Under the pieces are notes generated by a model, which made no database searches, was not told the origin of the DNA, and saw nothing but the letters and a program-made list of their open reading frames with translations. DNA of 64,000 bases, taken from contig DATION010000002.1 in assembly GCA_035473115.1 (NCBI GenBank), positions 169,374 through 233,373 of the forward strand, written 5' to 3'. The position numbers and the translations under genes are program-made. The DNA is from Candidatus Udaeobacter sp. (GTDB lineage Bacteria > Patescibacteriota > Patescibacteriia > Magasanikbacterales > GWA2-37-8). Shown here one piece after another: positions 1 through 64,000 of this stretch. How positions within the stretch are numbered: the first letter of the stretch is position 1; each line of letters opens with the position of its first letter.

Positions 1-226
1 AATTGCTTTCCGCAAAGAAGCTGTGCAAAAAGCAATACAAAATAGCCAAGGAAATGGCTGGATAGCGATCGATGAAGAAATTGAACTAGCCAAAAAAAAT
101 ATAAAAAAAACAGAGAACCTTGAAGTCTCGTTTAATAGCGCCTTATCTATAGCCGGCCTAAAACTGGCTTTGCAAAATAATTGGAAATTTAATGGATCAG
201 TAGTCTGTATATTAACAGGGCTTTAA
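1..226 (+). CDS. thrC: C-terminal fragment of a PLP-dependent threonine synthase-like enzyme (gene begins upstream of window)
   Basis: Frame is open from the window edge. The C-terminus ...SVVCILTGL resembles the threonine synthase C-terminal TGxGLKD region. Confidence 0.4.
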   Translation, partial: IAFRKEAVQKAIQNSQGNGWIAIDEEIELAKKNIKKTENLEVSFNSALSIAGLKLALQNNWKFNGSVVCILTGL

Positions 227-313
227 TACTAACAGAACAGCTTGCAAAAGAGAACTGCTAGCACAGACATAATCTCTGCTCTCTTTTGCGTTCTTACAGC
301 TTGCCGGTACAAG

Positions 314-640
314 TTATTGCACATAGAGAGTTACAGCCCTTTGCTCGCCATCTCCACCACACAAACAGAGACAAGTTAGGTAATAGCTGGATGTAACCGT
401 CGGGTTGACGAACATATAGCCAACCGCCGGCAAGGTTTCTTTCTGCGACAGTCCTTGGCAGATCACATAGGTGCCGAACCTGCTTGCATCCCACTCGATT
501 AAGGCTCTATCTCCTTTCTTTATGGTACTTGGCTTGACAGTTAGAGAAATTGTGTCAGTTGGATCATTTCCCTTGTCGTCATCAACGACGCAAGAAGATA
601 CTGCCAGACCAACTAGAACACAAAAAAGTAATCTTTGCAT
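314..640 (-). CDS. small secreted lipoprotein, hypothetical
   Basis: N-terminal signal peptide with lipobox LAVSSC. Lies in a high-GC island (approx 294-1560). Confidence 0.5.
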   Translation of the reverse strand: MQRLLFCVLVGLAVSSCVVDDDKGNDPTDTISLTVKPSTIKKGDRALIEWDASRFGTYVICQGLSQKETLPAVGYMFVNPTVTSSYYLTCLCLCGGDGEQRAVTLYVQ

Positions 641-837
641 GGTTGTTCTCCTCTTGGTTTAGAATACCCTAGAGAATAGTTATTTGGCAAGTCATTAAAC
701 GATCTTTCATTTTCCTACTTGTAAGAGGTAAGAATATAAATGGATCGTGCGAGCTTCCGAGAGCTCGCACCTGGAGCTCGGACTGCATAGCCTTGCTTCG
801 CCATTGGCGAATCAGGCACATGCCGTGTCCAAGCTGA

Positions 838-1521
838 CTACTGGGGCGTTCCTCCAGTCTTCGGAGCGACTGAGAAAGGAAAGAGGAGCCTTGAGGTTTT
901 GTTACCGGAACCGCCGATGGTCACGGCCGTTCCGGTGTCGTTTTTCCTTCCAGTGAAGAGATCGGTTTCCGTAACCACATGGACAGTCAGACGGCGATCA
1001 GTCGCTGCGAGCTGAGCTGCCAACTTGGTGTTGGCGTACCTCAGACCAGCGATGTCTGCAGTCGTTTTCTCCGCGCCGGCCTTTAGCTCGGCGACGTCTG
1101 CTGTTGCCTGGTCGGCGCTTGCCTTCACCTCGGCGACGTCTGCTGTTGCCTGCTCAGCCGCGGCTTGAGCCTTGGCAGCATCGGCGACACCTTGGTCAGC
1201 GATCACTTTGGCGGCCGCGGCATCGGCGACGCCTTGGTTGGCCGTGGTTTGGGCGGCCGCGGCGGCAGTGGTAGCGGCCGCGGCGTTCGCGGTAGCCTTG
1301 GCAGCTTCGGCCTTGGCATTGCTGGCCATCGTCTGAGCTTCAACGATTTGCGCATTGAGCCCATTGTACGCCGTTGCAGCGATCAAGATGAGAATAGCCG
1401 CTCCGGCGACAACACCTGCGATCCAGACGATGACCTTCTTGTGATCGGAGGAGCCTCGAACCTCCATGGTCTGCGACGGATCCGGGCTGGACGAGAGATT
1501 CGGGTCAGGGTTTGGCGACAT
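838..1521 (-). CDS. membrane-anchored Ala-rich coiled-coil repeat protein, hypothetical
   Basis: One TM helix followed by 14-residue periodic A/D/Q-rich repeats. AAGGAG lies 9 nt upstream of the ATG at 1521; the ORF could extend to TTG at 1542. High GC. Confidence 0.5.
   Translation of the reverse strand: MSPNPDPNLSSSPDPSQTMEVRGSSDHKKVIVWIAGVVAGAAILILIAATAYNGLNAQIVEAQTMASNAKAEAAKATANAAAATTAAAAAQTTANQGVADAAAAKVIADQGVADAAKAQAAAEQATADVAEVKASADQATADVAELKAGAEKTTADIAGLRYANTKLAAQLAATDRRLTVHVVTETDLFTGRKNDTGTAVTIGGSGNKTSRLLFPFSVAPKTGGTPQ
1088..1261. repeat. 42-nt (14-codon) tandem repeats inside the coiled-coil gene
   Basis: Units at 1088-1111 and 1130-1153 are near-identical, as are units at 1178-1219 and 1220-1261. 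Confidence 0.7.
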
Positions 1522-1663
1522 GGCTGGTAGCTCCTTCTTCAAAATGTTGTGATTTTGCCTGGGTCAACATGACTCAAGCAGTTGCGTTTTCATTTGAATC
1601 ACCACCGATAACCAGTGGTGATTCCAATTAAAAAGGCAACCAAAACATCTTTTATAACTTTAA

Positions 1664-1692
1664 AGTATACCACAAATTTAACCTTTTGTCAA
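1664..1692 (-). promoter_or_regulatory. sigma70-like promoter, TTGACA-17-TATACT with TGn extension
   Basis: Minus strand reads TTGACAaaaggttaaatttgtggTATACT, directed at the 838-1521 gene. Confidence 0.45.
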
Positions 1693-1725
1693 GATTAAAC
1701 CCAATTTTTTGGCTAATTTAAACTA

Positions 1726-1750
1726 AAAAGTAAGTCTTGTTAGACTTACT
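1726..1750 (-). terminator. intrinsic terminator hairpin overlapping the stop of the giant gene
   Basis: 10-bp perfect stem aagtaagtct/agacttactt followed by a T-run on the minus strand. Confidence 0.5.
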
Positions 1751-4700
1751 TTTGTAATCTTAACCAATCCGTAATATCTTCTGGTTTTTGTTTAGCCAAT
1801 CTGATGACTTCGTTCTGACTATGCTTCTCTGTTGTTCCATCTCTATGTAAAGAAACTAGAACTTGGCCATCTTTGGTATCTTGAGAGGTAAACGTAGCAT
1901 CCTTATCATAAATCAATATATCTTTTCCTTCTTCAGGATCATAAACTCGAGCTGCATGACCACCTTTGGTTAGTATCGGTGCAACTTCTGTATTTACGTC
2001 TCTAGACAATACTAAATTCCAATCTTCGTCATTTTTACCAAGCATGGTATCACTAAAAGTTTTTAACCAATCAGATTTATGAAGTGTGAATTCTTTTTCC
2101 GCATTTAGCACATTCCCGATCATGCTTAGATTTTTACCGTCTAGTTGAAAGCTATTAATTTTATTTTGCAGAAAATCCATGGCATTAGCTCTTAAAATTA
2201 GGTTATTCTGTAATTGATCGGTAGCTGCTTCTAGCATTTTATTATATGTACCCAAAAATTCCTTTTTGTTACTCCCTTGAGTTTCCAAAAAGTTACTGAA
2301 CTTTGTTTGATAATCCGCTTCCGGATTTTCAGTAGCCGGAGCATTAGTTTTTTCTGCAACTGGTAAGTGCTCTGCAGTTGCTCTTGCTGTTTCTGGCTTT
2401 GCTTCAGGGTTCGGAATTTGATTATCGACAGCTGTAGTAGTTCTTGATTCGTTATCTTTATGTTCAATTACAGGGGATTTTTCTTCTGAAATTTTTTCTG
2501 CAGGAACTTCATTTACAGGTTGAGTGCTGGCTGGAGCTTGTTCAACTGCTGGCACTACCGAAGAAGCTTTGGCTGGAGGCAAATCATTTGTCCCATAAAC
2601 ATGCAGAGTTTTTTCTACATAAATCGGCTGTTCGTTTTCAGAAATTTGCGTTGCCGCACCATCAGCATTAGAATTTGATCTTGATCCAGCTTGCGCAGCG
2701 CTATATGGAGTTTCAATCTTGGAGATTTCGGCTGCTGCCTTCGGATTATGGTCACCGAATCTGCGTTCTATATCCCTTTCTAAAGCAGCTTTATGCTCAG
2801 CTTTTAGAGTATCAAATCTCTGTTTATCAGCTTCATAATCTTTATCTGTATAAATTGCGGCTTTCGGAGCTTTATTATTGTTTGGTATTGGTTCCCAATC
2901 TTTATCTGTAGCCTCTGTTTGTTCTTTGGAACTCATCTGGTCCACACTTACATAGCCGCTCTTCTTTTCACCGGCAATACCACTTAAAATAGGTTTTTTG
3001 TCTTCTGCTCCAAAGTACATTACTTTGCCATGAACATGATTATCAACAGCTGCTTTATCACCTTTGGCATCGGCTTCTAGTCGGTTATAAGCTAAATTTG
3101 TAGTTTCTGCTCCCTGCTCAGCATAAAACAAACCTTTTTGATTTTCTACAGAACTATTATAATCTTTAACAAAATTATCATAATCTAATTTTCCGTTATG
3201 AATGTACTTCTCCGGTAAATGGGTTAAATGCTGAAAGCTAAAATGCTGATCTTTTAAATACTGAATAGCTAAAGCTTCGCCACCTTCTTGTTTCAATAGT
3301 TCTTCAAAAATAACCTGGCGGCGTTCTCCTCCACTGGCATCTAAAGTTTCAATTTTTCCGATAAACTTATGATGGGAATGAACACCGGCGCCAACTTCAC
3401 TGGCTTTTAAAATATTTTTTATTGATTCTTCGTTATTTAATGCTGGATAATCATGAACTAACTTTTGCACCGCATCGGCATATTCTTGACTAAGTTTATT
3501 CTCAACCGCAAAATGCTCTAAAGAAAAATTAGTTTTTACTTCAGGTGTTGAATCTCCAACAGTTTCTGTCTTATTAACAACCTCAGGAGCTTTTTCTGCC
3601 GCAGCATGATCCGGAGTAATGTTTACCGGCGATTGATCTGCTCTTGCCGGTGCTGTTGCTTCGGCTGCAGGTCGGGCAGTTTCTGATCCAGAGGCTTGGT
3701 TTGGTACTTCTCCAGATCGAGGCGCTGCTACTGGTGATTGCTCCGGAGCAGAGGTAACAGCCGATCGGGATTGTTCTGGAGCTACGGTTGCAACTGAACG
3801 ATCTGTAGGCGTAGTGATATTTGGATTTTCTCGGCCAGATAAATGACTACCTATTGGCTGAGTGTTCACTGTATTTCCTGACGGTAAACTTTCTACAGCT
3901 GTTCTTCCACCAACAACTGCAGCTCCACCTGCAGCTGCTCTAACTTCTGGTTTAGTTAAGTGTTCAGACGCAGAATTTTCTGGTTGCAAATTATCTGCAG
4001 AGTCTTTATGACCGGTAAGTATTTCTGAAGGATGAGTAATTAAATGACCGGCGTGCTGCCAACCTTGGACAATATGCTTTGCATTTTCAATAGGATCAAG
4101 ATTATAAATTATTGCACCAGCTCCTCGTTCTTTTAATTCATGCAAAAGTCTATCTATACTGTTTCCCGGTGCCTCAAAACCATGTAAAGCCATACCGGTA
4201 ATACCAAAAGCGCGGGCAACGGTGCCGGCTGCTTTGATAAATTCGATAGTTCTGCGTTTTGCTCCCAACTGTTCTTTACTAAATACTCCCAGTGTTATGC
4301 CATGAGCAGTTTCTGTAGCCGCAGCCACCAAAATATCTTTATAACTAAGTTCTTTCTCCGGCTCTCCGGCAACATCATTTTTAGTTTCCTGAGCATGTTT
4401 TCTTTTAGCTTTACTTATTCTTTCCGCCACAGCCACACCGGCATACATTACACCGCGCAACACAGACATACCCGTAGCTGTAAGAGCAAGATTGGCTACG
4501 TCTCTGGCAATTTTTATACCGGAAACTTTGCTCTGTACATAATTATCCAAAACTTTTTGTATCTCTTCTTCTCTTTCTTTTTTAACTTCATCTGCAGCTT
4601 CTCGGTGTTTTTGAGAAATTTCAAGCAGTTTATCAAGCAAAGCGGCTTTAGCTTCAGGAGTAATTCTGGAAGACTCGATTTTTTCTTTTAATTCACTGGA

Positions 4701-6953
4701 ACGTTTTTCAATTTCACCATCGTCATTTCCTTTGAGAGCTTCAGTAAGTGCGCTATACGCTTCAGCGATTATTTCTTTAGCTTTTTTTCCTCTCTGCCAT
4801 TCGGCCAAATCGCCTCCTTGTCCTAAGCCTACTTTGCCAGCACCCAAACGTACCACATCAGAAATAATTTTTACACCCAATACAGAAGTGACGGTGTTAT
4901 AACCGGTTTCCAAAGCAATTTTTCCCACTTCACGATTAAAAATAGCGTCTTTAAGCTTCTTGCCGCCTTCGGCTATTCTGGTAAACAAACCTTTTGGCAT
5001 TGGTCTTGCAACAAATTCCTCTAATTTAGCTTTATTAGCTTGGTCTAAAATATTTAACCCTTGGATAGCCTCGTCTAAATCACTTAAATCCTGAGCTGTG
5101 GCTCTATTGTCTGGGTCTGAATAAGTACTTAATCTTTGTTCAATCTCTATGGCTATCTGATTGGCTCTGCCTATGCTATCTGTAAACACTCTCCATTCTT
5201 TTATTTTAACTTTTTTTGGCCACTGTTCATTCTCACGCAAAGCATCTTCTAAAGCCATGAGTTCTTTTATAAAATCATTTCTTTTTAAAATCTCTTCAAA
5301 TCTACTATCAATTTCTGCTGCCGAAACTTCTTCATCTTCTCGGGGCTCATCCACCACAGGTTCTCTTTTTGTAAATTCAGTCAGCGTAGCTTTAATTTCT
5401 GCATTTAAATCATTCCATGATTGCATTTTCTCTTCAAAAGTTGCGTCATCATAAATTCTGGCGTTATCTGAAATTTCTGTTCTTATCTCTTGCGCTCTAT
5501 CTCGTTTAGCCCTAACATCATCCCACTCTTTTGTAGTAATTTGTTTTGGAGGCTCGCTAGTTAAACATGCATGCGCCAGATCTCTTATCTCCGTATTAAA
5601 GGTTTGATCTAAAACTCTTTCCATTCTCTTGTTATAAACATCAAAACTAACTCTTTTATTAATTTTTTTAAGATAATTTAAAATCTTTTCAATAACCGAA
5701 TTCAAATCGGCTAATTTTTTTTCAAAATCAGCATCACTGTCTGTTTTTAATTCATTAGCAATTGCCGCTGTTTTTACGTTTAGTTCATTTTCAATATATG
5801 TATTTATTTGTATCTGTTCTTCTCGTGTACATTTTGGTTTAAATACTACACCTACAAGATCACTGATTTCTTTGATTGCAGGATCTGTAGCTGCGACTTT
5901 TTTTAATCTTTGACCTTGTATTTCTTTAGTAATTTCTGTTTTCTTTTCTGGCTTAGGCTCTCTCTCTTTAATCTCTGTCAGCAAATCTATAATTCCCTTG
6001 CCTAAAAAATTCAATTTTGAAATTTCTTCTGTTAACTCTATATCTGTCACTGTATCTACTTTCGCTTCAATTTCCAACTTTAATTTCTCTAATTCGTCTC
6101 GTTTGGCCATAATAGGCACAATATCGGTTTGTGTGTACTTGCCTTTATGTTCCGGGTAAGCCAATTCGGCCATTGCTTTAATAATTGGCTGAATTAAAGT
6201 GGAATATTCATCATCTATCCGCTTTAGGCGCTGATCGTGAATTTTTTGCTGTTCAGCTTTTTCAGCAGCCGCTTTTAACTCTGCGACCTCATCTTCTCCG
6301 GCTTTTAAAAGCAGGCCTCTATTTTCGGTAAACTCAACATTTTCCGGATCAAGTTTATCATAAAACTTATCAAGTTCTGCCTGAGGTTTTTCTCCTCTTT
6401 TTTCCATTCCAACTAAATCTTCTAATTGTCCTAATTTTACTATAAAAGTTTGGTATGGTTCGGCAAACTTTGCGACATTTTTAAGATTTAATAATCTTTT
6501 TAGTTTTTCCAAATCTTTCTGATAATTAGCGCGATTACCCTGGGTCTTTTTAGCTAAATTATGTTTTTGCATGAACGCAAAAATATCCTCTACCCTTTTT
6601 TTGGCATGAAGATAGTCAATATTAGCCGCTTCAAGCTGCAGAACTTCCGGCTCCGGCGGTTTTTCCATCTCTGCTTTTACCTTTAAAATATCTGCATCTA
6701 TTTTTTTGCGTTTTTTGTCATTATTAGAACCTTTACCATTCAGGTCTTTAATATTTCCAAGTACAGTACCAATTTCTTTTAATAATTTTGCTCTTTTCGG
6801 ATCTTCTGGGTGCAATCGTTCAATTTCAGCTTTTATACCTAAAGCTGCTTTTTGTTGCTCGGCAAAAAATCCTTCCTCTACTTTTACTTTGGTTTCCTTA
6901 TTAAATTCTTTCTCTCGAGGATCTTCTCTGTCCTCGCGTTCAGTTTTAGCCAT
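1746..6953 (-). CDS. giant 1735-aa protein with Lys/Glu-rich coiled-coil N-terminal half, Gly-rich hydrophobic helices, Ser/Pro/Ala/Thr linker and unknown ~600-aa C-terminal domain
   Basis: Single uninterrupted ORF with no recognisable catalytic motif. The central segments GxxxG/AxxxG resemble the glycine-zipper membrane-interacting helices of tape-measure or toxin-translocation proteins. Confidence 0.8.
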   Translation of the reverse strand: MAKTEREDREDPREKEFNKETKVKVEEGFFAEQQKAALGIKAEIERLHPEDPKRAKLLKEIGTVLGNIKDLNGKGSNNDKKRKKIDADILKVKAEMEKPPEPEVLQLEAANIDYLHAKKRVEDIFAFMQKHNLAKKTQGNRANYQKDLEKLKRLLNLKNVAKFAEPYQTFIVKLGQLEDLVGMEKRGEKPQAELDKFYDKLDPENVEFTENRGLLLKAGEDEVAELKAAAEKAEQQKIHDQRLKRIDDEYSTLIQPIIKAMAELAYPEHKGKYTQTDIVPIMAKRDELEKLKLEIEAKVDTVTDIELTEEISKLNFLGKGIIDLLTEIKEREPKPEKKTEITKEIQGQRLKKVAATDPAIKEISDLVGVVFKPKCTREEQIQINTYIENELNVKTAAIANELKTDSDADFEKKLADLNSVIEKILNYLKKINKRVSFDVYNKRMERVLDQTFNTEIRDLAHACLTSEPPKQITTKEWDDVRAKRDRAQEIRTEISDNARIYDDATFEEKMQSWNDLNAEIKATLTEFTKREPVVDEPREDEEVSAAEIDSRFEEILKRNDFIKELMALEDALRENEQWPKKVKIKEWRVFTDSIGRANQIAIEIEQRLSTYSDPDNRATAQDLSDLDEAIQGLNILDQANKAKLEEFVARPMPKGLFTRIAEGGKKLKDAIFNREVGKIALETGYNTVTSVLGVKIISDVVRLGAGKVGLGQGGDLAEWQRGKKAKEIIAEAYSALTEALKGNDDGEIEKRSSELKEKIESSRITPEAKAALLDKLLEISQKHREAADEVKKEREEEIQKVLDNYVQSKVSGIKIARDVANLALTATGMSVLRGVMYAGVAVAERISKAKRKHAQETKNDVAGEPEKELSYKDILVAAATETAHGITLGVFSKEQLGAKRRTIEFIKAAGTVARAFGITGMALHGFEAPGNSIDRLLHELKERGAGAIIYNLDPIENAKHIVQGWQHAGHLITHPSEILTGHKDSADNLQPENSASEHLTKPEVRAAAGGAAVVGGRTAVESLPSGNTVNTQPIGSHLSGRENPNITTPTDRSVATVAPEQSRSAVTSAPEQSPVAAPRSGEVPNQASGSETARPAAEATAPARADQSPVNITPDHAAAEKAPEVVNKTETVGDSTPEVKTNFSLEHFAVENKLSQEYADAVQKLVHDYPALNNEESIKNILKASEVGAGVHSHHKFIGKIETLDASGGERRQVIFEELLKQEGGEALAIQYLKDQHFSFQHLTHLPEKYIHNGKLDYDNFVKDYNSSVENQKGLFYAEQGAETTNLAYNRLEADAKGDKAAVDNHVHGKVMYFGAEDKKPILSGIAGEKKSGYVSVDQMSSKEQTEATDKDWEPIPNNNKAPKAAIYTDKDYEADKQRFDTLKAEHKAALERDIERRFGDHNPKAAAEISKIETPYSAAQAGSRSNSNADGAATQISENEQPIYVEKTLHVYGTNDLPPAKASSVVPAVEQAPASTQPVNEVPAEKISEEKSPVIEHKDNESRTTTAVDNQIPNPEAKPETARATAEHLPVAEKTNAPATENPEADYQTKFSNFLETQGSNKKEFLGTYNKMLEAATDQLQNNLILRANAMDFLQNKINSFQLDGKNLSMIGNVLNAEKEFTLHKSDWLKTFSDTMLGKNDEDWNLVLSRDVNTEVAPILTKGGHAARVYDPEEGKDILIYDKDATFTSQDTKDGQVLVSLHRDGTTEKHSQNEVIRLAKQKPEDITDWLRLQK

Positions 6954-6964
6954 AATAAAAAAAA

Positions 6965-7246
6965 TTAAGCAATGGAATCAAGTTCCTTAATTGCGTCTTC
7001 ATTTATTTGATCTATTTTTTCCTGGTACTTTTGATCTATATTTTTTAGATCATCAGCCAACTGTTTATCCGCGCTTTTGGTGGCAGCCTGCAAATAACTT
7101 GTTTCCAAAATATTAGTTAGGTCTTCCAGTTGCGCTTCGGTCATTTCGGGCAGCAAAGCAAGCAGAGCCTCTCGCTCCTGTGCAGACATATCTAGAGAAG
7201 CAATCAAGAAACCAAGTTTTTTGCCTTTCTCTTCTGCCGATGACAT
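6965..7246 (-). CDS. small acidic helical protein, hypothetical; immediately upstream of the giant gene
   Basis: 93-aa ORF with a 12-nt gap to the giant gene on the same strand. Confidence 0.5.
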   Translation of the reverse strand: MSSAEEKGKKLGFLIASLDMSAQEREALLALLPEMTEAQLEDLTNILETSYLQAATKSADKQLADDLKNIDQKYQEKIDQINEDAIKELDSIA

Positions 7247-7273
7247 ATTACAAATAATTAAATTAATAAAGGC

Positions 7274-8320
7274 TTATTTTGTTTGCAGAACTTTGAGTGT
7301 TAATTCCAATCGCTTGCCGTTTCGTAAAACTTTCGCATTAACTGTCTGATTTCCATCAATAGTATACCATAAATTATCCGCCGAAACAATTCGGCCGTTG
7401 ATTTCCAAAACCACATCTCCGCGGCGCAACAAACTGGCTGCAGACCAAACATCAGAGACCATAAAACCTTGAACTTTTGTTTTTTCCGAAACAATAGTTT
7501 GTTCATCGCCAAACCAACCATCCACCCCAAGCGATGGATAGGAAATTGTTTGCAGACTTAAAATCTTTGGCAGAACCCTGGTTATATAAGAACTTGGCAA
7601 TAATAAGTTTTTTTCTGTTATAAAACCAACTACTCGTCCTTGGCTATTAATCGCCACTTCTCCGGCATTAAATGAGCCGTTTAAGGAATAAAATGATACT
7701 GGGGCAGAATCCAAATGCGGAATTTGATAACTTAAAAAAGGATACAGCACGGATCCGTGATACCAAAATGAGTTATGAAAAGTAAATATATCATCCAAAG
7801 AAGCGCTATCATCATTAAAGCTAATTACTTTAAATTGATCATCTTTTTTTATCTTTAAATAAAGCATTCCGGAATATTTATCCAACAAACCTTTTTCCGG
7901 CTGCCAGACTCTGTCGTCGCTGGTAATTACATACAAGCTTTTTAAGTTTCCGTCATAATTAGGCTGATACACAGCCAGCCAGCCGTCTGAACTTAAAATA
8001 ATTCCGTCGCCTATTTTTTTATTCAAATAACCTGCGCCGCTTAAACTGGATAGTCCTTTATAAATATTTACCATGCGCAAAGAGGCTTCCTCACGAACTC
8101 TGTCTTCCAACTGAGCCCTAGTTAAACCCGGATGGGCGGAAGAAGTTATCCAAGCATCACCCTCGGCAAATTTAGGCCATACCCATCCGACCATCATGGC
8201 CGCTCCGCTCATACCGACAACTAAGCCAAACACAACAATAGCGGCCAACCATTTTAAGCGCTGCCATAAAACTTTATTTTCAAAGCTAAATGTTTTTTTA
8301 GGTAGATGAGGAGGATGCAT
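7274..8320 (-). CDS. membrane-anchored PDZ-domain protein (HtrA-like architecture, catalytic motifs not evident)
   Basis: N-terminal TM helix. The C-terminal GDVVLEINGRIV...VLRNGKRLELTLKV is PDZ-like. No GNSGGP motif seen. Confidence 0.6.
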   Translation of the reverse strand: MHPPHLPKKTFSFENKVLWQRLKWLAAIVVFGLVVGMSGAAMMVGWVWPKFAEGDAWITSSAHPGLTRAQLEDRVREEASLRMVNIYKGLSSLSGAGYLNKKIGDGIILSSDGWLAVYQPNYDGNLKSLYVITSDDRVWQPEKGLLDKYSGMLYLKIKKDDQFKVISFNDDSASLDDIFTFHNSFWYHGSVLYPFLSYQIPHLDSAPVSFYSLNGSFNAGEVAINSQGRVVGFITEKNLLLPSSYITRVLPKILSLQTISYPSLGVDGWFGDEQTIVSEKTKVQGFMVSDVWSAASLLRRGDVVLEINGRIVSADNLWYTIDGNQTVNAKVLRNGKRLELTLKVLQTK

Positions 8321-8356
8321 AATTAAAATATATTATTATAACTACTAAGGCTTCAC

Positions 8357-9148
8357 TTATTTCCAGCGAACTATAAAAATTAAAAATAGAAAAAATAAAA
8401 TCCCGTTAGACCACAAAAACCAATTTTGCTTGCGCCAATTTATACCTTCAGCGGTTAAGTTAAATCTAACCAAAAGCCAAAATATATACCAAAGCCAAAT
8501 TAAAATTAAACCGCCAACCAAATAACCTAACGGCAAAAGCTCTATTACCCAAAGCAGTTCTAAAATCATTAAAAACCAGCATCCAACCCATATCCAAAAA
8601 CGCTTATTTATGGCAACACCATATTCCAGCCATGACCAACCGGCCACAAACGCGGAAAATAGCGACGCTAGTCCAAACCAAACCCAAGAACTGATACTGG
8701 GAACAATTTGAAAAGAAATTATTGCTCCGCTACCTTCAAAGATTCCAGCTAAACCGATAACTGACATAATGAAGCGCCAGCGGAGATGTGGTTTTAAAAA
8801 TGTTGTTAAGCTGACACTTGATGATGGCAATAACCAAAAACTGAAAAAAGAAAAGAAACAAAATAAAGCGCTAAATAGATACCAAGCCAAATTCCATTCA
8901 ATAAATAAAAGAAAAGACAGTGAGCCAACTGTCATGATAACCAAAGACAGTAAATGTTTCCAACGGCTCATTTCGGCCGAATAATATACTAACCAGATTA
9001 AAATTGCCCAAATTATGATTTTTAATAGAAACCAAACACCGACTAACCACCAGGAATGGATATTTCTGAGCCACAAAATCATTATGATATTTATAAATAA
9101 ATCCAAAAAAGCGGCGAATTTTGGATGAAAAGATAAGGACTTGAACAT
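8357..9148 (-). CDS. polytopic integral membrane protein, hypothetical
   Basis: At least 8 Trp/Leu/Phe-rich hydrophobic segments. Confidence 0.6.
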   Translation of the reverse strand: MFKSLSFHPKFAAFLDLFINIIMILWLRNIHSWWLVGVWFLLKIIIWAILIWLVYYSAEMSRWKHLLSLVIMTVGSLSFLLFIEWNLAWYLFSALFCFFSFFSFWLLPSSSVSLTTFLKPHLRWRFIMSVIGLAGIFEGSGAIISFQIVPSISSWVWFGLASLFSAFVAGWSWLEYGVAINKRFWIWVGCWFLMILELLWVIELLPLGYLVGGLILIWLWYIFWLLVRFNLTAEGINWRKQNWFLWSNGILFFLFLIFIVRWK

Positions 9149-9158
9149 ATATGTTTAC

Positions 9159-9195
9159 TGTCATCCCGAGCGAGGTCTTAACCGACGAGGGATCT
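9159..9195. repeat. TGTCATCC...GGATCT dispersed repeat, copy A
   Basis: tgtcatcccgagcgagg...cgacgagggatct. Shares termini with the copies at 11612, 35585 and 37330. Confidence 0.6.
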
Positions 9196-9347
9196 ACACA
9201 TTTTAGATAATAATAGCTTATTTTTTAACAAAAAGCAAACCGCCTAAAAATAACAGTGCCTTCGGGTTGTGAAGCCGAAGGCGGAACGAACACAAGCAGC
9301 CGTGGACTGTGGCGAACGCTGTGCGGGAGCAGTGATTGATGGAGTTA

Positions 9348-10013
9348 CTAGAAGACCTGCGGCCTTCTGCTTCCTTGCCGATAAATACAAGCTCGCGGTT
9401 CCCATTCCTCTAGCTGTTCTATCGGGAAGAACATCTCGCAGTTGCCTTTTTGGTGAAGCACGATCACATCATCAACATCTGTCATTGCTGAATCCAGAAT
9501 AACATTCACTCTCGGCAACCTACCTTCGGCTGCCTGAGATTCAGTACCTGCAAACAAACGCACCTTATCACAGTACAAGCTTTCGCTTGGTCGCCTGCAC
9601 TCACCCGGCTTGAAAGCAATAGTTACGTCAAAGGTAACTTCTGCATCCTCAGGAGCTTGGAAATAGAACATGTTACGGTTACCATCAACCGTATTCAGGT
9701 AGACAAAATCTACGCTAAAGCCACCGTTTACGTTGATGACACTGGCTCCGACCCTGGGCCAACCTCCCGAAGGTGGGTTTACCACTTCTAGGTGGTACAC
9801 CTTCATGATTTCTGGCGGGGTTCCCGCATCTGCTGGCACTCCCGTATCCTCCACACTGGCACCTGCCGGCACTGCGGCATCCCTCATCTGGATGTCTGGT
9901 AACACTTGCGTTTCATTATCCTTGCCTTTACACCCGTCTGCCATGATCAACGCAATGATCACAGCCGCAACGATAATGAGCGACTTCCTTGAGAGGTTCT
10001 GCAGCATGCGCAT
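9348..10013 (-). CDS. secreted lipoprotein, hypothetical (Cys-containing, elevated GC)
   Basis: Signal peptide with lipobox LIMADGC. AAGGAG SD 4 nt before the ATG. A TTGACA-17 promoter-like sequence lies upstream. Confidence 0.65.
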   Translation of the reverse strand: MRMLQNLSRKSLIIVAAVIIALIMADGCKGKDNETQVLPDIQMRDAAVPAGASVEDTGVPADAGTPPEIMKVYHLEVVNPPSGGWPRVGASVINVNGGFSVDFVYLNTVDGNRNMFYFQAPEDAEVTFDVTIAFKPGECRRPSESLYCDKVRLFAGTESQAAEGRLPRVNVILDSAMTDVDDVIVLHQKGNCEMFFPIEQLEEWEPRACIYRQGSRRPQVF

Positions 10014-10170
10014 TGAACTCCTTTAAATTGATACCAGAACCGTTCTGGCAAACGCCGCCAACTAATAGGCGGACAAAATAAAGTACCATAAAAGTAATTT
10101 TTTGTCAAAGGTAATTTATGTAAAATAACGATGAATTGCTTTTGCAATAAGTTTCTGCTAAAATGCAAAA

Positions 10171-10617
10171 ATGATTACCAATCTTGCCGAAAATAAAAAG
10201 GCGCTATTTGACTATGAAATCCTGGAAAAATACGAGGCTGGTTTAGTGCTGTCCGGACAAGAAGTAAAATCAGCTAAAGCTGGTCAAATTAACCTAAAAG
10301 GGTCATATGTAACTTTTCATGATGGCAAAGCTTTTGTTTTGAATATGCATATCACCAAATATAAGCCGGCCGGTCCTCTCCCCGACTATGATCCAACCCG
10401 AACTCGCCAATTACTTCTACACAAAAAAGAAATAGCTTATTTACAGGGAAAATCGCTGGAAAGGGGCTTGACAATAGTGCCTTTAAAAGTGTATACTAAA
10501 CAACGCTTGATAAAGATTGAGGTCGCAATTGCCAAAGGACGCAAGAATTACGACAAAAGAGAAGTCATTAAGACCAGAGAATTAAAAAGAGAACTTGATC
10601 GAGCAAGAAAAAATTAG
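10171..10617 (+). CDS. smpB: SsrA-binding protein SmpB
   Basis: N-terminus KKALFDYEILEKYEAGLVLSGQEVKS is typical SmpB, 148 aa. Confidence 0.9.
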   Translation: MITNLAENKKALFDYEILEKYEAGLVLSGQEVKSAKAGQINLKGSYVTFHDGKAFVLNMHITKYKPAGPLPDYDPTRTRQLLLHKKEIAYLQGKSLERGLTIVPLKVYTKQRLIKIEVAIAKGRKNYDKREVIKTRELKRELDRARKN

Positions 10618-11009
10618 GGGGTGCCGGGCCTTCGACAGAAGCTCCTGGCTACACTGGCATACCGAGGCGGCTCGCAGCCTTGTAAAAAACAGAGCAATAT
10701 AATAAGTGCAAACTTATTTACAAAAGCTAAAGTTGCTGTAGCAAATTTATTTGCTGTTAGCGCTTTCGCTCCGGTAATGGCTTAATACCCAATACCCATC
10801 GCGCCAATGATACTCTGTAATTGGTTAGCGGTGTCACTAACAGAGAGTAGTTCTGCCGCAGTGTCGTCTGCGACAAAATGAAATTCCAACGACTCGTCAA
10901 TGCAATTTTCGTCCCCTTCTATTGCGTTGACTAAAAAACAAGGGACACTAAGTATGTAGAAGGTTTAGTCAAAGTTATCTACACGCGAGTTCAACTCTCG
11001 CCACCTCCA
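10617..11009 (+). ncRNA. ssrA: tmRNA (ssrA)
   Basis: The 5' GGGGGUG pairs with the 3' CACCUCC to give an acceptor stem with a G3:U70 pair. A T-arm gcgag-ttcaact-ctcgc precedes it. It lies directly after smpB. The candidate tag ORF ends ...FAPVMA-TAA at 10783-10785. Confidence 0.7.
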
Positions 11010-11045
11010 CGACGCTGAGCGTCGTAATAGGAACGCTTAGCGTTC
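11010..11045. promoter_or_regulatory. twin palindromes ACGCTGAGCGT / ACGCTTAGCGT spaced 21 bp centre to centre
   Basis: cgACGCTGAGCGTcg-taatag-gaACGCTTAGCGTtc, immediately 3' of tmRNA and 5' of infC. The same pair occurs at 50369-50404. Confidence 0.6.
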
Positions 11046-11061
11046 CACAACACTTCGCCCT

Positions 11062-11607
11062 ATGCGTATATCACACAAAAAACATAAACCCGAGCCAAAA
11101 AAAACATACTTTTTTAATGCGGGCATAACTGTTCCGGAAGTTTTGGTCTTAAATAATGATGGAACAAATTTGGGAGTAATGAAGCCGGTTGATGGCGTGC
11201 GTTTGGCCAAAGAACAAGAATTAGATTTGGTTCTAATTAATCCAAAAACAACTCCACCAGTCGCAAAAATTATTGATTTTGGACAGTTTAAATACCAACA
11301 AGAAAAAGAAGAGCGTTTAAAACAAGCTCATGCTCATGTCACTGAAGTAAAAGGAATTCGCTTATCTCTACGCATCAGCCCGCACGACATGAAGAATAGA
11401 GAAAATCAGACTATAGAATTTTTAAATGATGGCGACAAAGTTAAAATAGAGATATTTTTAAAAGGCCGAGAAATGCAGCAAAAACAGATGGCTCGCGAAA
11501 TAATTGAAAAATTTATAAACAACGTCAACATTTTAGTGCCAGTTCGCAAAGATCAAGAAATAGAATCACAATTTAATAAAGTGACAGCAATTATCGCGAA
11601 GCGATAA
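11062..11607 (+). CDS. infC: translation initiation factor IF-3
   Basis: IF3 N- and C-domain pattern (VLVLNNDGTNLGVM...). First gene of the infC-rpmI-rplT operon order. Confidence 0.85.
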   Translation: MRISHKKHKPEPKKTYFFNAGITVPEVLVLNNDGTNLGVMKPVDGVRLAKEQELDLVLINPKTTPPVAKIIDFGQFKYQQEKEERLKQAHAHVTEVKGIRLSLRISPHDMKNRENQTIEFLNDGDKVKIEIFLKGREMQQKQMAREIIEKFINNVNILVPVRKDQEIESQFNKVTAIIAKR

Positions 11608-11611
11608 TCAC

Positions 11612-11643
11612 TGTCATCCTGAGGTTATAAACCGAAGGATCTC
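11612..11643. repeat. TGTCATCC...GGATCT dispersed repeat, copy B
   Basis: tgtcatcctgaggttataaaccgaaggatctc, directly after the infC stop. Confidence 0.55.
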
Positions 11644-11655
11644 TAAGTTATAAAT

Positions 11656-11853
11656 ATGCCTAAACTAAAAACCCACAAAGCCACAGCCAAGAGATATAAG
11701 CTGACAAAAAATGGAAAAATAATGAAACGTACAGCCGGACAAAACCACTTTAACGCCAGAGAAAATGGAAAAACAGGCCGCAACAAAAAATCCGATGTGG
11801 TTGCCAGCCAAAGTTTACGCCGAGTAATGCAAGTAAATTTACCTAACAGCTAA
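11656..11853 (+). CDS. rpmI: 50S ribosomal protein L35
   Basis: [25 protein letters not shown] is the L35 signature. Confidence 0.9.
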
Positions 11854-11947
11854 TTTAAAATAAATATATAGGCCAAAAGGCATATATTCTCATTCGCTCG
11901 AGAAAGGATTAAACACATTTAATCTTTTTACTCACTCACTTTCGAAT

Positions 11948-12292
11948 ATGACAAGAGTTAAAGGTGGTCTTCTCCACTCCAAACGCCGCCGCGGAATTTT
12001 AAAACATACCCGTGGTTTTAAATGGGGCAGAAAATCCAAAATCAAAGTAGCCAAAGTTGCTAAAATGAAGGCTGGTCAGCACGCTTTCTCCGATCGCCGT
12101 CAAAAAAAGCGCACCAACCGAGGCATCTGGAATGTTCGCATCAACGCAGCAGTCAGAGAATTCGGATTAAGCTACAGCAGACTCATTGACGCTCTCAAGA
12201 AAAATAACATTGCCCTTGATAGAAAAATTTTAGCGGAATTGGCAGAAAAACACGGCTCCGTGTTTGCCAAAATAGTAGAATCCGTAAAATAA
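11948..12292 (+). CDS. rplT: 50S ribosomal protein L20
   Basis: MTRVKGG...RRQKKR..WNVRINAAVRE is the L20 signature. Confidence 0.9.
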   Translation: MTRVKGGLLHSKRRRGILKHTRGFKWGRKSKIKVAKVAKMKAGQHAFSDRRQKKRTNRGIWNVRINAAVREFGLSYSRLIDALKKNNIALDRKILAELAEKHGSVFAKIVESVK

Positions 12293-12594
12293 ATATTCAC
12301 AGCCCAGACCCTTGACAGCAAAAAATAAAATTAGTATACTGTTTAAAACTTAAAGGCCCTGATGATGTTTGGTATCAGAAGGAATCGTACCCTCCTTCGA
12401 TTTCTTTTCTCTTACCAAACACTATCGGGGTCTTTTTTGTTAGTGACGAGATTATCAGAAGTGAAACATAGTGATAATCCGTCTGGCTAACAATGACACC
12501 CAAACGGCGCTGTTAGCGCCCAAAATTTATGAATACATTTGTCTTTTATTTTTTTATACTGTAAGATTAAATAATTAGAATTTTTAACAAAAAT

Positions 12595-13185
12595 ATGCTG
12601 GAAAGCCTTAGTTACCAACCAACAGTAGAAGCAAAGGGAGATAGAACACAAATTTGGTTAGCAGAAATTTTATCAACTGATACACGACAATTTATCTTAA
12701 ACACTCTTAGAAAAAACAATTCTTCTCTTTCAGAAGCTGATGCAGAAGACGTTACGCAACAAGTAATCTTCAAAGCAAGCGAAGCGATTAAAAAAGGACA
12801 GTTTAAAGCTGAGTCAAAATTAAAAACCTGGTTATATACAATAATCAAGCGTGAAGGTCTTAATTTTTTAAGAACACGAAATGTGCGGCCGGTTGCAACA
12901 GATTTTATTTCTCCAGGAAATGAGCTGCCAGATACTAACCTAACAGATTTAGAAACTAAAATAGATGAAGAAGCAAGAAAAGCAGAATTAAAAAAAATGA
13001 TTGTTCTGGCCAACAGGATACTAGAAAAAGGACAGGCAACCGCATTTCGATTACATGCTGAGGGTCTATCCTATGAACAAATTGCAGAACAAATGGGAAT
13101 AGTTCCCGGAACCGCAAAAAGCCAAGTATCCAAAGCGGTTGGGTATTTAAGAGCCATGTACGATAAAAAAAATAAATCCGTTTAA
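12595..13185 (+). CDS. RNA polymerase sigma-70 family (ECF-like) sigma factor
   Basis: Region-2-like DAEDVTQQVIFKA...TWLYTIIKRE and a region-4 HTH LHAEGLSYEQIAEQMGIVPGTAKSQVSKA. Confidence 0.7.
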   Translation: MLESLSYQPTVEAKGDRTQIWLAEILSTDTRQFILNTLRKNNSSLSEADAEDVTQQVIFKASEAIKKGQFKAESKLKTWLYTIIKREGLNFLRTRNVRPVATDFISPGNELPDTNLTDLETKIDEEARKAELKKMIVLANRILEKGQATAFRLHAEGLSYEQIAEQMGIVPGTAKSQVSKAVGYLRAMYDKKNKSV

Positions 13186-13231
13186 TATTGACAAAACTTG
13201 CATTTCCAAGTATCATTCTTGCATAACTTTT

Positions 13232-13305
13232 GGGTCGGTAGTTCAACTGGTTAGAGCACTGCCCTGTCACGGCAGAAGTTGCGGGTTCGAGTCCCGTCCG
13301 ACCCG
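13232..13305 (+). tRNA. tRNA-Asp (anticodon GTC)
   Basis: Cloverleaf with 7-bp acceptor gggtcgg/ccgaccc, anticodon loop ctGTCac and T-loop ttcgagt. No encoded CCA. Confidence 0.85.
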
Positions 13306-13311
13306 CTCACA

Positions 13312-13342
13312 AAAACGTAGCTTATCCTAGCTATGTTTTTTG
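13312..13342 (+). terminator. intrinsic terminator after tRNA-Asp
   Basis: Hairpin acgtagct-tatcc-agctatgt followed by tttttt. Confidence 0.5.
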
Positions 13343-13404
13343 TTACCCCTAGTGTGGTTTAAAACCCTGTGATAGAGTATTATGGAGTTTATAAATTTAA
13401 TTAT

Positions 13405-13662
13405 ATGACGAACATTCACCGTGGTTTAGATATACTTACCGAAGAAGCTCGAGCGCGCTGCATTAAAGAAATTATCGGATTTTTTCAAGATGAGCGAGAC
13501 GAAACTATAGGAATCATTGCTGCTGAGGATGTATTGGATTTTTTCTTACAAAACATAGCATCGGATATTTATAATAAAGCAGTTGAGGATACAAAGGGCC
13601 TTCTCAAGCAACAACTGGAAGGATTGGATTTTGAAATTGATTTGTTAAAGAAACAAAAATAA
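13405..13662 (+). CDS. small conserved protein, DUF2164-like
   Basis: ~85 aa with ...AAEDVLDFFLQNIASDIYNKAV... Tentative family assignment. Confidence 0.35.
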   Translation: MTNIHRGLDILTEEARARCIKEIIGFFQDERDETIGIIAAEDVLDFFLQNIASDIYNKAVEDTKGLLKQQLEGLDFEIDLLKKQK

Positions 13663-13721
13663 CCAACCGACTTTAGGTTGCCCTGGCTACATAACCAAGT
13701 CCCATACTCCCCACTCTAAAT

Positions 13722-13752
13722 AAAAAATAGCTGTAACAAGCTATTTTTTATT
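13722..13752. terminator. bidirectional terminator between convergent genes
   Basis: 9-bp stem aaaatagct/agctatttt with loop gtaaca, then a T-run. Confidence 0.55.
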
Positions 13753-13764
13753 TGCCTAGAAATT

Positions 13765-14403
13765 TTAGAAGTGAAAAACAGTTGATGTCAAAGGAAGCGC
13801 TGCAGAGAGAACAAAACCGTCTGGTATTCTAATTACTTGGAGAAGGTCGCCATTATTATTTTCAGCGTTTACTCTAAAAATCTTAAATTGTAATATTCCA
13901 TGATCTGTTGATGTAGGGAAAGTGTCGGCCAGTAAACGAAGCTCTTTTGATTGACCTGATGGAATAGCTAACAGTAGGTTGTTAAAATCAAAAGTTGTGG
14001 TGGTAAAATGACTCCAAATTCCCAAAACAACTCCATCTGATACAAGTTTAAGTCTGCGAATATGAGAATTGATTACGGAAAGAGAAGAAACCGTTGAGGT
14101 TGTTGAAGAAGTCGAGATTCTTAGGCGCAGTGATTTTACCGATGCATCTTGGGTAGAAGAAGTATGAGGATATGGAGGAAGATTATTGTGAAAGGTAAAA
14201 CCAAAAAGTTCTGTAGCAGTGCTGTTTGCCGGAAAGATTGTGGAAAATGCAAAACCGTCAGTGCGTTCTATTAAGAACCCACTTGGCAATATATTTGATT
14301 TTTTATGACCCTGCGAAGAACCGTAGTTATTATTATAAAGATAAGCGAGAATGATGGATATGATTATTAAAATCAAGATCCATAAACAACTTTTTTTATT
14401 CAT
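13765..14403 (-). CDS. N-terminally anchored secreted protein, Ser/Thr-rich, hypothetical
   Basis: N-terminal hydrophobic anchor LWILILIIISIILAYL. No known motif. Confidence 0.5.
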   Translation of the reverse strand: MNKKSCLWILILIIISIILAYLYNNNYGSSQGHKKSNILPSGFLIERTDGFAFSTIFPANSTATELFGFTFHNNLPPYPHTSSTQDASVKSLRLRISTSSTTSTVSSLSVINSHIRRLKLVSDGVVLGIWSHFTTTTFDFNNLLLAIPSGQSKELRLLADTFPTSTDHGILQFKIFRVNAENNNGDLLQVIRIPDGFVLSAALPLTSTVFHF

Positions 14404-14509
14404 ACAATTTAAATTAAAGTAGTAATGCTTTTATTATACACCAAAATTAATTAAAAGTATAAAAAACTAACTAATTTTAATTTAAACTTTAAAAATACTG
14501 ATTTTTTAG

Positions 14510-14545
14510 CAAAAGACCACCATGATTATGGCGGTCTTTTGGCTG
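14510..14545 (-). terminator. terminator hairpin downstream of the 14617-15039 minus gene
   Basis: aaaagaccacc-atgattat-ggcggtctttt. Confidence 0.4.
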
Positions 14546-14616
14546 AACCCGACTTTAGACTTCGCTTACTAATCTCAACTGTGAGATCAGCCAGACGCAT
14601 ATGCAGAGTCAGGTAC

Positions 14617-15039
14617 TCAATCTTCTTGGGGTTTCTTCATCCAACTCTTCCTCCAGGGAGGATAAATCCAAGCTACAACTATAATCACACTGCTTATACC
14701 AAGCGGTATGACTATGTTCCAAAAAGTGCATGTCCACAACTCTCGCATAATCGCCGTCTTATAGATGAAGACGTAGCAGTAGTGGACCATACCGGTCATG
14801 GCAGCGGCATTCTTGACAAATGGCTTGCCGAAATAAATCAGAAGAGCAATTGCCAGAACGACTACACCTGCATAGATCTCAAACGGGCTTGCTGTAATTG
14901 CCATTGCTTTGACTCCTTGGTATTGGAGAAACGTGTAAATTTGATATCCCCTGACTTTAAACCTAAGGGATGAAGAAGTATAAAACATATTTTCTATTTT
15001 GTCAATAATTTCATATGCTCTAACCTGATACATATGCAT
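14617..15039 (-). CDS. small membrane protein, hypothetical
   Basis: Several TM segments. Preferred over the overlapping plus-strand ORF because of hydrophobic periodicity and the downstream terminator. Confidence 0.3.
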   Translation of the reverse strand: MHMYQVRAYEIIDKIENMFYTSSSLRFKVRGYQIYTFLQYQGVKAMAITASPFEIYAGVVVLAIALLIYFGKPFVKNAAAMTGMVHYCYVFIYKTAIMRELWTCTFWNIVIPLGISSVIIVVAWIYPPWRKSWMKKPQED

Positions 15040-15042
15040 ATC

Positions 15043-15071
15043 TTGACAAAATTAGTAATTTATAATATAAT
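15043..15071 (+). promoter_or_regulatory. consensus sigma70 promoter TTGACA-17-TATAAT
   Basis: cTTGACAaaattagtaatttataaTATAAT, pointing into the high-GC island at 15131-15560. Confidence 0.5.
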
Positions 15072-15172
15072 TTGCTATTACTTTAATAATATATATTTTC
15101 ACCGGAAAATGGACAATAAAACAATATTGTTCATTTTCCTGCGAAAATGCAGGGGAAGGGATTGAAGAGCCA

Positions 15173-15505
15173 ATGGCAGAAAAACTGGCTGAAAACGGTG
15201 ATCACATCGTGCTGACTGGAGATACCGACGTAGGCACGGGGATGGAGAGAGCCGTTGTATTCCACCATAACGGCACCTCCAGCAACGTCCTCGTATCGGA
15301 AGGTGGCAAGGGCGGACAGGACTTCTTCATGGAGCCATGCGGTGAGTTCGGCTACATGGAGACAGGCGTTGGTCACGTCCGTGTTGGCAGCGGACACAAC
15401 GGTCCTCCGTTGGTGAACTGTTCCGCGTTCCGCCAGCGGATCGTGGACATGTTCGGCGAGCACCCGCTCGATCCGAGCCACCCTGACAACCAGCACCGCG
15501 CCTAA
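15173..15505 (+). CDS. hypothetical protein in high-GC island (strand uncertain; an overlapping minus ORF 15131-15550 exists)
   Basis: ~60% GC island. The upstream consensus promoter favours the plus strand. No homology recognised. Confidence 0.3.
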   Translation: MAEKLAENGDHIVLTGDTDVGTGMERAVVFHHNGTSSNVLVSEGGKGGQDFFMEPCGEFGYMETGVGHVRVGSGHNGPPLVNCSAFRQRIVDMFGEHPLDPSHPDNQHRA

Positions 15506-15667
15506 CCCCCTTTCACGTTCAGGTAGACCGCAGTTCTCACGCTCATTCATGAGGCAAGCGGTGCAACAGCTCTGTTCGCTCCACTTGTTTGCAAGTTAAA
15601 ATTTGACTTTCAAACAGGGAGGATTATTAGCGAACAGAGTTTTTGTTTATCAGATATTTTTAATTAA

Positions 15668-15702
15668 AAAAAACAAAAGCGTTCCAAAGGAACGCCGCCT
15701 AC
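15668..15702 (-). terminator. intrinsic terminator for the 15723-16331 gene
   Basis: Minus strand gcgttcc-ttt-ggaacgc followed by tttgtttttttt. Confidence 0.55.
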
Positions 15703-15722
15703 CTACCAAAACCAACCGTCAT

Positions 15723-16331
15723 CTAGCCCCAAGGAAACGGTTCTAGTGTAATATCCGGGAATTTACTCTTTACTCTCGCCGCTAACTCAGAAATCTTGCT
15801 CGGATCGGAATTACCTGCTTCGATCAGAGCCAAACCATTTACTTGCGCCAGCCATGTTTCTGTATCCATTTTACTTTGACAATGACTACAAAGTAAAATA
15901 TCCCCTGTCCAGAGCCCACCACCTCTCAATCCAGAAAAAGTTACACCATAATATCTTACGATATGCCATTGAGGAACCCAACCGTCTTTCCTGCCTACAA
16001 AGTAATCATACGGTATGCTCCGATCCTCAGTTTGACAACGAAAACATACCAAATGCGTAGCTGCGTAGCGCAACCACCAGTTTACAGCGCTTCGGCTTGG
16101 TCTACGCCATTGCAGCAGATTCCCATTTAAAGGACAGAACTTTCCGCTTTCTTGGTTATGTTTATCAAGCTCATTGCCGCATCTTTGGCAAACAAGCTTG
16201 AACCTTTCCGAATGGGAATGTTGACTTGGTAAAAGAAAAAAACAAGCTTGCGGCCGGTCAGTTATCTCTCTAACCCAGACTGCAGACCCGCATTTTTCAC
16301 AAACCGTTGCACTACCTTCTTGATTGGCCAC
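15723..16331 (-). CDS. Cys-rich zinc-ribbon-like protein, hypothetical
   Basis: Multiple CxxC pairs (CEKCGS, CQRCGN, CFRC, CSHC). Elevated GC. Confidence 0.55.
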   Translation of the reverse strand: MANQEGSATVCEKCGSAVWVREITDRPQACFFLLPSQHSHSERFKLVCQRCGNELDKHNQESGKFCPLNGNLLQWRRPSRSAVNWWLRYAATHLVCFRCQTEDRSIPYDYFVGRKDGWVPQWHIVRYYGVTFSGLRGGGLWTGDILLCSHCQSKMDTETWLAQVNGLALIEAGNSDPSKISELAARVKSKFPDITLEPFPWG

Positions 16332-16447
16332 GACAAACCTCCATTTGTTTTAGTATAAACATACTAGCAGCGAACCTATAAATAGTCAAAGCTCAAAACC
16401 AATTATAATGCTTTACAAATGAGTACAAATATAGTAAAATCAACTGC

Positions 16448-16879
16448 ATGAAGCTAAATTTTAAAGACATACTCAATTTATTACTTCTCCCCTTTTTAGT
16501 ATACGAATGTAATGCTATTTGTTTATCCTCAGCGCCGGATTTTTATAATACATACAGCGTAGATACCCTTTCTCATTTTTTAGGCGGATTAACTATCGCC
16601 TATAGTATTTACTATATTTTGTCTTTACTAGAAAAAAAGGATTGGATCCTAGTTAAAAAAAATTACTTAAAAGCCGGAGTTATCATTACCGCGACGGTAA
16701 CTATAGCAGTCTGGTGGGAATTTTATGAATTTATTTCCGATTATTTTTTAGGAACCTTAATGCAGCCAAGCATCGCCGATACTATGAAAGACCTCTGTAT
16801 GGGAATGCTGGGAGCAGTTGTCCTTTCTATTGTAATGATTTATCGAACAAAAAAACCTCAATCTCCAAATTTAAATTAA
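16448..16879 (+). CDS. small integral membrane protein, hypothetical
   Basis: 4 predicted TM helices. Confidence 0.5.
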   Translation: MKLNFKDILNLLLLPFLVYECNAICLSSAPDFYNTYSVDTLSHFLGGLTIAYSIYYILSLLEKKDWILVKKNYLKAGVIITATVTIAVWWEFYEFISDYFLGTLMQPSIADTMKDLCMGMLGAVVLSIVMIYRTKKPQSPNLN

Positions 16880-16889
16880 AACTAAATTT

Positions 16890-17633
16890 ATGTTGACAAA
16901 CATAATACTCGCAACTTTACTCGTCGGGATAATCGGCGCCGTTGGCGCATATGGTATCGTTAATTTTTTTGCCCACGAGCATCATAAATTAATGTTTCTG
17001 GTTAGTTTTGCCGCCGGCACTATGATCGCTGTCTCTTTTTTTGATTTACTGCCAGAAGCTTTGGAAAAAAATAGTAACTTAATGGGTTTAATGGAATTTA
17101 CCGTGATTGGTTTCTTAATCTTTTTACTAATAGAAAAAACTTTCCTCTACTATCATTGCCATGAAGAAGATTGCGATACCCATGCTTCTAAAAAACTCAT
17201 TATTTTTGGCAGCAGCGTCCATAATTTTTTAGATGGCATCACCATTGCCGCTAGCTTCATGGCCAGCATCAACGTAGGCATATTTACCACTTTAGCTATC
17301 ATTATCCATGAAATTCCTCATGAAATTGGTGAATTTGGAGTTTTGATGCATGGTGGTTATAGCAAATTAAAAGCTTTAACCGTAAATCTATTTACTGCTC
17401 TAGTGGCTGTAATGGGCGGATTAGCAGCATATTACTCGCTAAACAGCTTCAAAAGCTTTATACCATACGTGTTGGCTTTTACCGCCGGAGGATTTATTTA
17501 TATTTCAGCCACAGACCTATTACCAGAAATACAAAAAAGTAGCGAAACAAGACTGCAGATATTTTTACATAGTGTGATTTTCATTGTCGGTATTGTTATA
17601 CTATGGTTGCTGATAAAAGTAATGGCTGAATAA
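16890..17633 (+). CDS. zupT: ZIP-family zinc/metal transporter (ZupT-like)
   Basis: ZIP hallmark motifs HNFLDGITIA and HEIPHEIGEFGVL, plus a His-rich loop HCHEEDCDTH. Confidence 0.85.
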   Translation: MLTNIILATLLVGIIGAVGAYGIVNFFAHEHHKLMFLVSFAAGTMIAVSFFDLLPEALEKNSNLMGLMEFTVIGFLIFLLIEKTFLYYHCHEEDCDTHASKKLIIFGSSVHNFLDGITIAASFMASINVGIFTTLAIIIHEIPHEIGEFGVLMHGGYSKLKALTVNLFTALVAVMGGLAAYYSLNSFKSFIPYVLAFTAGGFIYISATDLLPEIQKSSETRLQIFLHSVIFIVGIVILWLLIKVMAE

Positions 17634-17697
17634 ATTTTAATATTAAAACAAAAAAGACGCTTCATTTTTATGGCGCGTCTTTTTGTTTTAAAGCTAT

Positions 17698-17997
17698 TTA
17701 TTTTTTACTAGAAGTTGTTTCTTGAACTGTTGCCGGAATAGCAACGTTCCAACCACCGCGCATCATACCATAACCTTGATAGTTCATCATTGGGTAACCG
17801 CCTCGATCATAATCCCAACCCATATAATAAGCTTTTAACATTCCAATCTTTACGCCAGTGCAAAAAACTATTATTCCGACTACTACCATAGCCAGCAAGC
17901 AAATCAAATGTTTGTGAGCGTAACCATGGCATCCGCCGTGAGCTCCACAGCCGCAGCCGCCCATACCGTTATGAGAATCCATTTTATCGTCGCACAT
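17698..17997 (-). CDS. small Cys/His/Gly-rich membrane protein, putative metal-binding
   Basis: GGCGCGAHGGCHGYAHKH motif followed by a TM helix. Convergent with the ZIP transporter. Confidence 0.5.
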   Translation of the reverse strand: MCDDKMDSHNGMGGCGCGAHGGCHGYAHKHLICLLAMVVVGIIVFCTGVKIGMLKAYYMGWDYDRGGYPMMNYQGYGMMRGGWNVAIPATVQETTSSKK

Positions 17998-18033
17998 AAA
18001 TTATATATAATTAAATTAATATATACCCGACCT

Positions 18034-21006
18034 TTACTTATTGATTTTAAAATTTGCTATTGAATTTACGATCTCGTCAAATCTGCTTTTATCGCCGGAA
18101 ATTTCTATTACATTACGGCTATTTTTAAATCCATTCGGATATAATTCAATAGATTTTCTAAAACCGCCGCTGGCTAATTCTATATTATCAAACACTTTTG
18201 CTTGATATCCGTTCCAAACTGTTGTGGTTGATAAATTAGAACTGGAATTAGCTGAGCCGTCATGCTGAGAAATAATGAAGAAATGAGTTTGATAATCCTG
18301 GCTGCTAAATTCTATTCTTTTTTCTTTATGAGAAACAGCCCACGAAGCAGGATAAAAAATACTAAATTTCACAAAACTATCTTCATTATAAATTGATTTC
18401 TGCTGATCTTTTTCTTCTGTAAATTCTTTAATTAATTCCTTTTTTAACTGAGATTTAGCCACAGCCAATTGATTAGCTATTTCTATCTGTGAATTTTGAA
18501 CGGATAGTTTGCCACCAATATTTTGGCAATTATAACCACCCAAAACAGTAACTAACCCTAATACTCCGAAAATTAAAAGCATTTTGGAAGCGCTGGCTAG
18601 TTTAATGAAAGCGTTTGGTTTAACGGCAACTTTCTTTTCCATCATGGCTATGCGTTCACGGGTTTTAAGAGTTGTATCCGGATTAAGTGAAATACTATCT
18701 ATACCCTCTTGCACCAAAAATTCAGCAAATTCCGGATAATCACTTGGCGCTTGGCCGCAAATACCGACTTTGCGCTTATTTTCATGAGCAACTTTTATTA
18801 CTTGGCGAATCAAAGTTTTTACTGCTTCATTTTTTTCATCATAAACATGACTGACCAAAGCTGAATCTCTGTCCACACCCAAAGTAAGCTGGGTTAAGTC
18901 GTTTGAACCAATACTAAAGCCGTCAAAAATCTCACAGAATTCTTTAGCCAAAATTACATTGGCCGGAATTTCACACATTACATAAACTTTTAAGCCATCT
19001 TTTCCGCGTTCCAAACCAAATTCTTTCATGGTGGCTAAAACTTTTTTACCTTCTTCTATAGTGCGACAAAACGGCACCATAATAATCAAGTTCTTCATCC
19101 CCCATTCATTTCGTACTTTTTTGATGGCCTCGCATTCAAGTTTAAATCCAGGTTTATATTTTTCATCATAGTAGCGAGAAGCGCCGCGCCAGCCGATCAT
19201 TGGATTTTCTTCTTTCGGTTCGTAATTCTTACCGCCGATAAGAGTGGCGTATTCATTGGTTTTGAAATCAGACAAACGAACAATTACGTCGTTAGGAGCA
19301 AAAGCTCCGGTAATAAAGGCGATACCTTCGGCTAATTTATCAACACAAAATTTAGCTTTATCTTTATAGCCGACTGTCAACGCATCGATCTTTTCTTTTA
19401 TATCCGGAGATTGGTCTTTGTAATTGACCAGCGCCAAAGGATGAATTTTAACAAAATTGGTAAAGATAAATTCTTCTCGCGCCAAACCAACGCCATCATT
19501 TGGTATATTGGCCAAAGAAAAAGCGCTGCTTGGATCACCAATATTCATCATTACTCTGGTGCGAGTAGCGGAAACATTTTTGATTTCGGTTTTATTGACT
19601 TCAAACGGTAATAAGCCTTTATAAATATAACCGGTGTCGCCTTCGGCGCAAGAAACTGTAATTTTTTGGCCATTTTTTATCAGTTGACGAGCTTTGGCAG
19701 CTCCGACAACACATGGCGTACCTAGTTCACGGCTCACAATAGCGGCATGAGAAGTTTTGCCGCCTTGTTCGGTTACTATGGCGCTGGCCATGCGCATAAT
19801 TGGCTCCCAATCCGGATCAGTAATGCGAGTAACTAAAACCTCTCCTGCTTTAAATTGCTTCATCTGCTTTGGCGAATTTATTACTCTGGCATTGCCTTGA
19901 CCAATTTTTTGACCAACACTTGAACCAGTAAGTAAAACTTCACCTTTCTGTTTTAGCTGGTATTGTTCAATAACATTTATCTTGGCTCTGGATTTAACTG
20001 TTTCCGATCTGGCCTGGACAATAAAGAGCTTGCCGGTAGTGCCATCTTTGGCCCATTCAATATCCATCGGATGACCATAATGTTCTTCTATGATTACACC
20101 CCATTTAGCTAACTGCAAAACTTCATCATCGGTTAAGCAATATTGTTTTTGATCGGAAGTTTTAACTTTTTCCTGTTTGGTACCAACTGCACCATAAACT
20201 AATTTAACCTCTTTACTGCCCAAATGCTTGCTGATAATAGATTTAAAGCCATTTTTTAAGCCTTCTTTAAATACATAAAATTGATCTGGAATAACCTGGC
20301 CTTTAACAACATATTCGCCCAAACCATAAGCGGCATTTATTAAAACTACGCCTTTAAAACCAGATTCGGTATCCAAAGTAAACATGACGCCACTGGCGCC
20401 AACATCGGATCGCACCATTTCTTGTACGCCCACAGACAAAGCAATGGCTGTATGATCAAAACCTTTATCTTCACGATAAGAAATCGCTCGATCTGTAAAT
20501 AGAGAGGCAATGCATTTTTTGGCGGCCAGTAATAACTCTTTATCACCGCGAACATTTAAATAAGTTTCTTGCTGTCCGGCAAAACTGGCATCAGGCAAAT
20601 CTTCGGCTGTGGCGCTGCTGCGCACAGCGACGTCTAAATTAGTTTTCTTGGCTGACTTACAAAGTTCTTTATAAAAATTCTTAATTTCTTGTTCAATATT
20701 TTTGGGAAAAGTTGCGGCCAAAATCATTTTTCTAATTTTGCTGCCGACTCTTTCTAATTCTTTAATATCTTTTTTATTCAAACCGCTTAAAACTTCTTTA
20801 ATTTTTTTATCCAATTTATTTTCACTCAAAAAAGACCGATAGGCTTCAGCTGTTAAAGCAAACCCATTTGGCACTGGCACGCCTTTGGATTTTAACTTGG
20901 CGTACATTTCTCCCAGAGAGGCGTTTTTGCCGCCTACGGAAGGAATATCATTGATGGTAAGATCTTTGAACCAACTTATATACATAGTGAATATATTATA
21001 CCACAA
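18034..21006 (-). CDS. ppsA: phosphoenolpyruvate synthase (pyruvate, water dikinase) with ~190-aa C-terminal extension containing a TM segment
   Basis: Phospho-His motif GGKTSHAAIVSRELGTPCVVG, an ATP-grasp N-domain and a PEP-utilising C-domain. After ...NPDTTLKTRERIAMMEKK the ORF continues through MLLIFGVLGLVTVLGG into an unknown domain. Confidence 0.85.
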   Translation of the reverse strand: MWYNIFTMYISWFKDLTINDIPSVGGKNASLGEMYAKLKSKGVPVPNGFALTAEAYRSFLSENKLDKKIKEVLSGLNKKDIKELERVGSKIRKMILAATFPKNIEQEIKNFYKELCKSAKKTNLDVAVRSSATAEDLPDASFAGQQETYLNVRGDKELLLAAKKCIASLFTDRAISYREDKGFDHTAIALSVGVQEMVRSDVGASGVMFTLDTESGFKGVVLINAAYGLGEYVVKGQVIPDQFYVFKEGLKNGFKSIISKHLGSKEVKLVYGAVGTKQEKVKTSDQKQYCLTDDEVLQLAKWGVIIEEHYGHPMDIEWAKDGTTGKLFIVQARSETVKSRAKINVIEQYQLKQKGEVLLTGSSVGQKIGQGNARVINSPKQMKQFKAGEVLVTRITDPDWEPIMRMASAIVTEQGGKTSHAAIVSRELGTPCVVGAAKARQLIKNGQKITVSCAEGDTGYIYKGLLPFEVNKTEIKNVSATRTRVMMNIGDPSSAFSLANIPNDGVGLAREEFIFTNFVKIHPLALVNYKDQSPDIKEKIDALTVGYKDKAKFCVDKLAEGIAFITGAFAPNDVIVRLSDFKTNEYATLIGGKNYEPKEENPMIGWRGASRYYDEKYKPGFKLECEAIKKVRNEWGMKNLIIMVPFCRTIEEGKKVLATMKEFGLERGKDGLKVYVMCEIPANVILAKEFCEIFDGFSIGSNDLTQLTLGVDRDSALVSHVYDEKNEAVKTLIRQVIKVAHENKRKVGICGQAPSDYPEFAEFLVQEGIDSISLNPDTTLKTRERIAMMEKKVAVKPNAFIKLASASKMLLIFGVLGLVTVLGGYNCQNIGGKLSVQNSQIEIANQLAVAKSQLKKELIKEFTEEKDQQKSIYNEDSFVKFSIFYPASWAVSHKEKRIEFSSQDYQTHFFIISQHDGSANSSSNLSTTTVWNGYQAKVFDNIELASGGFRKSIELYPNGFKNSRNVIEISGDKSRFDEIVNSIANFKINK

Positions 21007-21043
21007 CTATTTCTTTTGGAGAATACTGCCATTACTTACAAAA

Positions 21044-23143
<2,100 letters not shown>

Positions 23144-23159
23144 AAATTATAATTAAAAT

Positions 23160-23948
23160 TTATCGTAAAAATCCCATATACCAATTAATTATCTGACTTC
23201 CCCATAATAAAACAAAAAAAGCGCTCGCAGACAAAAAAGTGCCAAACGGTATAGCGCTGCCCAACTTTTTTTTACCGGCGGCAATAAGGAGCAACCCAAA
23301 AACAGCTCCGCTTATATAAGATAGAAATAAAGCCAGTAAAACTGCTGGCCAACCTAGCCAAACTCCCAGCATAAAGCCTAAACGCACATCGCCTCCACCT
23401 ATCCACTGGCCTTGAGAAAACAAAAATTGCGCCAAAAAAAATCCACCCGCCAGCAAAAAGCCAATCAGCATTGAAAGCAAACTAATGTGTAAATAAATAT
23501 TAAAAAATAATCCGCCTAGCGCGCCAAGCCAAATTACTTCGGGCAAAATCTCTTCGTATAGCCAATCATAAAGAAATACAACAATCAGCAAAGCGGAAAA
23601 AAATATATCTCTAAAAAAAACAACCGGCGAAATAGTCAAACTGCCCAAGCTATGCCAAGCTACCAACAAAAAAATTAAAGCTGTACTAAGTTCCACAAAA
23701 ATAAAATGTTTGGGAATCAAAGTTTTGCAAGTACGGCACTTTCCTAACAAAAATAAATAGCTAAAAACCGGAATATTTTCATACCAAGCCAGCTGCCGGC
23801 GGCAAACCAAACACATACTGCGAGTTTTGCCGATTTTAATTTTTTCATGAGTGCGCCAAACCCAGGAATTCAAAAAACTGCCCAGGATTAAGCCAAGAAA
23901 AAATATGATTATATAAGCAAATTGATTAATTAAAATTAGATCATTCAT
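23160..23948 (-). CDS. pilD: prepilin peptidase (A24 family, PilD-like)
   Basis: N-terminal Zn motif CLVCRRQLAWYENIPVFSYLFLLGKCRTCK and multiple TMs. Start taken at MNDLILI; the ORF extends to 23984. Confidence 0.85.
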   Translation of the reverse strand: MNDLILINQFAYIIIFFLGLILGSFLNSWVWRTHEKIKIGKTRSMCLVCRRQLAWYENIPVFSYLFLLGKCRTCKTLIPKHFIFVELSTALIFLLVAWHSLGSLTISPVVFFRDIFFSALLIVVFLYDWLYEEILPEVIWLGALGGLFFNIYLHISLLSMLIGFLLAGGFFLAQFLFSQGQWIGGGDVRLGFMLGVWLGWPAVLLALFLSYISGAVFGLLLIAAGKKKLGSAIPFGTFLSASAFFVLLWGSQIINWYMGFLR

Positions 23949-24042
23949 AATCGAAATGAGTGAGCAAAATACGCAGTGAAACATTTGTAAATCTCTTGTG
24001 ATCTAGAAATGTTGAATCTGTGTATTTACGAACGAATGAGAA

Positions 24043-24068
24043 TATATGAACTTTAGTTCATATATTAG
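24043..24068. promoter_or_regulatory. perfect 11-bp-arm palindrome upstream of pilD (candidate operator)
   Basis: atatatgaact-tt-agttcatatat. Confidence 0.35.
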
Positions 24069-24104
24069 CTAATTATACCATAAAAAATATAATCTGCCAG
24101 GCAC

Positions 24105-24141
24105 CAAAAAGCCCGTTCTTACGAAAGGGCTTTTTGTTTTT
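24105..24141 (-). terminator. intrinsic terminator downstream of the pilin gene
   Basis: aaaagcccgtt-cttacg-aaagggctttttgtttttt. Confidence 0.55.
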
Positions 24142-24158
24142 TAAACTTAAGTTTAAAA

Positions 24159-24605
24159 TTACGGGCTGGTATCTGCTATTCCTGAAGGGCTAAGAGTAAC
24201 TTGACCGTTTAAGTTGCTCATAGTTGTTTCTAAGACGGCAGTAACCGAATAAGTACTGGAGCTACCTGTGTAGGTATACACATTAGTTCCGGTATTTACT
24301 GGATCTGAAGGTACTTGACCCATATAAGGAGAGCCACAACCTGCAGCTGCAAATCCGCTAGCATTTAAACAAGCTAGACTTCCAGCACCCAGTGATCCGC
24401 TACCTGAAGGATAAGCGGTTTGATCTGTATAAAAAAGTTCTAAAGCAGTTTGCAGTTGTTTCAAATCAGACAAACGTCTCGCATCGCGAGCTTTCTGTCT
24501 GGCATTTCCTAAAGCTACGACAGCTAAAGTTGATAACAAACCGATAATAGCTATAACTACCAACAACTCGATCAAGGTGAAACCTTTCTTATTCATGTTT
24601 TTCAT
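24159..24605 (-). CDS. type IV pilin (prepilin with class III signal)
   Basis: [24 protein letters not shown] is the canonical N-methyl-Phe/Glu5 pilin N-terminus. Strong SD AGGGGGGTGA. Confidence 0.9.
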
Positions 24606-24659
24606 AGTTTCACCCCCTTTCTATAAATTAGTTCTGACATATTTTTTTATATCCTTTAC

Positions 24660-24668
24660 ATTATACCA
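24660..24668 (-). promoter_or_regulatory. extended -10 (TGgTATAAT) upstream of the pilin gene
   Basis: Minus strand reads atggTATAATgtaaagg, ~60 nt 5' of the pilin ATG. Confidence 0.35.
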
Positions 24669-24677
24669 TACCCTAAT

Positions 24678-25065
24678 CTACTTTTTTGGCAACACAGCCA
24701 GGACTTTATCCACAATCTCTGATGGTTGAAAATGGGTCTTAATTAAATAATCGGCCGCGCCGCTGTCCAAGCCTCTTTGGACATCATCTTTTTGCCCTAA
24801 ACTCGTTAATAAAATTATTGGAATATTTTTAGTGGACGAATTGGCTTTGGCCGCTTCCAAAACTGCAAAACCATCCATTTTTGGCAACAGCACTTCCAGC
24901 AGCACAACATCCGGTTTCTTTTTTTTAATATCGGCCAAACCTTTTTCTCCATTGCTAGCCAAAATTACCTTAAAACCTTCCATCTCAAATTTTTTCTGAT
25001 AAATTTCCGCCAAAAAAGCGTCGTCTTCTATAATTAAAATTTGAAATTGCTTATCTTCAGCCATA
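24678..25065 (-). CDS. single-domain response regulator (CheY-like receiver)
   Basis: ILIIEDD...D(V)VLLEVLLPKMDG...K is receiver-domain Asp/Lys architecture. Start at MAEDKQ (25065). Confidence 0.8.
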
Positions 25066-25072
25066 TAAAAAT

Positions 25073-26212
25073 CTATACTGCGCGCATTGCCAAACCGATA
25101 GCCACAGACATCCGAGGCCCAATTTGACGCAAAACAGGCTTTAAACCGTCCTGATAAACTACTCTGGCCCAAGCATCACCGACATAACATTTAATCTTGA
25201 ATTTATCTTGAATATATTTTGCCAAAAACGGCATCAGGGCTATGCCGCCGGTCAAAATTATTTTTTCCGGACGCTTGCCTTCGTTGCCGGTCTGGCGCAA
25301 ATATAATTCCAGACTTACTTCAATTTCTTTAAAAATAGGATCTATGACCGGCATCAAGATATCCAGCCATTTTTGTTCGCTCAAAATATTATTATTGCCA
25401 GCGGCCAGATAATCGAACATATCATACTTAATCTGCCCAACTAGGTCGTGTTCCACGCCTAAAATATTTTGCAAAATTTTATCTATCTTATCGCCTCCAG
25501 ATTCAATACTTTGGTGCGTAATCGGCACTCCCTGATCAACTATAAAAAAGTTGGTTCTCTCTGAGCCAATATCTATAATCATTGCCACTGCCTGATCGCG
25601 GCCGATTAGGGCTCTGGCCAAAGCGGTAGATTCTGGTTCCAGAGCTTCTAATGACAGGCCCGCGCGCTGAAAAATCTTAGAATAAAATTCTATCATTTTG
25701 TGCGGCACGGCATTGAGTAAAATACGCTGAGTTTTATCTTCGGAAGAACTTTTTAAAATTTGATAATCCAAAGCCATTTCTTCTAGCGGCATAGGCAGAA
25801 GTTTTTTTACTTCCGCTTTCACCAAATGATCTAATTCATCTTTTTTGACAATCGGCAAAGTTACCACCGCGTGAAAAACAGAAGAAACCGGCAGGCTGAC
25901 TACGGCTGTTTTAGAAAGTATTCGTGAAGTTTTGCAGATTGTTTTTATAGCCGAAGCATACTTGTCTATCTGAGCTTCTGCTAATTGGTCAGTCGGAGCG
26001 GCCGTGATTTCTTTTTTGGCTGAGTTTGAGCCAACAAGACTGGCAATGTTTTTTTCTTCGTTAACTAAAAGTTTATGGACATCCTGTTTATTGGAAGTCA
26101 AGCCATAAGAAAACAAAACCGGCCTATTTTTTTCTAGGCGTAATTCAACCATTTTTATTCCGCCGGATCCGATATCAACTCCCAAATAAGATTTTTGTTT
26201 TTTCCAAAACAT
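25073..26212 (-). CDS. pilM: type IV pilus assembly ATPase-fold protein PilM
   Basis: N-terminal YLGVDIGSGGIKMVEL actin-like fold. Conserved position next to the pilin gene. Confidence 0.8.
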   Translation of the reverse strand: MFWKKQKSYLGVDIGSGGIKMVELRLEKNRPVLFSYGLTSNKQDVHKLLVNEEKNIASLVGSNSAKKEITAAPTDQLAEAQIDKYASAIKTICKTSRILSKTAVVSLPVSSVFHAVVTLPIVKKDELDHLVKAEVKKLLPMPLEEMALDYQILKSSSEDKTQRILLNAVPHKMIEFYSKIFQRAGLSLEALEPESTALARALIGRDQAVAMIIDIGSERTNFFIVDQGVPITHQSIESGGDKIDKILQNILGVEHDLVGQIKYDMFDYLAAGNNNILSEQKWLDILMPVIDPIFKEIEVSLELYLRQTGNEGKRPEKIILTGGIALMPFLAKYIQDKFKIKCYVGDAWARVVYQDGLKPVLRQIGPRMSVAIGLAMRAV

Positions 26213-26312
26213 ATTCTATATTATAGCAACAATTCCAACTTAAGTGTATAGTCTTACTTGAAAACTGGGGATAAATAAGATATGATTAGCCTATGAAAGA
26301 ATAAATTTACTT

Positions 26313-27707
26313 ATGAAGAAAAATAAAAACCAGCCTATTTTTTTGTTTAATACTCTTTCTCGCAAAACAGAGGAATTTAAAACAATAAAAAACCACCGTG
26401 TTGGCATGTACACTTGCGGACCGACTGTTTATAATTTTCAGCATATCGGCAATATGCGGACTTATGTTTTTGAAGATATTTTAAAAAAAGTTTTACAATA
26501 TAATAATTATACGGTTAAACATATAATGAATATTACCGACGTTGGCCATCTGACTAGCGATGCAGACACAGGCGAAGATAAAATGGAAAAAGGCGCGGCT
26601 CGAGAAGGCAAAAGCGCCAAACAGATTGCCAAATTTTATACAGAAATTTTTAAAAAAGATTTACAAAAATTGCAAATCTCTGCGCCAAATAAATTCACCA
26701 AAGCCACTGATTATATAAAGGAACAGATTGATTTGATAAAAAAATTGGAAACCAAAGGCTTTACTTACAAAACTGCAGACGGAATATACTTTAATACTGC
26801 CAAACTGCCCGACTACGGCAAACTGGCTCAACTTGATAAACAAGAATTAAAAGCCGGCGCTAGAGTAGAAATTGGCGATAAAAAAAATATCACGGATTTT
26901 GCTTTGTGGAAATTCTCTCCAGCCAATGAAAAGCGACAAATGGAATGGCGAAGTCCTTGGGGCACTGGTTTCCCTGGTTGGCATATAGAATGTTCGGCCA
27001 TGTCGGTCAAGTTTCTTGGCCAGCCTTTTGATATCCATTGCGGCGGTATAGATCATATTCCGGTCCACCACACCAATGAAATTGCGCAAAGTGAAGCGGC
27101 CGAAGGTAAACCACTAGCCAATTATTGGCTGCATGGCGAATTTATTTTGTTGGGCTCAGATAAAATGTCCAAATCTACCGGTAATTTTATCACTTTACAA
27201 ACCTTACAAGAAAAAAATCTGTCTCCCCTAGCCTACCGTTATTTATTACTACAGACTCATTATCGCAAACAATTAAGTTTTTCTTGGGAAGCTATGGAAG
27301 CAGCTCAAAACGGCTTAAATCATCTTCATAATATTGTTAAAAATTGGGACAAAGCTTCTGGCAGCTGCGCCAGCTATGAACAAAAATTTTTAACTGCTAT
27401 AAACAATGATTTGGATACTCCGGCTGCTATGGCTATAATGTGGGACATGATAAAAGACCCAATTTTCCCTACCTCGGCCAAGAAAAAAACTATTCTAAAA
27501 TTTGATAGCATACTTGGTTTGGGATTAAAAAAATTAAAGAAAGAAAAAGTATCTATTTCTAAAGAAATTAACGGCTTAATTATCCAACGAAACCAAGCCC
27601 GTTCTGATAAAAATTGGAAAAAAAGCGATGAACTGCGGAAAGAAATAGAAGCTGCCGGTTATAACGTGATAGATACTCCTGACGGCACAAAAATAAGTAA
27701 AATTTAA
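26313..27707 (+). CDS. cysS: cysteinyl-tRNA synthetase
   Basis: CGPTVYNFQHIGNMRTY (HIGH-class motif) and KMSKSTGN. Confidence 0.9.
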   Translation: MKKNKNQPIFLFNTLSRKTEEFKTIKNHRVGMYTCGPTVYNFQHIGNMRTYVFEDILKKVLQYNNYTVKHIMNITDVGHLTSDADTGEDKMEKGAAREGKSAKQIAKFYTEIFKKDLQKLQISAPNKFTKATDYIKEQIDLIKKLETKGFTYKTADGIYFNTAKLPDYGKLAQLDKQELKAGARVEIGDKKNITDFALWKFSPANEKRQMEWRSPWGTGFPGWHIECSAMSVKFLGQPFDIHCGGIDHIPVHHTNEIAQSEAAEGKPLANYWLHGEFILLGSDKMSKSTGNFITLQTLQEKNLSPLAYRYLLLQTHYRKQLSFSWEAMEAAQNGLNHLHNIVKNWDKASGSCASYEQKFLTAINNDLDTPAAMAIMWDMIKDPIFPTSAKKKTILKFDSILGLGLKKLKKEKVSISKEINGLIIQRNQARSDKNWKKSDELRKEIEAAGYNVIDTPDGTKISKI

Positions 27708-27708
27708 T

Positions 27709-28383
27709 ATGGAAACCAATAAACCATTTGCCGGGGATAAAAAAGTTTCTATTTCTTTATTTGGAAAATTAGAAAAAAAGCTTGTAGAAAAATACGTAGA
27801 TAAAATTCCGCAAAAAATCGAAACGTATCACCTTACTCTGTCCACTATGGCCTGGTGCGCTTTCATTGTTTTATTCGGCTACTTGGCTGGTCACTATAAC
27901 ATCCATTGGCTTTGGGGCACTTCTATCATGATAGTTTTTCAATACTTAACAGATCTGTTTGACGGAGCTGTTGGCCGGCACCGCAACACCGGCTTAATAC
28001 ATTGGGGATATTACATGGACCATTTTTTGGATTATATTTTTCTTTGCTCGATTTTAATCGGCTACTCTTTTATATATAACGACAAATATAACACTGCCTT
28101 TTTTATCCTAGTTAGCTACGGAGCTTTTATGGTAAATTCATTTTTATCATTTGCCGCCACCAACGAATTTCGAATCTCTTATTTCAAAATCGGACCAACT
28201 GAAACCAGATTAGCTTTTATTATTACCAATACTTTAATTACATTCTTTCATGGACACGTACCTCTGGCCCGCACTTTACCCTATATATTTGGTTTATCTA
28301 TCATAGGGCTAACGGCTGTTGTATATACAACTCAAAAACTTATCTGGGAAAAAGATATGAAAAATAAAAAATCTCTTAATTAG
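27709..28383 (+). CDS. CDP-alcohol phosphatidyltransferase family protein
   Basis: Motif DLFDGAVGR...G....D (DxxDGxxAR...G...D) and polytopic. Confidence 0.75.
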   Translation: METNKPFAGDKKVSISLFGKLEKKLVEKYVDKIPQKIETYHLTLSTMAWCAFIVLFGYLAGHYNIHWLWGTSIMIVFQYLTDLFDGAVGRHRNTGLIHWGYYMDHFLDYIFLCSILIGYSFIYNDKYNTAFFILVSYGAFMVNSFLSFAATNEFRISYFKIGPTETRLAFIITNTLITFFHGHVPLARTLPYIFGLSIIGLTAVVYTTQKLIWEKDMKNKKSLN

Positions 28384-28397
28384 CCAAAATTATACTA

Positions 28398-28429
28398 TTG
28401 ACAAATCAGCAATTTTGTGCTATTATAAT
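28398..28429 (+). promoter_or_regulatory. sigma70 promoter TTGACA-17-TATTAT(AAT)
   Basis: TTGACAaatcagcaattttgtgcTATTATAAT. The leader contains the palindrome tgagtttgaaactca. Confidence 0.5.
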
Positions 28430-28544
28430 TTGTTGTTTAGTGAGTTTGAAACTCATATTGACCCCAGCCGAGACAAGCGTTTCGGCGAGTCAAAGGGGTT
28501 TTAACCGCTTTCAACACACTCAGAACCATACAGAGGAGAACACC

Positions 28545-28916
28545 ATGAAGACCGCCCTTTTCGTCACGATCGTCGCCCTGGCCACCACCTTCGGGGGGTG
28601 TGTCATCGACGACATCCAGTTCCGCCCGACCTTCTGCAGCGGCGATCGGTCGCTCGAAGGTCCGTGGACCTGCAGCTGCTCCGGCAGCGCCTGCCACTCG
28701 GACGAGCCGAGCGCCCAGGATGTCGCCACGTGGAGGCCGGTCATCAAGATCGAGCCCAACGAGGAGGAGACCATGTGCGTCATGTCCGCAGAGCGACACT
28801 TCAGTGTCGACTATGCGACCACGCACATGCACGTGGAACTGGACCAATCCGGTTCGAAAAAAATGACCCTGACCTTCGCCACCGATGACGGTCGGCAGTT
28901 CACCTGCACCAGGTGA
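28545..28916 (+). CDS. small Cys-rich secreted lipoprotein, hypothetical (high-GC island)
   Basis: GAGGAG SD 6 nt before the ATG. Signal peptide with lipobox TFGGC. ~63% GC against ~36% flanks. Confidence 0.65.
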   Translation: MKTALFVTIVALATTFGGCVIDDIQFRPTFCSGDRSLEGPWTCSCSGSACHSDEPSAQDVATWRPVIKIEPNEEETMCVMSAERHFSVDYATTHMHVELDQSGSKKMTLTFATDDGRQFTCTR

Positions 28917-29000
28917 CTCCGCCTCCATCCATTTCCGCTCCGGAACGCTTGACGTTCTGCCAGCGGACGCTGTCACGACGCCTCGTGACCAACACAAAAA

Positions 29001-29027
29001 ATCCGACCTTTAAGTCGGGTTTTTTGT
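29001..29027. terminator. bidirectional intrinsic terminator
   Basis: aaaaaatccgac-ctttaa-gtcgggtttttt, between convergent genes. Confidence 0.7.
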
Positions 29028-29048
29028 TTGTTTAATTAAATTAAAGTT

Positions 29049-30008
29049 TTAATCCAGCCATTTTTTGGCTTTAAACACAGCCAACATAGCCAGCGCACCA
29101 ATAAGAACCAAAAATGATACTATCCAGAATCCAAAAGGTTGGTGCACAAATGGAGTGTCTACGGCGCCAATTGAAAAAATAGTTGCCACCAAAGTGAGTG
29201 GAAAAGTAATTACCGAAATTACCGTTAGAGTTTTCATTATTTCGTTCATACGCAAACCAACCACGGATTCGTTTGTCTCATGAAGTGCATCCACGCTTTC
29301 TTTTTGTGTTTCCAGGGTTTGCCAAATCTCATTTAAATGCTGATGGGCCAAATTAATATAATTTTGATATGATTGCAAAGATAATTCACGACCAGCGCCC
29401 GAGACAAGACGATCCAAAACCGTTTTATGGCCTTGCATAGTGCGGCGGAAAGTAACCACATTGGTTTTAAGGCGTAAAATTTCTTCAGCCATTTTCCGAT
29501 CCGGAATTTTGGTAAATAAAATTTTATTAATGGCGTTAATATCTTCGTTGACATGAAGCAAAATAGGAAAAATAGAATCCAAAAGCCGATTTAGCACTTC
29601 CAAAAATAATTGCGCGGCTGTGCCTTGGAAATATTTATCTCTGACAGCGCTGTCTTTCTGGCACTGATTAAAAAAATGTCCGATTATCGGCAAACTGTCA
29701 TCGTGGATTGATACCAAACTGCTGCCATTTAAGAAAAAATCCACTTCGGTAAAACCCAACCGGCGAGTTTTTCTGTCAAAAACCGGAAAATGCAAAACTA
29801 TAAAATAATAGCCATCGCGTTTAACCAGTTTTGGACGCTGCAGCGGCGGCAGACTTTCTTGAATCTCTTGTTTATCAAAAGAAAACCTTTTTTGCAAAGA
29901 TAATAAAGTTTTTTCTTCCTGTTTAGTTATATTAACCCACAGCAAACCTTGCTGTTCAATTTCATAAATGTACTTCATAACAAAAATATTATAGCACATT
30001 GCTGGCAA
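29049..30008 (-). CDS. corA: CorA-family divalent cation transporter (non-canonical loop: GMN replaced by AVD)
   Basis: C-terminal two-TM architecture EIMKTLTVISVITFPLTLVATIFSIGAVDTPF aligns to the CorA ...YGMNF... region. Confidence 0.7.
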   Translation of the reverse strand: MPAMCYNIFVMKYIYEIEQQGLLWVNITKQEEKTLLSLQKRFSFDKQEIQESLPPLQRPKLVKRDGYYFIVLHFPVFDRKTRRLGFTEVDFFLNGSSLVSIHDDSLPIIGHFFNQCQKDSAVRDKYFQGTAAQLFLEVLNRLLDSIFPILLHVNEDINAINKILFTKIPDRKMAEEILRLKTNVVTFRRTMQGHKTVLDRLVSGAGRELSLQSYQNYINLAHQHLNEIWQTLETQKESVDALHETNESVVGLRMNEIMKTLTVISVITFPLTLVATIFSIGAVDTPFVHQPFGFWIVSFLVLIGALAMLAVFKAKKWLD

Positions 30009-30058
30009 TGATAAAATATGCTACAATTACCTCAGCTGATTTAAGATCGAATAGCGCT

Positions 30059-30565
30059 ATGGCAGACAAAAAAATATTTCCCACAATGATTTCGGAAACA
30101 AATCCAGAAATTAAAGCTCCGCTAGAAGAGCTTGATTTAAAATTGGAAAAAGAAAGCTTTACCGAAAAAGAATCCACCGAACAAAAACCAACCCCCGAAG
30201 ATCTGGCCAGCCCGGCTGCCGAAAAAATCCAGCAACTGTCTCGCAAACCGCACAAGCCTAGACCAGCTATACCTCAAGTCGCCAAAAATGCCGTCATGAT
30301 CAAAATCGAAAAAATAATGGAAGACGGATTAAATGATTCTTACCAGCGCCTCTCCCCTGTTGCCAAACAAGAGTTTAAAATAAAAGGAGAAGAAGCGGCC
30401 GCTCAAATCGGCGAACTCCTCAAAAGCAGTCATGTAAAAGCTAAAAAAATATTGCGTTTAGTTTTAGATTGGCTGCGCATGCTGCCAGGAATAAATCATT
30501 TCTTTTTGGAACAAGAAGCCAAAATAAAAACAGACAGAATTATCGCTCTAAAAGACAAGATTTAA
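30059..30565 (+). CDS. hypothetical soluble protein
   Basis: Start at MADKK, with no TM and a charged N-terminal half. Immediately upstream of the ATPase gene. Confidence 0.5.
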   Translation: MADKKIFPTMISETNPEIKAPLEELDLKLEKESFTEKESTEQKPTPEDLASPAAEKIQQLSRKPHKPRPAIPQVAKNAVMIKIEKIMEDGLNDSYQRLSPVAKQEFKIKGEEAAAQIGELLKSSHVKAKKILRLVLDWLRMLPGINHFFLEQEAKIKTDRIIALKDKI

Positions 30566-30568
30566 ACT

Positions 30569-33124
30569 ATGCCCGCATTTTTTAATTCCTTAAATAATAT
30601 TTTGAATTTCCTTTTAAGGAATAGTTTTTTTAGATCATTGCTCTTACCCGCTTTAGGATTAATAGTTTTTATTTCCTTACTATATATCTTAAGAGCAGTA
30701 CTGATGACCAAAAGCCGCGAAAGCAAAGCTTTTCACAAAACTATTCTGCTCATAAAAGTTCCCAAAGAAAAAAAGAGCGACAAACCGGAATCAAGCGGCG
30801 GAGAAAATAATCTTAATCAAATAAGAGAAGAAATTGCTGTCTCAGAAACAATTTTTTCCGCTATTGCCGGTCTAAAACGAGAAAGCGGATTGCTTGCCTG
30901 GCTAAAAGGCCGCAACGACCATGTTTCTTTCGAAATCGTAGTCAAAGACAGCAAAATATCTTTTTATGTGGCTGTGCCCGATAAAACCAAAGGGTTTGTG
31001 GAACAGCAAATTCACGCTCAATACCCTCACGCCGAAATTACCGAAGAACCTGATTATAATATTTTTAAACCGCAAAGCCATATTGTCGGCGCTTATTTAT
31101 GGCTCAAACATAGCTCCAGCTTTCCTCTAAAAACCTATAAAACTTTAGACAGTGACCCACTGGTAGCACTGCTTAATCCGCTGAGTAAAATTTTAGAAGA
31201 TGAAGGCGCTGTAATTCAGTGCATCGTTCGTCCGGCCACCAATAAATGGCGCAAAGAAGGAGTGGAACTAATCCGCAACATCAAAAAAGGAGAAAAATTT
31301 GAAGACGCTGCCAAACGCAGTTTGCTAAGTAAATTTTTAAAAGGCCTGGGCGAGGCTTTGGTTTCTAGTAAAAAGAAAACCGATCCGCAACAAGCTCCAA
31401 AAACTTACCAGATAACCCAGATGGAAGAAGAGATGGTCAAGCACATGGAAGAAAAAATCAGCCGCGGCGGACTGGAAACTACTTTGCGTTTAATAAGTTC
31501 GGCCAACAGCAAAGAAAAAGCAATGTTAAATTTAGAAAACATTGTCAATGCTTTTAGTCAATATAATTTGTATCGTTACGGCAATACTTTGGCCGCGATT
31601 GTGCCTCGCCGACCTAGCACTCTTATCCGTGATTCAATTTATCGTTCCATGCGCGATGATAAATATATGGTGCTCAACACCGAAGAAATGACTAGTCTTT
31701 GGCACTTGCCTATTCCCAACACCGAAACTCCCAACATCAACTGGCTGGGAGCGCGCAAAGCTCCACCGCCAACCAATATTCCCAAAGAAGGTATTATTCT
31801 GGGCCGTTCAGTTTATAGAGGTGAAGAAACTATTATCCGCATGAAAAGAGATGATCGGCGTCGTCATCTTTATGCTATCGGTAAATCCGGCAGCGGCAAA
31901 TCTGTGTTTATCCAAAACTTGGCGGTTCAAGATATTATTAATGGCGAAGGTGTTTGTGTCATCGATCCACACGGCGATTTTGTGGAATATGTTTTACAAC
32001 ATGTGCCCAAAGAAAGAGCCGAGGATGTAGTTTATTTCAATCCTTCCGATGTAGAAAGACCGATCGGTTTAAACATGTTAGAAATAAATACCGAAGAACA
32101 AAAGGATTTTGCCACTCAAGAAATGATTTCTATCTTTTATAAACTAGTTACCGACCCATCAATGATCGGCCCGATGTTTGAACACAACATGCGCAACGTG
32201 ATGCTTACTTTGATGGCCGACATGAAAAACCCAGGCACTATCGCTGAAGTCCCTCGCATGTTTACCGATGACGAATTTGTTAATGAATGGAAGAAAAAAT
32301 TAACCGATCCGATGGTTTTGGCTTTCTGGGAAAAAGAGATGGCCAAAACTTCTGACTTCCATAAATCAGAAATGTTGGGTTATTTAATTTCCAAAGTCGG
32401 CCGCTTCGTCGAGAATTCCATGATCCGCAATATTATTGGCCAATCCCATTCCGGATTTAACTTCCGCGAAATAATGGATAAGAAAAAAATATTACTGGTA
32501 AACTTGGCCAAAGGTTTGGTCGGAGAAATAAACTCCAATTTGCTCGGTTTAATTATCGTGTCCAAACTGCAGATGACTGCTCTGGAGCGCGCTTCCCTAC
32601 CCGAAGACCAACGCAATGATTTTTATTTATATATCGATGAGTTCCAAAACTTTATTACTGAATCTATCGCTACCATTCTTTCCGAAGCCAGAAAATATCG
32701 CTTAGAGCTTATCATTGCTCATCAGTATATGAAACAGTTGGAAGACAACAAGGGTAAAACCACCGTGCGCGATGCTGTGCTTGGTAATGCCGGTACGATT
32801 GTCTCTTTCCGCATCGGTGTAGAAGATGCCGAAATCTTGGCCAAAGAGTTTGCGCCGGTCTTTAGCGCTTATGATTTGGTAAATGTGGAACAATACACCG
32901 CTTATACCAAGCTCTTAATTGACAATACTGCTGCCAAGCCGTTTAATATGCTTACTTATCCGCCTCGATCGGGCAACAAAGAACTGGCTGCCGCCATCAA
33001 AGAACTCTCTCGGCTAAAATACGGCCGGCCAAGAGAAATTGTGGAAGCGGAAATCAACGAACGAGCCCGTTTGGGAGTAGCTATTGCCGGAAGCGACACG
33101 GCTGCTAGCGAACCATCATTATAA
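30569..33124 (+). CDS. membrane-anchored FtsK/HerA/VirB4-superfamily P-loop ATPase (T4SS-type ATPase-like)
   Basis: N-terminal TM. Walker A YAIGKSGSGKSVF, then CVIDPHGDFVEY, Walker B LYIDEFQNF, and a HQYMKQL box. The first ~420 aa are paralogous to the protein at 38582-40027. Confidence 0.75.
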   Translation: MPAFFNSLNNILNFLLRNSFFRSLLLPALGLIVFISLLYILRAVLMTKSRESKAFHKTILLIKVPKEKKSDKPESSGGENNLNQIREEIAVSETIFSAIAGLKRESGLLAWLKGRNDHVSFEIVVKDSKISFYVAVPDKTKGFVEQQIHAQYPHAEITEEPDYNIFKPQSHIVGAYLWLKHSSSFPLKTYKTLDSDPLVALLNPLSKILEDEGAVIQCIVRPATNKWRKEGVELIRNIKKGEKFEDAAKRSLLSKFLKGLGEALVSSKKKTDPQQAPKTYQITQMEEEMVKHMEEKISRGGLETTLRLISSANSKEKAMLNLENIVNAFSQYNLYRYGNTLAAIVPRRPSTLIRDSIYRSMRDDKYMVLNTEEMTSLWHLPIPNTETPNINWLGARKAPPPTNIPKEGIILGRSVYRGEETIIRMKRDDRRRHLYAIGKSGSGKSVFIQNLAVQDIINGEGVCVIDPHGDFVEYVLQHVPKERAEDVVYFNPSDVERPIGLNMLEINTEEQKDFATQEMISIFYKLVTDPSMIGPMFEHNMRNVMLTLMADMKNPGTIAEVPRMFTDDEFVNEWKKKLTDPMVLAFWEKEMAKTSDFHKSEMLGYLISKVGRFVENSMIRNIIGQSHSGFNFREIMDKKKILLVNLAKGLVGEINSNLLGLIIVSKLQMTALERASLPEDQRNDFYLYIDEFQNFITESIATILSEARKYRLELIIAHQYMKQLEDNKGKTTVRDAVLGNAGTIVSFRIGVEDAEILAKEFAPVFSAYDLVNVEQYTAYTKLLIDNTAAKPFNMLTYPPRSGNKELAAAIKELSRLKYGRPREIVEAEINERARLGVAIAGSDTAASEPSL

Positions 33125-33128
33125 ATTT

Positions 33129-34736
33129 ATGTCTACAATTTACCGTAAATACCGCCCGCAGAAATTTGCTGACATTGTTGGTCAGCAACATATTATCAAA
33201 ACAATTACTAACGAAATAACTAGCGATAAGATTGCCCACGCTTATCTTTTTTCCGGTCCACGCGGCACTGGCAAAACCACTCTAGCTCGCCTGTTGGCTA
33301 AATCTATAAATTGTCAAGATCGTAAAAAAGATAAATTTGAACCTTGCGGTACTTGTTCGGCTTGTACGGAAATTACTAACAGCCACAGTATTGATGTTAT
33401 CGAAATTGATGCTGCCAGCCATACTGGTGTAGATAATGTACGCGAAAATATTATCGACAACGCCCAATTTAAACCAACTAAACTAAAATACAAAGTATTT
33501 ATCATCGACGAAGTCCACATGCTTTCCACCAGCGCTTTTAACGCTCTCTTAAAAACATTAGAAGAACCGCCAAGCCATGTGATTTTTATTCTGGCCACTA
33601 CCGAACAGCACAAACTGCCGGCTACCATTATCTCTCGCTGCCAACGATTCAGCTTCAAACGAGTTGGCTACGATGATATGCTTGGGCGGCTGGAGGAAAT
33701 CTGCAAAAATGAAAAAATAAAAATTGATAAAAAAGTTTTAGAAAGAATCATCAACAAAAGCGATGGCTGCATGCGCGATGCCGAAAGTTTACTTGGGCAA
33801 GTCTTAAGTTTGGATCTAAAAAATATTTCTGCCGAAGACGCCGAGATGATCTTGCCAACTTCTAATGTTGAAACAGTGCTGGAATTTATTAATTTTATTT
33901 TAGAAAAAGAAACCAGCTCCGGCCTAAAATTAATTAATCAGCTGGTTGGCGACGGCGTAAATCTGGAGCAATTTGTTTATGACTGTTTAGAAGTCTTGCG
34001 CCTACTGATGATTTTGCAAATTGATTCGCAAACAAAAAATATTAATACCGATTACAGCGCCGAAGCTGTCAAAACACTCAAAAAACTATCAGCTAAAATT
34101 TCTGCGCCCCAACTAATAAAAATGATTGAATCATTGATTGCTCGCCGCCAAGAAATAAAATCTGCGCCAATGCCACAGCTGCCTTTGGAATTATTTATTG
34201 TGGAATTTACTTGCGCCCCTGACATATCAAATTCCGATATATCAGCTGTAATTCCGACGAAGAAAGAGGAATCCCTGTCTGGTAAGGAAAAAGAAATGGA
34301 CAGAGATCCCTCGTCAGCTAAAGCCTCGCTCGGGATGACAGCCTTGCCAGAAAAACATCACTCCATTTCTCAAACCATAAAAGATGCCGTTTCTTCTATC
34401 ACTCACGGAGCGCCAATTAAAACAACTCTGGAAGAAATAAAAGCCAAATGGGATGAATTAATCCAAGCCATTGCCAAAGATAACCATTCCTTGGGTTTTA
34501 TCTTAAAAATGTGCAAAATTGAAGATATCAGCAACGACGGACTGCGTGTATCTGTCCCCTATTCTTTTCATAAAGACAAACTGGACGAAAATAAAACCAA
34601 AAAAACTATCGAGCAATACTTGACTGACTTTTTCTCTGAACGAATAATGCTGCACTGCGAAGTTTTGGAAACTGTAAATGAAACTAACGACGAATTAAAT
34701 AAATTAGCCGCTGATTTCGGCGGAGAGGTTATCTAA
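33129..34736 (+). CDS. dnaX: DNA polymerase III subunit gamma/tau
   Basis: GPRGTGKTT Walker A, Zn module CQDRKKDKFEPCGTCSAC and DEVHMLS. Confidence 0.9.
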   Translation: MSTIYRKYRPQKFADIVGQQHIIKTITNEITSDKIAHAYLFSGPRGTGKTTLARLLAKSINCQDRKKDKFEPCGTCSACTEITNSHSIDVIEIDAASHTGVDNVRENIIDNAQFKPTKLKYKVFIIDEVHMLSTSAFNALLKTLEEPPSHVIFILATTEQHKLPATIISRCQRFSFKRVGYDDMLGRLEEICKNEKIKIDKKVLERIINKSDGCMRDAESLLGQVLSLDLKNISAEDAEMILPTSNVETVLEFINFILEKETSSGLKLINQLVGDGVNLEQFVYDCLEVLRLLMILQIDSQTKNINTDYSAEAVKTLKKLSAKISAPQLIKMIESLIARRQEIKSAPMPQLPLELFIVEFTCAPDISNSDISAVIPTKKEESLSGKEKEMDRDPSSAKASLGMTALPEKHHSISQTIKDAVSSITHGAPIKTTLEEIKAKWDELIQAIAKDNHSLGFILKMCKIEDISNDGLRVSVPYSFHKDKLDENKTKKTIEQYLTDFFSERIMLHCEVLETVNETNDELNKLAADFGGEVI

Positions 34737-35575
34737 TGCAAAATATAAACTCAAAATTATTTCCTTTCGTTTTTCTAACAATATTTCTGATTGCTAGTCC
34801 TTTGGCTGCGCAAGCTGCAGACATGCTTAACCTGCCCGTGCCTTATATTTCCGAAGCTCCGGATGGGTTAATGGTTAAACCTTGGAACAATTCCTGCGAA
34901 GAGGCTTCCATGTCGATGCTTGATGAATATTATGCCGGTAAGCGAGACAAAAAAACTGCCAATGATACTGCCAAAAAGTCTATCTTGCGCTATGTAAATA
35001 TTGAAAACGAAATTTTTGGCTACAACGGCAACACTAATGCCGCCGAAATTACTAAAACAGTAAACGACTATTCGAAATACTTTGAAGCGACTATAAAAAC
35101 TGATCCGACTTTGGAAGATATAAAAAATGAATTGCAAGCCAACCGGCCGGTAATCGCGCTTCTCTATGGCTACAACTTACAAAATCCACGCATTTTATTT
35201 TCCCGAACCGGCTCCTATTACCACACTTTTGTTATCAAAGGCTTTGATGACACGAACAAAGAATTTATTGTAAATGATAACGGCGACCTGCAAAAAGGCC
35301 TTGACTTGCGCTATTCTTATGATACAATCATGGGCGCTCTACGTGACTATGATCACAAAACTGCCAAGACAGTAAAACCGGCCACAGTGCTGTTTTCTAG
35401 CCAAAGAATGCTGGTAAAAACAGCTAGCAGCAACCGAATTTACGTGATTAAAGATGGTCAAAAACACCACATTACCTCTCCACAAGTGTTTAAAGATCGC
35501 AACTGGAAATGGAGTTTGGTAATGACCGTAGAAAAGGCTTGGTTGGATAAATTTGAGTCAGGATCGGCAATATAA
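34736..35575 (+). CDS. secreted C39-like (papain-fold) peptidase domain protein
   Basis: Signal peptide, then Cys in NNSCEEASMSM and His in YYHTFVIKGFDD, consistent with peptidase_C39-like. Confidence 0.5.
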   Translation: MQNINSKLFPFVFLTIFLIASPLAAQAADMLNLPVPYISEAPDGLMVKPWNNSCEEASMSMLDEYYAGKRDKKTANDTAKKSILRYVNIENEIFGYNGNTNAAEITKTVNDYSKYFEATIKTDPTLEDIKNELQANRPVIALLYGYNLQNPRILFSRTGSYYHTFVIKGFDDTNKEFIVNDNGDLQKGLDLRYSYDTIMGALRDYDHKTAKTVKPATVLFSSQRMLVKTASSNRIYVIKDGQKHHITSPQVFKDRNWKWSLVMTVEKAWLDKFESGSAI

Positions 35576-35584
35576 CCTTTCGCT

Positions 35585-35635
35585 TGTCATCCCGAGCGAA
35601 CCAGCTCTTCGCGAAGGGTGGGTGACGAGGGATCT
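35585..35635. repeat. TGTCATCC...GGATCT dispersed repeat, copy C
   Basis: tgtcatcccgagcgaaccagctcttcgcgaagggtgggtgacgagggatct, right after the peptidase stop. Confidence 0.6.
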
Positions 35636-35664
35636 ATACCTATAAAATAAAATTCAAAATAAAC

Positions 35665-35735
35665 TCCGAGGTGGTCTAATGGTAGGACAGCAGACTCTGA
35701 ATCTGCTTATCTTGGTTCGAATCCAAGCCTCGGAA
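35665..35735 (+). tRNA. tRNA-Gln (anticodon CTG)
   Basis: Acceptor tccgagg/cctcgga, anticodon loop ctCTGaa, T-loop ttcgaat. Confidence 0.8.
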
Positions 35736-35885
35736 CAAAATCTACCATCTAAAACAACTACCACTAAATACTACCCATTGACTAACGGGTTGTTTTATGA
35801 TATATAAATACCAGTTTGTAGCATTTTTTGTGATACAAACCAATCCTAGGCCCAAGCGAGCCTACCCAAAAAAGGAGCAATCGCC

Positions 35886-36332
35886 ATGGTAAGAAAAGTA
35901 AACGTAACTTTTGAGAAATTGCTAAAACGCTTATTACTGATCGAAGGGCAAGATAGAGAGATATTTGATACTCATTTCAAACCAGGGATTAATGCAGCTC
36001 TTGAGCTCGTTAGAACTATCACCTATATCTGTCTAAGTACCCATGACCTCGGTATAGGAGACATTCAAACAAGATCTGCACTACCTTCCTCTATACAGCC
36101 ATTCACCAAACTATTCGTCAGCGGATGGGCAGAGAGAGACGAGTTGATGAATCTAATTAGAAGATCAAGCCGTGTAGAAATCAGGCTTAGCTGTAATGGG
36201 AATGATCAACATAACATAAACGTGGCAATAATCTTTTTTCAGAAAGCTAGGGTTAAGCTAGGTTGTATATACGCAAACTACTTATTCTACAATGGCAGTA
36301 TCTCTTTCACATCTTTCTCTGCCAGTCACTAG
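35886..36332 (+). CDS. hypothetical protein downstream of tRNA-Gln
   Basis: 148-aa ORF with no recognisable motif. Located in a tRNA-adjacent segment rich in palindromes. Confidence 0.35.
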   Translation: MVRKVNVTFEKLLKRLLLIEGQDREIFDTHFKPGINAALELVRTITYICLSTHDLGIGDIQTRSALPSSIQPFTKLFVSGWAERDELMNLIRRSSRVEIRLSCNGNDQHNINVAIIFFQKARVKLGCIYANYLFYNGSISFTSFSASH

Positions 36333-36374
36333 ACGATAGGCAGATTAACTAAATTATTTGCATATTACAACTAG

Positions 36375-36445
36375 TTTAATTAATATAACCTCTGTCGTAC
36401 TATATTTAGAATAAAATTGTAAATATAGTATGAGGTTATATATTT
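36375..36445. repeat. nested imperfect palindrome (~70 bp)
   Basis: atataacctc...tactatattt...aaatatagta...gaggttatat. Confidence 0.5.
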
Positions 36446-36474
36446 AAAAAATTCTACCTAAAGTAGAATTTTTT
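36446..36474. terminator. bidirectional terminator, perfect 12-bp stem
   Basis: aaaaaattctac-ctaaa-gtagaatttttt. Confidence 0.65.
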
Positions 36475-36485
36475 AAATATTAATT

Positions 36486-37280
36486 TTACTTAATTTTTCT
36501 CCCCTCCAAAAATAAAAATAAAGGAAATTCTTTTCGTGCTTTATCTTCCGCCGCAAAACGTGGCCCTCTAGTTGGCTCACGGTGCGAAATCCATTCTTCC
36601 AGCTTGGCTACCGCAAAACCATTTTTGCGCAGCATTTTAAAATACCATTGCAATGATCGGTGAAACGAAACTGTTTTTTCTGATTGTTTCTTGCCCGGAT
36701 TCATATCTATTTCTGTTTGGAATTCCGATAAATACGCATCCATACGGCGATACTGAATTTTGGCTTGCTCATCCCACTGCCAACTGGAAACTTTGGGCGC
36801 GCGAAAGGCTGGGTGGTTTAAAACCAAAAATATACTCCCCTTTTCTTTTAAGACTCTGGCGCACTCGGCTAATACGCCATCCACATTTTTTATATTCTGC
36901 AAAGCTAAAATTATTGTAATAGAATCTACGGATTTATCGGCACAAAAATTAATTTTATCCGCTGGCGATACGTGGTATTCAATATTTTTTGATTTAGCGA
37001 AATCATGCCGCGTAACGTCATTTGAAACGCGGCGGCTCTTGGCGATTTGGATAAGTTCCGGAGAAATATCCGAAGCAATAACTTTGGCGCCGCTTTGCGC
37101 AAAAATACGGCTAAAAAATCCTTGGCCGCAAGCCAAATCTAAGACTATCTGGTTTTTGTCCAAAGTCATTGAACGGATTAAATTTGGCAAAATAACTTTC
37201 TGCTGAAAAGAATCATCGTCTTTCTCTAGCATGCTATCATACCAATTGGCTACTTTGCCCCAAGAAGTTTGTTTTTTCAT
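36486..37280 (-). CDS. class I SAM-dependent methyltransferase
   Basis: Motif I VLDLACGQGFFS with an acidic-loop D after beta2. Carries the in-frame insert ...TRHDFAKSK.... Confidence 0.8.
   Translation of the reverse strand: MKKQTSWGKVANWYDSMLEKDDDSFQQKVILPNLIRSMTLDKNQIVLDLACGQGFFSRIFAQSGAKVIASDISPELIQIAKSRRVSNDVTRHDFAKSKNIEYHVSPADKINFCADKSVDSITIILALQNIKNVDGVLAECARVLKEKGSIFLVLNHPAFRAPKVSSWQWDEQAKIQYRRMDAYLSEFQTEIDMNPGKKQSEKTVSFHRSLQWYFKMLRKNGFAVAKLEEWISHREPTRGPRFAAEDKARKEFPLFLFLEGRKIK
36985..37033. repeat. in-frame palindromic mini-element, copy 1 (inside methyltransferase gene)
   Basis: tttgatttagcgaaatcatg followed by hairpin gccgcgt-aacgtcatttga-acgcggc. Same element in secA (44056-44106) and at 51657-51697. 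Confidence 0.7.
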
Positions 37281-37329
37281 ACCCCTATATTCTAAAGTAA
37301 AAAATCTTATGGGTCAATCTGTCATCCTG

Positions 37330-37403
37330 AACGCAGTGAAGGATCTCTCTCAGTTCAATGTTAAGGGATTCTTCGTTGCACTCAGAATGACAAATAAGCT
37401 CTA
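37330..37403. repeat. TGTCATCC dispersed repeat, copy D (full ~74-bp imperfect palindrome)
   Basis: tgtcatcctgaacgcagtgaaggatctc...gggattcttcgttgcactcagaatgaca. Outer inverted repeat gtcatcctga/tcagaatgac. Confidence 0.6.
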
Positions 37404-37438
37404 ACATTCTTGCCAAAACACCTTAAAAATGATAGTAT

Positions 37439-38296
37439 TTGGGTATGTCAAAAATAATAAACGGAAAACTTATTGCCGCTAAGATAGAAACAGAGACCGC
37501 CAAACAAGTGGCTGCCTTAAAAAAACAAGGCATCACTACCAAATTGGCGGTAGTTTTGGTTGGCGAAAACAGAGCTTCCCGCACCTATATCCGCCGCAAA
37601 CAAGAAGCGGCACAGCGGGTTGGCATTGACTTTGCTTTACATGAATTTCCTAAAAATATCTCCAAAGACGACCTGGCTACGGCCATCAAAAAACTACAGC
37701 AAGAATCAAATCTTTCCGGACTGATTATTCAATTGCCATTACCAGAAAAATTATATAAACCAGAAGTTTTAAACTCCATTGACCCCAGCATCGATGTTGA
37801 TTGTCTAAATGACGCTAATATCGGCAAACTGGTAATGAAAACGAATTTAATTGAACCGCCGACTCCTTGGGCAGTAATCAAAACTTTAAAAGAAATAAAA
37901 TTTAATTTGGCTGGGAAAAACGCCACTATTGTTGGCGCTGGCGCGCTGGTTGGCAAACCACTAGCTATAATGCTAGTAAACGAATATGCCAGTGTTACTA
38001 CCTGCAATAGTTTAACTAAAAATATTAAAAAGAAATGTCTGGAAGCAGACGTGGTAATTTCGGCTGTAGGCAAAAAAAACCTGATTACTGCTGATATGAT
38101 AAAGAAGGGCGCAGTCGTGATTGATACGGGATTTGTTTACGAGAAAGGCAAGATATACGGTGATGTTGATTTTCCTAAAATTTCTAAAAAAACAAGCTTC
38201 ATTACTCCCACTCCGGGCGGAATTGGCCCAATTACCGTGGCCAAACTTCTTCTGAACACTGCTACTTGCGCAAAAAATAAAAATAAGGTAAGGTAA
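37439..38296 (+). CDS. folD: bifunctional methylenetetrahydrofolate dehydrogenase/cyclohydrolase
   Basis: FolD fold with NATIVGAGALVGKPLAIML and ...PTPGGIGPITVA. Confidence 0.85.
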   Translation: MGMSKIINGKLIAAKIETETAKQVAALKKQGITTKLAVVLVGENRASRTYIRRKQEAAQRVGIDFALHEFPKNISKDDLATAIKKLQQESNLSGLIIQLPLPEKLYKPEVLNSIDPSIDVDCLNDANIGKLVMKTNLIEPPTPWAVIKTLKEIKFNLAGKNATIVGAGALVGKPLAIMLVNEYASVTTCNSLTKNIKKKCLEADVVISAVGKKNLITADMIKKGAVVIDTGFVYEKGKIYGDVDFPKISKKTSFITPTPGGIGPITVAKLLLNTATCAKNKNKVR

Positions 38297-38322
38297 ATTT
38301 AAGCAATAACCAAGAGGTCACC

Positions 38323-38490
38323 ATGTCCAATCTCCGTTGCGGATACGTCAAGAATGCCAATACTGGCGAGCAGTGTGGTGGCGAACTGATCTTATGTACA
38401 CGTGGCCACAATCATGATGTGTACAAATGTACAAAAAAAGGATGCGAAAGAACAAATCGCATTTCACATGAACCAAGCGCGGTAGCCTGA
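38323..38490 (+). CDS. small (55 aa) Cys/His-rich zinc-ribbon-like protein, not in ORF track
   Basis: AAGAGGT SD 5 nt before the ATG. Sequence C6...C18...C25..H29xH31...C36...C41. GC higher than the surroundings. Confidence 0.4.
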   Translation: MSNLRCGYVKNANTGEQCGGELILCTRGHNHDVYKCTKKGCERTNRISHEPSAVA

Positions 38491-38581
38491 ACTCTATCCG
38501 CATAACAACCGAAAGAGTTTGTCGGATTCTGCTTTATAAAAACCGTCAATGTAAACTAATAAACGGCTAAAAAGCCAAAAA

Positions 38582-40027
38582 TTAAGCGTAAGGCAAATCT
38601 GCCGGCGGCTGCCCCAGACCTGGAGTATTTTCTTCTTCAGGCAAAGCAGCTTCAACCGGTTCTTCTTTAACTTTTTTTCGTAACGGACTCTCCACAACTT
38701 CTTCAATCGGCAAATTAATTGGCGGTTCAGCTCTCTTGCTGGCCGTCTTTTGTAATAACGGAGCTTTAACCAGCGGCAATGGGAAGTGCCATAAAGTAGC
38801 CAGTTCTTCGATATTTAAAATAAACGGATTTTTGCCAATCTTAATTTTTCTCTTTTTAAAAGCGCTAACAAATTGGTTTTTTCCTTTGTCATTTTTGGGA
38901 GACAAAACCGGCACAATCGCATTACGTCCAGGATAAGAAAATTGATTGATAGCACCGATTAAGCCTTCCAAACAGCGGCTAGGCTTAAAAGCTTCCTTTT
39001 CCGCTGCATACATTACCCGAATTTTAGCTTTAAAACCAATCTTACTAATTTTTTCTTCAATGGCCACAATAGTATCTCTCATTCCCGGACTCAAATCGCT
39101 CACTTTGCCAGGAGCAGCCTTTTCTTCTTTTTTCTTTACCACCGCTTCACCAGGTGAAGCGATATTGTGCAAAATATCGGTAGCGACACTGTTTAAAATC
39201 TTGAGCAAGAAATTTTGTTTAACTTCGTGCTTTTTATTTTCAATCAAAGATTTGACCAGCTTGTTGCCTTTTTCGTGCAGACTGTTTTTAACCAAACCAA
39301 TGCCATGCTCTTTCCACTTACTGGAAATAGGCTCTACGATAATCTGCAACCACAAATTTTCTCCCGCGCCAATGCGGGTAAAATTTTCTAAGATCGCAGC
39401 CATCGGATCATTAAAAGTAAAATCCGGAGTCACGCTATGTTCAAAATCAGAATAAGTTCTGATCGGGTACGCGTCTTCGGTAGCCAAACCGAACTCAATA
39501 CCAACTACATCATGAGTTTTGTTTGGGTAAGTATTAGGAATTACGGAAACATAATCTTCGACTTCAGTTATTTCGGCCATTGGATATTGGGCATAAACAG
39601 CTGCTTCCACCAAATCTCGGAATTTTTCTTCGGTATAGACCAAAAATTGAATATAGCCTTCTAGACTAATAACTTCCAAACTAAACCAGCGCTGCTTGAA
39701 TCCCGGGCCGTACTTATCGGCCACACTTGAGCCGCTATGGGCGCCGCTGATAATGGCAAAAATCTGCTCTACCGCTTTTGGGCTTTGGATGGTATCTGGC
39801 GGAACATCCACAGCCAAGACAGTCCATTTCCAATCACTGGTATATTTGGTCTGCCGCAATGATGCCCACAACTCCGCACCCATAAAAAACAAGATCAAAG
39901 CCAAAATTGCCCAGCCGATGATAGCAAAAACAACCTTGCCCAGCTCAAAACTTGGCAATTCTAAAATTGTTCCCCAGAAAGATAAATCAGCGACAAAACC
40001 AAATGGCAATTCTACGGTTGTTGGCAT
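38582..40027 (-). CDS. standalone paralog of the N-terminal domain of the VirB4/HerA-like ATPase (no P-loop)
   Basis: Two N-terminal hydrophobic segments. Shared blocks AQYPMAEITEVEDY and EELATLWHFPLPL...RAEPPINLP match the 30569-33124 product. ATG at 40027; the ORF track uses TTG at 40033. Confidence 0.7.
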   Translation of the reverse strand: MPTTVELPFGFVADLSFWGTILELPSFELGKVVFAIIGWAILALILFFMGAELWASLRQTKYTSDWKWTVLAVDVPPDTIQSPKAVEQIFAIISGAHSGSSVADKYGPGFKQRWFSLEVISLEGYIQFLVYTEEKFRDLVEAAVYAQYPMAEITEVEDYVSVIPNTYPNKTHDVVGIEFGLATEDAYPIRTYSDFEHSVTPDFTFNDPMAAILENFTRIGAGENLWLQIIVEPISSKWKEHGIGLVKNSLHEKGNKLVKSLIENKKHEVKQNFLLKILNSVATDILHNIASPGEAVVKKKEEKAAPGKVSDLSPGMRDTIVAIEEKISKIGFKAKIRVMYAAEKEAFKPSRCLEGLIGAINQFSYPGRNAIVPVLSPKNDKGKNQFVSAFKKRKIKIGKNPFILNIEELATLWHFPLPLVKAPLLQKTASKRAEPPINLPIEEVVESPLRKKVKEEPVEAALPEEENTPGLGQPPADLPYA

Positions 40028-40051
40028 AAGCAATGTTAAGCATGAGCCGGA

Positions 40052-40213
40052 TTATTTCTTGACAATACTAAGAACTCCGCCATAAATTATCAAAACACCA
40101 AATATTGTCCATTTCAAACCATACTGATGCGAAATCCAGCCGCTGTAATAAGCTAAGGCGCAAATAACCGTAGCTAGCAGCGCTATCAGATGCCGAATAA
40201 GATTATCGGACAT
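40052..40213 (-). CDS. 53-aa two-TM small membrane protein, not in ORF track
   Basis: MSDNLIRHLIALLATVICALAYYSGWISHQYGLKWTIFGVLIIYGGVLSIVKK. 24 nt upstream of the paralog gene on the same strand. Confidence 0.4.
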   Translation of the reverse strand: MSDNLIRHLIALLATVICALAYYSGWISHQYGLKWTIFGVLIIYGGVLSIVKK

Positions 40214-40331
40214 ATAGAATTTAATTACTAATAAACAACCGAGCTTACAACTTAAAATATTATATCATATTTATAGCAAAAACAAAACTCGTTTTTTAGA
40301 CGAGTTTTGTAAGTATTTAAAGTATAAATTA

Positions 40332-41249
40332 TTAGGCATTTTTACCCAAGCGCCAAGTTTGCGCCAATACCAACAGCGGACTAGCAATAAATATAGAAGA
40401 ATAAGCGCCGCTGGCAATACCGATAAGCAGAGCCAAAGCAAAATTATGAATTGTTGGACCACCCAAGAAATACAGAGCAAACAGAGGCAGCAAAGTAATT
40501 AAGGTTGTATTAATTGAACGCATCAAAGTTTGATTCAAACCCATATTCACCATTTCAGCAAAATTCTGGGCGCTATGATGGTTTAAGTTCTCTCTGATTC
40601 GGTCATAAACTACGATCGTATCGGTAACTGAATAACCTAACACAGTTAGCAAGGCTACCACAAAGCCAATATCAATTTCTATGCCTCTAAAATGGCCTAG
40701 GAGTGTAAATACCCCCACCACCAACATAACATCATGAATAAGGGCAATAATGGCCAAAACACCGTATTTCCAGCTGGCTACCGGTCTAGACACTCCACGG
40801 AACGCGTAAGCTACGTAGATAATAATACCCAAATTTACTAAAATTATAGCCGCAATAGCTCTTTGACGTAATTGACTACTGATAACTGAACCAATGGTTT
40901 GAAAATTTTCTTCATGGATTTCATTGCCATCAGTTTGATATTCAGCTCTTAAGTTGCTAAGAATAAATTGATGCTGATCTTCGGTCAAAAATTCAGTGCG
41001 AATAATATAACCATTGTCCCCTACTTTTTGAATAACCGCATTTGGCTGATGCAGATCAGCCAAAGTTTTTTGCATGCTTTCTACAGCCGGAATACTCTTG
41101 CTAAAGGTAAGTTCGGTTAAAGATCCGCCGGTAAAATCAATGCCTAACTTTAAACCTAAAAATATAAATAAGGTTATACAGGTTAAAACTGTCAGGGCGC
41201 TAATTGTTACCCAAACTTTTGTATACTTGATGAAAGGAATATTAATCAT
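40332..41249 (-). CDS. secF: protein translocase subunit SecF
   Basis: ~300 aa, 6 TM, follows secD. Confidence 0.85.
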   Translation of the reverse strand: MINIPFIKYTKVWVTISALTVLTCITLFIFLGLKLGIDFTGGSLTELTFSKSIPAVESMQKTLADLHQPNAVIQKVGDNGYIIRTEFLTEDQHQFILSNLRAEYQTDGNEIHEENFQTIGSVISSQLRQRAIAAIILVNLGIIIYVAYAFRGVSRPVASWKYGVLAIIALIHDVMLVVGVFTLLGHFRGIEIDIGFVVALLTVLGYSVTDTIVVYDRIRENLNHHSAQNFAEMVNMGLNQTLMRSINTTLITLLPLFALYFLGGPTIHNFALALLIGIASGAYSSIFIASPLLVLAQTWRLGKNA

Positions 41250-41260
41250 AGAAGAATGAG

Positions 41261-43021
41261 TTATTTAATTTCTGATTCAACTGCTTTTGTCTGATGACCT
41301 AAAAATAACCAATTACCATTATCTTTAAACCAATGCAAAACTAAACGCATTATGGTGCGAGTAACAATAATCGCCGTAAACATACTGACTAACACACCAA
41401 TAGCCAAAGTAACAGCAAAACCTTTCACAAAACCGGTACCGAACCAAATGAGACAGACACAGCTGATAAGCGCACTCACATTACTATCACGAATTGACGG
41501 CCAAGCGCGGACGAAAGCTTCCTCCATAGCTGAGCGTAAATTTTTGCCCAAACGCAATTCTTCTTTTAGACGCTCAAACACCAAAACATTGGCATCCACC
41601 GCCACCCCGATAGACAGGACAAAACCGGCAATACCGGAAAGGGTAAGAGTAACACCAATCAATTTAAATATTGCCAAAGACACAGCTGCATAGGCCATCA
41701 AAGCCAAACCAGCCAAGACACCTGGCAAGCGATAGTAGAAAATCATGAAAATAATAACTGCTAGTAAACCAGCTACTCCGGCTTTGAAGCTTTTAGCCAA
41801 AGAATCTGACCCTAAAGTGGCGCCGATTTTCTGCTGACTGATTAAATCAACTGAAACCGGTAAAGCACCGGAATTCAAACGCTGAGCCAACAGTCTGGCT
41901 TCTTGAATAGAAAAACTTCCCGAAATAACGGCGCTGCCGGTTAAAATCGGCTCATTAACTCTTGGAATGCTAACTGGAGTGCCATCCAAAAATATGGCTA
42001 CCGGCTTGCCAATATTGCGTTTGGTTAGATCGGCAAACAGCTGTGTACCTTCATCATTGAATTGCAAATTTACCTGCACTTGGCCGGTGCGAGTATCTTG
42101 AGTTACTTCGGTTCTTTTTAATTGTTTACCGGATAAACCAGTGTTCTTCCATTGATCGGAGGCAGGCACAATGTCTATCGGCTGTTTTGTTTTTACAAAA
42201 ATTCTGGCAACGTTGTATAGTTTGGTTGGGGAAGCCGTTTGACCAGCTTCTTCCTTAACAGAAATTCTTTTAATAATATTTAAACCATCAAAACTTTTTA
42301 CCAGTTCTTTGCTTACTTCTCCGTCTTTATGAGCGTCAGCCCATTTATAAATATCGGGAAAAACTTCATTATCAATAAAACCTAAAGCGCCGCCATTAGT
42401 TTTGCTTCTTTCATCTTCGGAATATTTGGCTGCGACATCGGCAAAGTCTTGGCCTTTATTTACCGCTGCCAAAGCTTCTTTAATTTTTTTATCCGCTTGC
42501 GCGTTAAAATCATTCATCTCTTTTGTTTCAGCTGCAGTTAATTCTCTAAGCGGTTTATCATCGCCTTCTTTAAATTCCAAAATTGGCGTTTCCCCGATCA
42601 TTTTAATAGCTTGATTAACATCAGTTACGCCCGGCAATTCCACAATGATACGATAATCATTATTAGCAACTTTGGTTGTCTGCACCAAAGGTTCGGATAC
42701 TCCCAAACCACCGCGCACCCGGCGTTCAATCACATCGCGCACACCTTCAACTGCGCCAGCTCTGTCGCTGTCGGCTATAGTGTCAGTTTTGGCTTGATAG
42801 ATAAGATGGGCTCCGCCTTGCAGATCCAACCCTAAATTAAAACCGGAAGCAGGAAAGTTTGGCAAACCTACATTGGCTTTTTTATTTACCCAATCTATGC
42901 CTTTGTTGGCATAAACCGGAAATACAATTAACAGACAAAAAACAGTTAAAATAAAAATACTAAAAACGCGCCATTTTAATTTTTCTCTGGACAGAACTTT
43001 GACCTGATTTCTTACAGCCAT
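41261..43021 (-). CDS. secD: protein translocase subunit SecD
   Basis: N-terminal TM, large periplasmic domain and C-terminal 5-TM bundle. SecD-SecF gene order. Confidence 0.85.
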   Translation of the reverse strand: MAVRNQVKVLSREKLKWRVFSIFILTVFCLLIVFPVYANKGIDWVNKKANVGLPNFPASGFNLGLDLQGGAHLIYQAKTDTIADSDRAGAVEGVRDVIERRVRGGLGVSEPLVQTTKVANNDYRIIVELPGVTDVNQAIKMIGETPILEFKEGDDKPLRELTAAETKEMNDFNAQADKKIKEALAAVNKGQDFADVAAKYSEDERSKTNGGALGFIDNEVFPDIYKWADAHKDGEVSKELVKSFDGLNIIKRISVKEEAGQTASPTKLYNVARIFVKTKQPIDIVPASDQWKNTGLSGKQLKRTEVTQDTRTGQVQVNLQFNDEGTQLFADLTKRNIGKPVAIFLDGTPVSIPRVNEPILTGSAVISGSFSIQEARLLAQRLNSGALPVSVDLISQQKIGATLGSDSLAKSFKAGVAGLLAVIIFMIFYYRLPGVLAGLALMAYAAVSLAIFKLIGVTLTLSGIAGFVLSIGVAVDANVLVFERLKEELRLGKNLRSAMEEAFVRAWPSIRDSNVSALISCVCLIWFGTGFVKGFAVTLAIGVLVSMFTAIIVTRTIMRLVLHWFKDNGNWLFLGHQTKAVESEIK

Positions 43022-43106
43022 AAAAAAGGAGTTAGTTAAGTGCTAATTAATTTGGACTAATCTTAATGTATTTAGCTATTTTTGGCAAGGGGATAAAACC
43101 AGGTCG

Positions 43107-43322
43107 TTACTCTCCAATATATTCAAACCGAGGCATAGTTTTTCCGTCTATTTCAACATTCTCTATAAACATTGCCAAAGGCCGTACCCATAAACCATGA
43201 TCGTCGTAGAGTTTTCTATATACAACCAATTCTTCCATGGTTTCACTATGCTTGGCTACTCCCAAAACCTGATAATCTTTACCTTTATAATGACGGTATT
43301 TGCCGAGTTTTAACATACCCAT
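43107..43322 (-). CDS. DUF1653-like small protein
   Basis: GKYRHYKGKDYQVLGVAKHSETMEELVVYR. Start taken at MGMLKL to avoid overlap with secA. Confidence 0.5.
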   Translation of the reverse strand: MGMLKLGKYRHYKGKDYQVLGVAKHSETMEELVVYRKLYDDHGLWVRPLAMFIENVEIDGKTMPRFEYIGE

Positions 43323-43327
43323 TAATT

Positions 43328-46129
43328 TTAAGCTCCATGGCATTTTTTGAATTTTTTTCCGCTTCCGCATGAACACAAATCATTGCGGCCGATAACTTTT
43401 CCTGATTCATCTGTTTTTTTACCGGTAGCAATATGAGTTTCTTCACTACTGCTAGTTTTGGCAGCGCCGCTGAAGTTTAGCGCGTTACTATTCATTACCG
43501 ATGGCGCCATTTGAATCCCCAGATTAACTTTATAAATCAGATAAACAACTTCTTTTTGAATAAAATTAATTAGTTCATTAAACATGCGGAAAGTTTCTTT
43601 TTTGTATTCTACCAGTGGATCATGCTGGCCATAACCGCGCAGTCCTATACCGGTACGCAAATAATCTACGGCCACCAAATGTTCTACCCACAAATTATCT
43701 ATAGCGCGCAACAAAACCTGTTTTTCTATTTCTAGCAACATCATTGGATCAGGCACAGTCTTTTCTAGTAAAGTTTCATATTTTTTATTAGCCAATTCCA
43801 CCAAATAGTCGATTATTTTATTGCGCAATTCAATATCATCTAACTTTTCTCCTCTGGCTCCGGAAGCTAATTCTTCAATTGTTTTTCTTTCTTCATCGGC
43901 TAATGGGAAAATTGTAGTTATGGTCTGAGTTATTTCTTTGACGTTCCATTCTTTTCTATCTTCGGTATTGGTATGAAACGAGATTACCTGTTCTATTTCT
44001 TGCTCAATCATATCCAAAATCATTTCCCGCATGGTTCTGGAACCTTCCGGCAAAGTTTTATTTGATTTAGCGAAATCATGCTGGGTAGCGTCCATTGAAA
44101 CCCAGCGCTTTTCCATTTCAAACGCGTTTAAAATTTCTCGGCGCTTGCCATAGATAACTTCACGGTGACGATTTAATACATCATCGTATTCCAACAAATG
44201 TTTACGGGTATCAAAATGAATGCCTTCCACTTTTTTCTGGGCGGATTCTATAATACGAGTAATCATCCCCTGCTCTATCGGCATATCATCGGGAACTTTT
44301 AAAGTTTCCATTACTTTGCGGATACGATCACCGGCAAAAATACGCATTAAATCGTCTTGGGTAGAAAGATAAAATTGCGATTCACCCGGATCACCCTGAC
44401 GGCCACTGCGGCCGCGCAGCTGATTATCGATACGGCGACTTTCGTGGCGTTCAGTACCAATAACATGCAGACCACCGGCAGCGCGCACTTTTTCGGCTTC
44501 AGCCGGATCTGGCGGATTGCCGCCTAAAATAATATCCACACCGCGGCCAGCCATATTGGTTGCTAAAGTAACTGCGCCAGCGCGGCCAGCTTGAGCAATA
44601 ATCTCACCTTCACGTTCATGATTTTTGGCGTTTAAAATTTCATGCTTGATTCCTTCTCTTTCCAAATACAAACTAAGCTCTTCGTTTTTATCAACGGCAA
44701 TTGTACCAATCAAAACCGGCTGGCCTTTGACCTGTAATTCTTTTACTTTCAAAGCAATCGCTTTGTATTTTGCTTCTTCAGTTTTATAAATTCTGTCCGG
44801 ATAATTTATTCTTTGATTTTTTCTGTTTGGCGGAATAACTACTACTTCTAATTTATAAATTTTACCAAATTCTTCCGCTTCGGTAACCGCGGTACCAGTC
44901 ATGCCGGATAATTTTTCGTAAAGACGGAAATAATTTTGGAAGGTAACCGTAGCCATAGTCTGGCTTTCTTGCTGAATCTTTACGCCCTCTTGAGCTTCTA
45001 TAGCCTGGTGCAGACCTTCGCTGTAGCGGCGGCCAGGCATTTTGCGGCCGGTAAATTCATCAACGATTATTACTTCGCCATTTTCTACGATATAATCGCG
45101 ATCTTTTTTAAATAAAGCATAAGCGCGCAAAGCTTGTTCTAAGTGATGAACGGTTTTAATGCCGCCTTCGGCATAAATATTGTCTATGCCCAACATTTTT
45201 TCCATTTTGGTTATACCAACTTCGGTAAGCGTGGAGGAACGCATTTTTTCATCAACATTATAATCTTCATTTTCTTTTAATTTTTTTACCAAATCGGCAA
45301 ACTGATAATACATGTCAGCCGCTTCTTCGGCTGGAGCAGAAATAATTAGCGGGGTGCGAGCTTCATCAATTAAAATCGAATCAACTTCATCAACAATCGC
45401 AAAATAAAACGGCCGTTGAGACATCTCGGCTTTATTTTGCACCATATTGTCGCGCAAATAATCAAAACCAAATTCATTATTGGTGCCGTAAGTAATATCA
45501 CAAGCATAGGCTTGCTGACGAGTACAAGCTTCCAAATATTCTGTTTCCACTTTAAACATGCCTTTGGCATCACGCTCTTTATCTGGCGCGCTGCCTTCGG
45601 ATAAATCTTCTTCCGGCTTAATTGATTTTTGGGCGTTATATTTAAATGAAACTAATTGTTGTTGGATAATACCAACGCTTAGTCCAAGAGCGTCATAAAT
45701 TTGACTCATCCAAACTGCATCGCGTTTAGCCAAGTAATCGTTGACAGTGACCACGTGCACGCCTTTGCCGGCTAAAGCATTTAAATATATTGGCAAAGTT
45801 CCCACCAAAGTTTTACCTTCACCGGTGCCCATTTCGGCAATACTGCCGCGATGCAAAACAACACCACCGATTAGCTGCACATCAAAATGACGCATGCCAG
45901 TCAAACGCTTGGAAGTTTCGCGGACAACCGCAAAGGCTTCGGGTAAAATATCGTCTAAAGTTTCACCATTAGCCAAACGGCCTTTAAATTCATCAGTTTT
46001 GCTGCGCAAATCAGCCAAAGTTAATTTGACCATTTCCGCTTCTAATGAATTTATTTTTTCAATTATCGGCTGGATACTCTTGACCACTTTGGCGTTGGGG
46101 TCTCCAAAAATTTTGGTTAAAAATGACAT
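43328..46129 (-). CDS. secA: preprotein translocase ATPase SecA
   Basis: MGTGEGKTLV Walker A, DEAD-like motor domains, C-terminal Zn finger CSCGSGKKFKKCHG. Contains the in-frame insert ...TQHDFAKSNK.... Confidence 0.95.
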   Translation of the reverse strand: MSFLTKIFGDPNAKVVKSIQPIIEKINSLEAEMVKLTLADLRSKTDEFKGRLANGETLDDILPEAFAVVRETSKRLTGMRHFDVQLIGGVVLHRGSIAEMGTGEGKTLVGTLPIYLNALAGKGVHVVTVNDYLAKRDAVWMSQIYDALGLSVGIIQQQLVSFKYNAQKSIKPEEDLSEGSAPDKERDAKGMFKVETEYLEACTRQQAYACDITYGTNNEFGFDYLRDNMVQNKAEMSQRPFYFAIVDEVDSILIDEARTPLIISAPAEEAADMYYQFADLVKKLKENEDYNVDEKMRSSTLTEVGITKMEKMLGIDNIYAEGGIKTVHHLEQALRAYALFKKDRDYIVENGEVIIVDEFTGRKMPGRRYSEGLHQAIEAQEGVKIQQESQTMATVTFQNYFRLYEKLSGMTGTAVTEAEEFGKIYKLEVVVIPPNRKNQRINYPDRIYKTEEAKYKAIALKVKELQVKGQPVLIGTIAVDKNEELSLYLEREGIKHEILNAKNHEREGEIIAQAGRAGAVTLATNMAGRGVDIILGGNPPDPAEAEKVRAAGGLHVIGTERHESRRIDNQLRGRSGRQGDPGESQFYLSTQDDLMRIFAGDRIRKVMETLKVPDDMPIEQGMITRIIESAQKKVEGIHFDTRKHLLEYDDVLNRHREVIYGKRREILNAFEMEKRWVSMDATQHDFAKSNKTLPEGSRTMREMILDMIEQEIEQVISFHTNTEDRKEWNVKEITQTITTIFPLADEERKTIEELASGARGEKLDDIELRNKIIDYLVELANKKYETLLEKTVPDPMMLLEIEKQVLLRAIDNLWVEHLVAVDYLRTGIGLRGYGQHDPLVEYKKETFRMFNELINFIQKEVVYLIYKVNLGIQMAPSVMNSNALNFSGAAKTSSSEETHIATGKKTDESGKVIGRNDLCSCGSGKKFKKCHGA
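44056..44106. repeat. in-frame palindromic mini-element, copy 2 (inside secA)
   Basis: tttgatttagcgaaatcatg followed by hairpin gctgggt-agcgtccattga-acccagc. The stem differs from copy 1 by two compensatory base-pair changes. Confidence 0.7.
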
Positions 46130-46201
46130 ATTTTAATTGAGTAAAATTCAAAAAATTAGCCTCTAACAGCTAACCTATTTTATCATAGTAAAGCTAAATA
46201 A

Positions 46202-46504
46202 TCAAGGTTTGGCCAAATAGCCTTTTATCCTCTCGCCTTCTCTTTCTACCACCTCGCCGTCATATTCTCCGGAATGAGCCGTGACACCTTCGTAGATTGG
46301 CCGTTTTTGATCTAAATGCAAATTAAAAACAATCGCTTCGTTTTCAAGTTGAATATAAACATGGAAGCGCGGATAAAAATCTCGGTGAATCCGCTTGGCA
46401 TAACTAATTTTATTCATCCGGCGATCAATAATCTTGGCATAGCCGCAGCGGCGGATAAACTGTTCCGGATCGCTTATCTGTTCTTTTTTTACTCTGATTA
46501 TCAT
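46202..46504 (-). CDS. hypothetical protein
   Basis: ORF downstream of tdk. Start at MIIRVKK to avoid a 56-nt overlap with tdk. Confidence 0.4.
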   Translation of the reverse strand: MIIRVKKEQISDPEQFIRRCGYAKIIDRRMNKISYAKRIHRDFYPRFHVYIQLENEAIVFNLHLDQKRPIYEGVTAHSGEYDGEVVEREGERIKGYLAKP

Positions 46505-46511
46505 AAAAAAT

Positions 46512-47057
46512 TTAAATACTGACAAAGCAACTTCGACAAACCGGCTGGTAGGTAAAAGTTCCATCATCAGGGATTACCGGCGGCATACCTTGGGTAATGG
46601 GCAAACCTTTATTAAAAACTTGCGAATAAACTGCCGTCGGCTGACGGCAAACTTCACAAACTGCTCGCTTATACCTGACTTCTTTTGGACCTAATTCCAA
46701 CAGGCCTTTGATAATATCAAACATCTTGCCTCGATAATCCATATCCAGTCCCGCAGCCACAACTTTTACGCCTTTATTTAACAATTCAGCCACCGCCAAA
46801 ACATCTTTTGGATCAAACATATGCAATTCATCCAAACCGACCACCGAAAAATTTTTATCTAAAACATCTTTTAAGGTATTGATTTTTTTGGATTCTATTA
46901 TCACTCCATTGCGCGAAGAGATATGCTCATCGCGAACATTGCGGCTGGACTGATAAAGCACGTGAGAAATATCCGTATATTTTAAAGGCGCAAAATAACT
47001 GATCAAATCAAAAGATTTCCCGCTCTTCATTGGCCCCAAAATTAAAGTTAAATCCAT
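46512..47057 (-). CDS. tdk: thymidine kinase
   Basis: GPMKSGKS Walker A and C-terminal Zn ribbon CEVCRQ...CRSC. Confidence 0.9.
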   Translation of the reverse strand: MDLTLILGPMKSGKSFDLISYFAPLKYTDISHVLYQSSRNVRDEHISSRNGVIIESKKINTLKDVLDKNFSVVGLDELHMFDPKDVLAVAELLNKGVKVVAAGLDMDYRGKMFDIIKGLLELGPKEVRYKRAVCEVCRQPTAVYSQVFNKGLPITQGMPPVIPDDGTFTYQPVCRSCFVSI

Positions 47058-47205
47058 AATTAAATTCCGTTAATTTCAGCCATATTATATCACACTTAAA
47101 TTAACAGAGTCGTCCCAAGCCAAAACTCGGAACGACCCGCCGAACGAATTTCCCCATGGTCCACCTATTTCTAAAATTAACTTCATAAGCAGATCCTTAA
47201 GCTAA

Positions 47206-48039
47206 CTAGAATGGTATTTCAGCCTGGAGAAACCCTCCAAATAACCACTTATTTTTTTTGACCAAACCTCCGTTTAGTTTAAAAGAGAGTTTGAAGTTTT
47301 CTCCATTCCATTTGATTCCGGGAACAAGCGATCCGGAGTTTGCCCACTTTTCAATAACCCGATTAACTATCTTTGTTTGATCAACTTTCAAGATCTCAAG
47401 AAGATGTCTCGTTTCTTCATCAACATTGAAGCGAAACACCATATGAATTCTTTGGTATGAGGCGCCAAAGATAAAAGAGAGGTTATGCCATCCAGACTGG
47501 ATTTCAACACCTGCCTCAACATTCCCCATTTCTAATCTACCATTACTAGATAGACGACCAGCCGCTAAATATGTAAGATCTACAGGCCCATTACCGAAAT
47601 CGTAACTCACTGCTTGCAATTCAAATCTGTTGGCATTGGCGATTTCCACTCCCGCCAACACAAAAAGTTCTACAGATTGATGGACTTTGAACGAAGCTCC
47701 CAACGATTCCATAATGCCCATAGTTCTATAGGCGGCGGCACCGCTCAAGTCAGAAGTCAGATAGGAGACATCCAGCGTACCATAACTAATAGCCGACTCC
47801 ATTGCTAGAGTCAGCCAGGAGCGCCTATTGTAGTTGCATCTAACCCCTAGAGACAGGTTTTTTCTGTCTAAATTCCCAGCTCCGCTATCTCCACTGAACT
47901 CACCAGCCAAGTATTGAGCCTGACTGTAGATGCTGCACCAAGTTCTTCTTTCGTCAGTTTTGTCTTCAGCCCAAGTGGTGCGGACTGTGACAAGAATGAC
48001 TAGACAGGTAAACAGTTTTATCAAAGAGCGGCTCTTCAT
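47206..48039 (-). CDS. secreted beta-barrel-like protein (OMP-like C-terminal motif)
   Basis: Signal peptide. Alternating hydrophobic pattern ending ...GGFLQAEIPF with a terminal Phe. ~48% GC. Confidence 0.5.
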   Translation of the reverse strand: MKSRSLIKLFTCLVILVTVRTTWAEDKTDERRTWCSIYSQAQYLAGEFSGDSGAGNLDRKNLSLGVRCNYNRRSWLTLAMESAISYGTLDVSYLTSDLSGAAAYRTMGIMESLGASFKVHQSVELFVLAGVEIANANRFELQAVSYDFGNGPVDLTYLAAGRLSSNGRLEMGNVEAGVEIQSGWHNLSFIFGASYQRIHMVFRFNVDEETRHLLEILKVDQTKIVNRVIEKWANSGSLVPGIKWNGENFKLSFKLNGGLVKKNKWLFGGFLQAEIPF

Positions 48040-48091
48040 GGTGATTCCTCCTAATATTTAGTCTAAGGTTAGAAAAGATTTATGTCAAACA

Positions 48092-48129
48092 AAAAGCGGT
48101 GTTTATTTTATAAAATAAACACCGCTTTT
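48092..48129. terminator. 38-nt perfect palindrome (bidirectional terminator)
   Basis: aaaagcggtgtttatttta|taaaataaacaccgctttt. Confidence 0.65.
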
Positions 48130-48144
48130 AAAATTCTAAAAAAA

Positions 48145-48333
48145 TTAACCCATTGTTTCATCTTGATCACCCAGAACCTTGTCCATTCCTTCTTCTTCCT
48201 CTGCTGGATCTGGCGAAAATTCATCTAGACCGGCCGGAGCTAGCCGACCATTTTTACTATCTTTATTATGAGCATTTTTATTTTCTGCTAGCTCTTTCAA
48301 ATAATTTTGAAATGCTCCAGTTGTTTCTGGCAT
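48145..48333 (-). CDS. small acidic protein, hypothetical
   Basis: 62-aa ORF with a Glu-rich C-terminus. Confidence 0.35.
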   Translation of the reverse strand: MPETTGAFQNYLKELAENKNAHNKDSKNGRLAPAGLDEFSPDPAEEEEGMDKVLGDQDETMG

Positions 48334-48407
48334 ATATTTAAAAAAATTAAAGTTAAAATTTATACGACCATTATACGCGAAAGGTTTACAACTGTCAACA
48401 TCTGACT

Positions 48408-48950
48408 TTACTTATAAAATTGAGCGTATTTTTGTCTAAATTTAGCCAATTTTGGAGCAATCACAGCTTGGCAATAAGCTTGCTCCGGATTTTTAGCAAA
48501 ATACTGCTGGTGATAATCTTCAGCCGGATAAAAATCCTTAAGCGAATAAAGTTCGGTCACAATCGGCTGGTCATAAACCCTTTCCTCGGCCAGATCTTTC
48601 ATAATTTTATCGGCAATATCGTATTGTTCTTTAGTATTATAAAAAATCGCGGAGCGGTACTGGGTGCCAATATCATTTCCCTGACGATCCGGCGTAGTTG
48701 GGTTATGAATTAAAAAAAAGATATGCAAAATATCGTCTAAAGTTATCACAGCCGGATCATAAGAAATTTTTACCACTTCAGCATGACCAGTTCGGCCGCC
48801 GCTAACTTCTTCGTAAGTTGGATTTTTGGTTTTGCCGCCAGCGTATCCGGAGACTGCAGAAATAATTCCTTTGGTATGAGAATAAGCGGCTTCAACACAC
48901 CAAAAGCAGCCGCCACCCAAAACTATTGATTGAATATTTTTATCGGACAT
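48408..48950 (-). CDS. msrA: peptide methionine sulfoxide reductase MsrA
   Basis: GGGCFWCVEAAY active-site motif. Confidence 0.9.
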   Translation of the reverse strand: MSDKNIQSIVLGGGCFWCVEAAYSHTKGIISAVSGYAGGKTKNPTYEEVSGGRTGHAEVVKISYDPAVITLDDILHIFFLIHNPTTPDRQGNDIGTQYRSAIFYNTKEQYDIADKIMKDLAEERVYDQPIVTELYSLKDFYPAEDYHQQYFAKNPEQAYCQAVIAPKLAKFRQKYAQFYK

Positions 48951-49050
48951 ATTATCTAAAGAATTTATTTACAAATTTAATAATAATTCATTATAGCACG
49001 CTTTTAAATTAAAACAGAAGTATTTTTCGTACTTCTGTTTTATTTGATAT

Positions 49051-50358
49051 TTAGTAGCGTCTGCGAAAATTTTTATTCCCTCCGGAACTGCCGCCGCCTT
49101 GTGGTTTTCTATGGCCATGAAAATTTCCTCCTCCGGTAGGGCCTCGGCGCGGAGCTCGGTTACGCCCTTGAAAACCGGAAGTTTCTTCATAATGATCCGC
49201 TGCGACTGCGCGGCGCGGTGGCAAAACCGGCAGCGGTTTAACTGGGATAGTTTTTTTGATTAATTTTTCAATATGTCTGATATCTACCCACTCTTGCGGA
49301 GAAGCAAAAGATATGGCCTTGCCAAAACTTTGCGCCCGGCCGGTACGGCCAATACGATGCACATAATCTTCGGTGTTATCCGGCAAATCATAATTTATCA
49401 CCAAAGAAATTCCGGTTACATCTATGCCGCGGGAAGCAATATCAGTGGCCACCAGTACACGGAATCTGCCGGTTTTAAATCCTTCCAAAGCCATCTTGCG
49501 TTGAGATAAAGATTTATTGGAATGGATTTCGGAAGCAGTATGCCCCATAGCGCGCACGCCGTTAGCAATCCTTTTAGCACCATGTTTGGTGCGAGAAAAA
49601 AGTAAAACAGAACCTTTATTATCTTCTAAAACTTTCTCCAAAAGCTGCATCTTGGCATCTTTGTTCACAATAAAAATTTCTTGTTCCACATTTTTTGCCG
49701 AAGTTCCAGCCGGAGCCACTTCAATACGCAACGGTGTTTTCATAAATCTATTGGCTATGTCGGCAATTGCTTGCGGCATAGTGGCGGAAAACATTAAAGT
49801 TTGACGTTCGCGTGGCACCATTGCCAAAATCTGTTTGATTTGCGGCATAAAACCAATATCAAACATGCGGTCAGCTTCATCCAAAACTACCATCTTCATT
49901 CTGTTTAAAGTAAGATTTTTTTGCTGAATATGATCCATCAATCTACCAGGAGTAGAGACGATAATATGAGGACCTCGGGCTAACATCTGTCTTTGCTGGT
50001 AAGCCGAAGCACCACCAATAAGCACAGCAGTTCTAAGTCCAATTGGTCGGCCAATTTTCTGCAAAACTTCATCAACTTGCAAAGCTAATTCGCGGGTTGG
50101 CAGCAAAACTAAACCTTGGCCATTACCTACAACTTGGGAAAGAATTTGAATCATTGGGATACCGAAAGCCAAAGTCTTGCCGGTGCCGGTTTGAGCGATA
50201 CCAACAATATCTTTGCCCTGTAAGGCATGAGGAATACATTGGTGCTGAATAGGAGTCGGCGTAACAAATTTTAACCGCTCAAGATTGTCGAGCAGTTTTG
50301 GAGCAATGCCAAGGTCGCTAAAACGAGCTTGGGATGGCGTATTCTGTGTCATCGTCAT
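49051..50358 (-). CDS. DEAD-box ATP-dependent RNA helicase with RGG-rich tail
   Basis: Q motif, AQTGTGKT, DEAD, SAT, HRIGRTGR. Confidence 0.9.
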   Translation of the reverse strand: MTMTQNTPSQARFSDLGIAPKLLDNLERLKFVTPTPIQHQCIPHALQGKDIVGIAQTGTGKTLAFGIPMIQILSQVVGNGQGLVLLPTRELALQVDEVLQKIGRPIGLRTAVLIGGASAYQQRQMLARGPHIIVSTPGRLMDHIQQKNLTLNRMKMVVLDEADRMFDIGFMPQIKQILAMVPRERQTLMFSATMPQAIADIANRFMKTPLRIEVAPAGTSAKNVEQEIFIVNKDAKMQLLEKVLEDNKGSVLLFSRTKHGAKRIANGVRAMGHTASEIHSNKSLSQRKMALEGFKTGRFRVLVATDIASRGIDVTGISLVINYDLPDNTEDYVHRIGRTGRAQSFGKAISFASPQEWVDIRHIEKLIKKTIPVKPLPVLPPRRAVAADHYEETSGFQGRNRAPRRGPTGGGNFHGHRKPQGGGSSGGNKNFRRRY

Positions 50359-50368
50359 ATTTTTAGTG

Positions 50369-50404
50369 GGACGCTTAGCGTCCTAAAAACCACGCTGAGC
50401 GTGG
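50369..50404. promoter_or_regulatory. twin palindromes ACGCTTAGCGT / ACGCTGAGCGT spaced 21 bp, in the 5' leader of the helicase gene
   Basis: ggACGCTTAGCGTcc-taaaaa-ccACGCTGAGCGTgg. Same pair as at 11010-11045. Confidence 0.6.
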
Positions 50405-50539
50405 TGACCCGATATAACTTATAGGGCCACACTATATAATGACACTTAAAGAAGTTCGAGTCTGAAGCTAGCCAAATTGGCAGCTATTTATTAAAGAAAA
50501 GTTAGTATAGCAGAGAAAATGGGTATTGTCAAGCTGGTG

Positions 50540-50568
50540 TTGACAAGAAAAGCTTGTTGCAATATAGT
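50540..50568 (+). promoter_or_regulatory. sigma70 promoter TTGACA-17-TATAGT
   Basis: TTGACAagaaaagcttgttgcaaTATAGT, 60 nt upstream of the 50628 ORF. Confidence 0.45.
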
Positions 50569-50627
50569 AATCTGTTAAGATTAATACTGGACGCTCTTTT
50601 AAAAATGGTCTCTTTGCTAGCACAGCT

Positions 50628-51209
50628 TTGTTCATAAAAACGGATAAAGCCGTACTAGCAAAGACAATCTTGATACGAACAACACAAAGAGGAGATATAC
50701 CAGTGAATAATGCCAGGGTTGATACAAGGAATATCCCAGATGTTTTTCGAGCTATTGCCAGACGATTTCCGGCCATCCCGGTATCAACTGCCGCAGGACT
50801 GGAGAAACTCGAGATACAGCGTGTAAACGGAGCAACAGTCATCACCACAATGCAAATAACCATTTCCCATGGAAGCAGACTGCTCTGCGCTGTATATAGC
50901 GCTCACTTTTTCCAAGGCGATCAGCCGTTCTTTACTCTAACAAGCCACGGCAAGTCGCACTTGCAAGGAAGAAATGCAGACAAGCAAGTCTGGGCCGCGA
51001 GAGTAAGGAATGACGCACTTTTACAGGTGAAAAACAATCATCATGACAGATTTTCACTTGAACATCTCGTAACTCACATCGTCCCCGTATTCGGAGAGCG
51101 GGAATTCTACGAAACAATCGCCGACGAATCAACTGCGAAAGCAATTCGCCAACAAGTACGGCAAGCTGGACAGGCCAAAAGCTCCGAAGCACAAGCTACG
51201 GCATCCTGA
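50628..51209 (+). CDS. hypothetical protein (elevated GC ~50%)
   Basis: 193-aa ORF with an upstream promoter and a downstream terminator. Preferred over the overlapping minus ORF. Confidence 0.4.
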   Translation: MFIKTDKAVLAKTILIRTTQRGDIPVNNARVDTRNIPDVFRAIARRFPAIPVSTAAGLEKLEIQRVNGATVITTMQITISHGSRLLCAVYSAHFFQGDQPFFTLTSHGKSHLQGRNADKQVWAARVRNDALLQVKNNHHDRFSLEHLVTHIVPVFGEREFYETIADESTAKAIRQQVRQAGQAKSSEAQATAS

Positions 51210-51344
51210 TCACAGCACCTCCACGGCAATGTGGAGTCAACAACCCAACCCAAGCAGCCTGAGAGCGATTGCCCGTTCTCTCCCCGCCTCTATCGATGAC
51301 TTCGATACTGATGAGTCCAAGATAATTTTGTTAAGGACGAAAGG

Positions 51345-51392
51345 TAAAAAAATAGCCCCACTTCTCGCGAGAGGTGGGGCTATTTTTATTTT
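51345..51392. terminator. bidirectional intrinsic terminator
   Basis: aaaaatagccccacttctcg-cgagaggtggggctatttttatttt (15-bp stem, one G-U). Confidence 0.7.
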
Positions 51393-51398
51393 AAGTAA

Positions 51399-51653
51399 TT
51401 AGGAAAGGTGTTTGGAAACAAGTTTAGTCATTTCAAACATGTTTACTGTTGCCTTACCGCCAAATACTACTTTTAAAGCAGCATCAGCGTTGATATTGCG
51501 CTTATTTTTTTGATCTTGAAGATTTTTACCCTTGATGTAAGCCCATAATTTTTTTACCACTTCAGAACGTGGCATAGGACCTGGACCGACGACAGCGGCT
51601 AATTCGGCGCTGACGTTCATCGGCTTCATAAACGCGGAGTTTGCTTTTGGCAT
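51399..51653 (-). CDS. SWIB/MDM2 domain protein
   Basis: LAAVVGPGPMPRSEVVKKLWAYIKGKNLQDQKNKRNINAD...MFEMTKLVSKHL is a SWIB signature. Confidence 0.8.
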   Translation of the reverse strand: MPKANSAFMKPMNVSAELAAVVGPGPMPRSEVVKKLWAYIKGKNLQDQKNKRNINADAALKVVFGGKATVNMFEMTKLVSKHLS

Positions 51654-51656
51654 AAC

Positions 51657-51697
51657 TTGTTTTATTTAGCGAAATCATGTCCTGATTAAACTAGGAC
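51657..51697. repeat. palindromic mini-element, copy 3 (intergenic, immediately 5' of SWIB start)
   Basis: gttttatttagcgaaatcatg followed by hairpin gtcct-gattaaact-aggac. Confidence 0.55.
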
Positions 51698-51767
51698 GCT
51701 GACTTCTATTAGTAAATATAGTAATTTAAGTATAGCAGCTATTCTAGAATAGCGCAACTGACCAAGC

Positions 51768-52367
51768 TTAAGGCCTTACTTTTTTAAAGGCTTCACGCTG
51801 ACCCACACGGTTCATCCAAGCAGTAATATTTGGATAGGCAGACATATCATAATTAATAAAACTTGCCATTTCCATTATAGACATAACTGTAATATCTGCC
51901 AAAGTAAACTTATCCAATGCCACATATTCTTTATCAGACAAATGACTCTCTAAAATTGGTAAATAGTGGGGTAAATCCTTTTCTCGTGCAATTTTGGTAG
52001 CTTCCGACTCAGGTAAATTGCTAAATTTTTGTATTACTAATGGGTAAAATGATGGCTGCAGATGAGAGATTGACCATACTATCCATTGATTAACTTCGGC
52101 GTGCTGCTGTAAAGTTTCTCCGACCAAATTAGTGGCTTTATATTTTTCAATTAAATAATAATTGATGGCTAAAGATTCCCACAAAACAAAACCATCATCT
52201 ACTATGACCGGCACTTTGCCATTTGGATTCATCTTTAAAAATTCCGGACTTTGGCTGTCTCCTTTGGAAAAATCAAAAGGCATCACTTCGTAAGGAACAC
52301 CAAGTTCCTCTAATAACCAATAACAACGCAAGGCTGATGATGCTTTAGGGCCGTAGATCTGGATCAT
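51768..52367 (-). CDS. glutathione S-transferase family protein
   Basis: Thioredoxin-like N-domain MIQIYGPKASSALRCYWLLEELGVPYE plus an all-helical C-domain. Confidence 0.75.
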   Translation of the reverse strand: MIQIYGPKASSALRCYWLLEELGVPYEVMPFDFSKGDSQSPEFLKMNPNGKVPVIVDDGFVLWESLAINYYLIEKYKATNLVGETLQQHAEVNQWIVWSISHLQPSFYPLVIQKFSNLPESEATKIAREKDLPHYLPILESHLSDKEYVALDKFTLADITVMSIMEMASFINYDMSAYPNITAWMNRVGQREAFKKVRP

Positions 52368-52389
52368 ACAATTAAAATTAATTATTAAA

Positions 52390-53151
52390 CTATTTAATTA
52401 CAATGTTGCGTTTAGCAACCAGTTGCATAATAGTAAAAAATATAACAGAAAATCCAAAAATGACTAACAGTGAAACTAGCGGATTTAAATCAGAGTAGCC
52501 GGTAAAAGAATAACGGAAAAAATTAATATTATGATGAATAGGATTGAAAAGACTGATGGCGTTCCATGGTTTTGGCAAAGTAGCCACCGGATAAAAAACT
52601 CCGGCCAAAAAAATCATCGGCTGCATTACAAACACATTCATAAATGTTAGAGCTTCAAAATTCTTTGCCCAAAAACCAAACGCCACGCCCAACATGCCAA
52701 ACTCCAGCCCGGTCATAAATAATCCGATAAGAAAATATAAAGGATGCGCCGGGAAACCTAAACCGGGAATAAACCAAACGGTAGCAAACAAAGCTATTAA
52801 AAGTGTTACTACGCCGCGGGTAAAAGCAGCCAGAGAATAAGCAATGCCGATTCGCCAGACCGGAATTGGTACCAGTTGTAAATCGATAATATTACCAACA
52901 TTTTTGGCAATCACCAAAGCAAAGGACGGATTGGAAAAACTATTGTTGACTACCAACATCGCCAAAAGACCGGTGTAAACAAAAGTTAAATACGGCAAGC
53001 TGCCGATTGTTCGGCCGGAAGTGACAATGCCAAACACTCCCAAATATAAAGCAACTGAAACTATCGGATTAAATACAGTATCGATCCAAATTTTCTGAAA
53101 ACGTTTTACTTCTCGGGCGTATAAAGCCCACATGTTTGTTTGCATACTCAA
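52390..53151 (-). CDS. ABC-2 type transporter permease
   Basis: 6 TM, ABC-2 family features. Downstream of the ATPase gene. Confidence 0.75.
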   Translation of the reverse strand: MSMQTNMWALYAREVKRFQKIWIDTVFNPIVSVALYLGVFGIVTSGRTIGSLPYLTFVYTGLLAMLVVNNSFSNPSFALVIAKNVGNIIDLQLVPIPVWRIGIAYSLAAFTRGVVTLLIALFATVWFIPGLGFPAHPLYFLIGLFMTGLEFGMLGVAFGFWAKNFEALTFMNVFVMQPMIFLAGVFYPVATLPKPWNAISLFNPIHHNINFFRYSFTGYSDLNPLVSLLVIFGFSVIFFTIMQLVAKRNIVIK

Positions 53152-53161
53152 AATAAAGAGG

Positions 53162-54070
53162 TTAAGAACCGTTATTAGTTAATTTCAAAAAGATGTGTTC
53201 CAAAGAAGCAGCTTCGGAACGAATTGATTTTAAGTTTTTATTATAATGATTGGTAAGCTTAGCCATATCAGAAGCTAAATCGGTGGTAATTGGAAATTCA
53301 TACTCCACACCAACTTCTGAAACTCCGGCTAGCGGAGCTGCGGAGCGATCAAACAATTCAAAGTGAATGCTATTTTTGGAAAATTCCTGCTGAATATCTT
53401 TTAATTTTCCACTTTTAATAACCTGTCCGTGATCGATAAGAGTAATTGAATCGCAAAGTTGTTCGGCTTCTTCTAAATAATGAGTGGTAAAAACAATCGT
53501 TGTGCCTTCTTCGTTTAGGCGGCGTACCAAACTCCAAATTTTTTGCCGCAAACTAACATCTACTCCGGCGCTCGGTTCATCTAAAATTAAAAGTTTTGGT
53601 TTATGCAAAATAGCTTTGGCGATCATTAAACGGCGCTTCATACCTCCGGAAAGGCTGCGCGCTTTTTCATGAACTTTATCTGCTAAACCCAGATCATCTA
53701 ACACAGCTTTTATGCGTGATTTTCTTTCCTGTCTGGGTACGCCATACATGCCGCTAAAATAATATAGAACTTCTTCAACAGTAAAAGCCATTTCCATCAC
53801 AATTTCTTGCGGCACAACACCAATAAGCTGTTTGGTTTTATTTGTCTCTTTGGCTACATTTAAACCAAAAACTTCAATATTGCCGCCAGTAGGCAGCAAA
53901 ATTCCACTGATCATATTTATGAGAGTGGACTTCCCTGCTCCGTTTGGACCAAGCAAACCAAAAATTTTGCCCGGCTCTATAGACAAAGAAACATTATCTA
54001 CCGCCTTAAAATCTTGGCCTTTGGAATTTTTAAAAATTTTACTGACATTATTTACTTGCAAAGGTAACAT
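53162..54070 (-). CDS. ABC transporter ATP-binding protein
   Basis: GLLGPNGAGKST Walker A, LSGGMKRRL signature, ILDEPSAGVD Walker B. Start at MLPLQV. Confidence 0.85.
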   Translation of the reverse strand: MLPLQVNNVSKIFKNSKGQDFKAVDNVSLSIEPGKIFGLLGPNGAGKSTLINMISGILLPTGGNIEVFGLNVAKETNKTKQLIGVVPQEIVMEMAFTVEEVLYYFSGMYGVPRQERKSRIKAVLDDLGLADKVHEKARSLSGGMKRRLMIAKAILHKPKLLILDEPSAGVDVSLRQKIWSLVRRLNEEGTTIVFTTHYLEEAEQLCDSITLIDHGQVIKSGKLKDIQQEFSKNSIHFELFDRSAAPLAGVSEVGVEYEFPITTDLASDMAKLTNHYNKNLKSIRSEAASLEHIFLKLTNNGS

Positions 54071-54213
54071 AGAAAAATATTTTATATAGATTTCAATTAT
54101 ATATGAAAAAATAAAACTTAACAAGTGTTTAAAAAAAACAAAACCGGACACGTTGTCCGGGGTTGACTCTCTTTTTTTGGAGAGTCGCTGTGTCGCTCTT
54201 GGCGACTAAGGTA

Positions 54214-54984
54214 CTACTGATCGATGGCTGTGCCGAATTCCTGCTGCGGCTCTGCAGACACTAGCCGAGCACTGGTGCCCGGAAAGTTTGGGTCACAGCT
54301 GGTCGACCCATTATCGCAGAGATCCCGCACATCGGCGGCTGTCATCAGCAGTGTGTGATGGGACAAACTCATCAGACCGGGCGTATCTGGAGGAAATCCG
54401 GAAAAATCTTCGTCCAGGTGAACTGCGCCGCCCGTGTGACAGAGTTCATGTCCTACCACATCGGCAACAGCAGAACCAAAATAAGTCCAGGCACAACTCG
54501 ATCCCACCGGACAAGAAGGAGCGATGGGGAAAAAGATAAATATGTTCTTATCCCCCTCTGCATTGTAATACCCTAGAGTTCGCTCGCCGCCTAGCTTGGC
54601 CATCTTGTAAGCGAACATATCCCGTCCCGCTTGGGTTGGGTATTCCTTGTCCGTGGGTATCCAGAAAACACACCTACCTTTTACCTGTTTGCTTTCCTTT
54701 GTTCCATAGAAAGCATCGGGTAGAATACCGGCAAGCCGGAAAAGTGGTTGTTGACCTTTCCTATTCCTGACATTGGCGTCAATGTCTTTCAGAGCCAGCT
54801 TCACCTGATAGGCGAAGGCTTCTCCATCCAAATAGGTCCCAAAGGCTTTTCCTGGATCACCACAGATGTAGATATCAACAGTCTGGTCACGGCTCAACTC
54901 CTCCCAGGGAGGAATGTCCAGGACACACGCCTGGCCAAGCAAGGCGAAACAAACCACAATAACCACAAAAATCCAGTTCTTCAT
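54214..54984 (-). CDS. secreted metzincin-type zinc metalloprotease lipoprotein (high-GC island)
   Basis: Lipobox LLGQAC. Exact metzincin motif HELCHTGGAVH (HExxHxxGxxH). AGGAGG SD. ~57% GC. Confidence 0.7.
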   Translation of the reverse strand: MKNWIFVVIVVCFALLGQACVLDIPPWEELSRDQTVDIYICGDPGKAFGTYLDGEAFAYQVKLALKDIDANVRNRKGQQPLFRLAGILPDAFYGTKESKQVKGRCVFWIPTDKEYPTQAGRDMFAYKMAKLGGERTLGYYNAEGDKNIFIFFPIAPSCPVGSSCAWTYFGSAVADVVGHELCHTGGAVHLDEDFSGFPPDTPGLMSLSHHTLLMTAADVRDLCDNGSTSCDPNFPGTSARLVSAEPQQEFGTAIDQ

Positions 54985-55045
54985 TTTGGCCTCCTAAGCC
55001 TTTGTTAAGGCTTTGATGTTTTTATCAATGAACACTACTGCTCTA

Positions 55046-55074
55046 CTTATACCACAAAATAAGGCTTTTGTCAA
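55046..55074 (-). promoter_or_regulatory. sigma70 promoter TTGACA-17-TATAAG with TGn extension
   Basis: Minus strand reads TTGACAaaagccttattttgtggTATAAG, ~60 nt 5' of the metzincin ATG. Confidence 0.5.
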
Positions 55075-55149
55075 GCCTTATTTGCATTATTTTGGCTAAT
55101 CTAAAGCCAAAAAATGATCAGTTCAAAAAACTTAAGCTACTTTCCAAAG

Positions 55150-56940
55150 TTATTCTAGGATAATACGCACGCCACCAAAATCCTGGTAGTCAAATTCATG
55201 AGTTTCATGAATTGAACCAATAAAAACTTTACTAGGAGAAATATTATTCTGCTCCGTAAACTCACGGACTGTTTCCGGACCAAACTTTTTATCAATATGA
55301 TTACAATTAATATTCATATGTGGGAATACTCCGCTTTTTTTGAAGACACGAACGCTTTCCAGAACATCATCGCATAAATTAACTTGATCCTTATCTTGGC
55401 AGTGAACAAAAGTTACATTTTTACCGTTTTCATTGCGATTTATATATTCCAAAGCGGGGAAAATATTGCTCATATCATGGAGAAAAACATAATAATGAGA
55501 CTCGGTAATTAAATCTATCCGACCATTAATATACTGCTTTAATTTGGGAATAAAACCAACAATATGACCTACAGTAAGTAAGAAATCTCGCTTAAACAAC
55601 ATGGTCATCACAATTAAAATTGCCGGAATAAAGTAGATCAAAAAATACATAACATTTTGATGATCTACTTGGATATTGCCTATAATACCAACAATGGTTG
55701 ACAAAGCTGCTAAAATAACAACTATTACCGGAGCGCGATAAGGACGTTTAAGTTCACGGCGAGTACGACGTAAAATTAAATTACCGACAGCAAAAAGAGT
55801 CATTACGCTAAGGAAGCTGATGGTATAGACACCGGCCAGCGAAAGTAAATCACCGCGCGTTACTAATAAAATAGAAAGACACAAAGCAAAGAAAAGCAGA
55901 ATGATTCTAGTATAGGAACCTTTATTATTTTTTTTGCTAAAAAACTGCGGTAAGATATGATCCAAACTCATACGATACATTAAACCTGACACGCCAACAT
56001 AACTTGTTAACACCGCTCCGCAAAGCACCAAAAACGCATCAATCGCTATTAAGCCAAGCAAAATCATTCCACCAAATTTAAAGGCCACGGAAGCCAAAAG
56101 AAAATCTTTGCCATTAATAATTTCTACCATTGGCAAAACCAGCAAACAAACTGCTGCAATAAGCGGATTGAATACTGTTACCCCAGCCGTCATATTGCGC
56201 AAGGTTTTTTTAAAGACACCCGGCTGTTGCTCTTCAACAAAATTGGCCGAACTCTCAAAACCGGAGATTCCAAGCAGCGATACGGAAAAAGCCAAAAAAA
56301 TTGTGTTTAACAAGCCTCCGTTGTTTGCCACAATATCTTTGGTAACAGCAATGTTATGTAAAATAATACTATTGCCTCCTTTAGTAATCCAAAAAATAAC
56401 GCCGATGATAATAAATAGAGTGAGAGTAACGAGGTGTAAACTAAAAATTCCGGCTACTACTTTGGCCGAATCCTTTACTCCGGCAATAACCAAAAGCGCA
56501 AACGCAAATAATATAACTATAGTAAAAGGAACAACTAATTCACGAAATGTTTCAGCCGATACTTGTAAGTGCATGGTTTCAAATAACGGACGAATAAATT
56601 GAAATAAATATTCAATAGCAGTTTTGGCAGAAATAACTGCGGTGGCAATATAAGACAAAACTGTCATAGTGCCGGCAACCGAAGCCACACCTTTACTGGC
56701 CGAGTTAAGCAAAGCATTATAGGCGCCGCCATTGACCGGCAAAGCTTCGACTACTTCGCGATATACGGAACGATACAAAAGTAATACTACCCCAACACAA
56801 AGTAAAACAATCGGCGCATAGATACCGGCAAAAAGAGCCGCAATGCCGGAAACATAGAGCGCTGAACTTAAAATATCATTGCCACAGATAGCGGTAGCAA
56901 AAAATTGTCCGAGTTTGGTATGCTTATGTTCGTTAGACAT
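55150..56940 (-). CDS. APC-superfamily amino acid/polyamine permease with C-terminal cytoplasmic domain
   Basis: 12 TM N-terminal region and a ~150-aa soluble tail. Confidence 0.7.
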   Translation of the reverse strand: MSNEHKHTKLGQFFATAICGNDILSSALYVSGIAALFAGIYAPIVLLCVGVVLLLYRSVYREVVEALPVNGGAYNALLNSASKGVASVAGTMTVLSYIATAVISAKTAIEYLFQFIRPLFETMHLQVSAETFRELVVPFTIVILFAFALLVIAGVKDSAKVVAGIFSLHLVTLTLFIIIGVIFWITKGGNSIILHNIAVTKDIVANNGGLLNTIFLAFSVSLLGISGFESSANFVEEQQPGVFKKTLRNMTAGVTVFNPLIAAVCLLVLPMVEIINGKDFLLASVAFKFGGMILLGLIAIDAFLVLCGAVLTSYVGVSGLMYRMSLDHILPQFFSKKNNKGSYTRIILLFFALCLSILLVTRGDLLSLAGVYTISFLSVMTLFAVGNLILRRTRRELKRPYRAPVIVVILAALSTIVGIIGNIQVDHQNVMYFLIYFIPAILIVMTMLFKRDFLLTVGHIVGFIPKLKQYINGRIDLITESHYYVFLHDMSNIFPALEYINRNENGKNVTFVHCQDKDQVNLCDDVLESVRVFKKSGVFPHMNINCNHIDKKFGPETVREFTEQNNISPSKVFIGSIHETHEFDYQDFGGVRIILE

Positions 56941-57104
56941 ATAATTAAAATTAATTAGATGTTATGTAAGGTTTAACAAGTGAAGATTATAGCACCATTA
57001 TTAAATGTTGGCAATACTTTTTTATTATAGACAAATGCGAACTTAATTTTGGGTATATTTTACAACTTATTTCTGCTACACTATACTTATTAAATAATTA
57101 ATCT

Positions 57105-57250
57105 CTTGGGTGGCGTGAGATTCGCCAATCGGAAGTATAGCCTTCGACTACACCTCGTTGTAGATGACCATGTGAAACTCATGGGCCGACCGTATAGTCG
57201 GGACTTTGGCGAAAGCCAGAGTATCGCGCAAGCGATAGAAAGAAGAGAAC
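57105..57250 (+). promoter_or_regulatory. structured 5' leader (candidate riboswitch/cis-regulatory RNA) upstream of the EamA transporter
   Basis: Six consecutive short hairpins (ggcg-tgagatt-cgcc, gaag-tatagc-cttc, ctaca..tgtag, ccatg-tgaaact-catgg, ccgac..gtcgg, ggc-gaaa-gcc, tatcgc-gcaa-gcgata). Confidence 0.4.
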
Positions 57251-57253
57251 AAT

Positions 57254-58171
57254 ATGAAACACGTATATCGTGGCTCTATTGCTGTTGTAGTAGCAGCAAT
57301 ACTATGGAGCTTAGACGGACTACTGCGCCGGCAACTTTATAATTTACCGTCTAGCGTTGTGGTGTTTTGGGAACACCTGCTTGGCTTAATAATTCTAGCA
57401 CCGATATTTTTTGCCACATTTAAAAAATATAAAACCTTTACCCGCAAACAGTGGCTATCCATAATTTTGGTTTCGGCATTATCGGGCGCACTCGGCACCT
57501 ACTTTTACACTTCCGCTCTGGGCCATGTTCAGTATATTCCCTACTCTGTTGTCGTTCTATTGCAACAATTACAGCCAATATTTGCGATACTGGCAGCGGC
57601 ATTTTTATTACGCGAACAGATTGGCAAACGATTTGTTTTCTATACCGTCATCGCTCTGGTGGCCGCATATTTTGTTTCTTTCCCTGACTTGCAAGTTCAT
57701 TGGCAGACCGGTAAAGGCACAGCTATTGCCGCTTTACTGGCAGTGGGAGCAGCTATCTGCTGGGGAAGCTCTACAGCTTTTTCCAAATATACTCTGCGCG
57801 ATACATCATTTTTGCAGACAACCACAGCCCGTTTTGCTTTCACGCCAATTTTTGCCTTGATCCTTACTTTTATTCTTGGCCGCAGCAGCAGCTTGGGAGC
57901 GATAACCATTATGCAATGGAAAAATCTACTAGCCATTACTTTTTCTACCGGCATGGTGGCTTTAGCAATTTATTATTATGGACTGCAAAAAATTCTTGCT
58001 TCCCGATCAACGATCTTGGAATTAACTTGGCCAATCTCGGCAGTAGTAATTGGGTTTTTTGTTCTGCACGAAAAACTTAGCCCAACGCAAATAGTTGGCA
58101 GTATTGTTTTACTTGGTGCTATGTATGGCGTGGTGCAGGAAACAAAAATATTGCCCACAAATGAATTGTAA
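57254..58171 (+). CDS. EamA/DMT-family transporter
   Basis: 10 TM with two EamA-like repeats. Confidence 0.75.
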   Translation: MKHVYRGSIAVVVAAILWSLDGLLRRQLYNLPSSVVVFWEHLLGLIILAPIFFATFKKYKTFTRKQWLSIILVSALSGALGTYFYTSALGHVQYIPYSVVVLLQQLQPIFAILAAAFLLREQIGKRFVFYTVIALVAAYFVSFPDLQVHWQTGKGTAIAALLAVGAAICWGSSTAFSKYTLRDTSFLQTTTARFAFTPIFALILTFILGRSSSLGAITIMQWKNLLAITFSTGMVALAIYYYGLQKILASRSTILELTWPISAVVIGFFVLHEKLSPTQIVGSIVLLGAMYGVVQETKILPTNEL

Positions 58172-58193
58172 GGCAATATTTTATTACGAAAAC

Positions 58194-58757
58194 TTACTTT
58201 TGTTTTTTCGTATTCTTTGCTGCAACCAGCTTGGCTCGCGGATCTTTAAAGTTATTACCAAGTTCTTTCCAAGGAAATAATGGCCAAGAAGTAATAATAC
58301 GGCCGCGATAATCGGGCTTGAACTGTGACCACGGCTGTTGATATAAAACAGCGTATTTTACCTGTCGAGGATTTTTTGTTTGTAAGTATTTACTAACTAA
58401 TTTTAAGGTTTCACCGGATACGGTCATTTCATCAACTACCAAAACCTTTAAACCTTTTAAACTTCGCTTGATCCGCTGCGAAAGTACAGGCCGGCTGCGT
58501 AAATCCTGAGAACTGTCTTTTGATTGTGTTTTGGAGAAATCAGCTTTTATTACATACAGCTGCTTATTGCTCAGACAATAAGAAATCATAGCTGCCGGGA
58601 TAAGACCGGAACGAGCCAAAGAAATAATAACATCCGGCTTAAAATTACTCTTAGCCATCGCATGCACAATATACAAAGTATCTCGCTCTACATCTTGCCA
58701 AGTTATTTTTATTTCGCCTTTATTTTTTTTATAAAATTTCTGAGCACCAGATGGCAT
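58194..58757 (-). CDS. phosphoribosyltransferase family protein
   Basis: PRPP-binding motif LKVLVVDEMTVSGETL. Confidence 0.7.
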   Translation of the reverse strand: MPSGAQKFYKKNKGEIKITWQDVERDTLYIVHAMAKSNFKPDVIISLARSGLIPAAMISYCLSNKQLYVIKADFSKTQSKDSSQDLRSRPVLSQRIKRSLKGLKVLVVDEMTVSGETLKLVSKYLQTKNPRQVKYAVLYQQPWSQFKPDYRGRIITSWPLFPWKELGNNFKDPRAKLVAAKNTKKQK

Positions 58758-58829
58758 AAAGTTTCGTGATGAAATAACAATTGCCGTAGTTTACTATGGT
58801 TTTTTTAGGTGGTCAAATTAAATTAATCG

Positions 58830-58991
58830 CTAACTCAGAAATCTGACTGCCAGCCAGATACCGAGTATGCCGCCGACAAAAGCGCCGAGGATTGTAAGTA
58901 GTGAAAAAGAATCAGCGCCAAACCAAGTTGGCGCGTAGGCTCCGATCGTGCTTCCAACTATCATACCAAGACTGACCAATCTTTTATCCAT
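58830..58991 (-). CDS. 53-aa glycine-zipper small membrane protein, not in ORF track
   Basis: MDKRLVSLGMIVGSTIGAYAPTWFGADSFSLLTILGAFVGGILGIWLAVRFLS. Confidence 0.35.
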   Translation of the reverse strand: MDKRLVSLGMIVGSTIGAYAPTWFGADSFSLLTILGAFVGGILGIWLAVRFLS

Positions 58992-59009
58992 AATAAGCTG
59001 ATTATAAAC

Positions 59010-59231
59010 TTAATTTATCTTTTTTCCCCAGTGTATTTTGTTCCAGATACGCTCGTGAAAAAAATACAATATTGTGCTAGAAAAATTAGAAAGAATCATT
59101 AAACCAAAAGTAATATCATAGCGCCGAGTAACTGTAAAAATTATTACAAAATCAGAAATTAAAATAATACAGCGAAACGTAAGAGCTTTAACGATAGAAC
59201 GGGAATTATGCTCAAAAAAAGCCATAAACAA
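59010..59231 (-). CDS. DUF2061-like small membrane protein
   Basis: ITFGLMILSNFSSTILYFFHERIWNKIHWG. Confidence 0.45.
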   Translation of the reverse strand: MFMAFFEHNSRSIVKALTFRCIILISDFVIIFTVTRRYDITFGLMILSNFSSTILYFFHERIWNKIHWGKKIN

Positions 59232-59263
59232 ATTTAGTTTAAAGATTAGAAAAATGAATTATA

Positions 59264-59779
59264 TCATTTTTTTGGAGCAGTCTCGCCAATAGCTTCATCT
59301 GCCAGGTCAGCATCGGCATCAGCTTTGGTAGCGTGAACGCGACCATCAATGTGATTAGGAGGAGAATAAACAGTATAAACCTTTAGATCTTCGGCGCCTG
59401 TATTCCAAAAGTTATGTTTAGTGCCCGGAACTACGACCACCACATCGCCGGGATTAATTGGAAATTTTTTATCATTAAGCATACCTTCCCCTTTTCCGGA
59501 AAGAAAAAATAATGTCTGTTCTGTATATTTGTGGATCTCTTCTCCAATCTCGCCGCCAGGCGGAATGCTCATAACTACCAACTGGCTATTTTTGCCGGTA
59601 AATAAAACACGGCGAAAATTTTTATTCTCTTGCGTGGCTTTAATAATATTCGTATAAAAACTGCTCGGAAGTTTTTCTTTAGAAATAATCGACAAAGGCT
59701 TTACTGGAATTTTTATATACAACAAATATACCAAACTAATAAATACCGAGCCTGCAAGAAAAATAAGCACATACCGCAT
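59264..59779 (-). CDS. membrane-anchored cupin-domain protein
   Basis: N-terminal TM. Cupin beta-barrel with PGGEIGEEIH...GDVVVVVPGTKHNFWNTG. Confidence 0.65.
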   Translation of the reverse strand: MRYVLIFLAGSVFISLVYLLYIKIPVKPLSIISKEKLPSSFYTNIIKATQENKNFRRVLFTGKNSQLVVMSIPPGGEIGEEIHKYTEQTLFFLSGKGEGMLNDKKFPINPGDVVVVVPGTKHNFWNTGAEDLKVYTVYSPPNHIDGRVHATKADADADLADEAIGETAPKK

Positions 59780-60012
59780 ACAGATCGGGGTTAATAAATA
59801 AACTATATAGCTATCATAGCACGTTTGTTAATTAACATAAACAAAAATTCACCAAATATAATTAACTAAACAAACTAACCTTGACAAAACTATATTTTTA
59901 CAGTATATTAATTTATTATTTTCCAATGTTTAAGACTCTTATTGACCCTTACCGAATCTAGTTTTCGGTAGTCAAAGGGGTCTTAACAAAACACATTACG
60001 GCGAGGATCATC

Positions 60013-60369
60013 ATGTCCACCAAAACTGTTACCGTTGTTCTCTCTACCATGGGCTGTCCCAAGACTGGCATGCCTGCAGGAATCGAAATTGGCCAATTTC
60101 AGACAACAACCAACAATAATGGGAGCCAATCTACAAGTAACTGGCCAGAAGGGTTTCCATCCAAAAGGACTGGCCGGCAAGTCATAGACAACTGCATCAT
60201 CTTCGCTGCTATGGCAGGCGTAGACCGATCAATTTTCGAGGCATGGCGTCCTATTCTTGAAGCTTGTGGCCTGCCCGAGCAATCGCAACACGATTCGGTC
60301 TTCGACGCCTATGCGCGACAGACACACTTCACACATATGGAGCACGTGTTCGCCAGTCCGGCGGCATGA
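60013..60369 (+). CDS. hypothetical protein (high-GC island)
   Basis: GAGGA SD before the ATG. ~57% GC in a ~35% background. No motif recognised. Confidence 0.45.
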   Translation: MSTKTVTVVLSTMGCPKTGMPAGIEIGQFQTTTNNNGSQSTSNWPEGFPSKRTGRQVIDNCIIFAAMAGVDRSIFEAWRPILEACGLPEQSQHDSVFDAYARQTHFTHMEHVFASPAA

Positions 60370-60500
60370 ACCGATCTCACGCAAGCACGCAGAAGGTGAT
60401 GATGCGAGAATGAAGAAGCACTCGCCGTCCAACACCTTTTTACAAATAAAATTTGTTTGTAAAAAAGTGACGGTGAACTTCTTTATAAAAAATATAATAC

Positions 60501-60539
60501 AAAACATCTTTCTTGATTGAAAGATGTTTTGTTTTTTTT
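60501..60539. terminator. intrinsic terminator, perfect 12-bp stem
   Basis: aaaacatctttc-ttgatt-gaaagatgttttgtttttttt. Confidence 0.65.
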
Positions 60540-60675
60540 GGAAATTTTTTCGCCGAGCATTGTACAGGACGTTAAAACAATTTTTATGAATATGAATTGG
60601 CATGTTTATATGCCGCACTTTACTCTTTAGTACTATTCAATATATATTTGCCGTGTTAAGTGGTATTTATTTTAT

Positions 60676-61191
60676 CTATTCAGCTTTACTATACACCTCT
60701 TTATTTTCAATAAAAAAATTAATTTCTGTAAGCAATAACAAAAATACATTATATAAAAAAGCATCAAAATAAGCTTTGTCTGAATCAGCAACCAGATCTC
60801 TTCCTAAGTACCTAATAACAAAATCTGTATAACTTTTACCGAACGGTCTACCAATACTATCAACATCATTTTCAGTAATTTGATAATCAATATCATGAGC
60901 TGATTTATTTCTTAACGCATTGAGCTTTTTAATACTAATTATTATGTTTTCAGGCAATATTCCAAATGAATCTACTAAATTTAATTTTTGTGAAAAAGTA
61001 ATATTATTATCAGTAATAACAAAACCTCTCTTTAAGTAACTTGTTATTATAAAATCAAGGTAATACTCAACTAACAAATGAAATCTCAGTGTGGTAGCTA
61101 ACCTCTTACTATTTTGAGTTTCTGTTAAAACTTTTATAATTCTCTTAAAAGCCTCGCTGTCTACATGTAACGATTTTTCTATATTTTTCAT
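60676..61191 (-). CDS. HEPN-domain protein (R-x4-H motif), last gene of AT-rich cassette
   Basis: Motif LNALRNKSAHDID (R-N-x-x-A-H), all-helical. Start taken at MKNIEKS; the ORF extends to 61296. ~28% GC. Confidence 0.55.
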   Translation of the reverse strand: MKNIEKSLHVDSEAFKRIIKVLTETQNSKRLATTLRFHLLVEYYLDFIITSYLKRGFVITDNNITFSQKLNLVDSFGILPENIIISIKKLNALRNKSAHDIDYQITENDVDSIGRPFGKSYTDFVIRYLGRDLVADSDKAYFDAFLYNVFLLLLTEINFFIENKEVYSKAE

Positions 61192-61332
61192 AATAATAAA
61201 AAAACTAACTTCACTTAACGTTGTGCATAACCAACCTTTGCCTCTACTAATACTATATATTACGACTGCGCAGGCCTTGTGGGATGCAATTGGCACTTAG
61301 TTGGCTAAGCTATGAATAATAAGCTTTTAATT

Positions 61333-62007
61333 TTATAAAGGATTGTCAAAAGAGTAAATATCGATATCAAATTTTCTTTTTTTGATTGTTTCGTCTAATC
61401 CTTTTGCTGTATTATATAAATGGCCACTAACATTCATATAAGGAGATAGATGGTTTTCCATACGCCATTTTTTATTCCTAATTTTTTTTAATCTACCTGG
61501 TTGCAATTCATAAACCATACCAATAAAACCAGCTACTAACTCTGCGAAGGCCGACATGTGCTTTACTTCTCCAAAAGAAATGAGGTCTTTATTTGGTAAA
61601 GCTGTATCTGTTGAATAAGATTCTAAATCAACATCATTCATAATAACTACATCACAACAAATATTCGATCTGTAAAGATTTTTATCTCTATGTGCTTTTG
61701 TAGAAACTCTAAGCTGATGCCTGATTTGATATTTCAAACCGTTTTTTTTACAAATAAAATAACTGTATTTTGAAGGCGCCCCTCTTGTTGAGAATTTTAA
61801 ATTAAATATTCTTCTTCCTTTCATTTTTGGATTAACTATCTGTACTAACCAACCATTATCTTTAAACCATTTAACAGTTTGCACAAAGGTATAGGCTTCA
61901 AAAGTTTGATTAACTTTATTACCAAAAGAATTTAAATTAGTCTTCTCGTCTTTAAAAAACTCTTTTAATCCTTGTTTTGCAAATTCTTGATCAAAATAAT
62001 AACCCAT
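61333..62007 (-). CDS. putative PD-(D/E)xK-fold nuclease-like protein
   Basis: CCDVVIMNDVD...SFGEVKHM gives a D-x26-E-V-K arrangement. AT-rich cassette. Confidence 0.45.
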   Translation of the reverse strand: MGYYFDQEFAKQGLKEFFKDEKTNLNSFGNKVNQTFEAYTFVQTVKWFKDNGWLVQIVNPKMKGRRIFNLKFSTRGAPSKYSYFICKKNGLKYQIRHQLRVSTKAHRDKNLYRSNICCDVVIMNDVDLESYSTDTALPNKDLISFGEVKHMSAFAELVAGFIGMVYELQPGRLKKIRNKKWRMENHLSPYMNVSGHLYNTAKGLDETIKKRKFDIDIYSFDNPL

Positions 62008-62011
62008 AACT

Positions 62012-62464
62012 TTATCCCCTTATTTCTTTATACTTTTCTAAAATTTCATAAATATACTTCGAATTTAGTACTAAATCTCTTGTTTTATTATCCAATAAAG
62101 CTAATAATCTTTGAGCTAGCCTATCCCCCAATACTACATTTTCATTTCTTTCCTCAAAAAAAGAACGCCCTAAATAAAATCCAGAAACATTAAATTCTTT
62201 TAATATATCAATGGTTTTTTTAGCCATTCTAGACCCTTCTGTAAAAAAATTATTTATAACAAATATAAAAACTAATAAAGTCGCTTCATCTGATATTGAC
62301 CTCATCATTTTATATTCATTTTTTCTTTCATTTAGCGTTTTAATTCTAGATAGAACTTTTCTTCTATAATCATTTGGAAATAAATTATCCCAAACATAAG
62401 AACTTAGAGAATTATATCTGATTATCAGATATCTTGGTGCGTTTTTTAAGGCTTCGTTAAACAT
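62012..62464 (-). CDS. hypothetical protein (cassette gene 2)
   Basis: 150-aa ORF, 4-nt gap to the next gene. Confidence 0.45.
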   Translation of the reverse strand: MFNEALKNAPRYLIIRYNSLSSYVWDNLFPNDYRRKVLSRIKTLNERKNEYKMMRSISDEATLLVFIFVINNFFTEGSRMAKKTIDILKEFNVSGFYLGRSFFEERNENVVLGDRLAQRLLALLDNKTRDLVLNSKYIYEILEKYKEIRG

Positions 62465-62472
62465 AATTCTGT

Positions 62473-62910
62473 TTATTTCTTCCCTATCTCAGCACTTGCT
62501 TTTGCATGAAACACAAGAGCTTCATTACCTAGCCTATTTGAGAGTGGACAATAAATAAGCTCTATAGATTTAGGAAAGCGCATTTCACTACGTTTTTTAA
62601 ATTTTTCAAAAAATAATTTGTCGGTAAAAACAAGCAAACGTTTTTTTGCTTTTATCTGGGTAAGAAAAAGGATTTCGGTGTATGTTGCTTTTATTTTTCC
62701 ACCTTCTTGCCATGTATTTTTTCTAGCCACACTCGAACGAATCCCAGCAACTATCTCCCTGTCCTTTGAAACGGCGTCAAACCTGTGCAACCCACCCGGT
62801 TTAAGCTTTAGTTCAACCTCACCTATTTCAAATTCTTTTTGAAATTTATCAGCAAGCCATCCTCTAACATACGGCTCTATCTTATTTTTATAAAAATTTG
62901 TGTTTGCCAT
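62473..62910 (-). CDS. hypothetical protein (cassette gene 1)
   Basis: 145-aa ORF, 8-nt gap to the next gene. A possible D/E...K nuclease-like core (RFDAVSKDREIV) is uncertain. Confidence 0.45.
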   Translation of the reverse strand: MANTNFYKNKIEPYVRGWLADKFQKEFEIGEVELKLKPGGLHRFDAVSKDREIVAGIRSSVARKNTWQEGGKIKATYTEILFLTQIKAKKRLLVFTDKLFFEKFKKRSEMRFPKSIELIYCPLSNRLGNEALVFHAKASAEIGKK

Positions 62911-63053
62911 ATATTTATATATTTAATACGGCAATTAATTACCCTCTTATACGTTTGTGCAAGGCATCATACAGAACGTTAGAACTATTTTTATCAATAC
63001 AAATCGGTATATTTATATACCAGGTTTTACCGCTTAGCTGTACTCTCTATAAT

Positions 63054-63962
63054 TTACTCCCGAAGCTTATCTGCTATTTCAGGATTTAAAACACTCTCTA
63101 AATCTTTCCATTCGATAATATATTCTACAAGTGGACTTACTGTAAATGGACTATCAATGGTCAATAATACCCCATTTTTAGTAAATAAAAATCTTTGAAA
63201 CCCGTCATCAAAAGCTTCGCCAAAATCTTGTTTAGTATATTTGTTTATTATCTCTGACATTTTAATTGAATAATCTTTTGTAAAGATATCATTGAGCAAT
63301 ATTTCTTTATTATTAACACTATCAAATACAATTGAATCAATTGACCAAGCGCCACCTTTTACGGTTCTTCGAGAAATTCCAGAAAATATCTGCATACTAA
63401 TTAAACCATTTTCTCTTATATATATTCTATAGTTAAAAGATATGTAACTCTTATCAGATAAGTTAAGGCTGTCCGCGTTAAAAGCCTCATAATCTTGTTT
63501 AGCGAAGTAAATATTTTTATCTGTTTCTTTCTGTATTATTTCTTTGATTTTATTATTTAAAAATAGCTCACTTTCTTTGTTGGAAAAACCGCTAAATACT
63601 GGAAAAGAGGTAGTTAATTGGTAGTTATACTTTGAGTTTTTTATAATTTTAGTCGAATCAGTAACTATTATTGTTGGATGAAAATTGATTATTGTGTTGA
63701 TATAAAGATTCCTATATAGTTTTACTAAGTCATTTAAACTTTCCTCCCTTGTTTGGGAATTTATAGTTGTGATTGTTGATGAGTTAGTATTTTGATTAAC
63801 TGCTGGTGTTGATGAAATTGAATTTGTTGTAGAAATATTGTTTGTTGCTGAAGAAATATTTTTTGCTAATTTTTGTTTAATTAAAAATTTTTTAAAAAAT
63901 AATCCACCACCAATGAATAATAAGATCATTAAACTTGCTAATAAAAACAGTCTTGGTTTCAT
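63054..63962 (-). CDS. secreted/anchored DUF3298/DUF4163 (RsiV/PdaC-like) domain protein
   Basis: N-terminal TM, a Ser/Thr/Asn-rich linker and a C-terminal ...YISFNYRIYIRENGLISMQI... pattern. Confidence 0.45.
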   Translation of the reverse strand: MKPRLFLLASLMILLFIGGGLFFKKFLIKQKLAKNISSATNNISTTNSISSTPAVNQNTNSSTITTINSQTREESLNDLVKLYRNLYINTIINFHPTIIVTDSTKIIKNSKYNYQLTTSFPVFSGFSNKESELFLNNKIKEIIQKETDKNIYFAKQDYEAFNADSLNLSDKSYISFNYRIYIRENGLISMQIFSGISRRTVKGGAWSIDSIVFDSVNNKEILLNDIFTKDYSIKMSEIINKYTKQDFGEAFDDGFQRFLFTKNGVLLTIDSPFTVSPLVEYIIEWKDLESVLNPEIADKLRE

Positions 63963-64000
63963 ATTTAAAATTAATGAAATGAATTGATATTTAATTTAAG

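What the first reader, a model, noticed from the sequence alone, without database searches (positions are those of the whole stretch)
44056..44106. In-frame palindromic mini-element inside secA (shared with a methyltransferase gene and an intergenic leader)
The 20-nt string tttgatttagcgaaatcatg followed by a 7-bp-stem hairpin occurs in secA (44061-44106) and in the methyltransferase gene (36988-37033), both in frame on the coding strand. It adds an RxVSxDxTxHDFAKSxK peptide to two unrelated proteins. The two hairpin stems (gccgcgt/acgcggc versus gctgggt/acccagc) differ by two compensatory base-pair substitutions while the loop is conserved. This argues that a nucleic-acid structure is selected, not the peptide. 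The conserved tail is itself a palindrome (TGATTT-AGCG-AAATCA). The pattern parallels Rickettsia palindromic elements, which insert in frame into ORFs. It would be a new instance in a different lineage.
Basis: seen in the sequence. Interest (0 to 1): 0.8.

Follow-up and report, generated by a model that had tools for sequence, protein, structure and literature searches.

The report
Mobile two-hairpin mini-element in Patescibacteria
A 45-base, two-hairpin DNA element has inserted in frame into secA and a methyltransferase gene here. It belongs to an apparently undescribed repeat family found across many Patescibacteria (CPR) lineages, which mostly sits directly in front of start codons and also sits in frame in at least 13 housekeeping proteins.

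Summary

**In the window**
- There are exactly three copies, all on the minus (coding) strand.
- Two are intact 45-nt in-frame insertions, in secA and in a class I methyltransferase gene.
- One is a decayed copy 6 nt upstream of a SWIB-domain gene.
- The closest SecA orthologs (92% identical) lack exactly these 15 codons. The empty site is an A7 tract and there is no target-site duplication.

**In public collections**
- Scans of genomes and metagenomes recovered about 95 non-redundant copies, all in Patescibacteria.
- None of 110 pattern hits in viral contigs carries the hairpin.
- The architecture is a 7-bp stem that covaries heavily, a conserved 13–14-nt loop (…GGACG…), and the tail CATGATTTCGCTAAATCAA, which forms a second covarying hairpin.
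- Context of the copies:
  - 46% end −1 to +11 nt from a same-strand ATG (rpsL, rpsS, rplP, rpmE, rpoC, secE, dnaJ and others).
  - 22% lie inside ORFs, always sense and always in the "HDFAKS" frame.
  - About 10% sit just before terminators.

**Prior description**
- No Rfam family matched and no paper in the searched library contains the sequence.

**Interpretation**
- Best reading: a mobile palindromic mini-element, like the Rickettsia palindromic elements (RPE) or REP sequences, whose nucleic-acid structure is under selection.
- How it moves, and whether it acts at the RNA level, remain unresolved.

The parts
44064..44108 (-). 45-nt element inserted in frame in secA. On the coding strand it reads GC + stem GCTGGGT + 13-nt loop TTCAATGGACGCT + stem ACCCAGC + ATGATTTCGCTAAATC, and it encodes RWVSMDATQHDFAKS.
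   Evidence: The 45-nt gap is exact against the empty sites in L001, L064 and L065. The covariance model scores it 67.4 bits. Fifteen residues are absent from the closest orthologs.
44080..44106 (-). Helix 1 of the secA copy: arms 44080-44086 and 44100-44106, loop 44087-44099.
   Evidence: Fold prediction. Covariation across the family.
44063..44078 (-). Helix 2, the tail palindrome TGATTT-CGCT-AAATCA on the coding strand. Its outermost pair uses the first A of the flanking A-tract.
   Evidence: Fold prediction. The sixth (loop-closing) pair of helix 2 is T-A in 47 copies and C-G in 13, with none unpaired; the first (outermost) pair shows U-A to C-G in 2 copies.
36991..37035 (-). 45-nt element in frame in the class I SAM methyltransferase gene. 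It encodes RRVSNDVTRHDFAKS, with stem GCCGCGT/ACGCGGC.
   Evidence: Covariance model score 70.1 bits. Absent from the nearest orthologs, and present as a diverged orthologous copy in L066. It maps to a low-confidence loop between helix 74-82 and strand 100-104 of the AlphaFold model.
51658..51699 (-). Decayed third copy. The hairpin is short (GTCCT...AGGAC) and lacks the GGACG loop. The tail CATGATTTCGCTAAATAAAA ends 6 nt before the ATG of the SWIB gene.
   Evidence: Covariance model score 30.8 bits. An orthologous, further decayed copy sits at the same place in L065.
43328..46129 (-). secA, the host gene (933 aa).
36486..37280 (-). Class I SAM-dependent methyltransferase, the host gene (264 aa).
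51399..51653 (-). SWIB-domain gene (84 aa) led by the third copy.
   Evidence: PF02201 on the ortholog in L065.

Best explanation
**Shown**
- This is a dispersed repeat of about 45 nt that appears specific to Patescibacteria.
- On the gene-sense strand it consists of:
  - two semi-conserved bases;
  - a 7-bp GC-rich stem whose sequence is free but whose pairing is kept;
  - a conserved 13-14-nt loop (YTNAANGGACGNT);
  - the tail CATGATTTCGCTAAATC(AA), which forms a second 6-bp hairpin.
- It has entered genomes as a discrete unit. At the one site with empty-site DNA (secA) it sits in an A7 tract with no target-site duplication, and across the family both flanks are A-rich. Its orientation is almost always the sense orientation of the surrounding gene.
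- It can decay afterwards.
- Copies inside genes survive only as the 45-nt length class and only in the hydrophilic reading frame (...S.DG.RHDFAKS...), at loops or indel-prone sites of the protein in the cases examined.

**Inferred**
- It is a non-autonomous mobile element mobilised in trans by hairpin recognition. The most likely route is as single-stranded DNA, in the manner of IS200/IS605/RAYT-type "peel and paste" transposition, which leaves no duplication and gives strand bias.
- Loop and tail are conserved because they are the recognition determinants.
- The element is tolerated so close to start codons and between cistrons for two reasons. It folds completely on itself, and the one genome examined for this (the window's) hardly uses Shine-Dalgarno (SD) sequences.
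For: **Insertion polymorphism**
- The secA copy is absent from seven closer relatives. The gap is an exact 45 nt inside GAAAAAAAT and no bases are duplicated.
- The methyltransferase copy is present in two lineages and absent from closer ones.
- The SWIB copy is decayed in the window and more so in L065.

**Family size and range**
- 55 of 62 genome hits carry the hairpin; their record titles are Patescibacteria groups (Paceibacterota, Nomura-, Magasanik-, Zambryski-, Taylorbacteria, Minisyncoccia), "Saccharibacteria", a few "bacterium" entries, or apparently mislabelled "Gammaproteobacteria". The 7 remaining, non-CPR hits lack it.
- At least 45 of 120 metagenome hits carry the hairpin. None of 110 viral hits does.

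**Structure**
- Cells paired: 98.8% and 97.6% in the two alignments. No shuffle of 500 reached the observed values, and sliding the partner column drops pairing to 24-45%.
- Stems differ between copies within one genome.

**Context (96 copies)**
- 44 lie next to an ATG.
- 22 were classed as inside sense ORFs, of which 21 are genuine. The other (L126) is an ATG-adjacent copy with an open upstream frame.
- All 21 genuine in-ORF copies are in one frame and have the 13-nt loop, against 48 of 75 non-ORF copies (Fisher p = 0.0006).

**Flanks**
- A-rich on both sides.

**Nested and tandem copies**
- Seen in several loci.

**Host proteins**
- SecA, methyltransferase, TrmD, TatD, UvrD, FtsK, RecA, Mur ligase, PGI, ClpB, CofD, PfkB and Wzy.

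**Shine-Dalgarno usage**
- Only 7 of 43 long genes in the window have an SD-like motif.
Against: - No mobilising enzyme was identified. tblastn with IS200, IS608 and RAYT sequences found nothing in 575 kb around copies. The queries were recalled from memory and the sampling is partial.
- Near-identical loop and tail across Patescibacteria groups that carry different candidate-phylum names is unusual for a purely selfish element. It fits a conserved host partner better.
- The very tight placement at start codons (13 copies at 0 nt) and the almost exclusive sense orientation could reflect an RNA function rather than target choice.
- Stems differ by several compensatory pairs within one genome. 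That suggests long residence under selection at each locus rather than recent bursts.
- G·T versus A·C mismatch counts (11 versus 19) give no indication of which strand or which molecule folds.
Confidence: 0.55

Rival explanations
1. The element is primarily a functional RNA module. It would act as a self-contained structured leader or intercistronic spacer that a conserved Patescibacterial factor recognises through the loop and tail. Candidate factors are the ribosome, an RNA-binding protein or an RNase. The module would set translation initiation or mRNA stability at the abutting AUG. Mobility would only be how it spreads, and copies inside ORFs and in 3' UTRs would be collateral.
For: - 44 of 96 copies end -1 to +11 nt from a genuine start codon of a same-strand gene. 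These include rpsL, rpsS (three genomes), rplP, rpmE, rpoC (two genomes), secE and dnaJ.
- Orientation is almost always sense.
- The pattern of variable stem, conserved loop and conserved tail is the classic signature of a recognised structured RNA.
- Copies persist at orthologous sites across species.
- Some copies follow a sigma-70-like promoter placed so that transcription would start at the first base of the hairpin: L025, L035 and L050 (read by eye).
- About 9 copies are followed directly by a terminator, as in a small RNA or a 3' UTR.
Against: - 22% of copies are inside ORFs, where no leader function is possible, yet they keep the structure.
- In the unbiased comparison of the window's three copies with relatives, one is recent, one is retained and one is decaying. 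That looks like turnover.
- G·U pairs are not enriched over A·C (11 versus 19), as would be expected for a sense-strand RNA under selection.
- Spacing to the ATG varies from -1 to +11.
- About half of the ATG-adjacent copies in the genome-collection set (roughly 17 of 34) fill an operon-internal gap, so there is no common transcript architecture.
- No expression data are available.
Confidence: 0.3
2. The element acts at the DNA level as a binding or recombination site. The near-palindromic tail TGATTT-N4-AAATCA would bind a dimeric protein, for example a site-specific recombinase or a nucleoid or segregation factor. The hairpin would extrude as a cruciform. Strand bias would then follow replication rather than transcription.
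For: - The tail is a 6+6 palindrome, and its half-sites change together: T-A to C-G in 13 copies with no single changes.
- G·T is not favoured over A·C.
- Copies occur in genes, between genes and before terminators alike.
Against: - The centre of the palindrome (CGCT) and the 13-nt loop are asymmetric and conserved on one strand only.
- Stem covariation with free sequence is not expected for recognition of double-stranded DNA.
- Alignment to the E. coli dif consensus, recalled from memory, matched only the variable stem.
- This reading does not explain how a 45-nt unit gets into an A-tract inside secA.
Confidence: 0.08
3. The shared segment is a protein module: a peptide motif (...S.DG.RHDFAKS...) selected for a function in the host proteins.
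For: The same reading frame is used in all 21 in-ORF copies.
Against: - 77% of copies are non-coding.
- The peptide changes to HDSVES or HDSAES while base pairing is preserved.
- The 13 host proteins are functionally unrelated.
- In the methyltransferase model the segment is a low-confidence surface loop, with pLDDT below 50 at residues 86-88 and 90-95.
- The frame bias is explained by a stop codon in one sense frame and a hydrophobic peptide (AALQWTVRGMISLNQ) in the other.
Confidence: 0.02

Closest known systems
Rickettsia palindromic elements (RPE; Ogata et al. 2000, as summarised in PMC10969869)
   Same: - Palindromic repeats inserted in frame into many unrelated housekeeping genes.
- One conserved peptide per family.
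- Also found between genes.
- No known transposase.
- The insertion sites examined are compatible with protein fold.
   Different: - RPEs are about 100-150 bp and confined to Rickettsia. This element is 45 nt and spread across Patescibacteria.
- It is not a simple palindrome. It is a hairpin with a conserved loop plus a separate conserved tail hairpin.
- Its commonest location is directly abutting start codons.
- Sequence similarity to RPEs was not tested.
REP / REPIN and CGTC-tagged REPs (PMC3733652, PMC3116915)
   Same: - Short GC-rich hairpins dispersed through the genome.
- Occasionally found inside genes.
- Thought to move as single-stranded hairpins.
- CGTC REPs also lack a dedicated transposase.
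   Different: - REPs have 4-5-nt loops, a fixed terminal GTAG or CGTC tag, mostly head-to-head dimers and hundreds of copies.
- Here the loop is 13-14 nt and conserved, and there is a 19-nt conserved tail.
- CGTC is present in only 20 of 95 copies, where it forms part of the covarying stem.
- Copies are almost all single.
- Estimated density is roughly 15-50 copies per Mb.
MITEs (for example Correia/NEMIS, ERIC, Coxiella QMITE; PMC10969869, PMC5896051)
   Same: - Small non-autonomous dispersed repeats.
- They can fuse in frame with ORFs and can alter expression of neighbouring genes.
   Different: - MITEs have terminal inverted repeats and target-site duplications and are usually over 100 bp.
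- This element has neither feature.
IS200/IS605-family ends and their miniature derivatives (author's own knowledge)
   Same: - Recognition of a sub-terminal hairpin.
- Insertion without duplication next to a short specific sequence.
- Strong strand bias.
- Precise excision is possible.
   Different: - Those elements have two different hairpin ends and a Y1 transposase.
- Here there is one unit of 45 nt, and no Y1 transposase was found in 575 kb.
Very small dispersed repeats of cyanobacteria (SDR; Elhai et al. 2008, author's own knowledge; cited in PMC3116915 and PMC2884548)
   Same: - Mobile repeats a few tens of nucleotides long that form hairpins.
- No target-site duplication.
- Found inside conserved sequences and nested within each other.
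   Different: - Different phylum and different sequence.
- The cyanobacterial repeats are 21-27 nt.
- No start-codon association has been reported for them.
- Not compared directly here.

Membership tests
Rickettsia palindromic elements (RPE) | In-frame insertion of one repeat family into many unrelated ORFs, giving a conserved peptide | tested here: met
   21 in-ORF copies in at least 13 protein families, all in the HDFAKS frame.
Rickettsia palindromic elements (RPE) | Length of about 100-150 bp, membership of RPE-1 to RPE-10, Rickettsia lineage | tested here: not met
   The unit is 45 nt. Every hairpin-bearing copy whose record title names a clade with confidence lies in Patescibacteria. RPE size is taken from PMC10969869. 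Sequence comparison with RPEs was not done.
REP / REPIN (GTAG or CGTC tagged) | Invariant terminal tetranucleotide GTAG or CGTC | tested here: not met
   The four bases at the 5' end are CGCC in 23 copies, CGTC in 20, GGCC in 13 and GGTC in 11, out of 95. The T/C position covaries with its 3' partner.
REP / REPIN (GTAG or CGTC tagged) | Simple imperfect palindrome of 20-40 bp with a short (4-5 nt) loop, mostly arranged as dimers | tested here: not met
   The loop is 13-16 nt and conserved, and a 19-nt tail follows. Copies are almost all single.
REP / REPIN (GTAG or CGTC tagged) | Association with a RAYT (Y1 transposase) gene | tested here: inconclusive
   tblastn with IS200, IS608 and RAYT sequences gave no hit in the window plus 66 loci (575 kb). 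Whole genomes were not searched and the queries were recalled from memory.
MITE | Terminal inverted repeats and a target-site duplication | tested here: not met
   At the secA site, A4 + 45 nt + A3 in the filled allele corresponds to A7 in the empty allele, so nothing is duplicated. The ends GCG... and ...AAATC are not inverted repeats.
IS200/IS605-type single-strand transposition | No duplication, fixed orientation relative to a short target, hairpin recognition | tested here: inconclusive
   Met: no duplication, A-rich flanks, covarying hairpin and sense bias. Missing: no transposase was found and only one hairpin end is present.
Any Rfam family | Match to a curated covariance model | tested here: not met
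   Nothing at the element in the window at gathering thresholds. Nothing in L013, L060 or L007 at E up to 10.
Intrinsic terminator or sigma-70 promoter | Short loop plus U-tract, or -35/-10 hexamers at the correct spacing to the transcription start | tested here: not met
   Read directly from the sequence. The loop is 13-14 nt and no U-tract follows. The best -10-like hexamer (CTAAAT) lies 3 nt from the ATG in the commonest arrangement.

The most novel reading that the evidence does not exclude
The element could be a mobile "portable leader" shared across many Patescibacteria lineages. In this reading a 45-nt two-hairpin RNA cassette docks on the Patescibacterial ribosome or on a conserved RNA-binding protein. 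It would drive or regulate Shine-Dalgarno-independent initiation at the abutting AUG of highly expressed genes (ribosomal proteins, RpoC, SecE, DnaJ), and so define a post-transcriptional regulon that spreads by transposition. Copies inside ORFs and in 3' UTRs would be collateral insertions that selection keeps folded.
Probability: 0.25. Interest if true: 0.85.

Novelty: new variant of a known kind. Interest (0 to 1): 0.72.

Why it matters
- **A new case of coding palindromes.** Patescibacteria have tiny, streamlined genomes, yet they carry a conserved 45-nt structured insert in essential genes such as secA, recA, ftsK, clpB and trmD. Until now Rickettsia was the main example of this behaviour, so this gives a second, independent and much broader system for studying how selfish or regulatory hairpins shape proteins.
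- **A candidate cis-element for uncultivated organisms.** The element abuts the start codons of ribosomal-protein, rpoC, secE and dnaJ genes, and the one genome checked here largely lacks Shine-Dalgarno sequences. It is therefore a concrete, testable candidate for translation or mRNA-stability control in organisms that cannot be cultured.
- **Practical consequences.**
  - It can inflate and mis-align protein families, for example through the "HDFAKS" segments.
  - It marks indel hot spots.
  - It offers a sequence tag that, in these scans, was found only in contigs attributable to Patescibacteria.

Tried and rejected
- **Peptide search for HDFAKS-bearing proteins.**
  - A concatenated three-frame profile gave only 5 weak hits.
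- **Y1 transposases near copies.** None found.
- **Viral origin.** 110 pattern hits in IMG/VR and none carries the hairpin.
- **Rfam.** No family matches.
- **Literature.** No paper holds the sequence or the peptide, and none links RPE-, REP- or MITE-like elements with Patescibacteria.
- **Promoter readings.** Sigma-70, sigma-54 and phage-type promoters were all rejected on spacing, read by eye.
- **CsrA site.** Rejected because GGA is not invariant in the loop. GACG is the conserved core, present in 83 of 95 copies.
- **dif/Xer site.** Only the variable stem matched the E. coli dif sequence recalled from memory.
- **Loop-to-tail pseudoknot and pairing of the 5' CGTC with the loop GACG.** No covariation supports either.
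- **G·U versus A·C asymmetry, to decide which strand folds.** The counts were 11 versus 19, which is uninformative.
- **Complementarity to 16S rRNA.** No 16S gene is present in any held locus.
Full report
**1. Checking the observation**

The 20-mer TTTGATTTAGCGAAATCATG lies at 36988 and 44061 exactly, and at 51660 with one mismatch. No set of 100 dinucleotide-preserving shuffles gave three matches. The two long copies share 42 of 50 nt.

The genes concerned are all on the minus strand:
- secA, 43328-46129, 933 aa;
- a class I SAM methyltransferase, 36486-37280, 264 aa;
- a SWIB-domain gene, 51399-51653.

On the coding strand each copy therefore reads as a hairpin followed by CATGATTTCGCTAAATCAAA.
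- The stems GCCGCGT/ACGCGGC and GCTGGGT/ACCCAGC differ at two pairs, and both differences are compensated.
- The peptides are RRVSNDVTRHDFAKSK and RWVSMDATQHDFAKSN.
- The third copy sits 6 nt upstream of the SWIB start codon. It has a shorter, different hairpin.

**2. It is an insertion**

The window comes from a Patescibacteria (CPR) genome close to Magasanikbacteria. The identical SecA is on a 234-kb NCBI contig that is labelled "Udaeobacter", while all relatives are CPR.

*secA*
- SecA orthologs at 82-92% identity read ...NAFENEK|NKTVPEG..., lacking exactly RWVSMDATQHDFAKS.
- At DNA level the relative L001 has GAAAATGAAAAAAATAAAACT. The window has GAAATGGAAAA + 45 nt + AAATAAAACT.
- The A7 tract is therefore split into 4 + 3 bases with nothing duplicated.
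- Solved SecA structures have no counterpart. In B. subtilis SecA the alignment jumps from residue 607 back to residue 607 across query residues 50-76, which is the junction between the scaffold helix and the wing domain.

*Methyltransferase*
- The nearest orthologs (251 aa) also lack the segment.
- One more distant relative (P0125, locus L066) carries a diverged copy at the same site.
- In an AlphaFold model the segment is a low-confidence loop between helix 74-82 and strand 100-104.

*SWIB gene*
- The copy upstream of this gene is present, but more decayed, at the orthologous place in L065.

**3. The family**

*Scans*
- A scan of one genome per species with CATGATTTCGCTAAATMAA gave 62 loci.
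  - 55 carry the hairpin immediately upstream. Their record titles name Paceibacterota, Nomura-, Magasanik-, Zambryski- and Taylorbacteria, Minisyncoccia, "Saccharibacteria" and a few "bacterium" entries, plus four "Gammaproteobacteria" entries that look mislabelled (L059 is near-identical to the Magasanikbacteria locus L013).
  - The 7 clearly non-CPR hits lack it.
At least 45 have the hairpin.
- The same pattern in IMG/VR gave 110 hits, none with the hairpin.

*Density*
- A covariance model (R1) finds exactly three copies in the window.
- It finds 6 to 8 further copies in each set of about 0.4 Mb of flanking sequence.
- That corresponds to roughly 15-50 copies per Mb.

*Structure*
- Helix 1 is 96-98% paired. 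Six of its 7 pairs show compensatory changes; for example, pair 2 is U-A in 28 copies and C-G in 24.
- No shuffle of 500 reached the observed values, and sliding the partner column drops pairing to 24-45%.
- In helix 2, the sixth (loop-closing) pair is U-A in 47 copies and C-G in 13, with none unpaired. The first (outermost) pair also swaps U-A to C-G.
- Among hairpin-bearing hits in the metagenome scan, no T·G or C·A single mutants occur at the variable helix-2 position.
- The loop is conserved: GACG is present in 83 of 95 copies. Its length is 13 nt in 67 copies, 14 nt in 22 and 15-16 nt in 6.

*Prior description*
- No Rfam family matches.
- No paper in the library holds the sequence or the peptide.

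**4. Where copies sit**

Of 96 non-redundant hairpin-bearing copies:

| Context | Copies |
|---|---|
| End -1 to +11 nt before the ATG of a same-strand ORF | 44 (13 at exactly 0 nt) |
| Classed as inside a long sense ORF | 22 |
| Other | 30 |

- **Start-adjacent genes** include S12 (two genomes), S19 (three genomes), L16, L31, RpoC (two genomes), SecE, DnaJ, MurG, RsmH, TatD, RNase H, a pilin and PPDK.
- **Operon-internal copies.** In the genome-collection set, roughly 17 of the 34 start-adjacent copies fill the whole gap between two co-directional genes. In several the upstream stop codon lies in the element's loop.
- **"Other" copies.** About 9 are followed at once by a terminator hairpin. 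Two clearly lie antisense to their neighbours (L023 and L064:9110).
- **In-ORF copies.**
  - 21 are in the frame that reads ...HDFAKS..., or HDSVES/HDSAES in the C-G tail variant. The one exception (L126) is a start-adjacent copy that was mis-scored.
  - All 21 have the 13-nt loop, that is the 45-nt unit, against 48 of 75 elsewhere (Fisher p = 0.0006).
  - One sense frame contains TGA. The other encodes the hydrophobic peptide AALQWTVRGMISLNQ.
- **Host proteins**: SecA, methyltransferase, TrmD (3), TatD (3), UvrD (2), FtsK (2), RecA, Mur ligase, PGI, ClpB (2), CofD, PfkB and a Wzy-type ligase.
- **Flanks.** Both are A-rich: A is 0.47-0.67 at positions -3 to -6 and 0.79 at +3, against a background of 0.30.

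**5. Is the structure or the peptide selected?**

- In the orthologous methyltransferase pair (window versus L066) and the ClpB pair (L106 versus L145), the tail differs by GATTT...AAATC versus GATTC...GAATC.
- That change alters the peptide (F to S, K to E) but keeps the base pair.
- The FtsK copies L036 and L089 are nearly identical over the element (one difference noted, in the loop), while the flanking protein sequence is largely different.
- Stems differ by several compensated pairs between copies within one genome.
- Selection therefore acts on the nucleic-acid fold.
- G·T versus A·C counts (11 versus 19) do not indicate which strand or molecule folds.

**6. How it most likely works**

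*Shown*
- A discrete 45-nt unit enters the genome. At the one documented empty site the target is an A-tract and nothing is duplicated; family-wide, the flanks are A-rich.
- Its orientation is almost always sense.
- It then either persists with its fold intact or decays.

*Inferred*
- It is mobilised in trans through hairpin recognition, most simply as single-stranded DNA in the manner of IS200/IS605/RAYT elements.
- Because A-runs lie mainly on the sense strand (Lys codons, the region just before ATG, and the 5' side of terminators), a fixed orientation relative to the A-tract would by itself give three of the observations: the sense bias, the three contexts and, after selection, the single reading frame.
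- Tolerance at start codons is plausible because only 7 of 43 long genes in the window have an SD-like motif and many look leaderless. The element also folds entirely on itself.

*Weaknesses*
- No enzyme was found.
- The conservation of loop and tail across Patescibacteria groups that carry different candidate-phylum names, together with the precision of start-codon abutment, is explained at least as well by an RNA function. I rate that rival at 0.3.

**7. Comparison with known systems, and novelty**

- In behaviour the element resembles the RPEs most closely, and REPs and CGTC-REPs next.
- It fails their defining features: size, terminal tag, short loop and dimer organisation.
- It also fails the defining features of MITEs, which are terminal inverted repeats and a target-site duplication.
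- I file it as a new variant of the known kind "in-frame or intergenic palindromic mini-repeat".
- Its new properties are the two-hairpin architecture, A-tract insertion without duplication, distribution across many Patescibacteria lineages and dominant placement next to start codons.

**8. Wider context**

- The same SecA junction carries other, unrelated palindromic in-frame inserts in other CPR genomes. L297 has a 144-nt region that folds at -47.9 kcal/mol, and L298 carries a different one.
- The methyltransferase loop likewise carries unrelated inserts in more distant homologs.
- In-frame hairpin insertion therefore appears to be a general feature of CPR proteomes.

Noticed in passing
Relatives of window 44056-44110: L297 (about 2540-2690) and L298: The same SecA junction (scaffold helix to wing domain) carries other, unrelated palindromic in-frame inserts in other CPR genomes. 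One example is ...GTCATTCCCGCCGAAAGCGGGAATCCAG...CTGGATTCC...GGGAATGAC, where 144 nt fold at -47.9 kcal/mol. The site is an insertion hot spot for several hairpin families.
   Followed up: partly
Homologs of window 36991-37035 (P0156-P0175): More distant methyltransferase homologs carry unrelated inserts in the same loop between the second helix and third strand of the fold. Examples are HLPGEQ.RHL.GAQ, RNN.AMKQFNN and ...SRYARNDK.... These look like translated repeats.
   Followed up: no
L048/L098, L094, L133, L107, L132, L117: Tandem and nested arrangements of the element occur.
- Two copies lie 73 nt apart.
- An extra TTTCGYTAAATCAA follows the tail.
- A full copy sits inside the loop or the 3' arm of another, with 5-11 nt of the outer copy missing.
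   Followed up: partly
L071, L129, L172, L178, L183, L128: A sub-family has the tail CATGATTTTGCTAAATCAA directly before an ATG. It is preceded by ...ATGCCCAG instead of the canonical hairpin.
   Followed up: no
Whole window (43 long ORFs): Only 7 of 43 long genes have an SD-like motif. Many have a -10-like box 6-10 nt before the ATG, in the style of leaderless genes.
   Followed up: partly
Window 1-64000, source record: NCBI names the source MAG "Candidatus Udaeobacter sp." (Verrucomicrobia). All SecA and methyltransferase relatives are Patescibacteria, close to Magasanikbacteria, so the taxonomic label is probably wrong.
   Followed up: partly
Window 9184-9210 and 35624-35650: A 27-nt direct repeat, GACGAGGGATCTAYAC..., occurs twice. 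The second copy is about 15 nt upstream of tRNA-Gln (35665-35736). It may be a shared promoter or processing signal.
   Followed up: no
Window 1049-1174 and 1253-1294: GC-rich tandem repeats (three units of 42 nt, and 21-nt units) lie inside the ORF at 838-1521 on the minus strand.
   Followed up: no
Window 10617-11012, 13232-13306: tmRNA gene (123.9 bits) and tRNA-Asp. Both look ordinary.
   Followed up: no
L043 (UvrD-like ORF): Besides the HDFAKS insert, this helicase contains other odd low-complexity inserts, such as ...NGLAGKGTQRTEDLNKRISGSVPSNREVDSAFARSLSVPAGTALPLG... and ...ASRRRDDASRGGPHQRQNES.... These may be further translated repeats.
   Followed up: no

Follow-up and report, generated by a model that had tools for sequence, protein, structure and literature searches.

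A HEPN protein, a predicted nuclease with a helical partner, and a rare orphan gene packed into one AT-rich bacterial segment

Closest described systems

HepS is the HEPN Solo abortive-infection protein of the Salmonella prophage Gifsy-1 (PDB 9oij) (PMC13043305). It has been shown experimentally to be a solo HEPN tRNA anticodon nuclease in abortive infection; the protein forms a tetramer, is activated by a siphovirus tail-tip protein, and cuts tRNA anticodon loops (PMC13043305). A probable distant relative is encoded by gene 4 of the locus described here, which comprises four genes in the window (the whole stretch of 64,000 nucleotides that was analysed). A phmmer search of the PDB with gene 4 identified HepS (9oij_A, E 2.3e-4), and the catalytic R and H residues align, with R100-H105 of HepS falling on the R-N-x3-H catalytic motif of gene 4. 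The gene-4 family profile matched HepS with an E-value of 2.3e-9. Both are single-domain HEPN proteins (171 aa for gene 4, 212 residues for the deposited HepS chain), and gene 4, like HepS, appears to have no obligatory partner gene. However, the alignment covers about 87 residues at about 30% identity, and the fold may be common without the same trigger or substrate. HepS is also prophage-borne and enterobacterial, whereas gene 4 lies outside any recognisable prophage, and its host is an uncultured low-GC bacterium.

Genes 2 and 3, an all-helical protein and a predicted PD-(D/E)xK nuclease, may be compared with several described systems. One comparison is with BsoBI and the related type II restriction enzymes NgoMIV, Bse634I, and Cfr10I, at 8% sequence identity to gene 3. 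BsoBI has no separate or fused all-helical subunit in the form found with gene 3. Gene 3 matches no Pfam restriction-enzyme family, and no linked cognate methyltransferase was found among 58 loci. NucC, Can2/Card1, Shedu SduA, and Hachiman HamA offer another comparison. In contrast to these nucleases, gene 3 carries neither a CARF, SAVED, or cyclic-nucleotide sensor domain nor a DUF4263 or DUF1837 signature, and in place of a helicase its partner is a novel helical protein. The PADLOC models of these systems match neither gene 2 nor gene 3. The accessory gene prrC is sited between hsd genes of the EcoprrI type I R-M operon. A like placement of the gene 2+3 pair was found in locus L019, between hsdS and hsdR with CBASS alongside, and in locus L058 (order DUF4917, gene 2, gene 3, hsdR), directly upstream of hsdR. 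However, the pair is so placed in only a few of the 58 loci and not in the window, and it has no sequence relation to PrrC.

Layout and base composition of the locus

Four ORFs are present on the minus strand, as originally predicted: gene 1 (62473-62910, 145 aa), gene 2 (62012-62464, 150 aa), gene 3 (61333-62007, 224 aa), and gene 4 (60676-61191, 171 aa from the ATG at 61191). The gaps of 8 nt between genes 1 and 2 and of 4 nt between genes 2 and 3 were given correctly. Genes 1-3 are probably co-transcribed, given these gaps, which leaves room for a local functional link. The gap between genes 3 and 4, previously given as 36 nt, is 141 nt (61192-61332, minus strand), because the start codon of gene 4 is the ATG at 61191 and not the GTG at 61296, from which the ORF was first called as 60676-61296. 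The earlier GTG start falls within this spacer. The nearest homologue begins at the equivalent ATG, and conservation as coding sequence does not reach into the DNA 5' of it; a length of 150-180 aa is usual in the family, and an independent assembly annotates 171 aa. The spacer is not notably structured (RNA fold z-score -1.0). Downstream of gene 4, the terminator scan and the inverted repeat I12 mark a hairpin with a 14-bp stem (60499-60532, assigned to no strand) and T-runs on both strands. This is probably a bidirectional terminator that ends both the minus-strand cassette and the convergent ORF 60013-60369. A relaxed-threshold Rfam search of 59780-63100 gave chance-level matches alone, and a search around the cassette revealed neither direct repeats flanking it nor insertion scars.

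The cassette is AT-rich, as had been noted, although the figures differ: its GC content is 29.3% against 39.5% for window positions 1-60000, in place of 28% against 36%. The low-GC segment also extends past the cassette, and the neighbouring gene at 63054-63962 has 27% GC. Horizontal acquisition, as proposed, is supported by this composition and by the sporadic distribution of the genes. The palindrome GGTATAT-TT-ATATACC does occur, but at 63006-63021 (no strand), 15 nt from where it had been placed; it sits between the upstream gene, from whose stop it is 32 nt away, and gene 1, whose ATG is 95 nt away. It is not notable, because perfect 7+7 palindromes with a 0-4 nt spacer occur about once per 900 nt in the window (73 observed against 27 expected). 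Promoter-like matches in the region are no more frequent than chance predicts (18 observed against 18.3 expected). The palindrome had been assigned to a presumptive promoter, and it offers no sign of regulation; its reading as an operator was dropped as unsupported, both on the promoter count and on the frequency of such palindromes in the window.

Three modules and their relatives

Neighbourhood comparison showed that the cassette consists of three independent modules (gene 1, genes 2+3, and gene 4) rather than one system. The conserved unit is the gene 2+3 pair. In 97 of 106 gene-3 loci, gene 3 is either immediately preceded by a gene-2 relative or fused to one, and seven of the nine loci without gene 2 are on truncated contigs. 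The spacing between the two genes ranges from -50 to +11 nt (89 loci), and some pairs overlap. Fusions were found in eight loci, which correspond to about four distinct contigs after merging duplicate assemblies. The four genes travel together in one other locus alone, L030, which is a second assembly of the window's own organism and was left out of the co-occurrence counts. Gene-1 or gene-4 relatives were found in none of the 105 other gene-3 loci, and the four genes co-occurred in none of the six gene-1 loci. Gene-4 relatives are absent near gene 2+3 loci other than L030, and the analysis covered one further gene-4 context (L031). The nearest relatives also have different neighbours. An HNH-like gene comes after the nearest gene-1 relative (89% identical); the nearest gene-3 relative (73% identical) lies in the order NERD, gene 2, gene 3, DUF6998. 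The gene-1 relatives are solitary, as is the nearest gene-4 relative.

We therefore read the segment, with a probability of about 0.7, as a small mosaic defence islet of three independently mobile modules packed together by chance. The original prediction treated it as a single module, in which a HEPN RNase, a PD-(D/E)xK nuclease, and two partners without a known family would cooperate. All four genes are AT-rich and lie on one strand, the gaps among genes 1, 2, and 3 are short, and one terminator follows gene 4. These features would fit such a system, but the absence of co-occurrence and the differing neighbours of each gene's nearest relatives have largely refuted it. The 141-nt spacer ahead of gene 4 also counts against it, and HepS-type HEPN proteins work alone (PMC13043305). 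An integrated four-gene system is thus very improbable; that it does not exist as a unit spares a misdirected experiment. Housekeeping or DNA-repair roles, with the low GC being incidental, seem the least probable of all. The gene-3 family was found in about 0.01% of species-representative genomes (21 of 185,579), gene 1 has 13 relatives in all, and the neighbour scans revealed no conserved synteny with repair genes.

No named family and no PADLOC defence model was matched by any of the four proteins. In scans against Pfam, NCBIfam, PADLOC, and PHROG, the sole informative match was that of gene 4 to PHROG 5483 (E 3.6e-15). The RNKSAH motif reported for gene 4 is present, with R94 invariant and N95 and H99 at least 90% conserved among 70 sequences; both the motif and the profile similarity support a HEPN protein, as first proposed. 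Members of the gene-4 family have weak matches to the HEPN Pfam families DUF4145, HEPN_Cthe2314, and Abi_2, to RiboL-PSP, and to the HEPN-bearing PADLOC models Cas13b and CARF_HEPN. No phage genes flank gene 4 here, a weak tblastn match was found in one mycobacteriophage, and a single-sequence metagenome scan with gene 4 found nothing. On sequence evidence, gene 4 appears to be a stand-alone HEPN protein and an independent module, and it is a predicted abortive-infection RNase. It would act as a solo HepS-type enzyme, resting as an inactive oligomer, until a phage component triggers RNA cleavage, probably in tRNA anticodon loops. The gene-4 family comprises 764 cluster representatives (E<=1e-3), and may carry the HepS type well beyond the taxa studied so far.

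Gene 1 is rare, and only 13 homologues were identified among 5.8 billion clustered proteins. One host is a Candidatus Uhrbacteria, and the others are metagenome contigs; the surroundings of the homologues differ and lack genes 2, 3, and 4. The conserved residues E12, D45, G56-x-[K/R]58, and E79 fit a restriction-endonuclease fold and are not diagnostic of it. One of the 13 family members matches Pfam Mrr_cat_2 (E 8.5e-4), and the gene-1 profile has no match among PDB sequences. Gene 1 is a rare orphan and an independent module; it may have an Mrr-like or restriction-endonuclease-like fold, possibly as a minimal protein of that fold. A relationship between gene 1 and gene 3 was considered and rejected (hhalign probability 0.5%).

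Distribution and possible functions of the gene 2+3 pair

Analysis of 73 gene-3 homologues showed that E37, D119, E147, and K149 are invariant, which gives the catalytic-residue pattern E...D...(D/E)xK. The D...EVK arrangement noted earlier is thus present as D119...E147-V-K149. Gene 3 also has a restriction-endonuclease-like alpha/beta core fold. Fold and motif together support a predicted PD-(D/E)xK nuclease, which would supply the catalysis in the gene 2+3 module. A sequence search of the PDB with gene 3 found nothing. Neither gene 2 nor gene 3 had significant matches in Pfam, NCBIfam, or PADLOC, where chance matches to unrelated families had E-values of 0.018-0.1, and PADLOC v2 gave no match to the pair at E<=1. 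Gene 2 is all-helical and has no recognisable domain or relative; no HTH, RHH, or AbrB DNA-binding domain and none of the known modified-base reader folds were found in it. At a guess, it might be a regulatory, sensor, or assembly partner of the gene-3 nuclease.

The gene-3 family is spread over about 12 phyla, and a Bacteroidota isolate and a Chlorobiota MAG carry members with at least 90% identity. The GC content of the module is below that of its flanks in 38 of 40 loci. In Yeosuana, the pair is an exact two-gene insertion between housekeeping (metabolic) genes, with no flanking direct repeats or scars found. IMG/VR viral contigs and PLSDB plasmids yielded no member of the gene-3 family. 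The module is accessory and horizontally moved in character, and it is often located in defence islands. Two neighbour scans, of 22 and 36 loci, covered 222 neighbour proteins over 58 loci. Among the neighbours are type I R-M parts, Eco57I, Abi_alpha, AbiL, SLFN_AlbA_2, FRG, a pAgo-associated nuclease, and PDC candidates. Any one neighbour family occurs in at most three loci of either scan, and some loci have housekeeping neighbours only. In locus L018 the order is type IIG R-M, DUF4062, gene 2, gene 3.

It is reasonable to put the pair forward as a candidate for a nuclease-based defence module of a new kind. Genes 2 and 3 might together make up a nuclease of two subunits that needs no other component, at times joined in one chain. 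Gene 3 would cut DNA as a Mg-dependent PD-(D/E)xK endonuclease whose core resembles that of type II restriction enzymes, and gene 2 would be its obligatory all-helical partner, which may keep the nuclease inactive, or target it, until an infection cue arrives. The pair could then act as a methyltransferase-independent, nuclease-based defence or abortive-infection module. A bolder reading, held at somewhat less than even odds, is that genes 2+3 are a new and widespread methyltransferase-free anti-phage system. On this reading, infection would be sensed by an all-helical subunit or domain not described before, which would switch on a BsoBI-like PD-(D/E)xK nuclease; the pair could work by itself or as an added cassette within type I R-M operons. 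For the proposed modules, we infer which substrates are cut, what triggers the cutting, and that they serve in defence at all.

Two other functions were weighed for the pair. It might be a type II restriction endonuclease (BsoBI/NgoMIV/Cfr10I-like) with its methyltransferase elsewhere, or a modification-dependent type IV enzyme, for which a methyltransferase is not needed. No methyltransferase family recurs beside the pair among the 222 neighbour proteins. The methyltransferase domains near it are N6_Mtase and Eco57I alone, with no more than two such neighbours in either scan; the one in L018 belongs to a complete type IIG fusion enzyme. There is no methyltransferase in the window cassette or at the Yeosuana locus, where the pair is isolated among metabolic genes. 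Neither gene matches a described restriction-enzyme family in Pfam, NCBIfam, or PADLOC, and the regulated effector nucleases NucC, Can2, and Card1 score almost as high. The type IV form is opposed by the all-helical gene 2, which lacks the reader folds mentioned above. A restriction enzyme is therefore unlikely. Still less likely, the pair could serve simply for addiction, as a type II toxin-antitoxin system in which the gene-2 antitoxin neutralises the gene-3 nuclease toxin, without a dedicated anti-phage role. The small upstream gene is coupled to or overlaps the nuclease gene, the chromosomal locations are scattered, and the GC is low, all of which would suit an addiction pair. However, gene 2 is not always a separate protein, as stable single-polypeptide fusions exist; gene 2 is well conserved and has no HTH/RHH domain of the kind usual in antitoxins, and the pair was not found on PLSDB plasmids. 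Toxin-antitoxin and defence roles for genes 2+3 are not mutually exclusive.

If the pair proves defensive, the nuclease-effector repertoire would gain a new sensor or regulatory fold. The pair is compact (about 375 aa in total, at times in one gene), and combines a confidently modelled nuclease with an unfamiliar partner. It is known from at least 12 bacterial phyla, including the culturable Flavobacterium, Leptospira, and Zavarzinella.

Conservation of the gene pair g2 and g3

The AT-rich cassette contains four minus-strand ORFs: g1 (62473-62910, 145 aa), g2 (62012-62464, 150 aa), g3 (61333-62007, 224 aa), and g4 (ending at 60676, revised to 171 aa). The original prediction considered them as one HEPN and nuclease system. 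For g3, a protein set of 5.8 billion clusters contains 289 relatives; every one is annotated as hypothetical, and no Pfam domain was found among them. The loci sampled for g3 comprised 21 from genomes, 80 from metagenomes, and some obtained by exact look-up. The six-frame ORFs of all these loci were searched with HMMs built for g1-g4. A relative of g2 is present in 97 of 106 g3-bearing loci. It is a separate gene in 89 of the 97, with its end at -50 to +11 nt relative to the start of g3; in the other 8, g2 and g3 form a single ORF of 372-383 aa. Nine loci contain only g3, and in seven of these a contig end lies within 220 nt of it. The gene order around a g3 relative with 73% identity is NERD, g2, g3, and DUF6998. 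No relative of g1 or g4 was found in the searched g3 loci except L030, a second assembly of the same organism, which speaks against a single four-gene system. No g3-like gene accompanies the closest g4 relative on its 2-kb contig. The pair g2+g3 is the conserved unit, with g1 and g4 as separate passengers. Taken as a whole, this is a mosaic defence-type islet, and the g2+g3 pair is the component of most interest.

The g3 protein is a predicted restriction-fold nuclease, with an intact and invariant active site. Its comparison list includes BsoBI (8.9, 149 residues aligned), AF1548 (7.6), NucC (6.9), Can2 (6.6), NgoMIV (6.5), Card1 (6.2), and Bse634I (5.7). Residues E37, D119, E147, and K149 and the neighbouring H150 are invariant in the family; this confirms the D...EVK arrangement noticed earlier and gives it functional meaning. 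The all-helical g2 is the obligatory partner of g3, and can be fused to its N-terminus.

Genomic neighbourhoods, spread and possible function of g2+g3

The neighbours of g2+g3 were scanned in 22 loci (117 proteins) and 36 further loci (105 proteins). No neighbour family occurs in more than three loci of either scan; defence genes are the recurring theme. They include type I R-M subunits, Eco57I/MmeI-type IIG enzymes, a CBASS cyclase with patatin, Abi_alpha, AbiL, SLFN_AlbA_2, FRG, DUF4917, a pAgo-associated nuclease, and PADLOC PDC candidates. In locus L019 (1593-9983), the order is patatin, CD-NTase, hsdS, g2, g3, and hsdR; here the pair separates hsdS from hsdR, next to a CBASS operon. It is directly upstream of hsdR in L058 (4114-9962; DUF4917, g2, g3, hsdR), and L018 (1294-7335) has the order type IIG R-M, DUF4062, g2, g3, and UDG. 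The pair is often found in defence islands and has no linked methyltransferase: no consistent methyltransferase neighbour was found among the 222 proteins of the 58 loci.

A search of 185,579 species-representative genomes found the g2+g3 pair in 21, from Patescibacteria, Bacteroidota, Chlorobiota, Ignavibacteriales, Acidobacteriota, Planctomycetota, Verrucomicrobiota, Gemmatimonadota, Cloacimonadota, Myxococcota, and Bacillota. Leptospira (Spirochaetota) is one more host group, outside this set. The best g3 match in the genome collection is from a Patescibacteria MAG, whereas the contig of the window itself is labelled 'Candidatus Udaeobacter sp.' at NCBI. The GC content of the pair is lower than that of its flanks in 38 of 40 loci (mean difference 4.9 points). 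In Yeosuana sp. AK3, a Bacteroidota isolate, exactly these two genes are inserted between those for gluconate dehydrogenase and purL (28% GC versus 35-40% in the flanks); no flanking repeats were found. The g3 proteins of this isolate and a Chlorobiota MAG (L013) belong to one cluster (P0068) and are at least 90% identical, and such identity in two phyla points to recent horizontal transfer. Searches of IMG/VR viral contigs and PLSDB plasmids did not find the pair. Because of its low GC content relative to the flanks, its scattered phyla, and its copies with at least 90% identity, g2+g3 looks like an accessory module that moves horizontally. On a Paceibacterota contig (L002/L003, 9201-11309), three genes come after a fused g2-g3; their products are 320 aa long, a HEPN_AbiU2 protein, and 170 aa long, in this order. 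This HEPN family is different from that of g4. Of the two assembly versions, only one contains a serine recombinase.

On the likeliest reading, the helical protein g2 controls the g3 nuclease by autoinhibition, sensing, or assembly, and g3 would cleave only upon an infection cue. This logic would be like that of the NucC, Can2, Shedu, or Hachiman effectors, although the regulatory element is different. A simple model with g2 as a labile antitoxin is improbable, as the recurrent g2-g3 fusions count against it. An ordinary type II R-M system or a modification-dependent (type IV) enzyme is also rather unlikely. The lack of a methyltransferase speaks against the former; the latter is possible, but g2 is unlike every known modified-base reader. 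The g2+g3 pair is an unnamed, widespread nuclease module without a methyltransferase, of an already known kind, the nuclease-effector defence candidates.

The passengers g1 and g4

Only 13 relatives of g1 were found; they are solitary, in contexts unrelated to one another, and Candidatus Uhrbacteria (Patescibacteria) is the only named host among them. Directly after the closest homologue (89% identity), across a 14-nt gap, is a gene of 148 aa that matches HNH faintly; this was seen on two independent contigs (L112, 864-1762; L113, 394-1292). The g1 family may thus have a different two-gene pairing with this HNH-like gene. Conserved residues (E12, D45, G56-x-[K/R]58, and E79) and an Mrr_cat_2 match in one of the 13 members (E 8.5e-4) fit a minimal restriction-endonuclease fold; neither is proof. 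There was no match of g1 in the PDB, and no relation between g1 and g3 was found.

A phmmer search of PDB sequences matched g4 to HepS, a solo HEPN protein (9oij_A, E 2.3e-4), and the match improved to E 2.3e-9 with a 70-sequence g4 family profile. The RNKSAH motif of g4 pairs with the catalytic R100-H105 of HepS, and the Ala of the H105A mutant chain pairs with H99 of g4. In the g4 family, R94 never varies, and conservation is at least 90% at N95 and H99. Family members also have weak matches to HEPN Pfam families and HEPN-bearing PADLOC models, and g4 matches PHROG 5483 (E 3.6e-15). HepS is a one-protein abortive-infection system; its resting state is a tetramer, which is activated by siphovirus tail-tip proteins and then cuts tRNA anticodon loops (PMC13043305). 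The g4 protein is a distant member of the general HepS type; its fold class and motif are supported. By analogy, its trigger, oligomeric state, and substrate might be those of HepS.

Gene starts and surroundings of the cassette

The earlier sequence observations were largely right, including the four ORFs and the spacing of 8 nt (g1-g2) and 4 nt (g2-g3). Three needed correction: where g4 starts, the length of the third gap, and the position of the palindrome. The g4 start had been placed at GTG 61296; family lengths (764 cluster representatives, mostly 150-180 aa), the 171-aa call in an independent Logan assembly of this organism, and the closest homologue all point to ATG 61191. The start of this homologue (P0144, 72% identity) corresponds to ATG 61191, and the DNA 5' of it shows no coding-sequence conservation. 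This start widens the g3-g4 spacer from 36 to 141 nt; the spacer has no notable RNA structure (fold z -1.0). The palindrome placed at 62991-63006 is located at 63006-63021. Its class is common in the window (73 found versus 27 expected from shuffles), promoter-like matches were at chance level only, and no meaning is attached to it.

Rfam at the gathering threshold matched a tmRNA gene (10617-11012, 123.9 bits) and two tRNA genes (13232-13305 and 35665-35735), and nothing else in the window. None is near the cassette, so its insertion is not tRNA-associated. The cassette is probably terminated by a hairpin at 60499-60532 (14-bp stem, T-runs on both strands). A convergent plus-strand ORF of 118 aa (60013-60369) has no Pfam match and is also annotated as a gene in an independent assembly; its GC content is 51.5%, versus 39% for the genome. 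This hairpin and another one (60433-60469) are 3' of the ORF.

The cassette has 29.3% GC, versus 39.5% in positions 1-60000. The adjoining minus-strand gene (63054-63962) is as AT-rich (27% GC), and the low-GC tract therefore reaches at least the window end. The product of this gene (302 aa) has a hydrophobic segment at its N-terminus and an Asn/Ser/Thr-rich linker, with only a weak PdaC-like match (E 0.008). The GC content is 45-52% across about 1 kb at 54000-55000, versus 36-42% in the remainder.
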